In this document: positions 1-41,795 of the stretch, piece by piece | How the letters are laid out: each line of letters begins with the position of its first letter | Position numbering within the stretch: position 1 is the stretch's first letter | DNA from: an uncultured Candidatus Saccharibacteria bacterium | GTDB taxonomy: Bacteria; Patescibacteriota; Minisyncoccia; Minisyncoccales; Staskawiczbacteraceae | DNA length: 41,795 nucleotides | Direction: 5' to 3' | Assembly: GCA_964362315.1 (NCBI GenBank) | Contig: CAYIDV010000002.1 | Span: forward strand, 1-41,795 | The notes under the pieces: generated by a model | The model's database searches: none | What the model was told of the DNA's origin: nothing | What the model saw: only the letters and a program-made list of their open reading frames with translations | Made by a program: the position numbers and the translations under genes

Positions 1-59
1 CATTTCTTTTCTGAAACTAGTACTACCTAACACATATATTTTCATAGGATTTTATTTTG

Positions 60-131
60 TGCGCGATGAAGGGATCGGACCTTCGACCTCAAAGACGTCA
101 ACTTTGCGCTCTACCACTGAGCTAATCGCGC
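60..131 (-). tRNA. tRNA-Val(GAC)
   Basis: Hand-folded cloverleaf on the minus strand. Acceptor GCGCGAT/ATCGCGC, D arm GCTC-AGTGGTA-GAGC, anticodon arm CAAAG-TTGACGT-CTTTG, T arm GAAGG-TCCGATC-CCTTC (the T loop reads TCC instead of the usual TTC), discriminator A. No encoded CCA. Confidence 0.85.
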
Positions 132-143
132 ATTTATTAGTAG

Positions 144-215
144 TGGACTTGGTAGGATTCGAACCTACAACCTGCCGGATATAAGCCGGATGCTCTGCCA
201 TTGAGCTACAAGTCC
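144..215 (-). tRNA. tRNA-Ile(UAU)
   Basis: Minus strand sequence GGACTTG TA GCTC AATGGCA GAGC A TCCGG CTTATAT CCGGC AGGTT GTAGG TTCGAAT CCTAC CAAGTCC A. The 7-nt anticodon loop CTTATAT places TAT at positions 34-36. Confidence 0.8.
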
Positions 216-218
216 ATA

Positions 219-881
219 TTAAATATATTTATTTGAAATTGCTTTTATACCCATTAACACTTTTTCAGACAATCTCGCATTTCCTAATCTTGTATTACAA
301 GTTCCATGACCGAAACCACCTTTTTGATTGATTCTTAATGAAGAACTTTTCTTTATGTATGGTTTAGAAAACTGATTTTTTGGAATGTTTAAAATTTTTG
401 ACCAAAAAGATAACTCTTTTTCAACATCCATATCATTATATAGATGTAGAGAAAATCTTAATTTTTCTCTAGATATTTTTAATACTTTTTCAATCCAATT
501 GATAAAAAAGTTAATTACAGACGGATCAGTATTAGAAACAGACACATGATTTGACATTGTTTTTCCACCCTCGCCCCAATATAGAAAAAGTCCGGCAATA
601 AAAAGATCTCTTTTACTTAACGGAAAAATTTTCTTTTTTTGCTCAAGATAAAATTCTTTCAATCTTTTTTCTTTTGTTTTTCGTCTTGTTTCTCGGTACC
701 TTTCAATTCTTTTTTCATTATTTCCCCGTAATTCATTTATCTTTTCTCTAGATAAGGGGTAATCTCTAAGCCAATAACTAAGTGTGCTTTTACTTACTTT
801 TAACTTTTTCTTAATCTGGCTATAGCTTAACTCTTGCTTTCTAAGAATTAAAGCTTGTGCTCTTTTCTCTTTTAGCGCCAT
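219..881 (-). CDS. N-terminal HTH fused to a single-motif LAGLIDADG-like endonuclease domain; putative free-standing homing endonuclease
   Basis: 220-aa ORF. The N-terminus LSYSQIKKKLKVSKSTLSYWL looks like a resolvase-type HTH. The motif LFIAGLFLYWGEGGK followed by VSVSNTDPSVINFFINWIEKVL resembles the LAGLIDADG helix plus the following beta strands. Confidence 0.5.
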   Translation of the reverse strand: MALKEKRAQALILRKQELSYSQIKKKLKVSKSTLSYWLRDYPLSREKINELRGNNEKRIERYRETRRKTKEKRLKEFYLEQKKKIFPLSKRDLFIAGLFLYWGEGGKTMSNHVSVSNTDPSVINFFINWIEKVLKISREKLRFSLHLYNDMDVEKELSFWSKILNIPKNQFSKPYIKKSSSLRINQKGGFGHGTCNTRLGNARLSEKVLMGIKAISNKYI

Positions 882-955
882 AATAGAACTTTTAATTTAT
901 AATATTTAAATGTATAAATCGTTAGTTCAATTATAGCATTATTATTTAACAATAA

Positions 956-2839
956 CTATTGTTTGCCCGTTTTTTTATGTTTTATCTCTATTATTTTTTC
1001 GAATTCCTCCCTTTCAATTGTTTCTTTCTCAATTAAAGTTTTAGCAATTTTCTCCAACAGTTTCTTTTTATTTCTGACAATTTGCTGGGCTTTTTTTTCG
1101 GCTCCTTTCAATATTACTTCTACTTCCTTGTCAATTTTGGCAGCTATAATTTCAGAATAATTTCTCTGCTCTGAAATTTCCCTACCCAAAAAAACCAACT
1201 CGTTTCGGTCGCCAAAAACAACTGGCCCCAAAGAAGACATCCCGTACTCTTTGACAATTCTTCTGGCCAATTCGGAGGCCTTCACCAAATCATTTGATGC
1301 GCCGGTAGTCATCTCTTTGAACATCAAACGCTCGGCTGCCATTCCTCCCATCAAAGTGGCTATTTCGGCCAAAAACTGAGTTTTGGTTTTCATTTTATTT
1401 TCCTCCGAAGGTATCTGCAAGGTGTAGCCACCAGCCATTCCCCGCGAAATAATGGAAATTTTTCTTACTGGCTCGGTGCCAGCAATTGAACTAGAAACCA
1501 AAGCGTGGCCAGCTTCGTGCCAGGCAGCAATCTCCTTTTCCCTTTTGGACAACAAATGGCTCTTTCTCTCGGGGCCAAGCAAAACTTTTTCAATAGATTC
1601 CAAAAATTCGTGCTGGAAAATTTGCGTTTTGTTTCTTCTGGCAGCCAGCAGAGCCGCTTCGTTAGCCACATTGGCTAAATCAGCTCCAGAAAACCCGGGG
1701 GTCCGTTCAGCAATTTCTTTAAAGTGCACCCCCTGAGCCAACGGTTTTTCTTTTGAGTGGATTTTTAAAATTTCTTCTCTATCGTAAACATCAGGAGGAT
1801 CCAATATCACTTTCCTGTCAAACCTGCCCGGTCTTAAAAGCGCAGGGTCAAGTATATCTCCTCTGTTGGTAGCCGCCATAACTATTACCCCAGATTCCCT
1901 TTCAAACCCGTCCATTTCCACTAAAATTTGGTTTAAGGTCTGCTCTCTTTCGTCATGGCCACCGCCAATGCCGGCTCCACGATGCCTTCCTATTGCGTCT
2001 AATTCATCAATAAAAATTATTGATGGCGAAGTTTTCTTTGCCATGGAAAACAAGTCTCTTACACGGGCAGACCCTACTCCGACAAACATTTCAACAAACT
2101 CAGAGCCAGAAATTGAAAAGAACGGCACATTTGCCTCACCGGCTACCGCCCTTGCCAAAAGCGTTTTCCCGACTCCAGCCGGCCCCAAAAGCAAAACACC
2201 TCTTGGTATTTTTGCTCCCATTAATAAATACTTTTTGGGAAATTTTAAAAAGTCAACAATTTCTATCAGTTCCTCTTTGGCTTCTTTTAATCCGGCAACG
2301 TCTTTGAAGGTAATCTTTTGCTTTTGATGGCCTTCAGCCCCAAAAATTCTGGCTTTGGCTCTGGTAAAATCAAAGACTTGCACAGCCCCGGCCCTTGCCT
2401 GCTTCATCATAGTCCACAAGAAAAATCCAATAACCAAAACTGGCAAGATACCATAAATCAAAGCTGGCAACAGCCATGACCAAATACTTTCTTGTTCGGG
2501 TCTTACTGAAATTTCCACTTTTTGTAATTTGGCTTCATCAGAACCCAAACTGACCAACAAGTCAGACAACACCGAGTTTGATTCCTTCATTGATTGGGCA
2601 ATTTTATCGTCTGTATACAGAATTTCAATGGCATCTCCCGTAACGGTAATTTTTTTGACTTTTTCTTGATTTATATCGCTGACTAACTGCGAAACTGATA
2701 TTTGGTTTTTGTTTTCTGAAGGCACATAAAGCAAACTAAAAGCTCCCCCGATTGCCAGAAGGATTAAGATGATGAAAACAAAATTTTTAATTAAGGGATT
2801 CAATTTCATATTTAAATTTTTACACTGGTAATATAACAT
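956..2839 (-). CDS. ftsH: ATP-dependent zinc metalloprotease FtsH
   Basis: Walker A GPAGVGKT, Walker B IIFIDELD, second region of homology [18 protein letters not shown], zinc motif HEAGHA, and an N-terminal TM helix. The real start is probably the ATG at 2809 (MKLNPLIK). Confidence 0.97.
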
Positions 2840-3052
2840 TATCTGAGATATTTTTCAAATCTTGAAAGGAGTAACCCGCACACTAATTTTGCTATATAAA
2901 ATTATGGCGACGCACTCGTTATACTCGGGCTTATTCAGTCACTGCGCCGCGAGAGTTTATATTTTTGATTGATAATTCAAATACTTTTAAAATTAACATG
3001 GCAAAATTAGTGAGGGGTTGTTTGGCTTTTATTTAATATTTGATGTTGCCAA

Positions 3053-3086
3053 ACAAAAAAAGGGCGCCCTCTACGAGAAGGCGCCT
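3053..3086 (-). terminator. Intrinsic terminator downstream of the 3113..4267 gene
   Basis: On the minus strand, GGCGCC-ttctcgtagag-GGCGCC is followed by a run of eight T (CTTTTTTTT). Confidence 0.6.
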
Positions 3087-3112
3087 GGCGGCGGCATGTG
3101 AATTATCACTTG

Positions 3113-4267
3113 CTACTGCTTGGCGGCGCGCCTTGTGCGGCGTGCCTTGGGAGCTACTTCGGGCTTGGCGTCCGACTGAGGAACATCTTCCGGCTTTGGT
3201 TGTACCGGTCTGGGAAGAGCCAGCATCTTCCACCTACCTTCCAAGCTGAGCCTACGACGGATAAGGTGCTGGATTTGCATCAGCGAATCAAACTCATCCT
3301 TGTTTTCCAGGTACGTCTCCAGATGGAAACCTACGTTCAAGCTACCATCCCACTGTTCTTGAAAGAGCAGTGGCGGAAGCTCATAGGTCTCTCGCGGGAG
3401 GGCAAGTGGCTTGTCGGCTACCCATCCTTCCAATCTGAAGTTGCCTGATTTCTTCTCCTTGTTCAAGAGAAGGGCCAGCAGGCCAACTCCTTTTTCCTGT
3501 CCGTCTTCTTTAGCCCGGAACTTGGTATCGTAGATCACCAAGGATCCAATCTTCATTCCCCGGACAAGCTGGTTCAGGAACTGCTGGTCCGGATCGCTGC
3601 TTAGGGTCGCCTGTTCCAGCAATGGTTTGATTTTGGGCATCACCTCAGCTTGGGTTTTCTCGTAACCCCTGACCGTGCCGACCGCGCTGGTCACAAACGG
3701 CCAAATCAAGTATGCCTTGGCTAAGTTAGTGGGCATGTACCACTGCCCGCTATCCAACGGCCATTGGAACTTCTTGTTCCCCCAGGCGCACCCATCTACT
3801 TTTAAGATAAGACCCTGGGTCTCGATGTTGCCGAGGAAGTTGTTGAGCTGTTCTCGACTGAGAATGGTCCGTGAGGGACGGATGATTTCATCAACCATCT
3901 CTCGAAGATTTCCTAGCAGCGACGGGATGTTTGAAAACTCGTCGATGATGACTAGGGCATCCTCGGAGACTTGTACGCCTCGGGCGATACTCCTGAACAA
4001 CTCCAATTGCTGATCCCATCCCGCTCCTTTCCACTTGCCGAGGTACCACTCGTAAGTGGCTTTGGAGAACGAGTAGTTGATGGAGTCCTGCAGGTTTTGA
4101 ATACAAGTAGCATCGAGAGTGCTAACTGCATCCATGAACATGTCTGCGTTCTTGAACCCTTCCTTAAGCTCGGTCAGAGTCTCTTGCGTTCTCTGGGCCA
4201 GCGAACTTCCCTGTTTGGCCCTAAGCCCTGCAAGTCGCTGACCAAAAGCTGACTGTGGCGTTCCCAT
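3113..4267 (-). CDS. Hypothetical protein, GC-rich, no family recognised; arginine/lysine-rich C-terminal tail
   Basis: 384-aa ORF in a 60-70% GC segment. GAAAGGAAA lies upstream of the ATG. It contains a hhhhDE-like stretch ALVIIDEFSN but I see no Walker A. The C-terminus is PKARRTRRAAKQ. Confidence 0.7.
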   Translation of the reverse strand: MGTPQSAFGQRLAGLRAKQGSSLAQRTQETLTELKEGFKNADMFMDAVSTLDATCIQNLQDSINYSFSKATYEWYLGKWKGAGWDQQLELFRSIARGVQVSEDALVIIDEFSNIPSLLGNLREMVDEIIRPSRTILSREQLNNFLGNIETQGLILKVDGCAWGNKKFQWPLDSGQWYMPTNLAKAYLIWPFVTSAVGTVRGYEKTQAEVMPKIKPLLEQATLSSDPDQQFLNQLVRGMKIGSLVIYDTKFRAKEDGQEKGVGLLALLLNKEKKSGNFRLEGWVADKPLALPRETYELPPLLFQEQWDGSLNVGFHLETYLENKDEFDSLMQIQHLIRRRLSLEGRWKMLALPRPVQPKPEDVPQSDAKPEVAPKARRTRRAAKQ

Positions 4268-4370
4268 GTGTCGTTTCCTTTCGTGGTTTGGTGTTTTCGG
4301 TTACGCTGCCGCCTTGTAGTGTACTGGCCATAATTGTATATAATTAAGTAACTTTTGTCAATAGCTTATG

Positions 4371-4766
4371 CTATCTTGTTAAAACGTCATTTTCTCCGTC
4401 AAAGTATCCTTCGATAGTTTCCACTTCTTCTGGTGTTTCAAAGTAGTGTATAGTATTATTTTTTATGGCTTTTTCTAATAATTCGTTGGAATAAGAAGGT
4501 GTCACTCCTTGGGCACACGAAAGGGTGATATGGGGATATTTATTTTTTGACTTTGGATTATCAACTAATAGGGCATCTCCTTTTTCATCATATGCCCGAG
4601 CTAAAATTTTAATTACTGACTTTTTGCCGATTTCTATCTCGTCCAAATTATCCGGCTTAAAAGCAATAGTAGAATGATGAGCATATACATTTTTGTGTTT
4701 TGGCGGAAATTTTTCCAATAGACTTTTTCTATCTTTAACGAATTGGGCTGTATAGATTATGGTCAT
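4371..4766 (-). CDS. Small 2H phosphoesterase-like protein (two H-x-T/S-x motifs)
   Basis: 131 aa with AHHSTIAF and PHITLSCA about 50 residues apart, the spacing and style of the LigT/CPDase/tRNA-ligase CPD domain. The gene is AT-rich and SD-less like the backbone. Confidence 0.55.
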   Translation of the reverse strand: MTIIYTAQFVKDRKSLLEKFPPKHKNVYAHHSTIAFKPDNLDEIEIGKKSVIKILARAYDEKGDALLVDNPKSKNKYPHITLSCAQGVTPSYSNELLEKAIKNNTIHYFETPEEVETIEGYFDGENDVLTR

Positions 4767-4785
4767 AATTTATTAGTATAACACA

Positions 4786-4829
4786 AAAAGAAAAATCCCC
4801 ACATCGCGCGTTGGCACGGTATGGGGATT
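4786..4829 (-). terminator. Intrinsic terminator downstream of the 4834..5736 gene
   Basis: Minus strand stem AATCCCCA ... TGGGGATT followed by TTTCTTTTTGT. Confidence 0.55.
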
Positions 4830-4833
4830 GGGT

Positions 4834-5736
4834 TTATTGTACAACCTTGACGTTAAGGAGCTTCGGGGGGCGACCCTTCTGACTTCCGAACGCCACCTTG
4901 TCCGAGAAGGAAATGAGCTGTCCAGGGTGCAGACTTTTGACGCCGTCCTCGTCGGGCGATTCGTCAATGTCTACTCCGTGGACCCAGGCATTCTCTCCTT
5001 CCCCGCCGTTTTTCCAGTAATCGAGCGGGTGAAGATTGGCAATGCCTTGGCCTGTTTGTCCTCCGAATAATGAGTACCATTCAACTCGGGCGATTCCTTG
5101 CCCTGGAATTGGTCTCAGGGGAGGATCCAGCTCCTGCAAGGAGCCGTTCCAGTAAGGGAGATGAGCGGTCTCGAGTAGACCTTGAAACTTCTCGTCTTTC
5201 AAGATCCCTTTTCTAACCTCGAATGAGCCCCATGAAGGATCTTCGGGTTTGCCGACGATCTCGCCCTTGCTCTGGTAAAGCTGTCCTCGCCATCGAAACT
5301 TGTTCAAGAGGCGAAAGGTTTCGGCATCGTCATGGGTCACAATGCCGAGTAAGAAACAGTCAAGGTGACCGTTCTCACACAGATGCGAAAGGTCAACGCG
5401 ATTGGGTTTGGCTTCGTGCCAGCTGGTCCATGCGTTTGGACCAACGCGTCTGACCTCAATGTGATCGTGCATGACCCAGGTTTGGACGCCATCCTCGAGT
5501 CCCACTTGTTGAAGAGCGTGACGATGATGGTTACCCTTAGTCTGACCGACGTTTTTCTGGGTGACGACAATCCGACCTTCATCTGGCACGAAGATCACCA
5601 AGTTAAAGCCGTTGGGTTTGACTCCATCGGGAATCTTGAGCACTCCGTGCTCGCCAATCTCCAAGTACTCTCCAGTATTGGAAAGCAACACGCTTGCTGC
5701 GACATCCGCTCCTTCAAACAACCTGACTTGTGCCAT
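4834..5736 (-). CDS. Hypothetical protein with a C-terminal cold-shock-like OB-fold; His-rich N-terminal region
   Basis: 300 aa, GC-rich, with a strong SD AAAGGAGGTG 6 nt before the ATG. The C-terminus GIARVEWY..GQGIA..ENAWVHGVDI..KSLHPGQLISF..KGRPPKLLNVKVV follows the CSD pattern G.V.W...G.GFI...d.FVH...I...L..GQ.V.F....kG..A.nV. The N-terminus has GNHHRH and VMHDH. Confidence 0.6.
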   Translation of the reverse strand: MAQVRLFEGADVAASVLLSNTGEYLEIGEHGVLKIPDGVKPNGFNLVIFVPDEGRIVVTQKNVGQTKGNHHRHALQQVGLEDGVQTWVMHDHIEVRRVGPNAWTSWHEAKPNRVDLSHLCENGHLDCFLLGIVTHDDAETFRLLNKFRWRGQLYQSKGEIVGKPEDPSWGSFEVRKGILKDEKFQGLLETAHLPYWNGSLQELDPPLRPIPGQGIARVEWYSLFGGQTGQGIANLHPLDYWKNGGEGENAWVHGVDIDESPDEDGVKSLHPGQLISFSDKVAFGSQKGRPPKLLNVKVVQ

Positions 5737-5761
5737 TGGGCACCTCCTTTCCTGTGCGTGG

Positions 5762-6667
5762 TTAGACGGGAGACTCCAGCGCCAACATAGCTAACGCCAG
5801 GGCGCCATTCTTGCTTTGTGCTGCGGCAATGAATCGCGAGTTGTGGCAGAACGCGGCATCTGGCACACCGGTTATTCCCTGAAAATCGGCCTTCTCTTTG
5901 CCGGCCCAATTTTGGGGAAGATATCGGCGAGCCTTCAGGATGCCCCTGCTTTCTTGCACGACTCGTACCGTCCACTGACCGCCAGTGGGCACAATCATAA
6001 ACAAAACGTACGGTGCGTTGTCTAGGATCAATTCCTGCCGTGGGCAGGAACGATCAAGAACGATGATGGGCGACTGGCCTGCTTTTGACAGGGCGCGATC
6101 AATTGTTTCCTTGGCAATGGCAGCGCCTTCAGCCGTGACGATCTCATTTTCCAAAGCGACCATGGCATATCCCACAGCATCATGGAACCTCTTGTCGAAG
6201 TCCCGTTGCTGGGGTTTTTTGTGCCAGGGCGGATTGAAGGCCGAGATGGCGTCGGAGATTGAGTATGGAGCTATATTCGGATAGTTCAGTTCCGGATACA
6301 GATCATGCCCAACATCGCGAGAGTCAACTGTCTGGACAAGGCGTTCATCAACCACCGTGGCGTGTGAGAGCGAACCGCAGAGCTTAGCTCCGTAGTTAGC
6401 CCACACCAGGCCAAAAGAGGCATACGGAACGCCATTGGGCCGGACTCCCGCTCCTCCTTCCTGGTGATGGTCAAAATCACCAGTCTCGGGATTGTACTTC
6501 CTGCCGATGTCAATCCTCGCATCGGCTCTGGCCAAAGTGGCGGGATCAGCAAACGTAGCAGGATTGATACTTCTCGTGAGAGAAGTAACCAATCCCAAGA
6601 GACGGAGCGTCGCCATCGCAAAAACATCGTCGGCATGAAACAGGTTGCCATGGGTGACCACGTGCAT
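5762..6667 (-). CDS. MYG1 family (UPF0160) metal-dependent exonuclease/hydrolase, DHH superfamily
   Basis: MHVVTHGNLFHADDVFA matches the MYG1 N-terminal THxGxFHADE motif, and DIGRKYNPETGDFDHHQ matches the D-G...FDHHQ motif. I place the start at ATG 6667, preceded by AAGGAG, rather than at the ORF-track start 6733. Confidence 0.8.
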   Translation of the reverse strand: MHVVTHGNLFHADDVFAMATLRLLGLVTSLTRSINPATFADPATLARADARIDIGRKYNPETGDFDHHQEGGAGVRPNGVPYASFGLVWANYGAKLCGSLSHATVVDERLVQTVDSRDVGHDLYPELNYPNIAPYSISDAISAFNPPWHKKPQQRDFDKRFHDAVGYAMVALENEIVTAEGAAIAKETIDRALSKAGQSPIIVLDRSCPRQELILDNAPYVLFMIVPTGGQWTVRVVQESRGILKARRYLPQNWAGKEKADFQGITGVPDAAFCHNSRFIAAAQSKNGALALAMLALESPV

Positions 6668-6772
6668 AAAGCACTCCTTTCGGTGAGGGGTGTTGTTATT
6701 GAAAAAAAAGTTTTCAAAGGGCGGGAGAAACATAGTTGTATTAATACTATGACTCTCCTGCTTTTTGAAATT

Positions 6773-7732
6773 CTATCTCTGTGTTTTATTAGATAGAGCT
6801 TCTTTTATGAACTTTTTTATTCTTTCTAATGGAATTAATGTCGGTTCAATGCCTTTAGGATTAGTTCCGCCGTTTAAAATTGAATTAGTGGCTCGATCGT
6901 AATACCATTCGGGAACACCAAGAACTTTTCCTGGTTTCATTAAGTCAGAAGTTAAATACCTTAACTTCTTTCCTCTGATAATTGCTTCTTCGTTCCTTAA
7001 GTAAGCAGCCAACCATCTTAGGTCAACTTTTTTTAACGGTCTTGTCATTATATTCACATATCCAGATGACATTTTTTGGCAGACAACATCTGATTTTATT
7101 CCCTGGGAAGATCTTAGCCAGCCGGCAATGCTCATGTTATCGGATTCCAATAACACTACCTTCAAATCTTTTTTGCCTTGTTTTACTTCAAATACTTCAG
7201 CTTCTTTCTTTTCCAATTTTTCCTTAAATTCTCCGGGTATTTCTTCTGTTCTCTTTCTTTCTTCAATGTAATGAGCTTTCAGTAAAATTAAAATTATTTC
7301 TATAATTTTTTCCGGTTTTCCTGGAAAACTTTTATTTAAAGAAGTAATTAACCCTGATAACCCAAATGCCTTATCTAAGGGATCTTGAGAAATCGTACCC
7401 TTTCCATATTTGTCATCCCTTTCGCTATAGGCCAAAAGCTTCTGGATGGCTGGATTGCTAGAAATTTCCAAATCATTGGCAATCAGTTCGGATAAGGTTT
7501 TCATTGTTTGATGATGGTCAAACCTACCTTTTCCTACGTCTAAAACCAATACTCCTTTTCCCTCTAGTGAGGATGCTGTTTCTCCCTTAGGAAGCTCTTG
7601 CAAAATTTCCACTATTGCCTTTTCAATGCCAGGATACTTTTGTTGGCCAAAGTTTTTCAAAAGAAAAATGCCTACAATCGTGTCTGGCTGGGGCCGAGTG
7701 GGAATAATAATCTTTTGGAATGAATTTATCAT
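6773..7732 (-). CDS. Divergent MYG1/DHH-like paralog, AT-rich
   Basis: 319 aa. It retains LDVGKGRFDHHQ, but the N-terminal THxGxFHADE motif is replaced by IPTRPQPDTIVG. Confidence 0.55.
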   Translation of the reverse strand: MINSFQKIIIPTRPQPDTIVGIFLLKNFGQQKYPGIEKAIVEILQELPKGETASSLEGKGVLVLDVGKGRFDHHQTMKTLSELIANDLEISSNPAIQKLLAYSERDDKYGKGTISQDPLDKAFGLSGLITSLNKSFPGKPEKIIEIILILLKAHYIEERKRTEEIPGEFKEKLEKKEAEVFEVKQGKKDLKVVLLESDNMSIAGWLRSSQGIKSDVVCQKMSSGYVNIMTRPLKKVDLRWLAAYLRNEEAIIRGKKLRYLTSDLMKPGKVLGVPEWYYDRATNSILNGGTNPKGIEPTLIPLERIKKFIKEALSNKTQR

Positions 7733-7817
7733 ACCTTTCTAATTATATACTTTATGTTATTATATGTCAAGTATCAAAAAACGGCCCTCTAAAGTGTCGT
7801 CTTTGTCTTTAAAATAT

Positions 7818-7946
7818 TTATTTCTTGCTGGATAATTTTAAACTCATCCGATGTTCCTTGGGTTCGATTAATAAAACCTCAAAATCGTAGGTTTCGCCAA
7901 CTTTTAAAGATTCTTCTATTTTTTTGGCAGAACTAAATTCGGAAAT
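7818..7946 (-). pseudogene. Relic copy of the rpsA 3' end (last 42 codons plus stop)
   Basis: The minus-strand translation ISEFSSAKKIEESLKVGETYDFEVLLIEPKEHRMSLKLSSKK* matches the S1 C-terminus ISEFKSQKEMEESLKAGETYDFEILLIEPKEHRMSLKLVIKK* at 34 of 42 positions. In-frame stops lie immediately upstream. Confidence 0.85.
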
Positions 7947-7962
7947 TTAAGCTTTTTATATT

Positions 7963-8625
7963 TTATGAAAAGATATCATCTTTTAACTTATTGGCTTCTT
8001 TGATAAAAAAACTTTGCCACTCTTCAGGTGACACATTTGCAATCATCAGAGGTAAATCAGTTGCTATCCTTGATTTTACAAATTGCGCTCCGAGAGTGAT
8101 TGGATCAACATGCCAATCAAATTTTACTTTTGCTAAAGAAATAAGATCTTTTATAGAATAGTGATTTTTTTTAATAATGCAGTATAGGTCAATATAATCC
8201 CTGGCTTTTGTCCTTTGATAAATCGTAAAAAGCTTATTTACCGCAATATCTTTAAGGCTGTCAATTTCCACACCGTACTGTTTTTCCCCTTTTTCGATTC
8301 TTGTGAAAGGAAAGTAGGTAAATTCCACTTTTAAGTTTTCGTCGGGAAAATTTATAAAAAAAATATTGCGATTAAAACTTTGTTGAAGTTCAAACGTATC
8401 ATAACCTATCACCATTTTATTTTTCTTTAAAAAGGATTGAATTGATAATAGATCCACTTCGTGCTCCGAAAAAAAGTCCAGGTCTTCAGAATAGCGATGC
8501 TGTAAATAAAAAACTGCTAAAGGCGTTCCTCCGGTCAAATAAAAACTCTTGACAATGTTTTTTTCTTTGCCAATGATATCAAGAAACGCCATTTGCCTTT
8601 TAGAAAGCATCTGATCCATGATCAA
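7963..8625 (-). CDS. Nucleotidyltransferase, AbiEii/AbiGii (DUF1814) toxin family
   Basis: 220 aa with the LTGGTPLAVFYLQHRYSEDLDFF motif typical of the family. It overlaps the upstream small gene. Confidence 0.75.
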   Translation of the reverse strand: MIMDQMLSKRQMAFLDIIGKEKNIVKSFYLTGGTPLAVFYLQHRYSEDLDFFSEHEVDLLSIQSFLKKNKMVIGYDTFELQQSFNRNIFFINFPDENLKVEFTYFPFTRIEKGEKQYGVEIDSLKDIAVNKLFTIYQRTKARDYIDLYCIIKKNHYSIKDLISLAKVKFDWHVDPITLGAQFVKSRIATDLPLMIANVSPEEWQSFFIKEANKLKDDIFS

Positions 8626-8809
8626 GAAGAAGACTCAGAAAAGCTTTTTTTGATGGATCCAGTTGAAGCTTAGACCAGTATCGCCTTAATTCTTTCTCGT
8701 TAATCTTTTCTTTACCGAGTCCAAAGTTAATAAGTTGTTCTAATCGCCAAATAGCGTATTCGTCGGGATGTTTTTTAAGTAGCTCTACGTCAGTAGACCA
8801 ATTTTTCAT
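8600..8809 (-). CDS. Small partner protein upstream of and overlapping the NTase; putative cognate antitoxin
   Basis: 69-aa ORF overlapping the NTase ORF by 26 nt, a typical toxin-antitoxin arrangement. I could not recognise a canonical AbiEi wHTH. Confidence 0.5.
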   Translation of the reverse strand: MKNWSTDVELLKKHPDEYAIWRLEQLINFGLGKEKINEKELRRYWSKLQLDPSKKAFLSLLLDHGSDAF

Positions 8810-8834
8810 AATACTATTATATCAAAATTTAAGA

Positions 8835-8876
8835 AACAAAGCAAAAATCCCGCGATGCGGGATTTTTGCTTTGTTT
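8835..8876 (-). terminator. rpsA intrinsic terminator
   Basis: AAACAAAGCAAAAATCCCGC-gat-GCGGGATTTTTGCTTTGTTT, a 20-bp perfect stem with internal T runs. Confidence 0.75.
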
Positions 8877-8882
8877 GAGTAT

Positions 8883-10058
8883 TTATTTTTTTATCACCAG
8901 CTTCAAGCTCATCCTGTGTTCTTTTGGTTCTATGAGTAGAATTTCAAAATCATAAGTTTCTCCTGCCTTCAGTGATTCCTCCATTTCTTTCTGCGATTTG
9001 AATTCAGAGATATGACAAAGACCTCTTATTTTTGGCAAAACCTCAACAAAGGCGCCAAAAGAGCTGAAAGAAATTATCTTGCCTTTTATAACGTCACCTT
9101 TTTTGTACTTTTTTTCAATCTCTTCCCAGGGATTTTCTTTTAATCTCTTTAGAGACAAAAACACCTGATTATTGCTTATTTCTATAATTTGGGCTTTGAC
9201 AGTCTCGCCAACTTTTACAACCTCCGAGGGATTTTGGACCAATTGCCAGTCCAGTTCTGAAATGTGAATTAGTCCTTCAATTTCGCCCCTTACAGTTTTG
9301 CCCCGCTCTTGTTTTTCAGATTTCCCTTGGATACTCTCTTCAGGAATACTCTTTGAATTTTCATCTGGCAAAACTTGGGAGGGTAAAGGAAACTTAATAA
9401 ATACCCCAAAATCGGCGATGCCGGTTATTTTTCCTTCAACAATATCTCCTTTTTTATAATCTTTAAGAATTTCTTTTAATACCTGCTCTGTTTTTGCTTT
9501 TTCAGACAGTATAAGCTTGTTTTCCTGAGCCAACAAATCCAGTATTTTTACTTCCAAAGTTTTACCAATGAATTTTTGCAGCTCTTTTAAAATCTTTTGC
9601 TTGTCGGCATCAACAACCCTTGGATAATTTTCCGGAGACAGCTGCGAAACTGGCAAAAAAGCAGGTATACCGTTAATGCTGCTAAGCAATCCTCCCTTGT
9701 TTACTCCTGTAATTTTCACGCTTATAATTTCTTCTTTTAGCTTCATATCTTTAAGTTTTTGCCAGCTTATGTCTTCCATGGCATCTTTCAGGGAAAGTTC
9801 AACATAGCCATCTTCGTTTTCCAACTCAACGACCTTAGCATGAACCGTGTCCCCAATGTTTAGGTTTTTAATGGCATCTTTCACTTGGTAAAATTCCTTG
9901 CCGTAAATAATACCGGTGCCTCCCTGAGAGCCTAAATCAACAAAAAGAGATGATCTGTCCCGTGCCACAATCTTTCCTTCAACCAAAGACCCCACCGACA
10001 GCATAGTCAGTCCCTCCTCTAATTTTTTAGCGGTATTTTCCTTGGTCATATTTAACAT
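8883..10058 (-). CDS. rpsA: 30S ribosomal protein S1
   Basis: 391 aa with repeated S1 OB-fold units (G.IV.G.V....G.FV.L). Confidence 0.9.
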   Translation of the reverse strand: MLNMTKENTAKKLEEGLTMLSVGSLVEGKIVARDRSSLFVDLGSQGGTGIIYGKEFYQVKDAIKNLNIGDTVHAKVVELENEDGYVELSLKDAMEDISWQKLKDMKLKEEIISVKITGVNKGGLLSSINGIPAFLPVSQLSPENYPRVVDADKQKILKELQKFIGKTLEVKILDLLAQENKLILSEKAKTEQVLKEILKDYKKGDIVEGKITGIADFGVFIKFPLPSQVLPDENSKSIPEESIQGKSEKQERGKTVRGEIEGLIHISELDWQLVQNPSEVVKVGETVKAQIIEISNNQVFLSLKRLKENPWEEIEKKYKKGDVIKGKIISFSSFGAFVEVLPKIRGLCHISEFKSQKEMEESLKAGETYDFEILLIEPKEHRMSLKLVIKK

Positions 10059-10158
10059 AATAATCAGTATAATACATTATAATTGATTTTTTTGCAACCG
10101 TTTTTATTATTTTTATTATATTGAAGTTAATAATAATTTATGATAAAATATTAAAATA

Positions 10159-10230
10159 TGTGTTAGGTGCTTGGTGTTAGATATTAGATACGTTTCGTAT
10201 TTACTAACACCCAAAACCCAACACCTAAAA
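10159..10230. repeat. Long imperfect palindrome (GT-rich arm / AC-rich arm) directly upstream of the 10238 start
   Basis: The arm TGTGTTAGGTGCTTGGTGTTAGATATTAGATACG faces CGTATTTACTAACACCCAAAACCCAACACCTAA. The AC-rich arm shares GGTTTTGGGTGTTAGTAA (reverse complement) with 17467..17537. Confidence 0.7.
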
Positions 10231-10237
10231 TCTATCT

Positions 10238-10894
10238 GTGGCTAAAATTGTGTGGGCCGGGCAGGCCTGTTTTCAAGTTTCAGTTTCTAATGGAAAAGAC
10301 AATTCAGCTAATATTGTAATTGACCCATTTTCAGACATTGGATTAAGAATGCCTAATTTTGAGGCCGATATTTTGCTTGTGACCCACCAACACCAAGACC
10401 ATAATAATGTAGGGGCGGTAAAAGGCAATCCTTTTATAATTGAAGGGCCTGGCGAGTACGAGATAAAAGAAGTGTTTATAAAAGGCATTCATTCTTTTCA
10501 TGACGATAAGGAGGGAAAAGAAAGGGGTTTAAATACCATTTATACCGTTGAGGCAGAAGGAATGAAATTTTGCCACTTGGGAGACTTAGGCCAAAAACAA
10601 TTGACTGACGAGCAGTTAGAAAAAATCGGTGCCGTAGATATTTTAATGATTCCAGTCGGCGGAATTTACACCATTGATGCAGGAGAATCTCAAAAAATAA
10701 TAGGTCAAATAGAACCGAAGGTTGTAATCCCAATGCACTACTCTTTGCCTAAATTAAAATTCAAGTTAGATGGGTTAGAAAAATTCTTAAAGGCAATGGG
10801 TAAAAATTCCATTGAAGCGCAAGATAAATTTACCGTAAAACTTAGCACCCTGCCAAAAGAAGGGCAAACGGAAATAGTGGTTTTAAAACCATAG
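10238..10894 (+). CDS. MBL-fold metallo-hydrolase (UPF0173-like)
   Basis: 218 aa with a GTG start and the HQHQDH (HxHxDH) motif. Confidence 0.85.
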   Translation: MAKIVWAGQACFQVSVSNGKDNSANIVIDPFSDIGLRMPNFEADILLVTHQHQDHNNVGAVKGNPFIIEGPGEYEIKEVFIKGIHSFHDDKEGKERGLNTIYTVEAEGMKFCHLGDLGQKQLTDEQLEKIGAVDILMIPVGGIYTIDAGESQKIIGQIEPKVVIPMHYSLPKLKFKLDGLEKFLKAMGKNSIEAQDKFTVKLSTLPKEGQTEIVVLKP

Positions 10895-10910
10895 AACTAA
10901 TAAACTATAA

Positions 10911-10944
10911 TCACACTTTCTGTCCCATGGGACAGAAAGTGTGA
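10911..10944. repeat. 34-nt perfect palindrome, copy 1
   Basis: TCACACTTTCTGTCC-catg-GGACAGAAAGTGTGA. Confidence 0.9.
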
Positions 10945-10953
10945 TTGGATATT

Positions 10954-11271
10954 ATGTACAAAAAAATAAAAAATTTTGTATTGACATTGCGGGGTTTACC
11001 AGAAGAGCAAAAAAAATCTATTTTTTTTACAATTATAATTATTTCGGCTCTAATTATGGGTTCTTTTGCCATAGTACTCACCAAAAGAAACTTTTCCAAA
11101 ATAAGCCGATCAATAAAATCAATTGATTTTTCCGATGTTAATATTGAAGGTCCAGAATTTAACAGTAGTGCGCCTGACGCAGGAATTAATCTACCAAATG
11201 AAGATATCAGCAGTTTTACTTCAGAAGAATCGGGTGATATATTCCAAGATAAAGATTTATTTAAATATTAA
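10954..11271 (+). CDS. Small membrane-anchored hypothetical protein
   Basis: ORF 10945..11271. The likely start is ATG 10954 (MYKKIKNF). It has one hydrophobic helix, SIFFTIIIISALIMGSFAIVL. Confidence 0.55.
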   Translation: MYKKIKNFVLTLRGLPEEQKKSIFFTIIIISALIMGSFAIVLTKRNFSKISRSIKSIDFSDVNIEGPEFNSSAPDAGINLPNEDISSFTSEESGDIFQDKDLFKY

Positions 11272-11340
11272 CTAATAATAAATCTATGGGCTGGGTCCCT
11301 CTGGGACCCTTGGTATCATCAAAAGAACAAATAAGCTATG

Positions 11341-11376
11341 TTCACACTTTCTGTCCGGTCGGACAGAAAGTGTGAA
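11341..11376. repeat. 36-nt palindrome, copy 2, with the same arms as 10911..10944
   Basis: TTCACACTTTCTGTCC-ggtc-GGACAGAAAGTGTGAA. Confidence 0.9.
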
Positions 11377-11408
11377 TAGGTATTATCGTAAAAACAAATA
11401 AAATAAAA

Positions 11409-13937
11409 ATGGCAGAAAAACCACAAAATGCTAATGTTGGAAAAATAAGTAAAAGAGAGGTAGTTGAAGAACTCAAAGAATCATACATTGACTATGCCAT
11501 GTCAGTGATTGTGGCTCGGGCGCTTCCTGATGTTAGAGACGGATTAAAGCCAGTACACAGAAAAATTCTGTATGCGATGCATGAGCTAGGTTTAGGCGCC
11601 AGCGCAAAATTCCGCAAGTGCGCAGCGGTGGTCGGTGAGGTCATGTCAAAATATCATCCTCACGGAGACATGGCTATTTATGACAGCTTGGTCAGAATGG
11701 CACAGGATTTTAACCTGCGCTACCCTTTAATTGCTCCTCAAGGCAATTTCGGCAGTTTAGACGGGGATGGAGCGGCAGCCAGTCGTTACACCGAATCTAA
11801 GTTATCAAAGATAGGAGAGGAAATGCTTAAAGACATTGAGAAAGACACTGTTAATTTTACAGATAACTACGATGGCACAAGAAAAGAACCGACCGTTCTG
11901 CCTTCACCCCTGCCCCAGCTTTTGTTAAACGGCTCTTTGGGAATTGCCGTTGGCATGGCAACCAACATTCCGCCCCATAACTTATCGGAATTGGTGGATG
12001 CTATTATTTTTTTAATTGATAACCCAAAAGCCCAAACCCCTGACTTGTTCCAGTTCATCCAAGGACCTGACTTCCCCACTGGAGGCATCATTTACGACCA
12101 AAAAGAAATTATTGCCGCCTACTCTCAAGGAAAAGGCTCAATTATTATGAGAGGAAAGGCGGAGGTAGTGGAAAAAAAGGACGGTGCAGAGCAAATTATA
12201 GTTACCGAAATTCCTTATCAAGTGCTAAAATCCAGCTTAGTGGAAGAAATGGCAAACTTGGTTTCAGAAAAAAAGATTGAAGGCATCAGAGACATTAAGG
12301 ATTTGTCAGACCGGCAAGGAATGAGCATTGTAATTGACATTAAAAGAGGGTTTGAACCTCAGCGGGTTTTAAACAGGTTGTACAAATTCACCAACCTGCA
12401 AAAAACTTTTCACTTGAATTTATTGGCCTTAGTTGACGGTATTCAGCCTGAAATCCTTTCAATTTTAGATGTTTTAAAATATTTTATAAAACATCGCACA
12501 GAGGTTATCACCAGAAGAACAAAATTTAATTTGGAAAGGGCCAAGGAAAGGGCCCATATATTAGAGGGACTAATGGTGGCTCTAAAAAATATTGATGCCG
12601 TAATAAATTTAATTAAAAAGTCAAAAGACCGCGAAGACGCAAAAAATAATTTAATTAAAAAATTCAAGCTTACAGAAAGGCAGGCAGTAGCCATTTTAGA
12701 GATGAAATTGCAAACTTTAGCCGGCCTTGAAAGGAAAAAGATAGCCGATGAATTAAAGGAGATACTGGAAAAAATCAAAGAATTGACTGCTATTTTAAAA
12801 AGCCCGGAAAAATTAAAGGTTTTAATCAAAAAAGAATTACAAGAATTAAAAGAGAAGTTCGGCGATAAAAGGAGAACAAAAGTGATAAAGCAAAAGCTGG
12901 GTGAAATAACTGAAATTGATTTAGTGCCTTTAGAAGACACCATTATTACTTTAACTACTGGCGGATACATAAAGAGAATCAATCCCTCAACTTATAAAAT
13001 CCAAAAAAGGGGCGGCAAGGGAATTATGGGCATGAAAACAATGCAAGAAGATATTGTAGAGCACTTCCTGGTTGTCTCCACCCACGATAATTTGCTTTTT
13101 TTCACCGATTCGGGAAAAGTATTCCAAACCCAGGTCTACGAAATCCCAGAAGGCACCAGGGTAGCCAGAGGCAGAGGACTTTCTAATTTTTTGGAAATAT
13201 CAAACAACGAAAAAGTTTTGTCTTTAGTCACTAAGCCCAAAACACAACCTGACAAGATAAATCCTGAAAAATATTTAGTGATGGTTACTAAAAACGGCAG
13301 AATAAAAAAGACATCTTTGGAGGAATTTGACAATGTAAGAAGGAGCGGCATTATTGCCATTAAACTGGAAAAGGGAGATTTGTTGAAAAAAGCCATAAAA
13401 ACCAGTGGTCAAGACGATATCATGCTGGTAACTAAAAATGGTCTGTCTATTAGATTTAAAGAAAAAGATATCAGGCCAATGGGCAGGTCAGCTGCCGGAG
13501 TTAGGGGCATACACCTAAAAAAGGGTGATGAGGTTATTGCCATGGATGTTATTCAAGCTCAAACCTTAGATCCCAAATCGCCCGCCGAAAGCGAGGCTCG
13601 TCAAGGGCGGCAAAATGTAAAAAAGAGCAAGCAGTATTTGTTGGTGGTAATGAATAATGGTTACGGCAAAAGAACTGAAATCTCTCAATACAGAATTCAA
13701 AAAAGAGGCGGTTCGGGTATAAAAACAGCCAAAATCACTGCCAAAACTGGCACCATCGTTTTTTCCTGCATCTTAGATGAACTAACCGAAGAAGATGATT
13801 TAATAGTCATATCGCAAAAAGGCCAGGTAATTAGAACGCCTATAAAATCTATATCGGTAATTGGCAGAGCAACCCAAGGAGTAAGAATAATGAGATTAGA
13901 TGCAGCAGATAAAGTCGCCTCGGGCTCTTTTGTATAA
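11409..13937 (+). CDS. gyrA: DNA gyrase subunit A
   Basis: 842 aa with [29 protein letters not shown], the active-site region AASRYTE, and a C-terminal beta-pinwheel repeat region. Confidence 0.97.
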
Positions 13938-14089
13938 TATTTGTATAATAAAGGGATTTAAACATTTACTAAACATACTTATCCACAACTTATTATTTTG
14001 GAGATTTGCTATAATTAAATTGAACATTGAATCTTGTAGCTTGTAGCTGGAATCGAATCTGGAATATTGAATCCTGTATTCTACATTCT

Positions 14090-14123
14090 ATTCTAACTTC
14101 TAGATACTAAATTCTAAATTCTC
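14090..14123. repeat. 34-nt dispersed repeat ATTCTAACTTCTAGATACTAAATTCTAAATTCTC
   Basis: Matches 27345..27378 with one mismatch. It ends 5 nt before the GTG start at 14129. Confidence 0.9.
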
Positions 14124-14128
14124 GTAAA

Positions 14129-14653
14129 GTGGCTGATTTTTTAAAAGTAGGTGAAATTTTAAACCAGCTTGATTTGAAAGAAAGCATGTTGGCAGCTGAA
14201 TTTGGCTGCGGTTCTGCCATGTTTGCCATTGCTTTAGCCAAAAAGCTGAAAAGGGGCGTGGTATACGCTTTAGACATTCAAGAAGAAAAACTATCAGCTT
14301 TAAAAGGCAAATTATCCATAGAAAAAATCAATAATGTTAAAACTATCCTTTGTGATTTAGAAGCCAATAAGGGATCTACCTTAAAAGACAACTCCTTAGA
14401 TGTAGTATTAATCCCCAACGTCTTGTTCCAATCAGAAAATAAAGCTGCTATAATGAAAGAAGCAAAAAGAGTATTAAAACCAGCTGGAGAGCTTTTGGTG
14501 ATAGACTGGCTAAAAAAGACTCACTTTAACCAGAAAGAAAATCTGGTAAGCCCGGATGAGGTAAAAAAAATAGCAGAAATTATTGGTTTTTCACTTAAAA
14601 AAGAGTTTGCGGCCGGAGATTATCATTATGCTTTGTTGTTTTTGAAAAAATAA
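14129..14653 (+). CDS. Class I SAM-dependent methyltransferase
   Basis: 174 aa. Motif I is AAEFGCGSAMFA, with an acidic residue at the end of beta2 (YALDIQ). Confidence 0.8.
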   Translation: MADFLKVGEILNQLDLKESMLAAEFGCGSAMFAIALAKKLKRGVVYALDIQEEKLSALKGKLSIEKINNVKTILCDLEANKGSTLKDNSLDVVLIPNVLFQSENKAAIMKEAKRVLKPAGELLVIDWLKKTHFNQKENLVSPDEVKKIAEIIGFSLKKEFAAGDYHYALLFLKK

Positions 14654-14654
14654 A

Positions 14655-14984
14655 ATGAAAAAAATTATTATTTTTCTTGTTTCTTGTGTCTTGTTGCTTG
14701 TTTCCGTTTCGGCTTCTGCCCAAATCACTCTTCCCAATCCCGCTGGCGTTAAGACTTTTGAAGCCCTTATAAGCGCTATTGCTAATTTCATAGCAAGTCT
14801 TGTCGGAGGATTGGCTGTAATTATGTTTATTTGGTCAGGAATTCTCTATTTAACATCTCGGGGTGACCCAGGACAATTACAAAAAGCCCATAAGGCTTTG
14901 TTATACGCTGTAATAGGAGCAGCCATTGCTTTGTCAGCTGCTGCCTTGATTGCCCTTATAAAATATATTTTAGGCACTAAGTGA
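14655..14984 (+). CDS. VirB2/TrbC-like (T4SS_pilin-type) small membrane pilin, paralog 1
   Basis: Signal peptide ending SASAQ, then two hydrophobic helices flanking YLTSRGDPGQLQKAHKAL. Confidence 0.7.
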   Translation: MKKIIIFLVSCVLLLVSVSASAQITLPNPAGVKTFEALISAIANFIASLVGGLAVIMFIWSGILYLTSRGDPGQLQKAHKALLYAVIGAAIALSAAALIALIKYILGTK

Positions 14985-15109
14985 CTGAGATAGTATAGGT
15001 GGCGGAGGCGGCGTATAGCTTTACAATAATTATTTATTAACTTGAAGAAGTTTTTAAAAAAGATTAATATAAAATAATAAAGGTCGAAATTCAATTAAAA
15101 ATAATCCAT

Positions 15110-15173
15110 CCCCCACTAACTTTGCTCTTTTGATATACTATTAAAACATGTATAAGAGCAAAGTTAGTGGGGG
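15110..15173 (+). promoter_or_regulatory. 20-bp perfect stem hairpin in the leader of pilin paralog 2
   Basis: CCCCCACTAACTTTGCTCTT-24 nt-AAGAGCAAAGTTAGTGGGGG. The 3' arm carries the only G-rich SD-like run and ends 8 nt before ATG 15182. Confidence 0.6.
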
Positions 15174-15181
15174 GGAAATAA

Positions 15182-15520
15182 ATGAATAAAAAATTAATTA
15201 TTTCATCTGCTTTGATTGCTTCACTGGCCTTACCATTTTCTGTTTTTGCTTTTAATCCAGGTCCTCCACCTAATATAGTCCCCGGTCTAACTGTTGGACA
15301 ACTTATTGATGCCATATTCAGCATTCTTTGGCCTGCGGCTGTAGCTTTTTTCATAATAATGTTCGTCATTGCCGGCTTTAAATTCGCTACCGCCGGAGGC
15401 GAGCCAGAAGCAGTGAAAACAGCCAGAACTTCCGTAATATATGGAATGGTAGGAGTAATTGTAGCTTTGATTGCCTGGTCAATAGTATTCATACTCAGGA
15501 ACATGCTTCCAGGCGTTTAG
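15182..15520 (+). CDS. VirB2/TrbC-like pilin, paralog 2
   Basis: Signal peptide, then IMFVIAGFKFATAGGEPEAVKTARTSVIYGMVG. Confidence 0.7.
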   Translation: MNKKLIISSALIASLALPFSVFAFNPGPPPNIVPGLTVGQLIDAIFSILWPAAVAFFIIMFVIAGFKFATAGGEPEAVKTARTSVIYGMVGVIVALIAWSIVFILRNMLPGV

Positions 15521-15534
15521 ACGCTTAATTTCAA

Positions 15535-15641
15535 AATCAACTCCGTTAAGAGTTTATATCCATTAAAATCCCGTAAGTTGGTACCAGCTTTTATCAAATA
15601 CCACAGAATTTTAGTTTACTTTTCTTTTAACGGAGTTGATT
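15535..15641 (+). promoter_or_regulatory. 15-bp inverted repeat enclosing the leader of pilin paralog 3
   Basis: AATCAACTCCGTTAA (15535-15549) pairs with TTAACGGAGTTGATT (15627-15641). The right arm ends 8 nt before ATG 15650. Confidence 0.5.
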
Positions 15642-15649
15642 GTTTGCTA

Positions 15650-15979
15650 ATGAACAAAAAATTAGTTATTTTATCTGTTTTAGCTGCTCTATTGGTTTTC
15701 CCTTTTGTTAGTTTGGCGCAGCCTGGTGTTTTTGGAGGTTCTATTCTTCTGCTTGTTCTTGGTCTTGTACAGACAGCATTGACTATTTTGTGGATCGTAG
15801 CTGCCGCATTTGTCGTTATAATGTTTGTAACTGCCGGGTTTAAGTTTTTAACGGCTCAGGGTGACCCAACCAAATTAGCTGATGCAAGGCATGCTGTAGT
15901 ATGGGGCTTGGTTGGAGCGGCAGTAATTGTGTTGGCTTGGTCGGTAATAGCGGTGGTTAGAATTCAAATAGGCGTTTAG
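15650..15979 (+). CDS. VirB2/TrbC-like pilin, paralog 3
   Basis: The ORF-track start is 15578. The likely start is MNKKLVIL at 15650. Contains IMFVTAGFKFLTAQGDPTKLADARHAVVWGLVGAAV. Confidence 0.7.
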   Translation: MNKKLVILSVLAALLVFPFVSLAQPGVFGGSILLLVLGLVQTALTILWIVAAAFVVIMFVTAGFKFLTAQGDPTKLADARHAVVWGLVGAAVIVLAWSVIAVVRIQIGV

Positions 15980-16009
15980 TTATTTTTAAATTTTCGGTGT
16001 GCTTTTTTA

Positions 16010-16363
16010 ATGAATAAAAAAATATTTTCACTATTTTTAATAACTTTTTTGTTAATATCTCCTTTTTTTAGTTTAGCTCAACCAAAAGATCCGTTTGGTG
16101 GAAATCCTCCGATTCTATTTTCCCAAATGGTCACAAATGTCCTAACCATTATCTTGACTCTTCTTTGGATTGTAGGCGGAGCATTTGTTACGATAATGTT
16201 TGTTCTTGCCGGTTTTAAGTTTTTAACTGCCCAGGGAGAGCCAACCAAGGTGTCAGAGGCAAGAAAAATGGTTCTTTGGGGGCTAGTAGGGGCAGCGGTA
16301 ATGATATTAGCTTGGTCGGTGACAAGTATCGTACAAAAAGCACTATTATTTGGGGCTTTTTAA
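16010..16363 (+). CDS. VirB2/TrbC-like pilin, paralog 4
   Basis: IMFVLAGFKFLTAQGEPTKVSEARKMVLWGLVGAAV, very close to paralog 3. Confidence 0.7.
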   Translation: MNKKIFSLFLITFLLISPFFSLAQPKDPFGGNPPILFSQMVTNVLTIILTLLWIVGGAFVTIMFVLAGFKFLTAQGEPTKVSEARKMVLWGLVGAAVMILAWSVTSIVQKALLFGAF

Positions 16364-16383
16364 ATCACAATTTTAAAAATAAA

Positions 16384-16716
16384 ATGAAAAATTATTTTAA
16401 AACATTAACGAAAAAAGAATTACTTTTATTATCTATATTGATTCTGTTGGCGCTTCCCTTTGTTATCCAAGCTCAAAACCCACCGGATATGATAGTAGGA
16501 ATCCTTGGTAGATTAATAGGGATATTTTGGAATGTTTTTTACGGGCTTGTTATAATAATCTTTATAATTGCTGGAATAATGTATTTAACTGCTCGGGGCG
16601 ATCCTTCCAAAATACAATCGGCAAACAAAACTCTTATATGGGCTATTGTTGGGGTAGCCGTTGGGCTTTTGGCAAATTTTGCAACTGCCATTGTAAAGTC
16701 GCTGCTTGGCACTTGA
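16384..16716 (+). CDS. VirB2/TrbC-like pilin, paralog 5
   Basis: The ORF-track start is 16276. The likely start is ATG 16384 (MKNYFKTL). Contains IIAGIMYLTARGDPSKIQSANKTLIWAIVG. Confidence 0.7.
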   Translation: MKNYFKTLTKKELLLLSILILLALPFVIQAQNPPDMIVGILGRLIGIFWNVFYGLVIIIFIIAGIMYLTARGDPSKIQSANKTLIWAIVGVAVGLLANFATAIVKSLLGT

Positions 16717-16790
16717 TAAAGTTTAAAATTCAAAAATAGTATTACAAACGCTGCGGGGTTTGTTTTTTTGTGGTTTTAGTATAGTATAAG

Positions 16791-16836
16791 GCAAGCTCCT
16801 GTGGCGGAATTGGAATATCTGTCCGACAGTTCTTTT
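16791..16836 (+). pseudogene. Truncated 5' tRNA-Leu-like fragment directly upstream of tRNA-Leu
   Basis: GTGGCGGAATTGGAATA matches GTGGTGGAATTGGAATA of the downstream tRNA at 16 of 17 positions. The fragment then diverges into CTGTCCGACAG. Confidence 0.6.
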
Positions 16837-16918
16837 GCCCTCGTGGTGGAATTGGAATACACGTAGCGCTTAGGACGCTATCCTGAAAAGGTTGCAGGTT
16901 CGAGTCCTGCCGAGGGCA
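16837..16918 (+). tRNA. tRNA-Leu(UAG)
   Basis: Acceptor GCCCTCG/CGAGGGC, anticodon arm TAGCG-CTTAGGA-CGCTA, long variable arm, T arm GCAGG-TTCGAGT-CCTGC, discriminator A. Confidence 0.9.
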
Positions 16919-16921
16919 CAT

Positions 16922-16955
16922 AAAAAACAGCCTCGCTAAGCGAGGCTGTTTTTTT
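16922..16955 (+). terminator. Intrinsic terminator after tRNA-Leu
   Basis: AACAGCCTCG-ctaag-CGAGGCTGTT followed by TTTTT. Confidence 0.8.
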
Positions 16956-16987
16956 AAAGATATTGCTGAGTTAGACCTTCCAATAGC

Positions 16988-17012
16988 CATTGTGAGGTCC
17001 GACCTCGCAATG
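16988..17012. repeat. Hairpin with a GAGGTCCGACCTC core
   Basis: CATTGTGAGG-tccga-CCTCGCAATG. The core is the same as in the palindrome inside tsaD (21044..21072). Confidence 0.7.
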
Positions 17013-17028
17013 ACTTTGCAATGGTTTT

Positions 17029-17466
17029 TTACGATAATTCCACGTTCTCTTGTTGTGATTTTTCGGTTTCAATCTTAGGTATTTTAATTGTTAGGATACC
17101 CTTGTCTATCTGGGCGTTGGCAGCTTTGGTATTTATATTTTCAGGCAACACTATTTTTTTTGAAAAAGGGCCCCAGTAGCATTCTTGGTAAAAATATTTC
17201 TTTTGCAAGCTATCATCAGGATTAGCTCTCTGCCCTTTTATTACTATCATGTCTTTTTCCACGGCAATGTCTAAATCTTGTATCCTGACTCCGGCAATAG
17301 CAGTCAAAACAACAAAATCTGAGTTGGTCTCAAAAACGTCCACCACCAATTCGCCATCTGAATCAAATATATTGTTTTTCTCAATATTATCGTTTAATGA
17401 AGTTTTTATCTCTCCGGTAATTTTTAGAGAAGATGATTCTTTCTTTATTTTTGTTTTCCTTATCAT
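17029..17466 (-). CDS. Hsp20/alpha-crystallin small heat-shock protein
   Basis: 145 aa with an alpha-crystallin domain: VDVFETNSDFVVLTAIAGV ... KGILTIKIPK. Confidence 0.9.
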   Translation of the reverse strand: MIRKTKIKKESSSLKITGEIKTSLNDNIEKNNIFDSDGELVVDVFETNSDFVVLTAIAGVRIQDLDIAVEKDMIVIKGQRANPDDSLQKKYFYQECYWGPFSKKIVLPENINTKAANAQIDKGILTIKIPKIETEKSQQENVELS

Positions 17467-17537
17467 AAATTAGGTTTTGGGTGTTAGGTTTTGGGTGTTA
17501 GTAAGTCTCCAATATCTAACACCTAATATTCTAATAT
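17467..17537. repeat. Leader-associated GT-rich/AC-rich palindromic repeat upstream of hsp20
   Basis: In the gene sense it reads ...CTAACACCCAAAACCTAACACCCAAAACCTAATTT-ATG, parallel to CTAACACCCAAAACCCAACACCTAAAATCTATCT-GTG at 10238. Confidence 0.7.
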
Positions 17538-18287
17538 CTAAATTTTGCATATACTTTTTAATTTTTTCACATTATTAAAAGCTTGAACCAACAATGCCGC
17601 CAAGGCAACAATCATAACCATCGGGATTATTAGGTTTAAAGGATCATCCAATGTTATTATAGAAAAATTGTACAATCCGTGCAAGAATACCGCCGTAAAT
17701 ATCCCCATCACAGTTAATAGTAATCTTTTTTTGAGATAAAGAAAAGACACTGCCAAAAAATAGCCCAGTATGCCTGAGCAAAGCGTATGTAAAAAAGTGG
17801 CTCCAATAAAACGAATAAAGCTTATGGAAATTGTTGTTTTAACAATGTTGTTTAAAGATAAACTGTCTATCGGCGAAAATAAATACAAGATATTTTCTAA
17901 AGCGGCAAACCCCAGGGCCACTACAATCATATAAAGGATAATGTCTAAGGGCTCGTCTAATTCTTGTCTTTTTAAAACAATCAATTTTACTGCCAAGTAC
18001 TTAAGTAATTCTTCAGTTAAGGCAATAACCACAAACCATTTTAATATATCTGTTATGAAGCTAAATCTGATAAAAAATTCAAAGTACTGCAACTGCTGTA
18101 ATAATCCAGAAAGCTGCGTTTCCAAAAGAAATACCGGCACAGTGGCCAAAACCCCGTACAAAAAAACCTCCAAAATCATTCTTTTGGGCTCGGGATGCAC
18201 ATCTTTTTTTAAATAATAAAAAAGCCAAATTAAACTGGGAAAAATACCAAATAATACATATAGAGGAATTCTAAAGGCTAAATCCAT
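17538..18287 (-). CDS. PrsW-family intramembrane metalloprotease
   Basis: Polytopic membrane protein with the EELLKY and FLHGLYNF motifs. Confidence 0.8.
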   Translation of the reverse strand: MDLAFRIPLYVLFGIFPSLIWLFYYLKKDVHPEPKRMILEVFLYGVLATVPVFLLETQLSGLLQQLQYFEFFIRFSFITDILKWFVVIALTEELLKYLAVKLIVLKRQELDEPLDIILYMIVVALGFAALENILYLFSPIDSLSLNNIVKTTISISFIRFIGATFLHTLCSGILGYFLAVSFLYLKKRLLLTVMGIFTAVFLHGLYNFSIITLDDPLNLIIPMVMIVALAALLVQAFNNVKKLKSICKI

Positions 18288-18291
18288 AATT

Positions 18292-20364
18292 TTATTTTGG
18301 TAACTGTTCTATCATCAAACATTGTTTTTTATCTTTTATGGGTAATTTTTGATAAATTTCTTCTGTTATAAAAGGCATAAAGGGATGCAAAATCTTTAAG
18401 GATGTAATTAATAAATAAGCCAAAGTTTCTTTAGTTTCATTATCATTTTTATCTTTGGTTTCTTCAATATATTTGTCAGCAATTTTATGCCATATAAAGT
18501 CGTACAAATCGTGGGCTGCCTCTCCAAATTTAAGATTTTCTATTTTCTCAAGTGTTGTTTTTGACAATTTATCCATTTTTTTAGCTATTGGCGCAGATGA
18601 CTTTAATTTTTTAATTTCTATTTTTTCACTGCCAATTTTTATCAAAACATATTTTGTTATATTCCAAAATTTGTTGGCAAATTTTTTGCCCATTAATATG
18701 TGGTCTTCGCCAAACTTCAAGTCTTGCACTCCGGTATTTTGATAAGCCAAACCAAACCTTAAGGCATCTGCTCCATATTTTTCAATAAGACTAACTGGGT
18801 CTATACCTGTTCCTAAAGATTTTGACATTCTTTTACCATCTTTTGTCAAAACAGTCGGGTGAATGTAAACCTTCTTAAAGGGCGCCTTACCGGTAAAAAA
18901 CTCTCCGGAAAATATCATCCTTATCTGCCATAAAAACAATATACCCCTGTCTGAAGTAATAAAATCAGTGGGATAATAACTTTTCAGGTCTTTTGTTTTT
19001 TCGGGCCATCCTAAAATAGCAAATGGCCAGAGAGCAGAAGAAAACCAAGTATCCAAAACATCTTCTTCGCCTTCAACTGGTATTTTGTGTCCCCACCATA
19101 ACTGTCTGGATATATTCCAGTCTTTCATATTTTCAATCCATCTTAATGCAATGTTTTCCCAGCTTTTTGGCTGTATCAAAACCTTTTTTTTGGTTATAGC
19201 TTCTTTGGCTAACTTTGCCAGTTCGGAATTTTTTAAAAACCATTGGTCAGATGGCAACGGCTCAATAACAGAATCGCATCTGTCACATTTGGCAATATTA
19301 TGCTGGTAATCTTCTGTTTTTTCCAAAAGGCCTATTTTTTCAAGGTCTTTTATTATTTGCTCTCTAACTTCCAAAACCTTCATTTCTTTGTATCTCGTGC
19401 CCGCATTTTCGTTCATTCTACCCTGTTCATTAATGATTTTTATTAGAGGTAAATTATGCCTTTGTGATATTTCAAAATCTGTTAGGTCGTGGGCAGGTGT
19501 AACTTTGATTATTCCTGTACCAAATTTAGGGTCAACTGCTTTATCTGCCACAACTTTTATTTTTATTTTTTTAATCTTTGGCGGCAGGTCTTTTGAAATA
19601 TTATTATCTACCGATTCAATTTCTAATTCTTTGCCAATGTAATTTTTATAGCGTCTGTCATTTGGATTTACAGCCAAAGCTGTATCGCCCAGCTTTGTTT
19701 CTGGTCTTGCTGTAGCAAGAGTAAAAAGACCATATTTTATATAATAAAGTTTTCCTTTTTCAGATACGTAATTAACTTCCAAATCAGAAATACCTGTTCC
19801 GCAACGCACACACCAGTTAATAACTCTGTATCCTTTGTAAATCCATCCTTTTTTTTGATATTTTTTAAAAGCTTCAATAACCGCTTTTTCATAACCCTTG
19901 TCTCTGGTATATCTTGTCCTTGTCCAGTCAACTGAAATGCCAAGTTTTTTAAATTGTTCCAATATAGCTGTTCCATACTTATCTTTCCATTCCTCGATTC
20001 TTTGTAAAAACTTTTCTTTTCCTAAATCATGGCGGGTCAAACCCTCTTTTTTAAGCTGTTTTTCAACTACATTTTGAGCGGCAATGCCCGCGTGATCTAT
20101 GCCGGGTATCCATAAAGTTTTATAACCCTGCATTCTTTTCATTCTCACTAAAATATCCTGCATTGTCAGTTCAAGAGCGTGCCCCATATGGAGTTCGCCG
20201 GTTATGTTTGGAGGAGCAATTGGGGTAACAAAATTTTTCTTGCCTTTAGTTTTTAAATTATCAGGATTAAAAAAACCGCTGTCCTCCCATAGCTTATAGA
20301 TTTTATCCTCAACCTGCTTTGGGTCGTAGGGACCCGAAATTTCCATATTTTTGAATTTTATCAC
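18292..20364 (-). CDS. valS: Valine--tRNA ligase, short form
   Basis: PPNITGELHMGHAL (HIGH-type motif) and RMSKSLG (KMSKS motif). The N-terminus is like ValRS. At 690 aa it lacks the long C-terminal coiled coil. Confidence 0.9.
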   Translation of the reverse strand: MIKFKNMEISGPYDPKQVEDKIYKLWEDSGFFNPDNLKTKGKKNFVTPIAPPNITGELHMGHALELTMQDILVRMKRMQGYKTLWIPGIDHAGIAAQNVVEKQLKKEGLTRHDLGKEKFLQRIEEWKDKYGTAILEQFKKLGISVDWTRTRYTRDKGYEKAVIEAFKKYQKKGWIYKGYRVINWCVRCGTGISDLEVNYVSEKGKLYYIKYGLFTLATARPETKLGDTALAVNPNDRRYKNYIGKELEIESVDNNISKDLPPKIKKIKIKVVADKAVDPKFGTGIIKVTPAHDLTDFEISQRHNLPLIKIINEQGRMNENAGTRYKEMKVLEVREQIIKDLEKIGLLEKTEDYQHNIAKCDRCDSVIEPLPSDQWFLKNSELAKLAKEAITKKKVLIQPKSWENIALRWIENMKDWNISRQLWWGHKIPVEGEEDVLDTWFSSALWPFAILGWPEKTKDLKSYYPTDFITSDRGILFLWQIRMIFSGEFFTGKAPFKKVYIHPTVLTKDGKRMSKSLGTGIDPVSLIEKYGADALRFGLAYQNTGVQDLKFGEDHILMGKKFANKFWNITKYVLIKIGSEKIEIKKLKSSAPIAKKMDKLSKTTLEKIENLKFGEAAHDLYDFIWHKIADKYIEETKDKNDNETKETLAYLLITSLKILHPFMPFITEEIYQKLPIKDKKQCLMIEQLPK

Positions 20365-20367
20365 AGT

Positions 20368-21567
20368 TTAAGATATTCGTAAATTTGCGTTGGCTTTGAT
20401 TTTCTGCCAATCTTTAGTGTCACTTCTATGAAAGTATCCGGCAACGGCAATCATAAGTGCATTGTCAGTGGACAATGCAGTATCTGGTATTAAGTATTGA
20501 GTATTAGGCATATCGCTTTGGATTTTTTCTTTTAATTGTTTTCTTAATTCATCATTCGCCGAAACCCCGCCGCCCAAAATGATTGTTTTTGCATTAAAAT
20601 CTTTTACCGCTTTTATAGTCTTTTTAACTAAAACATCAATAATCGCCTGCTGTATCTCCCAACACAACTCCTTCACAATGCTTCTATACTTGGAAGTATA
20701 GAAGTATTTGTTTTTTAAATCTTTATGTAAATATAGCACTGCGGTTTTTAATCCAGAAAAACTAAAGTCATAATCTTTAGTACGTATCATCGGCCTAGGA
20801 AGCTGTACTTGTAAAGTTGACGACCGTCTATTTTGTAGGTATATGTCTTTTTTTAATTCCTTCGCCAACTGTGAAATAATAGGTCCTCCGGGATAACCAA
20901 GGCCTAAAATTTTGGCGCATTTATCAAAACATTCGCCAGCAGCGTCGTCTCGTGTTTCCCCAATTATTTTGTATTTTCCAACACCATTCATCAAAATGAG
21001 TTGTGTGTGTCCCCCAGAAACAACCAAAGCCACAGCTGGAAATCTATCAACGAGGTCGGACCTCGTTGATAGGAAATTAACGAGAATATGTGCTTCAATA
21101 TGGTTTACAGGAATAAGAGGAATATCCCACACATATGAAAGCACTCTGGCAAAATTAACTCCCACCCACAGACAGGGCTCAAGCCCCGGGCCGTGGGTTA
21201 CTGCAATTAAGTCAATATCTGGTTTTTTGTATTTCTTTAAAAATGGCTGTAATTGTTTTAACAATTCGGATTCTCTTTCTAAGATTTTTTCAACAATTTT
21301 GAATTTTGCCCGGTGACTAACACCAGACACCCGATGTTTATCATCGGGTGAATTTAGCAATTTGGCCAGTTTTAATGATTGCATTAAAACTGGCACCAAA
21401 TTGGCTTGGTGTTCTCTTTTTGCCATCATAGGAAAAACTCCGCCATATTTTTTATGGATTTTTTGTGAAGAAACGATATTTGACAATACGGTAAATTTTT
21501 TATTTTTTACATCAAGAATTGCGATTCCCGTGTCATCGCAGGATGTTTCTATTGCCAAAATTCGCAT
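20368..21567 (-). CDS. tsaD: tRNA N6-adenosine threonylcarbamoyltransferase TsaD
   Basis: ILAIETSCDDT, NHIEAHIL and LVVSGGHTQL motifs. It is 399 aa and carries insertions. Confidence 0.93.
   Translation of the reverse strand: MRILAIETSCDDTGIAILDVKNKKFTVLSNIVSSQKIHKKYGGVFPMMAKREHQANLVPVLMQSLKLAKLLNSPDDKHRVSGVSHRAKFKIVEKILERESELLKQLQPFLKKYKKPDIDLIAVTHGPGLEPCLWVGVNFARVLSYVWDIPLIPVNHIEAHILVNFLSTRSDLVDRFPAVALVVSGGHTQLILMNGVGKYKIIGETRDDAAGECFDKCAKILGLGYPGGPIISQLAKELKKDIYLQNRRSSTLQVQLPRPMIRTKDYDFSFSGLKTAVLYLHKDLKNKYFYTSKYRSIVKELCWEIQQAIIDVLVKKTIKAVKDFNAKTIILGGGVSANDELRKQLKEKIQSDMPNTQYLIPDTALSTDNALMIAVAGYFHRSDTKDWQKIKANANLRIS
21044..21072. repeat. 29-nt perfect palindrome inside the tsaD coding sequence
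   Basis: CTATCAACGAGG-tcgga-CCTCGTTGATAG, encoding LSTRSDLVDR in the variable loop before FPAVALVVSGGHTQ. Confidence 0.9.
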
Positions 21568-21652
21568 AGTGTTATACTAAGTGTTATACTATCTGAAATC
21601 TTGAATTATTTCAATTTTTAACATAGAATATTGATAAGATTACTTAAACAAT

Positions 21653-21727
21653 GGCCCTGTCGTCTAGCTTGGTTTAGGACATCGCTCTTTCAAGGCGAGA
21701 ACTCGGGTTCAAATCCCGACAGGGCCG
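21653..21727 (+). tRNA. tRNA-Glu(UUC)
   Basis: Acceptor GGCCCTG/CAGGGCC, anticodon arm TCGCT-CTTTCAA-GGCGA, T arm CGGG-TTCAAAT-CCCG. Confidence 0.88.
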
Positions 21728-21742
21728 CTATTTTTTACTCAA

Positions 21743-23329
21743 ATGGAGAAAAAAGACTATTTAGAAATCTCAAAAGCCAGTGACATTAAAGAGAGACACC
21801 ACAGGATACTTTACCGATCTCTGGAAATTTTACCTGGCGTGATAAGTTTAGGGACTCTTGTGGGAGTCTTTGTTTTTTCATGGCTCCTGCCCTTCTGGGT
21901 GGCAATTTTTATTATAATTTTCTGCTTTTATTATCTGCTAAGGGTTTTTTATTTTTCTCTGCACCAAATCACCGGGTACCTAAAAATCAGAAAGCATATG
22001 AAAACAAATTGGCTTTTAGAGTTAAAGAAAGTAAAATCCTCTTTAACAAATTCTGCCGACTCAAGGCAGCCGGATAAATCAGGACAAATCAGAGACTGGA
22101 GAAAGATTTATCATTTAGTCATTCTGCCTACTTATAAAGAAGGTGAAAAAATAATAAAAGAAAGTCTTAATTCGTTGGTAAGCTCAGATTATCCAAAAGA
22201 GAAGCTGATTGTTGTATTGGCAGTTGAAGAAAGGGCAGGAAAAAGTTTTGAAGAATTGGCAAAAAAAATAGAAAAAGAATACGCCGATAGGTTTTTTAAG
22301 TTTCTCACTGTAATTCATCCCCAAAGTATTGAGGGCGAGATAGCGGGAAAGGGCTCAAACGTAGCCTATGCAGGCAAAAAGGCACAAAGCCAAATAGTTG
22401 ATTTTTTAAAAATCCCCCATGAGAATATTTTAGTTTCCACTTTTGACGTTGACACAAAGGTCTATCCCCAATATTTTTCTTGCTTAACCTGGCATTATCT
22501 GACCCAAAAAAATCCCACTAGAGTCAGCTATCAGCCCATCCCTGTTTACAATAATAATATTTGGGAGGCTTCTTTCCTTTCCAGAATTGTTTCCTGCTCA
22601 AACACCTTTTGGCAAATTATTCAACAAGAGAGATCGGAAAAACTTACCACTTATTCTTCTCATGCCATTCCGGGTAAAGTATTTTTTGAGGTAGGATACC
22701 CATCAAACGTAGTCTACGACGACAGCAGGATTTTCTGGCGGGCCTACCTTCATTATAACGGAGATTACCGGGTGATGCCTATGTATTATTTGGTTTCAAT
22801 GGATGCAGTGGATTCGCCAAATATTTTTAAAACCATTGTCAATCAATACAGGCAACAAAAACGTTGGGCTTGGGGATGTGCTGAAATTCCTTACGTTATT
22901 TTCGGTTTTTTACAAAATAAAAAGGTATCCATCTGGCGCAAAATTTCACACCTTTTTACCTTAATTGACGGATACTGGTCATGGGCAACCGCAGCTCTTT
23001 TGCTCTTTTTATTAGGTTGGCTGCCAATATGGTTGGGTGGAGAAAAATTTAATTTTACTATTCTATCATTCAACTTGCCCATTTTAACCAGCAGGATTAT
23101 GACCATTTCTTTAATAGGCGTTTTTATTTCCGCTGTTCTAAGCACTTTATTATTGCCCCGCATGCCAAAAGGCAGAAGTCAGTTCAAAAAAGTAGCTATT
23201 TTCCTGCAATGGATATTTTTACCGGTCATTTTAATTATCTTTGGTTCATTACCAGCATTAGAAGCTCAAATTCGTTTAATGTTAGGAAAATATATGGGTT
23301 TTTGGGTAACTGAAAAACTAAGAAAATAA
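21743..23329 (+). CDS. Membrane-bound family 2 glycosyltransferase, processive type
   Basis: 528 aa with VILPTYKEGEKII, FDVDT, and a Q-x-x-RW motif (QQKRWAWG). TM helices flank the catalytic domain. Confidence 0.8.
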   Translation: MEKKDYLEISKASDIKERHHRILYRSLEILPGVISLGTLVGVFVFSWLLPFWVAIFIIIFCFYYLLRVFYFSLHQITGYLKIRKHMKTNWLLELKKVKSSLTNSADSRQPDKSGQIRDWRKIYHLVILPTYKEGEKIIKESLNSLVSSDYPKEKLIVVLAVEERAGKSFEELAKKIEKEYADRFFKFLTVIHPQSIEGEIAGKGSNVAYAGKKAQSQIVDFLKIPHENILVSTFDVDTKVYPQYFSCLTWHYLTQKNPTRVSYQPIPVYNNNIWEASFLSRIVSCSNTFWQIIQQERSEKLTTYSSHAIPGKVFFEVGYPSNVVYDDSRIFWRAYLHYNGDYRVMPMYYLVSMDAVDSPNIFKTIVNQYRQQKRWAWGCAEIPYVIFGFLQNKKVSIWRKISHLFTLIDGYWSWATAALLLFLLGWLPIWLGGEKFNFTILSFNLPILTSRIMTISLIGVFISAVLSTLLLPRMPKGRSQFKKVAIFLQWIFLPVILIIFGSLPALEAQIRLMLGKYMGFWVTEKLRK

Positions 23330-23353
23330 CTTTGGCAATCTTAAAAACTCAAT

Positions 23354-23398
23354 TAAAAAATACCCTAATTTGTAAAGCTTTACAAATTAGGGTATTTT
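23354..23398. terminator. Bidirectional intrinsic terminator between convergent genes
   Basis: AAAAAA-TACCCTAATTTGTAAAG/CTTTACAAATTAGGGTA-TTTTT. Confidence 0.8.
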
Positions 23399-23405
23399 TA
23401 AGTAT

Positions 23406-25532
23406 CTATTCTAAATGTATTCTTTGCCCAAACCGGCTTACTTTTTCTCTGAGTAAGGGGTAATTCTGCAAAACCGGATCATTTTCCAGGATTTTTTTTG
23501 CTGCATTCCTTGTTTTTTCTACTAACAATATATCAGAAAGTCCTTGCATTGCAATATCCGGAATGCCCCATTGCTGTGTTCCATAAAGTTGGCCGGGTCC
23601 CCTAATCTCCAAATCTTTTTGAGCCAACTCAAAACCGTTGTTTGAACTAACTATTGCTTTTAATCGCTTTCTATTAAGGTGATCGGGTGAAGTAGTAAAT
23701 AAAAAACAGTATGATTGCATATCTGACCTGCCAACCCTTCCTCTGAATTGATGCAGTTGCGCCAAACCGAATTTTTCAGCACCTTCAATCATCATTATTG
23801 TTGCCCTTGGCACATCAACACCAACTTCAACCACAGATGTAGAAACTAAAATATCAATCTGACCTTTTTTGAAGTCTTGCATTATCATTTCTTTTTCTTT
23901 TGGCTTCATTTTGCCATGCATCATTGTTATTCTTAAGTCAGGAAAGATATCTTTTGATAGCTTTTGGTATTCATCTTTCACCGCCTTAACATCATCCCAT
24001 GTTCTTACTCTAATATTAGGATTTTTTATTCCAACTTCCAACTTAAAACTTCTAACTTCTATTCTTGGACAGATAACAAAAACTCCTTTCCCTTCTTTAA
24101 CTTCTTTTCTTATAAATTCATAAGCTTTTTTTCTGTCGTTTGGTTGAACAATAACTGTTTTTACTTTTTTTCTGTTTTTTGGCATTTCTTTTATTAAAGA
24201 TAAATCTAAATCACCATAAACAGTCAGTGCCAAGGTTCTGGGAATCGGCGTAGCGGTTATGCTGAGTAAATGAGGAAACAATTTATCATTTTTAACAAGC
24301 TGAGAACGTTGTTCTACGCCGAAGCGGTGCTGCTCGTCAATCACAACCAGAGCCAACTGTTTAAATTCAACTCCTTTTTGTATCAAAGAATGGGTGCCTA
24401 TGATAATATCAATTTGGCCGTTTTTTAAATCCTCCAACAAGCTTTTTTTTGAAGTTTGGTAGGTTTCTTTATCTTTATAAATTCTACCTTCTTTACTTGT
24501 AGAAAGACCTATTTTCAGATTAAAATTCCTCAACAATTCTGTTATGCTTTTGAAATGTTGCTTGGCTAAAATTTCGGTGGGAACCATAAAAGCAACTTGA
24601 TAACCATTCTTTACGACGCTCAGGGCCGCCATAGTCGCCACCACGGTTTTGCCTGACCCTACGTCTCCTTCAAGTAATCTGGACATCGGTACTGATTTTT
24701 CCAAATCTTTTAATATCTGGTAACTGCACTGCTTTTGAGAGTCAGTAAGTTTAAAAGGTAAAGAACTGGTAAATTTTTTCATTAGCTCAACGTCCATAGG
24801 ACAGGCCGGCGCTTTTGTTTGCATTAACCTGAATTTTTCTTTCAGTACGAAAAGCTCAAGAAAAAACAATTCTTCAAAGGTAAATCTTGACTTGGCAGCA
24901 TTAGCCAATTCCAAAGAATCAGGGAAGTGAATTTGCCAAATTGATTTTTTAATTGGTAAAAATCTATACTTTTTTAAAATTTCTAGCGGCAGAATCTCAG
25001 GCACTTTACTATAAAAATTAGCGAGGAGCGGTTTAATAATAAATCTTAGCCAACGTGACGTTAATCCTTTAGTTTCAGGATAAACTGGTACTATTCTTCC
25101 AGTATGAATCAATTTGTTGTCTTTATTAACTCTTTCGTGGATGGGGTTATTTAAGTAAATTCCATCCTTACCCAAACTGACTTTTCCTGCCAGGCAAAAC
25201 AAATCATTTTCTTTTAACGATTTTGCCAAATAGGGCTGGTTGAACCATAAAGCCTTCACAGAGCCGGTTTGGTCTTCAATAATTACTTCAGTAATATCCA
25301 TCAATTTTTTAAAAGTTCTTCTGTGTTTAACTTCCACAATTTTTCCTTGTACGCACACAGTACTTCCCAATTTTACCTTTTCTATTGGAATAATATTTGA
25401 GAAATCTTCGTAGCGACTGGGAAAATAAAAAAGCAGGTCTTCAATAGTTTCAATACCTAATTTTTTCAATCTTTTTTGGTAAGCTTGTCCAATTTTAGGA
25501 ATTTCTTCAATTCTAATCCCTAAATTTAGCAT
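23406..25532 (-). CDS. recG: ATP-dependent DNA helicase RecG
   Basis: 708 aa with an N-terminal wedge/OB domain, GDVGSGKT, DEQHRFG and QLHQFRGRVGR motifs. Confidence 0.95.
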   Translation of the reverse strand: MLNLGIRIEEIPKIGQAYQKRLKKLGIETIEDLLFYFPSRYEDFSNIIPIEKVKLGSTVCVQGKIVEVKHRRTFKKLMDITEVIIEDQTGSVKALWFNQPYLAKSLKENDLFCLAGKVSLGKDGIYLNNPIHERVNKDNKLIHTGRIVPVYPETKGLTSRWLRFIIKPLLANFYSKVPEILPLEILKKYRFLPIKKSIWQIHFPDSLELANAAKSRFTFEELFFLELFVLKEKFRLMQTKAPACPMDVELMKKFTSSLPFKLTDSQKQCSYQILKDLEKSVPMSRLLEGDVGSGKTVVATMAALSVVKNGYQVAFMVPTEILAKQHFKSITELLRNFNLKIGLSTSKEGRIYKDKETYQTSKKSLLEDLKNGQIDIIIGTHSLIQKGVEFKQLALVVIDEQHRFGVEQRSQLVKNDKLFPHLLSITATPIPRTLALTVYGDLDLSLIKEMPKNRKKVKTVIVQPNDRKKAYEFIRKEVKEGKGVFVICPRIEVRSFKLEVGIKNPNIRVRTWDDVKAVKDEYQKLSKDIFPDLRITMMHGKMKPKEKEMIMQDFKKGQIDILVSTSVVEVGVDVPRATIMMIEGAEKFGLAQLHQFRGRVGRSDMQSYCFLFTTSPDHLNRKRLKAIVSSNNGFELAQKDLEIRGPGQLYGTQQWGIPDIAMQGLSDILLVEKTRNAAKKILENDPVLQNYPLLREKVSRFGQRIHLE

Positions 25533-25580
25533 ATTATAAATGGTAATGTATTTTCACCGCTTTTACAATTTTATTCAATA

Positions 25581-25610
25581 AAAAGGCCTTTGCTAATAGT
25601 TAGCAAAGGC
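25581..25610 (-). terminator. Intrinsic terminator at the end of the RNR operon
   Basis: Minus strand GCCTTTGCTAA-cta-TTAGCAAAGGC followed by CTTTTTATT. Confidence 0.7.
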
Positions 25611-25619
25611 TTATTAGTT

Positions 25620-25823
25620 TCACGGTGCTCTTTTTAAAGAAGGAATTTCACTAATATCATCATCTTCAGACATATCCCTGAATTCTCTCGCCCTTTCTCT
25701 TATCTGAGAAAGAACCTTGATCAAGTTAGGCTCATTTTTGTTTTCTTCAATCTTCTCATCAATGAAAAGCATGATTGCGTTTGCTGCAATGAAAACGCCG
25801 TCGCTTGAGTTGCTACCAAACAT
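25620..25823 (-). CDS. Hypothetical acidic 67-aa protein
   Basis: ORF only; no motif recognised. Confidence 0.4.
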   Translation of the reverse strand: MFGSNSSDGVFIAANAIMLFIDEKIEENKNEPNLIKVLSQIRERAREFRDMSEDDDISEIPSLKRAP

Positions 25824-25920
25824 GTTGACCCCTCCATAAAAAGAACCTCGAGGGATAACACCAGTACAATACTAGTATTATCTTGTATTTTAATATACCA
25901 CAAACAATTATATTTTCAAA

Positions 25921-26904
25921 TTATTTTGAACTATGGCCAGAATCTACTTCGTATTTGGTGTTTTGCTGTTCAAAGAAATTTACCAATTCAAGAACATCAG
26001 TGGCAGTTGACATCCATTTTGCCGGATTGGTTACATTATATTGCTTGGGTAAGCCTAGCTCTTGCAATCTTCGGTCGGCAACATATTGGACGTACTGATT
26101 TACATAGTCAGCGTTCAACCCTAAAATACCGTTGGGAAACAAATCTTTATTATATGCCGTTTCAATATTCACCCCATCAATCACCAGCTGCTTAATCTCA
26201 TTGGCAAAATTTTCTACAAGCAGTTCTATATTTTCTTCTAATATCGTCTGGACAAGGTATATGCCAAATTTTAGGTGCAAACTTTCGTCTCTCAAAACCC
26301 AGTCAATCATTGAGCCAAAGTTTCTTAATTGGTTTCTTTGCCTGAATGACAATGACACCATAAAACCAGAATAAAACCAGATGCCTTCCATAATTATATT
26401 TGTTGCCACAAGATTTCTTATGAAATCTTTTTTACCCTCCGGTGTTTCAATGTCCAGCTTTTCTTCTGTCATTCTCTTTAGATATTTCATCACAAATTTT
26501 TCCTTTTCAATCATTGAAGGGGTCTCCAAATGCAAATTAAAAATTTTTTCGCGGTCAAAGGGAAAAGTTTCCAATACATATTCAAAGGCAACACAATGAT
26601 TTGCCTCTTCCCACATTTGCTTTGCCAGATACAAGTGGCATTCTGGCGATTTTAAATAAGGGTAGATGCCAAGAGCAATTGATCGGTTGACAATCAATTC
26701 GGCAGGATTAAAAAAGGCCATGGTAAATTTTACGGCATGCCTTTCGTCTTCTGTCATTTTTACCCAGTCTTCCAAATCTTCTTTTAAGGCAATCTCATGG
26801 GGAAACCAGGTGTTTCTAACCGCCTGCAAATACAAATCGTGGGCCCACTGGTATTTCATTGGGTGAAGATTCATATCCTCTGGCGAAGCTTTTCCTAAGA
26901 TCAT
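25921..26904 (-). CDS. nrdB: Ribonucleotide reductase small subunit (class I R2), probable R2c type
   Basis: Ferritin-like ligand pattern FFNPAE ... EEANHCVAF ... EGIWFYSGF. See the finding on the Glu and Phe substitutions. Confidence 0.9.
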   Translation of the reverse strand: MILGKASPEDMNLHPMKYQWAHDLYLQAVRNTWFPHEIALKEDLEDWVKMTEDERHAVKFTMAFFNPAELIVNRSIALGIYPYLKSPECHLYLAKQMWEEANHCVAFEYVLETFPFDREKIFNLHLETPSMIEKEKFVMKYLKRMTEEKLDIETPEGKKDFIRNLVATNIIMEGIWFYSGFMVSLSFRQRNQLRNFGSMIDWVLRDESLHLKFGIYLVQTILEENIELLVENFANEIKQLVIDGVNIETAYNKDLFPNGILGLNADYVNQYVQYVADRRLQELGLPKQYNVTNPAKWMSTATDVLELVNFFEQQNTKYEVDSGHSSK

Positions 26905-26931
26905 GTTTTTGTATTTATCCTAATTAATTTA

Positions 26932-27330
26932 TTAGTCCAAAAATTGTTTTAAAAACTTTTTTATAGAAGGATGTTCCAATTTTCTCATTGCTCTAACTTG
27001 GTTTTGACGGATAGTTCCTTTGTGAACTCCGAATATATTACCAATTTCTTCTAATGTATGAGCTTGCCCATCATCTCCTAAACCGTATCGTAATTTAATA
27101 ACTTCTCTTTCTCTGCTGGTAAGTTTTCCTAAAACTAAGTCAATTTGCTCTTTAAGTTTTTGCCTTTGTTCTTCGTTAATAATAGAAATAAGAGGGTCAT
27201 CTTCCTTTTTTCCTAAAATTTCGTTCAATAACTTTTCTTGATTAGTTAATTCCCTTTTCTTTTCTTTTTTAATTTCTACTTTTTCAGATTCATATCCCGG
27301 ATTTGGCTGTAATTCAATATTTTCTGGCAT
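26932..27330 (-). CDS. Stand-alone sigma-70 region 4 (RpoD C-terminus-like) protein
   Basis: 132 aa. LTSREREVIKLRYGLGDDGQAHTLEEIGNIFGVHKGTIRQNQVRAMRKLEHPSIKKFLKQFLD parallels region 4.1/4.2 and the extreme C-terminus of primary sigma factors. Regions 1-3 are absent. Confidence 0.8.
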   Translation of the reverse strand: MPENIELQPNPGYESEKVEIKKEKKRELTNQEKLLNEILGKKEDDPLISIINEEQRQKLKEQIDLVLGKLTSREREVIKLRYGLGDDGQAHTLEEIGNIFGVHKGTIRQNQVRAMRKLEHPSIKKFLKQFLD

Positions 27331-27344
27331 ATTCTAATTTTAAT

Positions 27345-27378
27345 ATTCTAACTTCTAGATACTAAATTCTAGATTCTC
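27345..27378. repeat. Second copy of the 34-nt repeat
   Basis: ATTCTAACTTCTAGATACTAAATTCTAGATTCTC, lying between the nrdA stop and the start of the sigma4 gene. Confidence 0.9.
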
Positions 27379-27379
27379 A

Positions 27380-30091
27380 TCACTGGCATCCGTCACAGAG
27401 GAACTTTTCCTGCGGGTCGGTGGGCATATGGATTTTATAAACTTTCCCGTCAACTATTTTTGTGTGAAAATGTTTCTCTGTCGTATCTGATGGCACTGGT
27501 TTTTCTATTGGCATTTGTGTTTGTACCTTAGAAAAAATTTGTTTTGATGCCTCGTCTACTGGAATATTAAGTGGTTTTTGAACGATAATTTGTTCTTGCG
27601 ACTTTTCTAAAACAACTTTTACAGCATTTGTGTTTTGAGAAATATTAGGAGGTTGAACTGTCATACCACCAGAAATATTAACCATATTTAGGGCCTGCTC
27701 AGTCTTTTCAAATTTGAATACTGAAGCAAATCCGTTTTTTCCAATTTTAGTTGACTTGTTTACCTCAACTGTGCTTTGTTCTGCAGTGTGCCTGGGTTTC
27801 ATGTGTAAATAATAAGTTGATTTCAATCCCTTTCTCCAAGCGGTAAAGTATATATCCATTGTTTTTTCAATGTCGCGGTCTTCCAAATACATATTTCTGG
27901 ACAATGCCTGGTCAACCCATTTTTGGGCTCTGGCTGCCACCTCTATGAAAGCGTAAGGCGAAACTAAAAAAGACGTTTTGTAAACTTCCCTTATGTGCGG
28001 TGGAATTTCTTCTATGGTTGAAATGTCTCCTTGCAGCTCAATAATTTTTTCTTTCACCATATTCCATAAGTTCATATTTTTCAACTCGGTAACTAAATTA
28101 TGGTTTATATCAAGATACTTGCCTGATATTTTGTTTCTTGAAAACACTTGGGCAAATCTTGGGTCAATTCCTGGAGTAGTTCCTGCCACCAAACCAATGT
28201 TGGCATTGGGAGCCACTGCTATTAAAGTAGCGTTCCTTATGCCATTTTTTACTTTAGCTCTAAGGTTGTCCCAATCCAGCCAGTTTTGTTTTGACTTCTT
28301 ATCAATATCAATTGCCATTCCCCTTTCATTTTCCAATTTTTCAATAGTATCAATAGGAACTTTGCCTTTTGACCACTCAGATCCGGCAAAATTCTTATAA
28401 CTGCCGCGCTCTTGCGCCAGATTTGCCGACTCGTCAATAGCCATATAGCTAATGAACTCAAAAATTTTGTCTGCAAAATCATAAGCGTGGGGACTGTCGT
28501 ATGGAATACCCAATTGCTCAATGGCATCAGCAAATCCCATTACCCCCAATCCAATAGCTCTATTTTCTTTATCCGATTTTTCAGCTTCAATAATGGGCAG
28601 TTTATTGATATCAATTAAATTATCCAATTGCCTTACTGACAGCCTGGTTGATTCCTCAAGCTTTTGCCAATCTACTTGCTTCTTTTTTAGATGAGCAGCA
28701 ATGTTGACTGATATTAAATTACAGACGGCAATATGATTTTTATCCTGAGGCAAACAAATCTCAGTGCAAAGATTGGACATATGAATGGTACCTGTATTGT
28801 TGTTTAAAGCTCTTAAGTTAATTGAGTCTTTGAAAGTAAGCCAGGGATGTGAAGTTGTTTGCAGGGCAACCAGAATCTGCCTATATTGCTCTGTGGCAGG
28901 GACTTTTCTAAATACCCGTAGCTTACCCTCTTTTGCTATTTTGATGTACTCGTTATAACGTTTGGAGAATTCTCTGCCGTAAAGGTCATTTAAATCCGGA
29001 GTTTCTTTTGGGTCAAACATATACCAGTCTTCTTTCTGTTCTACCCGTTTCATAAATTCGTCTGAAATAAAAACAGCGGTATTGGCTGTTCTCATCCTCA
29101 AATAATCGTCTCCGGCATTGTGCTTCCACTCAATAAATTCAGAAAAATCCAAATGCCAGTTTTCCATATAGAAACACAAAGCTCCCTTTTTCTTGCCGCC
29201 TCTCTGGACAGCCCTAATTGCTGTATCAATAATTTTGGCAAAAGGAGTAGGCCCTGATGAGGTTGTATTGTTTGATGAAAGAGGAGAGCCAGCGGCTCTT
29301 AATTTTGTTATTGAAGCTCCAATGCCGCCGGAAGCTTTGGAAAGAAGCATCACATCAGCAACTGATTTGGATATGTGCTTTATATCATCATGAATCTCAA
29401 GCAAAAAACAATTTGATAAAGCGGGGTTTGGATTTCCAGAATTAATATTGGTTGAGCCGCCGGCAATGTATTCGTGGCTGGACATTTTTTCATAGAATTT
29501 TATTGCCCACTCGGTAGGATCTTTTTCATTATATGAAAGACCCATGGCAACTCTCATAAAAAAATATTGTGGTGTTTCGGATGGTCTTTGATTTTTATCT
29601 TTTACAGAATAGCGATCTAACAAACTGGAGAGTCCGGCATAAATAAATAATTCGTCTCTTTCAATGTCTAAAGTATTGGCAAGTTTTTGCAGGTCAAAAT
29701 TTTTTTCCATCCGTTCATCTAAAATTTTATTAGCCACTCCTTTCTTTATGTAGTTTGGGAAACTTTCTCTATGCAGAATTTTTAATTTTTCAAAATCGCT
29801 GTCGTACTCGCCTAAAACATGTCTATAAACTGTTTTTAAAAGCAATCTTGTGGCGATTTTGTCATAGTCAGGATCATCTTTTATATTTTGCACAGCCGCA
29901 TTAATAGTTGCCACATCCAATTCTTCAGTGGTAATGCCATCATATAAAATTACTTTGGTATCAGTGGCAACTTGGGTAACCTTAGCTATTGGGTCAAGCA
30001 ATCCCCAACAAGCTCTTTCAATTGAACGGTTGATGCGATCCGCGTTAAACAGTTCTTTTGTGCCGTCTCTCTTCGTTATTGTGAGTTCCAT
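27380..30091 (-). CDS. nrdA: Ribonucleotide reductase large subunit (class I) with an N-terminal ATP-cone
   Basis: 903 aa with an ATP-cone (ITKRDGTKELFNADRI), the catalytic NLCTEI motif, and a C-terminal CDGCQ redox pair after a long low-complexity linker. Confidence 0.95.
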   Translation of the reverse strand: MELTITKRDGTKELFNADRINRSIERACWGLLDPIAKVTQVATDTKVILYDGITTEELDVATINAAVQNIKDDPDYDKIATRLLLKTVYRHVLGEYDSDFEKLKILHRESFPNYIKKGVANKILDERMEKNFDLQKLANTLDIERDELFIYAGLSSLLDRYSVKDKNQRPSETPQYFFMRVAMGLSYNEKDPTEWAIKFYEKMSSHEYIAGGSTNINSGNPNPALSNCFLLEIHDDIKHISKSVADVMLLSKASGGIGASITKLRAAGSPLSSNNTTSSGPTPFAKIIDTAIRAVQRGGKKKGALCFYMENWHLDFSEFIEWKHNAGDDYLRMRTANTAVFISDEFMKRVEQKEDWYMFDPKETPDLNDLYGREFSKRYNEYIKIAKEGKLRVFRKVPATEQYRQILVALQTTSHPWLTFKDSINLRALNNNTGTIHMSNLCTEICLPQDKNHIAVCNLISVNIAAHLKKKQVDWQKLEESTRLSVRQLDNLIDINKLPIIEAEKSDKENRAIGLGVMGFADAIEQLGIPYDSPHAYDFADKIFEFISYMAIDESANLAQERGSYKNFAGSEWSKGKVPIDTIEKLENERGMAIDIDKKSKQNWLDWDNLRAKVKNGIRNATLIAVAPNANIGLVAGTTPGIDPRFAQVFSRNKISGKYLDINHNLVTELKNMNLWNMVKEKIIELQGDISTIEEIPPHIREVYKTSFLVSPYAFIEVAARAQKWVDQALSRNMYLEDRDIEKTMDIYFTAWRKGLKSTYYLHMKPRHTAEQSTVEVNKSTKIGKNGFASVFKFEKTEQALNMVNISGGMTVQPPNISQNTNAVKVVLEKSQEQIIVQKPLNIPVDEASKQIFSKVQTQMPIEKPVPSDTTEKHFHTKIVDGKVYKIHMPTDPQEKFLCDGCQ

Positions 30092-30256
30092 GGATTTATA
30101 TAATTTAGCCGCTCGCTTTTTGGCCAGCGAATCTCGTCTTAAGGGAAGAAAATTCGTAATTTTTTAAAAATTTTTGTAAATTATTACATTTTACAAAAAA
30201 TAAAAGGAAATAACAACTGGGTGTCAATCATTAAAACGGTGGATAACTCAGAAATT

Positions 30257-30288
30257 AAAAAAAATCTTGCATTTTTGCAAGATTTTTT
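30257..30288. terminator. Hairpin terminator between the tRNA cluster and the RNR promoter region
   Basis: AAAAAAA-ATCTTGC-attttt-GCAAGAT-TTTTT. Confidence 0.65.
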
Positions 30289-30306
30289 GTTATTGTGCGC
30301 CCGGCA

Positions 30307-30359
30307 GGACTCGCCACGTGATGAACACATGGCGCCCAGTGTTAATCACTGGGCGAACC
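30307..30359. repeat. 53-nt two-hairpin module, copy R
   Basis: GGACTCG-CCACGTGatgaaCACATGG-CGCCCAGTGttaatCACTGGGCG-AACC. Confidence 0.85.
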
Positions 30360-30390
30360 AACATCGCAAACTCCCCGCCTGCCAAAGATA

Positions 30391-30462
30391 TGCCCTCACG
30401 AGGAATCGAACCTCGATCATGAACTCCGCAAGTTCACATTTTATCCATTAAACTATGAGGGC
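30391..30462 (-). tRNA. tRNA-Arg(GCG)
   Basis: Minus strand GCCCTCA TA GTTT AATGGATA AAAT G TGAAC TTGCGGA GTTCA TGAT CGAGG TTCGATT CCTCG TGAGGGC A. Confidence 0.8.
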
Positions 30463-30509
30463 TCGACGGACAGTCGCAAGCTTGCATTTTATCCATTAAA
30501 CTACGGTGC
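30463..30509 (-). pseudogene. Truncated 5' tRNA-Arg-like fragment abutting tRNA-Arg(GCG)
   Basis: GCACCGTAGTTTAATGGATAAAATGCAAGCTTGCGACTGTCCGTCGA. The D arm is identical to that of the adjacent tRNA, the acceptor is degenerate, the anticodon-loop remnant is TTGCGAC, and there is no T arm. Confidence 0.65.
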
Positions 30510-30551
30510 TTTTTGGTTAGTTATTTTTAAACAGCTCACCATTTAATTAAT

Positions 30552-30728
30552 TTAACAACTACACTGGGTCTCTGATTTTTTACAACCAGAACACTTAACT
30601 ACACAATGTTCTCCGCCACAGGCGTGTTGATCATCGTGTTCTTTTGCTTCATCTCCACAGACATCACACTTATATGCCATCGGTGAATCAGCCTGTATAC
30701 TACATTTTTTGCAACTAATATTTTCCAT
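30552..30728 (-). CDS. 58-aa cysteine-rich small protein; putative metal-binding or zinc-ribbon protein
   Basis: Not in the ORF track because it is under 60 aa. Hand translation gives MENISCKKCSIQADSPMAYKCDVCGDEAKEHDDQHACGGEHCVVKCSGCKKSETQCSC*, with 10 Cys and 3 His, including three CxxC pairs. Confidence 0.55.
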   Translation of the reverse strand: MENISCKKCSIQADSPMAYKCDVCGDEAKEHDDQHACGGEHCVVKCSGCKKSETQCSC

Positions 30729-30790
30729 TTTTAAAAATATATAATTATTATTGTTAATTAAGATTTATTTATCGACCTTTATATAGAAGA

Positions 30791-30970
30791 AAGGTACAGA
30801 ACTCGCCCAGTGATTAACACTGGGCGTCGGGTGTTTATCACCCGACGAACCGTACTTTTCTCAATTTCTTACCAAAGCGGAGGGTACAGGACTCGCCCAG
30901 TGATTAACACTGGGCGTCGGGTGTTTATCACCCGACGAACCGTACTTTTCTCAATTTCTTACCAAAGCGG
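30791..30970. repeat. Two tandem 90-bp units, each holding one two-hairpin module and ending in a copy of the tRNA-Ser 3' end
   Basis: 30801-30880 is identical to 30891-30970 (80 of 80). The 10 nt before each differ at 2 positions. The modules are at 30799-30851 and 30889-30941. Confidence 0.9.
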
Positions 30971-31050
30971 AGGGTACAGGACTCGAACCTGTAAATCCCG
31001 AAGGAAACTGGTTTTCGAAACCAGCGCATTAGCCATTCTGCCAACCCTCC
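30968..31050 (-). tRNA. tRNA-Ser(CGA)
   Basis: Acceptor GGAGGGT/ACCCTCC, anticodon arm CTGGT-TTCGAAA-ACCAG, long variable arm, T arm ACAGG-TTCGAGT-CCTGT, discriminator G. Confidence 0.88.
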
Positions 31051-31119
31051 AATATTTAATTATTAAACTTTTTCTAAAAATGCGGCACTTAGCCGCTTTT
31101 TACACCTTTATTTTTTTTA

Positions 31120-31521
31120 CTAAGCTATTTTTTCTTTTTTTAAATTATAGTTTATAGATATTACTTTATACCAATCATTATAATCATAAATATCCTGAAT
31201 GATTATTCCGCATATAAATCCGGCTAAAAAAGTGGGTACATAGAAAAAATCTATAATCCATACTATAGCTAAAGCAACTAATCCTATAATCCAATGGTGC
31301 AAATGAAACTTCCATTTGCCAAAGTCCACAAAGATGCTATCTATCTTACCATTACTAAGAAATAAATGACAAAATATTTTGCAAACAACATAACCAACTA
31401 CTATCCCAGTGGTAAAAGAAAAGGAGTAATAAAGAGAAGGCAGCAAAACTATTGCCGGCAGCACTAGTATTTTAACTCTTGCCCGTTTATTAGTAGACAC
31501 TGAACTATTACTTTCGGTCAT
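31120..31521 (-). CDS. Hypothetical integral membrane protein
   Basis: 133 aa with 3-4 hydrophobic helices. Confidence 0.6.
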   Translation of the reverse strand: MTESNSSVSTNKRARVKILVLPAIVLLPSLYYSFSFTTGIVVGYVVCKIFCHLFLSNGKIDSIFVDFGKWKFHLHHWIIGLVALAIVWIIDFFYVPTFLAGFICGIIIQDIYDYNDWYKVISINYNLKKEKIA

Positions 31522-31752
31522 TTGTTTATATGTTTTAATTTAAAATATTTTAAATTAACTACACCTAAAATAATGGGGCCAACTTTCCCATAATTCACAT
31601 ATCCTTATTGTAACCTTTTTAAAGACCCTTAGTCAAGGTTTGCCTGAGTCTGGTGAATAATACCCTTTTGCACCTTTCTTTAAAAAGTATTATTCACCAG
31701 ACTCATCTTTTCAAAAAAACAGTGTGACTAAACTAGTTGTTTATCACCAATC

Positions 31753-32862
31753 TTATCCAAAAGTGAAAGTAAATGCTTTAAGACTGGGTTGTTGAATTTT
31801 TAGTTCAAGAATGTGAGTTTCTGTCTGATTACCCTCAATAATTTTATATAGACGGGCTTCTTTTATTTTAACTATGGTTTTTGAGTCAGATGTTTTTACC
31901 ACGTCTGCCCCTATATTTTTGCTAAGAGGTTTTCCATCTACAGTAACCTCAACTATCGTTTGGACATCTGCCTCAGAAACAAAAAATACATCTTTTGCGT
32001 TGTATTTGTAGGCAATGCCGGCATTAATAGAATTATTTTGAGCGAATTCGCTTGCTATATTCCAATTTCCAGAAAGGTAAAGTTTATCAGTTTTGATTTG
32101 AGTCGGAATAGTTAAATTATTTTGCTCTCCTACAGCGCCAGGCGATGCGTTTGCCAATAATTGGTTACGGCTGGCTCCAAAATACGTTTCAGGGCTTATT
32201 TTACCACTCAGAACAGGGGTTTCTTTTGTTAGAGGTTGTTCAATTGTTAAATCCTGACCCAAAACAGCCATTCGTTCTTCCAGCGCCTTTTGGATTTTCT
32301 TTTCGGTTGTTTCATAGCCACCTTCTCCAATATGGTCAAAGACGATATAACCATCAATATCTATAAGATATTTCCTTGGCCAAAAGTGATTCTTGTAGGA
32401 GGTCCAGGTTGAAAAATCATTATCAAGGACTACCGGATATTTTATTCCAAATTTCTCTACCGCCCTTTTTACGTTATTGTAATCTTTTTCAAATTCAAAT
32501 TCGGGCGTATGGATTCCGATAATCACAAGTCCCTTGTCTTTATATTTTTCGTACCAAGAGTTTAGATATGGTATTGTCCGTTGGCAGTTGATGCAACTAT
32601 ACGTCCAAAAATCAATCAAAACCACTTTCTTGCCGATAAATTCAGAAACAGAAATTTTACCAGTATTAATAAATCCGTCTGGAGTTGTAATTTCTTTTGC
32701 CAGCGGATATTTTTTTATTTTTTCTTCTTTTGAAAGGTTGGCAGGGGTAATGTCACCATCGCCCGGCAAGGACTTGGGCAGTTTAATAAATTGAAGATAA
32801 ATAATCAAAGCTGTAATCAGAACCAGAGCCACTAACAAAATAAATGGTTTTATGCTTTTCAT
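31753..32862 (-). CDS. Membrane-anchored thioredoxin-like (TlpA/DipZ-type) thiol-disulfide oxidoreductase with a C-terminal beta-rich domain
   Basis: VLIDFWTYSCINCQRTIPYL (CxxC motif) and IIGIHTPEFEFEKD. Confidence 0.85.
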   Translation of the reverse strand: MKSIKPFILLVALVLITALIIYLQFIKLPKSLPGDGDITPANLSKEEKIKKYPLAKEITTPDGFINTGKISVSEFIGKKVVLIDFWTYSCINCQRTIPYLNSWYEKYKDKGLVIIGIHTPEFEFEKDYNNVKRAVEKFGIKYPVVLDNDFSTWTSYKNHFWPRKYLIDIDGYIVFDHIGEGGYETTEKKIQKALEERMAVLGQDLTIEQPLTKETPVLSGKISPETYFGASRNQLLANASPGAVGEQNNLTIPTQIKTDKLYLSGNWNIASEFAQNNSINAGIAYKYNAKDVFFVSEADVQTIVEVTVDGKPLSKNIGADVVKTSDSKTIVKIKEARLYKIIEGNQTETHILELKIQQPSLKAFTFTFG

Positions 32863-33566
32863 TTAAGAAGTATTTTGTTAATGAAACCCAAATTGGCAAT
32901 AAGATTCAAATTTTGGGTAAAAGCCAGAATGCCAATTCCTATTAAAATAATACCAAAAACAATGTTTACATATTTTAAAATATATGAGTAACGATTAATA
33001 AGTTTAGACGCCTGAGAGGTAAACAAGCCAACTAAAATAAATGGGACGCCCAATCCAAGAGAATAAGAAAATAAAAGTAAAAATGCGGAGCCAGGGGCCG
33101 TGACAGCCAGGCCTAAAATGCCTCCGAGCACCGCTCCCACACAGGGAGTCCAACCAGCCGCAAAAGCGGCTCCAAAAACAAAAGAGGTTAAATGCTTAGA
33201 CTTAAATTTTCTGTTTACTGAAAATTTATATTCTCTTTCTAAAAAGGGCAACTTTAAAAGCCCTGTCAGATAAAGACCGAAAAGAATAATTATACCTCCT
33301 CCGATTCTAGCCAGCCAAGTTTGAATATCGTAAGCTACAGCTTCAAGGATAGTGTTTAACAACACTCCCAGCAAAGAAAAAATTGCAGAAAAACCCAATA
33401 CAAAGAAAAAACTTGCCAGAAATATATCTCTTCTTTTAGTTTGCGAATTGCTAACAGAGGCACCAGCCAGGTAAGAAAGAAATCCTGGAATAATAGGCAA
33501 AACGCAGGGAGACAAAAAAGACACTAAACCCGCTAAAAATGATACTGCAATGGATAACTCGTCCAT
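32859..33566 (-). CDS. ccdA: CcdA/DsbD-family transmembrane thiol-disulfide electron transporter
   Basis: 235 aa, polytopic, with conserved SPCVLPIIPGF and WTPCVG cysteines. It overlaps the downstream gene by 4 nt. Confidence 0.88.
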   Translation of the reverse strand: MDELSIAVSFLAGLVSFLSPCVLPIIPGFLSYLAGASVSNSQTKRRDIFLASFFFVLGFSAIFSLLGVLLNTILEAVAYDIQTWLARIGGGIIILFGLYLTGLLKLPFLEREYKFSVNRKFKSKHLTSFVFGAAFAAGWTPCVGAVLGGILGLAVTAPGSAFLLLFSYSLGLGVPFILVGLFTSQASKLINRYSYILKYVNIVFGIILIGIGILAFTQNLNLIANLGFINKILLK

Positions 33567-33702
33567 ATTTTACCCCGTTAGAAGTCTGGGCAAAAAATAT
33601 TTTACCAATAAAATATTTTTTGCTTGCACTTATTCACATTTATTATTAGATTATTTTGACCACAAAGAAGTTCTTGCTTCCTTATCCAAACTTCTAACGG
33701 GG

Positions 33703-34320
33703 TTACTGACCTACAATTTTATTTATTTCGCTAAAATATCTATCCTTTCCCCAACTCTCAGGAGATTTTAAAACTCTTTTCCCGTTTTTCAAAAAAACTT
33801 TGGTGTGCTGATAGGCAACGCCAAATTCTTTGGCAAGATTCTTTTCTTCGTTATCGGTCTGATTATCATTATAATTTACCCTAAAACCAATTACCTTGTC
33901 AGTGGAAAGTTCGTTAAAAGCTGGATAAAGAGCGTTTGCCACTTCTACTTTGCAAATCGGACACCAGTTGGCGTAAAAATAAAGAACAATAAGCTTATCT
34001 GATTTTAAGGCTTCATCGTAATCGGTTTTATTGAAATCAAGAATCGGAGATGATCTTCCTGCAAGCACTGCCCCTGAATACTTCATCATAGATTCATCTT
34101 TCATCATTGCACCACCTTCTTTTTCCATCGTCTCTTTTTCCATAATTTCACTTTCTTTTTTCATCATTGCATCTTCGCTGGTTGACGGCTGTTGTGTTAA
34201 TACGAAATAAGCTCCGCCGCCGATTAAAACGACCAAAACAATTATTGCAATGACTAATGGCATCGCAAAACCTTTTTCATATTCAATTTGTCGAATGGTT
34301 TGTAAATTTTTGTTTTTCAT
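33703..34320 (-). CDS. Membrane-anchored thioredoxin-fold protein
   Basis: YFYANWCPICKVE (CxxC motif), an N-terminal TM helix, and a Met/Glu/Lys-rich linker. Confidence 0.8.
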   Translation of the reverse strand: MKNKNLQTIRQIEYEKGFAMPLVIAIIVLVVLIGGGAYFVLTQQPSTSEDAMMKKESEIMEKETMEKEGGAMMKDESMMKYSGAVLAGRSSPILDFNKTDYDEALKSDKLIVLYFYANWCPICKVEVANALYPAFNELSTDKVIGFRVNYNDNQTDNEEKNLAKEFGVAYQHTKVFLKNGKRVLKSPESWGKDRYFSEINKIVGQ

Positions 34321-34408
34321 AAATTTTTTTATAAGTCATACATTAGCAGAAAAAGAAAAGTTCTTTTCCTGCTAATGTAATTTCTATCGAAATAACGCCG
34401 CAAAATGG

Positions 34409-35260
34409 TTAAATTTCAGCTGATAAAATGCTGTTTTGAGAATCAAATACATAGCCGGTTTTCTTAACATTCACCACTTCAATCCTAAACGTGCCTTTTG
34501 ATTTTCGTGTGGCAAACTTTGCAATGCCGTTTGCATCAGTCTCATCGGTTACAGAAATCTTTTCTCCGGTTGGAAGCGTCCATTTTGCAGAGACCACGGC
34601 ACCACCTATTCTATTTCCATGCCCATCTTCAATAGTAACTTTTGCAACAATCTGGCTTCTTACCACCTGCAAAGTAATATTAACAGAGCGCAAAACTTCT
34701 TGCGCTGGAGGTTGAGTCGTTGCTTGGAATATCGACATAAATACTACCGTTGTCGGAATAGGATAGGTAACGAGCCATTCCACTTTTATACCAAGGCTTG
34801 AATCTATAACCGACTGCACAACATCTCCGTTGTAAGTAATCGTAGCATTCGAGTAGGCGGCAATGACTGCTTCTGGATTTGAAAGGGCAAGGGAAGTGTT
34901 AATTCCAACGGTTGTTTCCCATCCTTCTAATCCATTCCATTGCATAACAGAAACCACGTCGCTTCCACTTGCAGTGGCAGTGCCTCCGTTAGGGCCCACG
35001 TAACGAACGGAAACTGAATTTTCTCCTTCAAGCTGATACGTACAATACGCAAAATCTCCAGCTGAAATACTCTGGCAGAAGCTTGGTGCTCCGTATGAAC
35101 TCTCAACTGCTGTTCTTGAGTCTCCTATTGCAACGCCAGGGACGCTGACGCCTTCAATCACTAGACCAACTGTCGGTACTGCAGCAAGTGCTGGTACAGC
35201 TAACACTAAAAGTGTAGCTCCCAGAGCAGCAGCTGAAGCTCTGATAATAAATTTTTTCAT
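34409..35260 (-). CDS. Secreted hypothetical protein with a C-terminal carboxypeptidase-regulatory-like/Ig-like domain
   Basis: Signal peptide MKKFIIRASAAALGATLLVLAVPALA. The C-terminus is HGNRIGGAVVSAKWTLPTGEKISVTDETDANGIAKF. GC is visibly above the backbone (45% on line 34801-34860). Confidence 0.6.
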   Translation of the reverse strand: MKKFIIRASAAALGATLLVLAVPALAAVPTVGLVIEGVSVPGVAIGDSRTAVESSYGAPSFCQSISAGDFAYCTYQLEGENSVSVRYVGPNGGTATASGSDVVSVMQWNGLEGWETTVGINTSLALSNPEAVIAAYSNATITYNGDVVQSVIDSSLGIKVEWLVTYPIPTTVVFMSIFQATTQPPAQEVLRSVNITLQVVRSQIVAKVTIEDGHGNRIGGAVVSAKWTLPTGEKISVTDETDANGIAKFATRKSKGTFRIEVVNVKKTGYVFDSQNSILSAEI

Positions 35261-35343
35261 ATTTTTATTTATTATTTAAATTTTAATTTCCGACCTTTCT
35301 TTAATTATAAGAAAGGCCAAACTAATGTCAAGTTAGTTTTACA

Positions 35344-35715
35344 TTAATTCTTTACCCTATTATAAATAACTCCCACAATTTTTGCTAAAATCATTACGCC
35401 TAAGGCAAAGATAAGCCAAAAGTCAAGTTCGTGTTTCAAACTTTGGATGATAATGCCAATCACCAATACTGCAGTACCTGAGAGAAAGGCAATTCTGCCA
35501 GCTATCATTTTATGCATACTTTCTCTTTCATCTCTTGATTTTTCTCTCCAAATAAAACTGGCAAAAACACTAAATACCAAAAGCAAACCCAATATCATCA
35601 TCATTAAAATAATATTAGGCATCCAAAATTCAAAGGGATTAAGAAACAGAATAAGGAGAATAATTAAAGTTAAGGATATAATTATTTCTTGTAAAAAGTT
35701 ATTTTTCATTTTCAT
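35344..35715 (-). CDS. Small integral membrane protein coupled to the XRE regulator
   Basis: The likely start is ATG 35715 (MKMKNNFLQ), overlapping the end of the upstream HTH gene. It has 3-4 TM helices. Confidence 0.6.
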
Positions 35716-35917
35716 ATTTAATGTGAAAAACTTCTTCAACGGATTTTTTAAAAAATTTGGCAATTTTAAACGCCAAAAGCACCGAGGGAGTATAATTTCC
35801 CTTTTCAATAGCAATAATGGTCTGCCTTGTCACGCCAACCTCTTTTGCCAGTTCTTCCTGTGTAACTCCAATCTTGTTTCTCAATTGGTAAACTTGATTT
35901 GATATCAATTCTTTCAT
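35699..35917 (-). CDS. XRE-family helix-turn-helix transcriptional regulator
   Basis: 72 aa with [29 protein letters not shown]. Confidence 0.88.
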
Positions 35918-35934
35918 ACATAAAATTTGTTATT

Positions 35935-36009
35935 TGGTGCCCTCGACAGGAGTCGAACCTGTATTTCAAGTTTAGGAAACTCGCGTCCTATCCGTTGAAC
36001 GACGAGGGC
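35935..36009 (-). tRNA. tRNA-Arg(CCU) with an encoded CCA
   Basis: Acceptor GCCCTCG/CGAGGGC, anticodon arm CGAGT-TTCCTAA-ACTTG, T arm ACAGG-TTCGACT-CCTGT, discriminator A followed by CCA. Confidence 0.85.
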
Positions 36010-36104
36010 AGAATAGTTTCTCCTATAATATCTCAAAAATTAAGTGTTTGCAATGAATCTTAAAGTTATATATAATTAGATAAATTTAATTAAATTGTGA
36101 AAAT

Positions 36105-37139
36105 ATGACAAAATCGCCTATTGTTGAAATTGCAAAAAAATCTTGCCCGGCAGTAATAACAGTGGTAGTTTCCAAAGACTTGCCAAGAGTTGAAGAGTTT
36201 TATAGTTTTCCCTACGGAGGCAAAGAATATATCCTGCCAATGGCGGGAAAAGATGGACTAAACAAAATGGAAAAAACTCAGATTGGCGGAGGATCAGGAT
36301 TTATTATTTCTAAAGACGGTTATGTGATTACTTCAAACCACGTGGTAGCTGATACCACTGCCGAGTACACTGTTATCATAGACCCAAAACACAAACACCA
36401 GGCAAAGGTATTATCAAGAAATCCTATCAACGATATCGCCATATTAAAAATTGAAGGCGAAGACCTACCATATATTGAACTGCACGACTCAAATAAAATA
36501 GAGTTAGGCGAAGAAGTGGTTGCTATAGGAAATCCCTTGGGGGAGTTTCAAGATACCTTATCAGCCGGCATTGTATCTGGCTTGTCGCGCTATATCACGG
36601 CATTTGGAGGCATAGACCACCAAATGCAAAATTTAAGAGGTCTGATACAAACTGATGCCGCTATCAATCCGGGAAATTCCGGAGGACCTCTGGTTAATAT
36701 GGAAGGCAGGGTTATTGGAATCAACACGGCCATGATTATGGGTGCCGAAAATATCGGTTTTGCCATTCCTATAAATTACGCTAAAAAAGATTTGGCTGAG
36801 GTGCAAAAATACGGAAAAATAGTAATGCCATTTTTAGGAGTAAAGTACGTGCTGCTCAGCAAAGAAATGGCTAAAGCCAATAAATTGCCAGTGGAAGATG
36901 GGGCCTTGGTAGTAAGGGAAATACTGGGAGAGCCTCCGGTAATAAAAGATTCGGCAGCAGACAAAGCCGGTATAAAAGAATTTGATATTATATTAGAATG
37001 CAACAACCAGAAAATCACTCTTAAAAATCCGTTAGCCAATATTTTGCAAAAGTGTAAAATCGGCCAAACTACCGAGTTTAAAGTCCTAAGAGACGGAAAA
37101 GAAGTAATGCTCAAGGCAATACTTTCGGAAAAAGAATAA
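36105..37139 (+). CDS. htrA: HtrA/DegP-family serine protease with a PDZ domain
   Basis: Catalytic TSNHVV, NDIAILK and GNSGGPL motifs, plus a C-terminal PDZ-like region. Confidence 0.92.
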   Translation: MTKSPIVEIAKKSCPAVITVVVSKDLPRVEEFYSFPYGGKEYILPMAGKDGLNKMEKTQIGGGSGFIISKDGYVITSNHVVADTTAEYTVIIDPKHKHQAKVLSRNPINDIAILKIEGEDLPYIELHDSNKIELGEEVVAIGNPLGEFQDTLSAGIVSGLSRYITAFGGIDHQMQNLRGLIQTDAAINPGNSGGPLVNMEGRVIGINTAMIMGAENIGFAIPINYAKKDLAEVQKYGKIVMPFLGVKYVLLSKEMAKANKLPVEDGALVVREILGEPPVIKDSAADKAGIKEFDIILECNNQKITLKNPLANILQKCKIGQTTEFKVLRDGKEVMLKAILSEKE

Positions 37140-37140
37140 C

Positions 37141-37177
37141 AAAAAACAGCCCTTTGACTCTCTCGGGGCTGTTTTTT
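37141..37177. terminator. Intrinsic terminator after htrA
   Basis: AAAAAA-CAGCCC-13 nt-GGGCTG-TTTTTT. Confidence 0.7.
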
Positions 37178-37199
37178 ATTTCAAACTTAAAATTATTAA

Positions 37200-37427
37200 T
37201 TAAGATATAATTATATTTGCTCCAAAAAGAATGAATCTCTTTAGAATACCTTTTGTAGTATCTTTTGATAAATGGGTATGCCTTGGAATAGTTGTAATAA
37301 ATTTACCATCAACACTTTTAATTTTGTAATGTTTTTTGCCTAGCCCATCTACAAAACCACACTTTTTAGCAATTTTTAAAAGGTCGTCACAAGAACAGTC
37401 AGTTATTTTAACTTTTAATTCCTCCAT
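37200..37427 (-). CDS. hicA: HicA-family mRNA interferase toxin
   Basis: 75 aa. GKKHYKIKS..GKFITTIPRHTHLSKDTTKGILKR matches the YcfA/HicA pattern. Confidence 0.75.
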   Translation of the reverse strand: MEELKVKITDCSCDDLLKIAKKCGFVDGLGKKHYKIKSVDGKFITTIPRHTHLSKDTTKGILKRFILFGANIIIS

Positions 37428-37749
37428 CAGTGTTAATTAAGTTCAATTCTTTAGTTTCTTCTAAAACTGGAAATACATTAAAATGTTGGGCTACTTCTAT
37501 TGACGCAAGATAGTCTGGCATAAAAGAAAGATATTTTTCAGGTATTTCAAAATACGTTCTCACCGCATCATTTACCATTTCTATTAAACCAGAAAATGTA
37601 TCTGATTCTGTAAAACAACCCGTAAAAGTAATTACTTCTGCACAATACTTACCATTATTAGAACGGTGAACTCTTACCGTAATTTTATTAGGAAATAAGC
37701 TACGCAATTCATTTATTTTTTTTATATTTTCTTTTGTTATTTTTTTCAT
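37408..37749 (-). CDS. hicB: HicB-like (UPF0150) antitoxin
   Basis: 113 aa. GKYCAEVITFTGCFTESDTFSGLIEMVNDAVRTYFE matches the HicB N-terminal fold pattern. It overlaps hicA by 20 nt. Confidence 0.7.
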   Translation of the reverse strand: MKKITKENIKKINELRSLFPNKITVRVHRSNNGKYCAEVITFTGCFTESDTFSGLIEMVNDAVRTYFEIPEKYLSFMPDYLASIEVAQHFNVFPVLEETKELNLINTDGGIKS

Positions 37750-37895
37750 ATTTTTATAATACTTGTTTCTTTATATTTATAATAGACCATATACTAATCC
37801 TATGCAATTAGTTTGTCAATATTTTAAACTATCGGCTAATTAAATGGGGTATCTCTATCTTTGAAGGAAATACAAATTCCATACTTAAGCAATAA

Positions 37896-38675
37896 TTACA
37901 ATTGCACCTTTGAAAATTGGTATGCTCCAATGATGAGTACTACTAAAGTTACCCCACACAAAACTGCGATGCTGAGAACTGGAGAAAATATACTTACTCC
38001 ACCAAAAGCGTAACGCAAACCATCAACTCCATAAGAAAAGGGGTTGATTTTTGTTAAGAAACTTAACACAACCGGCAGACTATTAAGCGGGAAAATGGCT
38101 CCGGAGAGGAAAAATAATGGCTGAACTAAAAAGTTAAAAATTAAGGGAAACCCTTGCATGTCGTCAAGACGAACTGCAATAGCCGATCCCATACTAGATG
38201 ACAAAAGTGCCACCAAAAACAAAAAAAGGAAAGCTAAGGGCAAGCTTGCTATATTAACAGGCCTAAAACCGGCAATCAGTGTAATTAAAAATACTAAAGT
38301 TCCCTGAATCATAGCTACCGTAGTCCCTCCCAATACCTTTCCCAAAAGAATTTGAAATCTGGGAACCGGTGCCACAAGAGTTTCTTTTAAAAAACCGAAT
38401 TGTTTGTCCCAAATTATTTCAAGACCGGTAAAAATTGATGTAAAAAGCACCGTCATTACAATAATTCCGGGCGCTAAAAACTGGATATAGTCGCCTCCGC
38501 CAGCTTTAGCAAATACCGGACTTAATCCAAATCCAATTGCCAAAAGAAAAATAATTGGTTGCCCCAAGGCCCCTACAATGCTGGCTTTTTTCCTTATAAA
38601 GCGCTTTAATTGGCGCAACCATAGAATATATATAGCAGTCACGGTAAAAATTACAAATCCTAAATTACAAATCAC
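37896..38675 (-). CDS. ABC-2 type transporter permease
   Basis: 259 aa with six hydrophobic helices and an N-terminal LWLRQLKRFIRKK motif. The start is uncertain because the first codons lie inside the 38655..38775 palindrome. Confidence 0.85.
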   Translation of the reverse strand: MICNLGFVIFTVTAIYILWLRQLKRFIRKKASIVGALGQPIIFLLAIGFGLSPVFAKAGGGDYIQFLAPGIIVMTVLFTSIFTGLEIIWDKQFGFLKETLVAPVPRFQILLGKVLGGTTVAMIQGTLVFLITLIAGFRPVNIASLPLAFLFLFLVALLSSSMGSAIAVRLDDMQGFPLIFNFLVQPLFFLSGAIFPLNSLPVVLSFLTKINPFSYGVDGLRYAFGGVSIFSPVLSIAVLCGVTLVVLIIGAYQFSKVQL

Positions 38676-38775
38676 AAATAAATCCTAAATTCTAATGACT
38701 AAAATTCAAAACGTGTTTTGAATTTAGAATTTTGTATTTTGATATTGTTTGTGATTTGTAATTTGTAGTTTGGGA
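38655..38775. repeat. Imperfect palindrome of about 110 nt between the ABC ATPase and permease genes
   Basis: The centre is AAATTCAAAAC-gt-GTTTTGAATTT. The outer arms are ACAAATCACAAA and TTTGTGATTTGT. Confidence 0.75.
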
Positions 38776-38784
38776 TTTAATACA

Positions 38785-39573
38785 TTATCTCATTAACTTA
38801 TTGCTGATTCTCATTTGGTTTAATCCTACATTTCCCTCCTCTTTCCTTATTTTACTGCCGGTAAGCTTGATAAAGGCATCTTCAAGTTTTTTAGTTTTAG
38901 CCTTTTTAATAATTTCTTTAATAGTGCCAATGATAAGAATTTTTCCGTGGTCAATAATTGCCACTCTTTGGGCTGTTCTCTCAACTTCCTCCATATGATG
39001 AGTGGTAAAAAAAATAGTAATCCTTTCTTTTTTATTTAAATTTTTAATGTAGGTCCAGATATGGTTTCTTGTTTGGGGATCAAGGCCCAAAGTCGGCTCA
39101 TCCAAAAAAAGCACTTTAGGATGATGCAGCAATCCTCTAGCAATTTCTAATCTTCTTTTCATTCCTCCAGAAAAATTTTTTACGAAAGAATCCTTACGAT
39201 CAAACAACTCCACCAGTTCCAGTAGCTCCATAATACGCTTTTGATAAATTGATTTTGGAAGCCCGTAAAGAATAGCGTGAAATTGCATATTTTCAAAGGC
39301 AGTAAGCTCATTGTCTAAACTGGGGTCTTGAAAAACAATACCAAAAGATTTTCTTGTTTCATTGGGATTTTCAGACACATTGTGATTATTGAGAAATACC
39401 TCGCCATTAGTAGGCTTTAGAAGAGTAGTAAGCATTTTTATGGTGGTGGTTTTTCCAGCTCCATTAGGCCCTAAAAAAGCGAAAATTTCTCCTTTTTTCA
39501 CATTAAAGCTTATGTTGTCAACTGCGGTAAAATTCCCAAATTTTTTGGTCAGATTTTTTGTTTCAATGATCAT
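38785..39573 (-). CDS. ABC transporter ATP-binding protein
   Basis: Walker A GPNGAGKTT, signature FSGGMKRR, Walker B LFLDEPT. Confidence 0.95.
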   Translation of the reverse strand: MIIETKNLTKKFGNFTAVDNISFNVKKGEIFAFLGPNGAGKTTTIKMLTTLLKPTNGEVFLNNHNVSENPNETRKSFGIVFQDPSLDNELTAFENMQFHAILYGLPKSIYQKRIMELLELVELFDRKDSFVKNFSGGMKRRLEIARGLLHHPKVLFLDEPTLGLDPQTRNHIWTYIKNLNKKERITIFFTTHHMEEVERTAQRVAIIDHGKILIIGTIKEIIKKAKTKKLEDAFIKLTGSKIRKEEGNVGLNQMRISNKLMR

Positions 39574-39589
39574 TAGATATTATTTATAA

Positions 39590-40771
39590 TCACTTAAAAA
39601 TTGCTTCTTTGGTGTATAAATTCAAGGGATTCCAAAGCATAAATCCATTAAAATTTTGCCCCATTGAATCTTCAACTGCTTTTATTTGCTGCTTTACCAT
39701 ATCTGTGTTATAAACGGTACCCAAGGTAAAATCTTGGAGCCAGGGCCTTATTTTTGCCAGTTTTCTATTTGATTCTTTAATGCCTGCCGTCTGAATTTTA
39801 ACATAAGATACCTGCTTTAAAAGTGCTCCATCCATTGAATATTTTACTACTTGATATGGATATTCTGAGGGATTTTTGTAACCAATAAATCCTGTGGCGT
39901 AATGAGAAGGATAAAGCATTGGGCAAACATAATCAAAATAATCAAAAGAGTCCTCAATTATTTGGCCTATGCCCAAATCATCACTTTTTATAGTAGTCAA
40001 GCCAAAAATATCAACTGATATTTTAGCGCTCGGAATAGATTCTCTAAGTCGTTGGTAGAAATCTTTTATAACTAAATTTTTGGGAGTTGCCTCATCAAAA
40101 AAGGGAAATCCCATGTCTTTTAATTTGCCGTCAGAGGGGAACCTGATATAGTCAAAATTTATTTCATCAAAGCCGTAAGCCAAGGCATCTTTGGCAATTG
40201 AAATGTTGTAATCTTGAACTTCTTTTGAGGCCGGGTCAACCCAATACATTCCATTTTTATCCTGCCACAAAACGGGCTTTGATTTGTCTTCCGTTCCGGC
40301 TTTGTTGTAAACAGCTAAATCAGGGCGTTTTTGGGCTAAATTATAATCTTTAAAAACAACTTGTCTGGCAATCACATAAATTCCCTTGTTGTGAAGATAT
40401 CTTATGAGCTCTTTAATATTGGGAATTGCCCTTACATAATTTCCGTACTCCTTAACTTTTTGGTCTCTGGTTTTGTAAAGAACATTACCCGAAACGTCTT
40501 TTATGTCAATTACAACGGCGTTAATCTGAGTTGTTTTAAAAATATCGTCTAAGTAACTAATATAATTCTTTGAGCCAGCCGACCAGCCGGTGGCATAAAC
40601 AGCTTTTATTACAGATGGGGGATTTGGCAACTTTTGTGGCAAATTTTTAAAATCATATCCAACAAAGCTTGATAAAAAATCCATTTCGTCATTAACAAAA
40701 TAAAGCCCTAAAACAAAGAATGATATTACCAATGATAAAACAACAAAATTTTTCTTACTTAAGAGTTCCAT
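39590..40771 (-). CDS. Putative glycoside hydrolase (DUF4015/GHL-type TIM barrel), membrane-anchored
   Basis: 393 aa with an N-terminal TM helix, IKAVYATGWSAG, INAVVIDIKD and FDEINFDYIRFP. Confidence 0.7.
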   Translation of the reverse strand: MELLSKKNFVVLSLVISFFVLGLYFVNDEMDFLSSFVGYDFKNLPQKLPNPPSVIKAVYATGWSAGSKNYISYLDDIFKTTQINAVVIDIKDVSGNVLYKTRDQKVKEYGNYVRAIPNIKELIRYLHNKGIYVIARQVVFKDYNLAQKRPDLAVYNKAGTEDKSKPVLWQDKNGMYWVDPASKEVQDYNISIAKDALAYGFDEINFDYIRFPSDGKLKDMGFPFFDEATPKNLVIKDFYQRLRESIPSAKISVDIFGLTTIKSDDLGIGQIIEDSFDYFDYVCPMLYPSHYATGFIGYKNPSEYPYQVVKYSMDGALLKQVSYVKIQTAGIKESNRKLAKIRPWLQDFTLGTVYNTDMVKQQIKAVEDSMGQNFNGFMLWNPLNLYTKEAIFK

Positions 40772-40780
40772 TTTTTTATT

Positions 40781-40851
40781 GAGCGGGTAAGGGGAGTCGA
40801 ACCCCTGTCAACAGGTTGGAAACCTGTAGTAATACCGTTATACGATACCCG
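40781..40851 (-). tRNA. tRNA-Gly(UCC)
   Basis: Acceptor GCGGGTA/TACCCGC, anticodon arm ACAGG-TTTCCAA-CCTGT, T arm AGGGG-TTCGACT-CCCCT, discriminator U. Confidence 0.88.
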
Positions 40852-40970
40852 CAAAGTACAAATTTCTTTAAAATTTTATCGCGTAAACCGCGTTGTCGCG
40901 GTAATGCGACTTACGTGGCGTTGCTGGGACGTTTAATTTTTATAGAAAATTATTACGTCCCGCATTAATG

Positions 40971-41041
40971 TCGGGGTGCTGGGATTTGAACCCAGACTAA
41001 ATCGTCCCAAACGACTCGTGCTGCCGTTACACTACACCCCG
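40971..41041 (-). tRNA. tRNA-Pro(UGG)
   Basis: Acceptor CGGGGTG/CACCCCG, anticodon arm AGTCG-TTTGGGA-CGATT, T arm CTGGG-TTCAAAT-CCCAG, discriminator A. Confidence 0.85.
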
Positions 41042-41109
41042 TGGTATGAATAATATCCTAAAAAATACAACTTGTCAAAGCAGAAAAAATATGATAATCT
41101 TTGGATTAA

Positions 41110-41181
41110 GCCCTCGTAGTTAAATGGATATAATGAGACCCTTCTAAGGTTTAGTTGCAGGTTCGATTCCTGCCGAGGGCA
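41110..41181 (+). tRNA. tRNA-Arg(UCU)
   Basis: Acceptor GCCCTCG/CGAGGGC, anticodon arm AGACC-CTTCTAA-GGTTT, T arm GCAGG-TTCGATT-CCTGC, discriminator A. Confidence 0.88.
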
Positions 41182-41347
41182 CATTTAAACTGAAATATTA
41201 ATTTTTATATTTTATTTTAAATTTTAGCCTTTTAGGAAAGGAATCGAACCCACAAAGGGGGTCTGGGAAATTGGGTATTTCCCCGTATAGGAAATTATTC
41301 AAAACCGAGGGTTTTGAAGGAGCGAAGCGACTGGTTCTAGCGAAGCG

Positions 41348-41364
41348 GATTCCTGCCGAGGGCA
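41348..41364 (+). repeat. Displaced copy of the tRNA-Arg(UCU) 3' end (att-like direct repeat)
   Basis: GATTCCTGCCGAGGGCA is identical to 41165-41181 (17 of 17). It is preceded by GGTTC and a duplicated AGCGAAGCG. Confidence 0.85.
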
Positions 41365-41568
41365 ATACATCAATCTGTGGATTGTGTATCTTTACCGTAC
41401 GGCTCGAAACCATTTCCTGAAAAATTGCTGACGCAATTTTGAAACTTCTCCAAATCCGCTCGGTTGCGGCGGAAGGAGGGGGTTGGGGGGAGGAATTCCG
41501 CCGCACCCTTGCTTCGGAAAAATTTTCAGAATTGGCGGGCTTCAACCTAATAAAAAAGTATTTTGAGA

Positions 41569-41600
41569 ACAGAAATTCGAAAGAATTTCTGTTTGCGTTT
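41569..41600 (+). terminator. Intrinsic terminator
   Basis: ACAGAAATTC-gaaa-GAATTTCTGT followed by TTGCGTTTT. Confidence 0.7.
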
Positions 41601-41605
41601 TGGGC

Positions 41606-41658
41606 TTGACGCCAAGCCAATAATAATGTAGGATACGATGTCAGATCAGGTGATCTGA
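41606..41658 (+). promoter_or_regulatory. Sigma-70-type promoter TTGACG-17 nt-TAGGAT followed by an 8-bp-arm operator palindrome
   Basis: The -35 element is at 41606-41611 and the -10 element at 41629-41634 with a 17-nt spacer. TCAGATCA-gg-TGATCTGA is at 41641-41658. Confidence 0.6.
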
Positions 41659-41701
41659 ATTTGCTCTTTCCAAAATCAAAAAACCGAAAGGAGGTGTAGC
41701 C

Positions 41702-41795
41702 GTGAAGGGTACTTGTGATGTCTGCGGACAACGCAGAACTGTCCACAAAAATCGTAAGACCGGCAAAGCCATCTGTCCGAACTGCTATCGCAAAG
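41702..41795 (+). CDS. Partial CDS (5' end) encoding a zinc-ribbon-like protein
   Basis: The GTG is preceded by AAAGGAGG with a 7-nt spacer. Translation gives (M)KGTCDVCGQRRTVHKNRKTGKAICPNCYRK, with two CxxC pairs. The CDS runs off the window. Confidence 0.6.
   Translation, partial: MKGTCDVCGQRRTVHKNRKTGKAICPNCYRK

Follow-up and report, generated by a model that had tools for sequence, protein, structure and literature searches.

In a groundwater genome of the Staskawiczbacteria (CPR), seven minus-strand open reading frames (ORFs) lie in a row between rpsA and ftsH. Three of them encode proteins of 319, 300 and 384 amino acids (W319, W300 and W384) and form the conserved core of an undescribed, lineage-wide module in the Staskawiczbacteria; a small 2H protein and a MYG1 protein are accessory members. 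The third-position GC content (GC3) is about 0.6 for W300, W384 and MYG1 versus about 0.35 for the adjacent genes, including W319, in an AT-rich genome. Drawing on superfamily knowledge for the substrates, we tentatively propose that the conserved part of the row is a Staskawiczbacteria-wide cytoplasmic module that most likely acts on RNA with 2',3'-cyclic or 3'-phosphate termini, processing or degrading 3' ends and short fragments.

Arrangement of the gene row and the AbiEii cassette

The window, the whole stretch of 41,795 nucleotides that was analysed, contains ftsH at 956-2839 and rpsA at 8883-10058. Between these flanks, all on the minus strand, lie the genes for W384 (3113-4267), a small 2H protein of 131 amino acids (4371-4766), W300 (4834-5736), MYG1 (a 323-amino-acid ORF at 5762-6733), W319 (6773-7732), a 220-amino-acid AbiEii protein (7963-8625) and its 69-amino-acid partner (8600-8809), the last two overlapping by 26 nt. 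The first-pass annotation had reported this row, and every ORF was recovered where it had been placed. Three features had escaped it: a sharp GC mosaic along the row, at least three transcription units within it (promoter and terminator consensus scan), and the order MYG1-W300-2H-W384 in two independent Hainich groundwater assemblies. Because both of these assemblies show that order, the row is not a chimera. In the consensus scan of the window, W319 had its own putative sigma-70-type promoter, a perfect TTGACA-17-TATAAT match (12/12) upstream of the gene (7742..7770, minus strand), and W384 had a separate promoter/terminator pair, consisting of a promoter-like site matching at 11/12 positions upstream (4333..4361, minus strand) and a terminator-like hairpin with a T-run after the gene (3063..3085, minus strand).

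The AbiEii (DUF1814) protein was identified by Pfam (PF08843, E 1.6e-19), by 20 PADLOC AbiEii models and by a match to PDB 4o8s. Together with the 69-amino-acid upstream gene (7963..8809, minus strand), it is a separate mobile cassette of the toxin-antitoxin type, approximately 1.07 kb long and inserted at the rpsA 3' end. A relic of that end (7815..7925, minus strand) forms one arm of a 111-nt direct repeat whose partner lies inside rpsA (8880-8990); the arms are 70% identical, and the same stop position ends both copies. A perfect 20-bp hairpin terminator after rpsA (8834..8876, minus strand) separates rpsA from the cassette. AbiEii was found at only one other of the 77 distinct W319 loci (L082), where an unrelated AbiEii (32% identical) occupies the same rpsA 3' site and is bounded by an analogous 46-nt repeat, 87% identical. 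Since rpsA-tail repeats bound the cassette, and since it is absent elsewhere save for the unrelated AbiEii, the pair lies outside the unit. The functional link earlier suggested for all seven genes was thus retained for W319, W300, W384, the small 2H protein and MYG1, and dropped for the AbiEii pair.

Conservation of the module

Many Staskawiczbacteria-like contigs carry the W319/W300/W384 trio in the interval from rpsA to ftsH, and independent contigs showed the orders rpsA-W319-W300-(2H/HD)-W384-ftsH and ftsH-W384 | W319-W300 | rpsA. Neighbourhoods were counted over the 77 loci, with subsets limited to loci with enough flank. W300 was downstream of W319 in 29 of 47 such loci, and W384, detected by HMM, adjoined W319 or W300 in 17 of 53, either co-directionally or divergently. 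The slots next to the core vary by lineage and hold a small Trl1-CPD-like 2H gene (near W319 in 4 loci), a MYG1 gene (5, or 6 with L054), a NYN gene (2) or an HD gene (1). The 300- and 384-amino-acid orphans therefore do co-occur with DHH, 2H and MYG1 genes in other genomes, a point that the first-pass annotation had left to neighbourhood comparison. HicAB and MNT/HEPN toxin-antitoxin genes also occur in homologous neighbourhoods.

A LigT-type 2H domain was fused to W319 in 24 of the 77 loci, and these fusions carried PF13563 and PF02834. W300 was near the fused genes in 4 of 11 loci with enough flank, and one fusion (L012) lies in a different genomic context. The trio is therefore not obligatory, since the fusions often occur without W300 and in one case elsewhere. 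The phylogeny of the module was weakly coupled to that of housekeeping genes (Mantel r 0.13-0.45 versus 0.93 for rpsA-MBL), and some horizontal replacement of module genes is likely.

Predicted activities of the module proteins

The domain calls made at first pass (2H phosphoesterase-like, cold-shock-like OB, MYG1, DHH-like and DUF1814/AbiEii) proved to be real. W319 is predicted to be a conserved DHH/DHHA1-like phosphoesterase and the catalytic anchor of the module. Its family comprises 339 members, with 57-74% identity to the window protein among the 120 listed; pairwise identity over seven loci was 58-78%, comparable to rpsA. The D72-H73-H74 triad is invariant, and there is little or no variation at D17, D65 and D106-D107. 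W319 retains only one Asp of motif I. A search of Pfam, DHH/MYG1 profiles and PDB sequences gave no sequence-level match. With the AF2 model (pLDDT 88.2), every top Foldseek match was a DHH/DHHA1 enzyme (6mtz, DhhP 9r7o, GdpP 5xt3 and a family II pyrophosphatase; E 5e-4 to 1e-2), at TM values of 0.2-0.25 that do not distinguish DHH subfamilies. W319 had previously been taken for a MYG1 paralog; the similarity found was that of the DHH-superfamily fold, with no match to the MYG1 profile.

W300, for which 31 full-length homologues were found, gave an AF2 model with pLDDT 93.2. Its C-terminal ~85 residues resemble cold-shock domains (CSDs), matching 7f3j_A (probability 1.00, TMt 0.64) and a Mimiviridae CSD (probability 1.00), and the aromatic RNP1 residues typical of classical CSDs have been lost from this OB fold. 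The beta-rich N-terminal ~210 residues gave no significant structural match, and profile-sequence search of W300 returned a marginal match to galectin-10 (E about 0.02). W384 is a fast-evolving orphan (26-40% identity) with just 18 relatives among 1.84 billion representatives. It matched neither Pfam nor PDB and had no informative feature; PADLOC gave one marginal match (PDC-S01, E 0.0046).

The 323-amino-acid ORF encodes MYG1 (PF03690, E 1.6e-55; PDB MYG1, E 3e-21). Translation probably starts at M23 (6667) rather than at 6733, giving a gene at 5762-6667, because PF03690 aligns from residue 25 onward and the product called in an independent assembly has 301 amino acids. MYG1 homologues adjoin W319 or W300 in L032, L033, L035, L049 and L054, in the last two in the order seen in the window. 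MYG1 is known to be a 3'-5' exonuclease of RNA (PMC6582341).

The 131-amino-acid protein is a Trl1-CPD-like 2H protein (PF08302, tRNA_lig_CPD; 26.5 bits against a cut-off of 23, E 5.4e-6), and both of its HxT motifs (H31-S-T and H79-I-T) are invariant in three orthologues. Orthologues that are 64-68% identical adjoin W300 in L008 and L075; a 75-amino-acid fragment lies two genes away from W319 in L063; and in L001 an HD protein takes the place of the small 2H protein. The occurrence of two 2H families (LigT-type fused, Trl1-CPD-type separate) and HD in the same role or slot suggests non-homologous replacement.

Proposed function in RNA 3'-end turnover

The recurrent W319-2H fusions and the recurring 2H, HD, NYN and MYG1 slots make the chemistry proposed at first pass, directed at RNA 3' ends or cyclic phosphates, plausible. 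We infer the following order of reactions, with their substrates and any association between the proteins. The 2',3'-cyclic phosphate produced by metal-independent RNases would be opened by a 2H enzyme, present either as a domain of a W319 fusion or as the product of a neighbouring gene (the case in the window), or by an HD phosphohydrolase in its place. W319 would then remove the terminal phosphate and/or trim the RNA or oligonucleotide, and MYG1 or NYN nucleases may provide extra capacity in some lineages. W300 would bind single-stranded RNA via its cold-shock-like OB fold, and W384 may be an adaptor or regulator. Because the module holds a fixed position among core genes, a housekeeping role in RNA turnover, end-healing or nucleotide recycling is suggested, rather than phage defence.

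A stress-induced role would have much the same enzymology, a 2H or HD cyclic phosphodiesterase with a phosphoesterase, but would serve to restore the 3' ends of tRNA or rRNA after ribotoxin damage, the structured GC-rich mRNAs allowing expression while RNA is under attack. The small 2H protein matches the healing domain of Trl1, mRNAs folding as stably as predicted would resist single-strand-specific RNases, and toxin genes are frequent nearby. We consider this unlikely, however, as genes for RNA ligase, polynucleotide kinase, Hen1 or RtcB-like proteins were not found in the window cluster or the neighbourhoods inspected, there is no RtcR-type regulator, and the additional nucleases MYG1 and NYN favour degradation over sealing.

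GC content and mRNA folding of the partner genes

In the window, GC3 was 0.58 for W300, 0.64 for W384 and 0.58 for MYG1, and W319 (0.31) and the small 2H gene (0.27) had the native low GC. The same division was seen across loci. W319 GC3 tracked that of housekeeping genes (r = 0.90, mean difference -0.04), whereas W300 (mean 0.60, +0.24 versus housekeeping, n = 27) and W384 (mean 0.62, +0.29, n = 18) were independent of host GC3. In the most extreme locus (L011), values of 0.55-0.63 stood against 0.13-0.14 in neighbours, and 33 of the 38 GC3 outliers among 400 genes lay within 4 genes of W319.

Predicted mRNA folding was also anomalous. Mean z scores against dinucleotide and synonymous shuffles were -5.2 and -4.5 for W300 and -4.4 and -3.4 for W384, versus +0.6 and 0.0 for W319 and -1.2 and -1.9 for rpsA as controls (one-sided Mann-Whitney p 1e-6 to 2e-3). 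Some other GC-rich partner genes gave a weaker signal (synonymous z -2 to -3), and GC-rich native control genes reached -1.5 on average. Despite the stable predicted folds, a conserved consensus mRNA structure was not found.

Such a composition could be functionless and reflect foreign DNA recently transferred from a GC-rich donor, regional GC-biased gene conversion or an assembly chimera. The codon shift is global, like that of a genome of ~53-55% GC, no specific motif is avoided, partner-gene GC3 does not follow that of the host, and the W300 and W384 phylogenies correlate poorly with rpsA (r 0.29 and 0.13). This explanation nevertheless appears decidedly improbable. More than 25 independent assemblies have these genes at the same syntenic position and GC-rich, and the lineages covered share only 56-84% identity in their housekeeping proteins. 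The partner genes surpass the GC3 of every sampled host, including hosts with GC3 around 0.5. A regional process is excluded because native-composition genes (W319 or 2H) are sandwiched between GC-rich ones, with sharp shifts at gene boundaries. The folding, moreover, exceeds that of synonymous-codon shuffles and is unexplained by composition alone. We infer that gene-specific selection keeps W300, W384 and MYG1 GC-rich with stably folding predicted mRNAs; such transcripts may survive single-strand-specific RNases, or expression may be limited to particular conditions.

Comparison with known systems

Known substrates of 2H enzymes are 2'-5' and cyclic oligonucleotide signals, and HD proteins include c-di-AMP hydrolases. 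A second-messenger hydrolase, with the 2H protein turning a cyclic or 2'-5'-linked signal into a linear product for the DHH/DHHA1 protein to degrade, would fit the replacement of 2H by HD in L001, but is very improbable: cyclase, sensor and effector genes were not found linked in the neighbourhoods inspected, and the cold-shock-like OB fold with the MYG1 and NYN nucleases favours polymeric RNA. Least credible is the composite anti-phage or RNA-attack locus of the first-pass annotation, in which AbiEii modifies tRNA 3' ends upon infection and DHH, 2H and MYG1 are co-effectors or reversal and repair arms: AbiEii proteins do form a defence or toxin-antitoxin family, W384 evolves very fast in the manner of arms-race proteins, the phylogenies of module and housekeeping genes are partly uncoupled and HicAB and MNT/HEPN lie in homologous neighbourhoods, yet both AbiEii occurrences are separate insertions, PADLOC on the other five proteins gave only the marginal W384 match, W319 is about as conserved as rpsA, and the core is fixed among core genes lineage-wide, unlike a sporadic defence island.

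The signal-hydrolase reading likens W319 to GdpP and DhhP, phosphodiesterases that act on c-di-AMP and pApA and are among its best structural neighbours. For the 3'-end turnover that we favour, the activity of W319 would instead be modelled on DHH enzymes of the NrnA, GdpP or MYG1 type.

Gene organization and conservation of the DHH-2H module

Seven consecutive ORFs occupy the minus strand between ftsH (956-2839) and rpsA (8883-10058). They encode W384, an orphan protein of 384 aa (3113-4267), a small 131-aa 2H protein (4371-4766), the 300-aa protein W300 (4834-5736), a MYG1 protein (323-aa ORF, 5762-6733), the 319-aa DHH-like protein W319 (6773-7732), and an AbiEii protein of 220 aa (7963-8625) with an overlapping 69-aa partner (8600-8809). 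This row and each of its domain assignments had been proposed in the first-pass annotation and were confirmed by family and structure searches. In a consensus scan, rpsA is followed by a perfect hairpin terminator, promoter-like sites precede W319 (12/12) and W384 (11/12), and a terminator-like site lies beyond W384.

Homologues of W300 were found in the same context on independent contigs of Candidatus Staskawiczbacteria-like CPR bacteria, in two layouts. One reads rpsA, W319, W300, an optional gene, W384 and ftsH; in the other, ftsH-W384 is divergent from W319-W300, which is followed by rpsA. Orthology was established by BLASTP and HMMs, with pairwise identities across seven loci of 58-78% for W319, 43-59% for W300 and 26-40% for W384. 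A scan of metagenome contigs with a W319 profile yielded 80 additional loci, and neighbourhoods were counted over 77 distinct W319 loci. W300 lay downstream of W319 in 29 of the 47 loci with enough flank, and W384 was recognisable in 17 of 53. At 24 of the 77 loci W319 was fused to a C-terminal LigT-type 2H domain (PF13563, PF02834), and such fused genes were also found without W300 and outside the rpsA-ftsH context. The small 2H protein of the window type occurred near W319 at four loci, MYG1 at five (six counting L054, which shares the window order with L049), and an NYN RNase at two; at one locus (L001) an HD protein took the 2H slot.

The strongest evidence that these genes act jointly on phosphate or cyclic-phosphate RNA termini comes from three findings taken together: W319 and 2H form a Rosetta-stone fusion, two different 2H families have been recruited, and an HD protein can fill the 2H slot. 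The first-pass annotation had held that its proposal would fail if the orphan proteins never co-occurred elsewhere with MYG1, 2H or nucleotidyltransferase genes; they did co-occur with the first two, and only the nucleotidyltransferase was absent. The functional linkage of the conserved genes is real and undescribed, and literature searches returned nothing relevant on a system combining DHH, 2H and CSD proteins or on sets of GC-rich genes in CPR bacteria.

W319 has a predicted DHH-DHHA1 fold

The D72-H73-H74 triad of W319 is invariant in 54 sequences, as are D17, D106 and D107, and D65 is nearly so. The protein, of about 320 aa, carries DHH motif III together with the acidic residues of motifs I, II and IV. 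In motif I a single Asp is kept, within a PTRPxPD motif, and a glycine-rich loop, LNGGxNPKG, lies near the C-terminus. The AF2 model (pLDDT 88.2) predicts the two-domain DHH plus DHHA1 fold. The nine best Foldseek matches in the PDB were all DHH-family enzymes (E 5e-4 to 1.6e-2, probability at most 0.94), with H. pylori 6mtz, Borrelia DhhP, GdpP and a family II pyrophosphatase as the top neighbours; global TM was 0.2-0.25, a low value that is probably due to the inter-domain hinge.

No Pfam, NCBIfam or PHROG model matched W319, including the curated DHH, DHHA1 and MYG1 models, and profile and phmmer searches against PDB sequences and Pfam returned nothing significant. BLASTP against MYG1 recovered the shared GxFDHHQ motif alone, and hhalign of the two families gave a probability of 66% over 25 aligned columns. 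Judged by these alignments, W319 is not demonstrably a MYG1 protein. One related locus, L082, encodes a GC-rich 345-aa partner after W319 (1327-2364, plus strand) with no Pfam match. Its C-terminus (PQLLNGSVSRT...PSEIIALIQERY) resembles the LNGGxNPKG...IPLxxIK segment at the C-terminus of W319, and the protein may be a divergent GC-rich DHH-like paralogue.

MYG1 and the small 2H protein

The 323-aa protein matched PF03690 (MYG1) with 189 bits against a cut-off of 22.1 (E 1.6e-55), over model positions 2-318 of 318, and the MYG1 structure PDB 24ah (E 3.2e-21). It is a full-length member of the family at 5762-6667, and its ORF probably starts at M23. MYG1 (UPF0160) is a 3'-5' RNA exonuclease (PMC6582341). 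Targeted literature searches turned up no case in which bacterial MYG1 is linked with another DHH enzyme, a 2H protein and a CSD-like protein. The 131-aa protein is short for a 2H enzyme; it matched the Trl1 cyclic-phosphodiesterase family PF08302 with 26.5 bits (cut-off 23), and three orthologues conserve its two 2H motifs, HSTI and HITL, without change.

W300 and W384 are new families

W300, with 31 homologues, was modelled by AF2 at a pLDDT of 93.2. Its C-terminal 85 residues or so (approximately 215-300) form a five-stranded CSD-type OB barrel, which Foldseek matched to the cold-shock domain of YBX2 (7f3j_A; probability 1.00, TMt 0.64, rmsd 2.7) and to a viral cold-shock domain (probability 1.00). 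Profile searches gave weak CspB matches (E 0.2-1) and no Pfam CSD match. The RNP1 position reads F-[AG]-G-Q-T-G-Q-G and lacks the Phe/Tyr pair, while an RNP2-like W-V-H-G is kept. For the N-terminal stretch of about 210 residues no significant match was obtained, the best being a marginal profile match to galectin-10 (E ~0.02).

W384 had 18 relatives among 1.84 billion representatives and gave no Pfam or PDB signal in phmmer and profile searches. It is a true orphan, and W300 and W384 are both new families. The first-pass annotation had also named phage structural proteins as an outcome that would overturn its reading; W300 matched only cold-shock domains in BFVD, and W300, W384 and W319 had no PHROG matches, which sets that identity aside for all three.

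Base composition and mRNA folding of the partner genes

GC content is 52-56% in W384, W300 and MYG1 and about 30-38% in W319, in the 2H gene lying within this trio and across the remainder of the 41.8-kb window. GC at third codon positions (GC3) was 0.58-0.64 in the GC-rich trio, compared to 0.27-0.41 elsewhere. The same gene-precise pattern was present at each related locus examined; at L011, the neighbours, including W319, had a GC3 of 0.13-0.14 and the W300 and W384 orthologues 0.55-0.63. GC3 of W319 followed that of housekeeping genes (r = 0.90). The means for W300 (0.60) and W384 (0.62) were independent of host composition. Among 400 genes in 27 loci, 38 were GC3 outliers, 33 of them at most four genes from W319, and in distant lineages the partner positions were taken by other unclassified GC-rich orphans. 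Outlier ORFs not adjacent to W319 (GC3 0.53-0.87, no family match) were seen in L008 (14120-14731, plus strand), L080 (408 aa) and L090 (527 aa), and ORFs of the same class lay five to seven genes from W319 in L034, L043 and L067. Because these ORFs share the W319 neighbourhoods, the set of GC-rich genes may extend beyond the module.

The coding regions of the partner genes were also predicted to fold unusually stably for their composition. Over eight loci, mean z-scores against dinucleotide and synonymous-codon shuffles were -5.2 and -4.5 for W300 and -4.4 and -3.4 for W384; MYG1, scored in the window only, gave -5.1 and -7.3. The controls gave +0.6 and 0.0 (W319) and -1.2 and -1.9 (rpsA). 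The contrast was significant (one-sided Mann-Whitney p 1e-6 to 2e-3), to be read against an average z of about -1.5 in native genes of GC-richer relatives and a range of -2 to -6.7 in other GC-rich partner genes. Rfam had no match in the cluster, and RNAalifold on the codon alignment found no consensus structure (E -7.9, 10% paired). General foldedness is maintained, not one specific RNA.

Several sources of this composition were considered. That it is meaningless foreign DNA is improbable: an atypical GC content might suggest so, but the mosaic recurs in many independent assemblies and lineages, which excludes or disfavours an assembly chimera or recent horizontal transfer. Regional GC-biased gene conversion is likewise excluded or disfavoured, since genes of native GC are sandwiched between GC-rich ones and the boundaries coincide with gene edges. 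Spurious reading frames over a structured non-coding RNA were rejected on the lack of an Rfam match and of a consensus structure, the coding-like order GC1 > GC3 > GC2 and the W300 model at pLDDT 93. An explanation by avoided codons, tRNAs or RNase motifs was rejected because every codon family takes part in the shift and none of the trinucleotides is selectively missing.

Gene-specific selection at the transcript level appears to be the best remaining reading of the anomaly. It is possible, though doubtful, that this CPR lineage holds W300, W384, MYG1 and the other orphan DHH partners GC-rich and stably folding through such selection, with structure serving as a built-in expression or survival code. 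GC3 of these genes is up to about 0.5 above that of adjacent genes, a difference that persists across lineage divergence without a conserved consensus fold. Partner transcripts might be the only ones to survive single-strand-specific RNases, whether from the module or from toxins, or their translation might depend on the module's own cold-shock-like protein. If true, this would add a new form of post-transcriptional self-protection or regulation, tied to an as yet undescribed DHH-2H machine that processes RNA ends. A gene-precise, persistent GC3 jump with excess predicted folding is unusual among bacterial protein-coding genes. If it is selected, it would show that base composition can be adjusted in individual genes for reasons acting at the RNA level, and would warn that atypical GC need not mean recent horizontal transfer.

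The AbiEii pair is a separate cassette at the rpsA 3' end

The 220-aa product belongs to the AbiEii/DUF1814 nucleotidyltransferases (PF08843, 71 bits; PADLOC AbiEii matches; PDB 4o8s) and is encoded with its partner at 7963-8809 on the minus strand. The 69-aa gene lies immediately upstream and overlaps it by 26 nt, and its product had no AbiEi, wHTH or other family match in any library searched. The pair is bracketed by a 111-nt direct repeat, 70% identical (7815-7925 and 8880-8990), of which the arm at 8880-8990 is the rpsA 3' end and the arm at 7815-7925 a decayed copy with the same stop position. In related genomes W319 directly follows rpsA. L082 carries an unrelated AbiEii (32% identical) at the corresponding site by the rpsA 3' end, partnered by an 89-aa DUF6922 protein and bounded by a 46-nt rpsA-tail repeat (2458-2503 and 3487-3532). 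Both cassettes are about 1.03-1.07 kb and integrase-less, and their small partners differ (69 aa without a family match, and DUF6922).

The rpsA-tail repeats and the L082 counterpart indicate that the AbiEii pair is an independent cassette of about 1 kb that targets the rpsA 3' end. These results suggest a site-specific mobile toxin-antitoxin cassette, and the pair is unrelated to the conserved module. It offers a compact example of site-specific toxin-antitoxin mobility. HicA/HicB-like and MNT/HEPN (PF01909, PF01934) pairs are also inserted in the rpsA-gyrA-ftsH neighbourhood of a related genome (L005, 209-659 and 8825-9483; L006), a region that seems to accumulate small toxin-antitoxin cassettes.

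Other features of the neighbourhood were noted. The gyrA gene is about 370-410 aa longer than that of the window in several relatives (L007, 2780-6418; 1212-1255 aa in L008, L015 and L024), and in L007 an intein splicing domain (PF14890, E 2.5e-23) lies within it. In L014, L015 and L024 ftsH is over-long (1097-1123 aa), and these genes may carry inteins. Just downstream of the window's ftsH, a minus-strand gene (219-881) encodes an HTH protein of 220 aa that includes a LAGLIDADG-like segment (FIAGLFLYWGEGGK) and whose homologues adjoin ftsH in L014, L015, L021, L050, L053, L064 and L088. ARAGORN located a tRNA-Ile with a TAT anticodon at 143-215 (minus strand). Such a tRNA is uncommon in bacteria for AUA, which is usually read by lysidine-modified tRNA-Ile(CAU).

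Proposed role of the conserved module

Known DHH/DHHA1 enzymes remove phosphate from pAp and break down dinucleotides or short RNAs, 2',3'-cyclic phosphates are substrates of 2H and of some HD enzymes, which hydrolyse them, and cold-shock-type OB folds bind single-stranded nucleic acid. We tentatively read the conserved module as RNA-end or cyclic-phosphate processing with GC-rich structured partner mRNAs, a possibility with nearly as much for it as against it. It draws on the conserved gene linkage, the fusion of DHH to 2H, the folds of the proteins and the anomalous composition and folding of the partner genes, and from these we infer the following mechanism. The 2H or HD protein would open cyclic-phosphate ends, and W319, with MYG1 or NYN, would then strip the phosphate and trim or degrade the RNA. 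W300 would hold RNA, with W384 acting as adaptor or regulator. In their structured, GC-rich form, partner mRNAs may resist single-strand-specific RNases or gate their own translation. Overall, in a metabolically reduced organism, the module would serve to turn over RNA, heal its ends or recycle nucleotides.

Repair of RNA under attack would also fit a cyclic phosphodiesterase beside other RNA-end enzymes, and we consider it unlikely; neither the window proteins nor the precomputed Pfam calls of related neighbourhoods include an RNA ligase, polynucleotide kinase, Hen1 or RtcB. This putative RNA-end-processing module, with none of these enzymes, falls outside every described operon type. Hydrolysis of a second messenger, which the structural likeness of W319 to DhhP and GdpP might suggest, is very improbable for a module that recurs with MYG1 or an NYN RNase.

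That the whole row forms a composite defence locus, as the first-pass annotation proposed, is most improbable: PADLOC recognised only AbiEii, itself a separate cassette, and the five non-AbiE genes had no match save a marginal one between W384 and PDC-S01 (E 0.0046, 37 residues). The functional linkage underlying that proposal was borne out. The PADLOC result, the fixed position of the core among rpsA, ftsH, gyrA and an MBL-fold gene, and a conservation of W319 equal to that of rpsA favour a resident cellular function. Mantel correlations with rpsA were 0.45 for W319, 0.29 for W300 and 0.13 for W384, compared to 0.93 between rpsA and the MBL-fold gene; those of W319 with W300 and with W384 were both 0.53. 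This weak coupling to housekeeping genes rejects strict vertical inheritance, and the history of the module is not purely vertical.

RNA metabolism in CPR bacteria is reduced and poorly understood. A DHH-2H module that runs through a lineage and is accompanied by two orphan protein families would amount to a new pathway for processing RNA 3' ends or cyclic phosphates, and the fusion is a directly testable enzyme.

Comparison with known systems

Like the AbiE and MenAT-type DUF1814 toxin-antitoxin systems, the AbiEii pair combines a nucleotidyltransferase of 220 aa with a small overlapping upstream gene. It differs in its 69-aa partner, which lacks an AbiEi/wHTH match, and in being an integrase-less cassette with an rpsA-tail duplication. 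W300 recalls the CspA paradigm in its C-terminal cold-shock-like OB fold and in the unusually stable folding predicted for its mRNA. However, W300 is a multidomain protein of 300 aa in which the RNP1 aromatics are replaced (GQTGQG), its mRNA structure is not a conserved fold, and the GC shift extends over its entire coding sequence and over the neighbouring partner genes.

Over its full length, the 323-aa protein belongs to the MYG1 family (PMC6582341), and W319 shares GxFDHHQ with it. As in LigT/ThpR, Trl1 CPD, Pnkp-Hen1 and RtcA/RtcB systems, a cyclic phosphodiesterase adjoins other RNA-end enzymes, and two different 2H families have been recruited. Unlike the Pnkp-Hen1 and RtcA/RtcB repair operons, the module has no ligase, kinase, methyltransferase or RtcR-type regulator, and the partner is a DHH enzyme, often in one fused polypeptide. 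W319 itself resembles NrnA (nanoRNase/pAp phosphatase) and the c-di-AMP/pApA phosphodiesterases GdpP and DhhP in its size, its predicted DHH plus DHHA1-like fold, its DHH triad, its motif II and IV acidic residues and its glycine-rich C-terminal loop. It differs from them in matching no DHH Pfam model or PDB sequence, in its single motif I Asp, in its frequent fusion to a 2H domain, and in its pairing with orphan GC-rich partner genes.

Follow-up and report, generated by a model that had tools for sequence, protein, structure and literature searches.

Gene content of the rpsA locus

The window (the whole stretch of 41,795 nucleotides analysed here) belongs to the genome that we call G000, a 0.6-Mb metagenome-assembled draft in 51 contigs. 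On its minus strand it encodes an intact rpsA gene for ribosomal protein S1 (ORF at positions 8883–10058; 391 amino acids) with five S1 domains (PF00575, E 2.4e-46), whose orthologues across the genus share 70–82% identity. The in-frame final 42 codons and stop of this live gene (positions 8883–9011, minus strand; hereafter R1) have a displaced counterpart on the same strand at positions 7818–7946 (hereafter R2), a remnant of the rpsA 3′ end that again comprises 42 codons plus a stop and has no start codon. The translation of R2 (from 7818–7961, minus strand) ends in ...ISEFSSAKKIEESLKVGETYDFEVLLIEPKEHRMSLKLSSKK followed by the stop, and that of the live rpsA end (from 8883–9026, minus strand) reads ...ISEFKSQKEMEESLKAGETYDFEILLIEPKEHRMSLKLVIKK, also followed by the stop. 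The two are identical at 34 of 42 residues, with the stop at the equal position. The earlier note had described positions 7818–7946 as the last 42 S1 codons plus a stop, matching the real C-terminus at 34 of 42 residues, and the translations agree with it in coordinates and in counts.

The remnant was detected by both tblastn and HMMER (E 1e-14 to 5e-15). A self-BLASTN of the genome at E 1e-6 overlooked the repeat because R1 and R2 have diverged, and a protein-level scan was required to find it. R2 begins 16 nt past the end of an AbiEii-type gene and is immediately preceded in its own frame by two stops (I*KA*, asterisks marking the stops), so that it is no part of a longer open reading frame. 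The interval between the two copies (positions 7947–8882, 936 bp) contains only the predicted rpsA terminator, a gene for a 69-aa partner protein and the AbiEii-type gene, which confirms the earlier description of this roughly 0.9-kb segment as holding nothing but the nucleotidyltransferase (NTase), its small partner and the terminator. The latter is a predicted intrinsic terminator on the minus strand (positions 8834–8876) with a 20-pair stem, eight G-C pairs and a T run, and it also appeared as a self-complementary match in the genome searches. No second copy of the segment was found elsewhere in the draft genome.

The AbiEii-type cassette

The larger gene of the insert (positions 7963–8625, minus strand) encodes an AbiEii-family NTase of 220 amino acids, a putative toxin, which matches PF08843 with an E-value of 1.6e-19 (71 bits, cut-off 22.5) and 18 PADLOC AbiEii models (best E 1.1e-14). 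Its relatives in the PDB are distant (4o8s and 4ok0, E ~5e-7). The motifs GGT...SEDLDFF and RTKARDYIDL can be read from its sequence and correspond to the family patterns G-G-T...D-L-D and R-x-K-A-R-D-x-x-D-L. The smaller gene, an ORF upstream of it on the same strand (positions 8600–8809), encodes the 69-aa partner, a putative antitoxin, and its 3′ end shares 26 nt with the start of the NTase gene. The partner has no match in Pfam, NCBIfam or PADLOC; in seven lineages it is encoded beside AbiEii, and 15 columns of its alignment are invariant. A relationship to DUF6922 was considered and rejected (hhalign probability 2%, not significant).

Measured against the AbiE systems, the pair has the AbiEii/DUF1814 toxin (PF08843) and the overlapping same-strand bicistron with the small gene first. 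The cognate upstream AbiEi, a winged-helix regulator, was not recognised, the 69-aa partner matching no model and being too short for an AbiEi. We infer that the cassette is a type IV-like toxin–antitoxin or abortive-infection pair in which a small non-canonical antitoxin comes first.

The cassette-free site in relatives

Beyond R2 lies the native downstream neighbour of rpsA, an ORF for a 319-aa MYG1-like paralogue (positions 6773–7732, minus strand), preceded by a predicted sigma-70-like promoter (positions 7742–7770, minus strand; TTGACA, 17 nt, TATAAT) with 12 of 12 consensus matches. In relatives without the cassette, rpsA runs straight into an orthologue of this gene: it is found 59 nt past rpsA in the genus member G004 (locus L051; 59% identity) and directly after an intact rpsA in metagenome contig L075 (72% identity). 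In the cassette-bearing contig L125, described below, the orthologue is placed after the remnant. The spacer between rpsA and this gene in L075 and the stretch between R2 and the gene in G000 share a hairpin tail, GGCCGTTTTT, and a promoter block, ACTTGACATAT...TATAAT. The terminator 3′ of R1 has no counterpart in the empty-site relatives.

R2 thus appears to be located exactly where the ancestral rpsA end stood, contiguous with the ancestral downstream context. The proposal made earlier, that the locus is the scar of a cassette insertion or recombination at the rpsA 3′ end, is borne out by the empty site in these two relatives. Since R2 is colinear with the terminator, promoter and gene of the empty sites, we take R2 to be native, and the insert to comprise R1, the terminator 3′ of it and the cassette.

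Divergence of the two copies

Aligned at the nucleotide level, R1 and R2 differ at 42 of 126 coding bases (67% identity) with no indel and no new stop. These differences fall mainly on third codon positions (9, 5 and 28 at positions 1, 2 and 3 respectively), and about 69% of them are synonymous. By the Nei–Gojobori method the silent sites are saturated and pN is 0.13. In 20,000 simulations of neutral decay, the live sequence received 42 substitutions at random, the new bases being drawn according to the composition of the genome. Mean amino acid identity was 16 of 42, none of the 20,000 trials reached 34 (P<5e-5) and only 10% of them stayed free of stops; the gap to the simulation persists when the live copy is credited with its portion of the silent changes. 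With the protein kept and the differences biased to third positions, both copies will have been functional rpsA ends during almost the whole of their separate evolution. This pattern suggests that R1 and R2 are two functional rpsA alleles of diverged lineages that were joined by recombination, and that they were brought together recently relative to the pace of pseudogene decay. It also supports the earlier suggestion, made from the divergence of the copies, that one flank came from another lineage.

The same data bear on an in-situ target duplication, in which some 130 bp would have been doubled at insertion, the live copy then drifting silently while the remnant decays. The architecture is that of the cases of Furuta et al. 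2010 (PMC2853133), with a small cargo, no mobility gene and an empty site, and as in those cases there is a direct repeat of more than 30 bp over a stop codon in a competence-proficient host. Duplication followed by decay predicts about 31% synonymous differences together with common stops and indels, against the roughly 69% in G000 and none of either. Neutral decay is rejected both in G000 (at the P-value given above) and at the four other loci introduced below, where the protein-keeping divergence gave P≤2.5e-4 in each case (G006, G019, L117 and L125). On the codon-position and simulation tests we reject this explanation for the locus and give it hardly any weight.

The template and variable repeats of a diversity-generating retroelement were also considered and rejected. 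The differences are not adenine-specific, and no reverse transcriptase is encoded nearby; as they touch all four bases (26 transitions and 16 transversions), R1 and R2 are no such repeat pair. A genuine diversity-generating retroelement is present on contig C12 and has the opposite pattern, with 17 of 17 differences at adenines. G000 holds two further gene-end duplicates with third-position-dominated divergence: one, accompanied by a cargo gene, stems from the 5′ end of comM, and the other from the 3′ end of uvrB.

Recurrence of the arrangement at rpsA

We scanned 22 genomes of the genus and 80 metagenome contigs bearing an rpsA relative. The order rpsA, cargo, rpsA 3′ remnant was found in four further assemblies (G019, G006, L117 and L125). 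In G019 (locus L039) the cargo consists of a DUF6922 and AbiEii pair followed by a pair orthologous to the G000 cassette (partner 78%, NTase 67% identity); the remnant is interrupted by a 45-nt GC-rich hairpin, and no remnant was found between the two cassettes. The two cargo genes of G006 (locus L037) are unrelated to these and encode a HATPase-like protein of 286 aa and a STAS-like one of 122 aa, both with weak Pfam matches; its remnant forms part of a 152-nt repeat that is 91% identical in the coding part and 100% identical through the terminator and −10 box. The other two loci each hold a DUF6922 and AbiEii pair, with a readable remnant without a stop in L117, and with a toxin gene split into two ORFs and a remnant with a TGA stop in L125. 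Three unrelated two-gene cargos thus occur among these loci, and the rpsA 3′ end is a recurrent hotspot for different small cargos.

The remnant accompanies all five rpsA–cassette loci and none of about 95 cassette-free loci, a count that is descriptive only, the relatives not being independent. The duplicated arrangement without a cassette, which would have spoken against an insertion scar, was therefore not encountered among these relatives. A separate scan of 79 genomes of the family flagged only G000 and G006, the remnant of G019 being too interrupted for it.

At these four loci the differences between the in-frame and the displaced end number 9 in G006 (0, 1 and 8 at codon positions 1, 2 and 3), 12 in G019 (4, 2 and 6), 21 in L117 (5, 2 and 14) and 20 in L125 (7, 2 and 11). 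The boundaries of the remnants are similar and yet variable. In several loci they start within about 10 codons of each other: near codon 350 in G000, at codons 357–358 in G006 and G019, and later in L125. The starts in G006 and G019 are 5 nt apart despite the different cargo, and that in G000 lies at least 21 nt further upstream. At the right end, the repeat stops at the stop codon in G000 and extends past the terminator and −10 box in G006. Between L117 and L125, rpsA and the cassette align continuously at a uniform 69% nucleotide identity, so that their shared insertion looks old, though both remnants are still readable; a comparison of one remnant with the other gives a coding-like pattern of differences (4, 0 and 9 at the three codon positions). 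The rpsA tree is too weakly resolved to place the carriers in one clade or several.

Homologous (type-1) cassettes also occur at nine other loci in the family (NTase identity 51–59%). Searching these, as had been proposed, gave no duplication of a neighbouring gene's end bracketing the cassette within 1.5-kb flanks in any of the nine. We accordingly reject the bracket as a property of the cassette itself; it appears to belong to the rpsA locus.

An artefact, either an assembly chimera or a chance resemblance to an S1 domain, is scarcely credible at this point. The genome is a 51-contig draft assembled from metagenomic reads, in which a chimeric join could arise, but the layout recurs in five independent assemblies from different projects, which makes an assembly artefact unlikely. 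As to an unrelated S1-domain gene remnant, which had been named as a possible source of the similarity, the match is to rpsA's own 3′ end: it covers the very last 42 codons and the stop, and no other S1 domain (E ~1e-14).

Which copy is native

Over 129 nt including the stop, the distances among R1, R2 and the L075 allele are much alike (36, 39 and 42 differences), so that the direction of import is read from colinearity only. Nearest-neighbour distances gave no resolution of the native copy, and a sliding-window scan of rpsA divergence did not find the R1 region anomalously diverged in the rpsA genes scanned (G006 and G019). No donor or near-identical cassette-free strain was found among the relatives. 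On colinearity, R1 is probably the allele that came with the cassette, the native end having been displaced as R2.

The opposite direction, with R1 native and R2 foreign, could come about in two ways. The cassette might carry a distal rpsA 3′ fragment as a portable arm and enter by Campbell-type integration of a circular intermediate, or R2 might be a "refreshed remnant", periodically overwritten by functional alleles from cassette-free donors. The remnants of L117 and L125 share an allele type (FTV..LVD) that is unlike their own in-frame ends and is live in other lineages, e.g. L124; these readable, coding-like remnants, together with the live allele, keep the reversed or "refreshed remnant" model alive. 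The 100% identity of the G006 repeat over the terminator and −10 box would likewise fit a crossover or conversion tract. On the other side, the remnants of G019 and G006 bear own-clade signatures (ESYQF and KPGE) and are nearest to the allele of their own genome and to clade relatives, and R2 in G000 leads into the native terminator, promoter and gene in the same order as at the empty sites. A reversed direction moreover requires a donor structure that was already duplicated, and so leaves the first origin unexplained. We consider it improbable overall.

Recombination machinery and proposed mechanism

No integrase, transposase or inverted repeat was found in or beside any of the five inserts. 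The recombinases encoded by G000, one tyrosine (PF00589) and two serine (PF00239), all lie on other contigs. The genome also encodes ComEC (E 1.3e-54), DprA (E 2.1e-77) and RecA (E 7.7e-129). A phage or plasmid vector was considered and rejected, as searches of viral contigs with the NTase and the rpsA end gave no relatives.

The presence of these distant recombinases would allow site-specific integration in trans, i.e. a minimal element of the kind of CIMEs (cis-mobilizable elements), lacking an integrase of its own, whose att site mimics the rpsA 3′ end and which is served by a recombinase encoded elsewhere. R1 would then be the element-borne replacement end on the attL side and R2 the host end on the attR side. 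Integrative elements with replacement gene 3′ ends are well known, and the 5-nt distance between the remnant starts of G006 and G019, despite their different cargo, is what a fixed site might give. Against this, the longest identical run of R1 and R2 is only 9 nt (AAATAAATA) and lies at the stop codon, away from the left edge of the remnant, where there is no core; the remnant starts and the right ends of the repeats vary between loci; no recombinase is encoded near any of the five; the homologous cassettes elsewhere have no att-like bracket; and the rpsA end and the NTase are absent from viral contigs. These points leave integration in trans an unlikely explanation.

We favour, with a probability of roughly 60%, a homology-anchored import of an rpsA 3′ end, a terminator and a two-gene cassette beside the essential gene. 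The donor DNA would have come from another Parcubacteria lineage and carried the 3′ part of its rpsA, the terminator and the two-gene AbiEii-type addiction or defence cassette. Homology in rpsA would have served as the anchor, most likely through natural transformation and RecA, and the far joint would have fallen inside the recipient rpsA, some 90–135 nt (here about 130 nt) before the stop. That joint may have been formed by a one-sided homologous plus illegitimate event, or by a single or double crossover in which the conserved rpsA 3′ end acted as the second arm. The outcome would be an intact rpsA that now ends in the incoming allele R1, with the final 42 codons of the recipient (R2) stranded behind the cassette and attached to the native terminator, promoter and downstream gene. 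Once made, the structure rpsA–R1–cargo–R2 could also spread as a unit because R2 gives it a second homology arm. Remnant length may be subject to a filter, being long enough for RecA and short or diverged enough to avoid loss of the cassette, and an addictive toxin–antitoxin cargo would oppose its loss through recombination between R1 and R2.

Several observations count against this import. The starts of the remnants cluster, which would not be expected if the illegitimate joint fell purely at random. A remnant is missing between the two cassettes of G019, and the remnants of L117 and L125 are still readable although their insertion looks old. RecA recombination is, furthermore, inefficient between alleles that are 33% diverged.

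A bolder extension of homology-anchored import, which we put forward tentatively and think doubtful, is that the rpsA 3′ end acts as a portable landing pad by which small addiction or defence cassettes pass between diverged lineages of these ultra-small, competence-proficient bacteria like natural "knock-in constructs". A replacement rpsA end would lie on one side of each cassette and an rpsA 3′ fragment on the other, so that ordinary RecA recombination would suffice to place it after the essential and highly conserved gene of any relative, irrespective of the downstream sequence and without a dedicated recombinase. If this were true, the comM 5′ and uvrB 3′ duplicates of G000 would have arisen in the same way.

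Implications for gene gain in CPR bacteria

Gene movement in bacteria of the Candidate Phyla Radiation (CPR) is poorly understood, as their genomes are tiny and hold few mobile elements and they do not grow in culture alone. The locus offers a clear and repeatable footprint of gene gain without a mobility gene, in which an essential gene would have exchanged its end for a foreign allele, leaving its native end in place as a marker that can be dated. That the copies diverge in the manner of alleles points to exchange across species-level distances. Metagenomes can readily be searched for gene-end remnants whose divergence is concentrated at silent sites, and such remnants could serve to chart the recombination-driven flux of cassettes as well as hotspots of toxin–antitoxin or defence genes. 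The locus would also extend the "insertion with long target duplication" past restriction–modification (RM) systems.

Comparison with known systems

The cassette resembles the AbiE type IV toxin–antitoxin system (AbiEi plus AbiEii) in its PF08843 toxin and its two-gene overlapping operon with the small gene first, and differs from it in an upstream partner of 69 aa that has no AbiEi, wHTH or other family match.

Some integrative elements insert at the 3′ ends of conserved genes and bring a replacement end with them, for instance ICESt1 and ICESt3 at fda and the ICEs of rplL or rpsI; CIMEs are related elements without an integrase of their own. The rpsA locus is like them in having the live copy beside the element and the displaced copy at its far end. 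It differs in the lack of an identical core, the variable boundaries, the absence of an integrase nearby and an insert of less than 1 kb.

Homology-facilitated illegitimate recombination in natural transformation, reportedly described by de Vries and Wackernagel in 2002, shares with the locus a one-sided anchor at a conserved gene and no need for a mobility gene, and ComEC, DprA and RecA are present here. Classical events of this kind usually delete recipient DNA, whereas the locus keeps a duplicated remnant.

The "insertion with long target duplication" was described by Nobusato et al. 2000 (Gene 259:99) and by Furuta, Abe and Kobayashi 2010 in NAR (PMC2853133). In the RM-system cases of the latter study, a small gene unit of selfish or addiction type lies between direct target repeats of 30 to more than 400 bp, without a transposase or integrase. 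The repeats often span the stop or start of a gene that stays intact, and the empty site is found in relatives; the repeats are near-identical (e.g. 417 of 423 bp), and most cases come from naturally transformable bacteria (PMC2853133). The authors suggest a tie to DNA double-strand breakage (PMC2853133). The rpsA locus is alike in its 936-bp insert (below 20 kb) without a mobility gene and in its 129-nt repeat (above 30 bp), which is single-copy at the empty sites of G004 (L051) and L075. It differs in that its repeats are 67–91% identical over the five loci and dominated by silent-site differences, and therefore look like two alleles and not like a duplicated target. The cargo there is an RM system; here it is an AbiEii pair, and in relatives a DUF6922 and AbiEii or a HATPase/STAS-like pair. 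The host genome here is one of Parcubacteria and measures 0.6 Mb, and insertions have repeatedly struck one and the same essential gene end. Of the systems compared, the locus appears closest to the insertion with long target duplication, and what seems new in it are the diverged-allele repeats, the type of cargo and the repeated use of one gene end.

Gene-end duplicates and other repeats elsewhere in the genome

Outside the window, two further duplicated gene ends were found on contig C1 of the same genome. For a comM-like gene (region 48003-50522), a second copy of the first 45 codons lies 0.8 kb upstream, the two copies differing at 34 nt (8, 5 and 21 differences at the first, second and third codon positions respectively), with one stop. 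The gene between them is GC-rich and contains Cys-rich repeats (partly masked). The arrangement is an allele-like gene-end bracket of the kind seen at rpsA, but placed at the 5' end of the gene. On the same contig (12011-12319), a uvrB-like gene is followed, 115 nt past its stop codon and beyond a hairpin, by a second copy of its C-terminal UVR motif, and the copies differ at 17 nt (5, 0 and 12 by codon position). The downstream copy has a canonical UvrB-type end whereas the live gene carries a longer tail, and this duplicate may represent a gene-end replacement without cargo.

Two other arrangements outside the window were observed. Contig C3 (22448-23994) encodes two pilin-like genes whose 5' ends are nearly the same, forming a 111-nt repeat of 99% identity and agreeing in the first 23 encoded residues; the genes are located on both sides of a 93-aa protein that, judged by eye from its sequence, looks like a putative GIY-YIG nuclease. 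Contig C12 (5272-7472) contains a textbook diversity-generating retroelement, comprising a reverse transcriptase (5272-6204), a template repeat (6337-6456) and a variable repeat (6758-6877) located where a GC-rich gene of 254 aa encodes its C-terminus; all 17 differences between the repeats fall at template adenines.

Variation around rpsA

Downstream of the rpsA locus (window 1000-6750), genes reach approximately 50-54% GC versus approximately 35% for the genome. The order and orientation of these GC-rich genes vary among relatives. P300, a gene of the rpsA neighbourhood, and the 319-aa MYG1-like paralogue are inverted in genome G006 and at loci L066, L099, L105 and L132, and in genome G019 a GC-rich stretch directly follows the displaced rpsA 3' end, or remnant (L039:2244-3000). 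At locus L125, the DUF6922-associated AbiEii gene beside rpsA is broken into two ORFs of 75 and 132 aa (L125:7480-8115); the putative toxin is therefore decaying, with its partner gene still intact.

Insertions in the last S1-domain loop

GC-rich in-frame insertions of 39-54 nt were detected in rpsA of the related genomes G018/L077, G014 and G001 (L040, L077, L043 and L045), being palindromic in G018/L077 and G014. All lie in the last S1-domain loop, between ISEFA and MEESL, which is exactly where the rpsA remnants start. The rpsA match of G041 is approximately 40 nt longer at this loop, as read from match length only, and the G019 remnant is itself broken by a 45-nt GC-rich hairpin (L039:~3085-3130; -25 kcal/mol). 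Rickettsia palindromic elements insert in-frame into genes, and the pattern formed by the rpsA insertions and the G019 hairpin is reminiscent of these elements.
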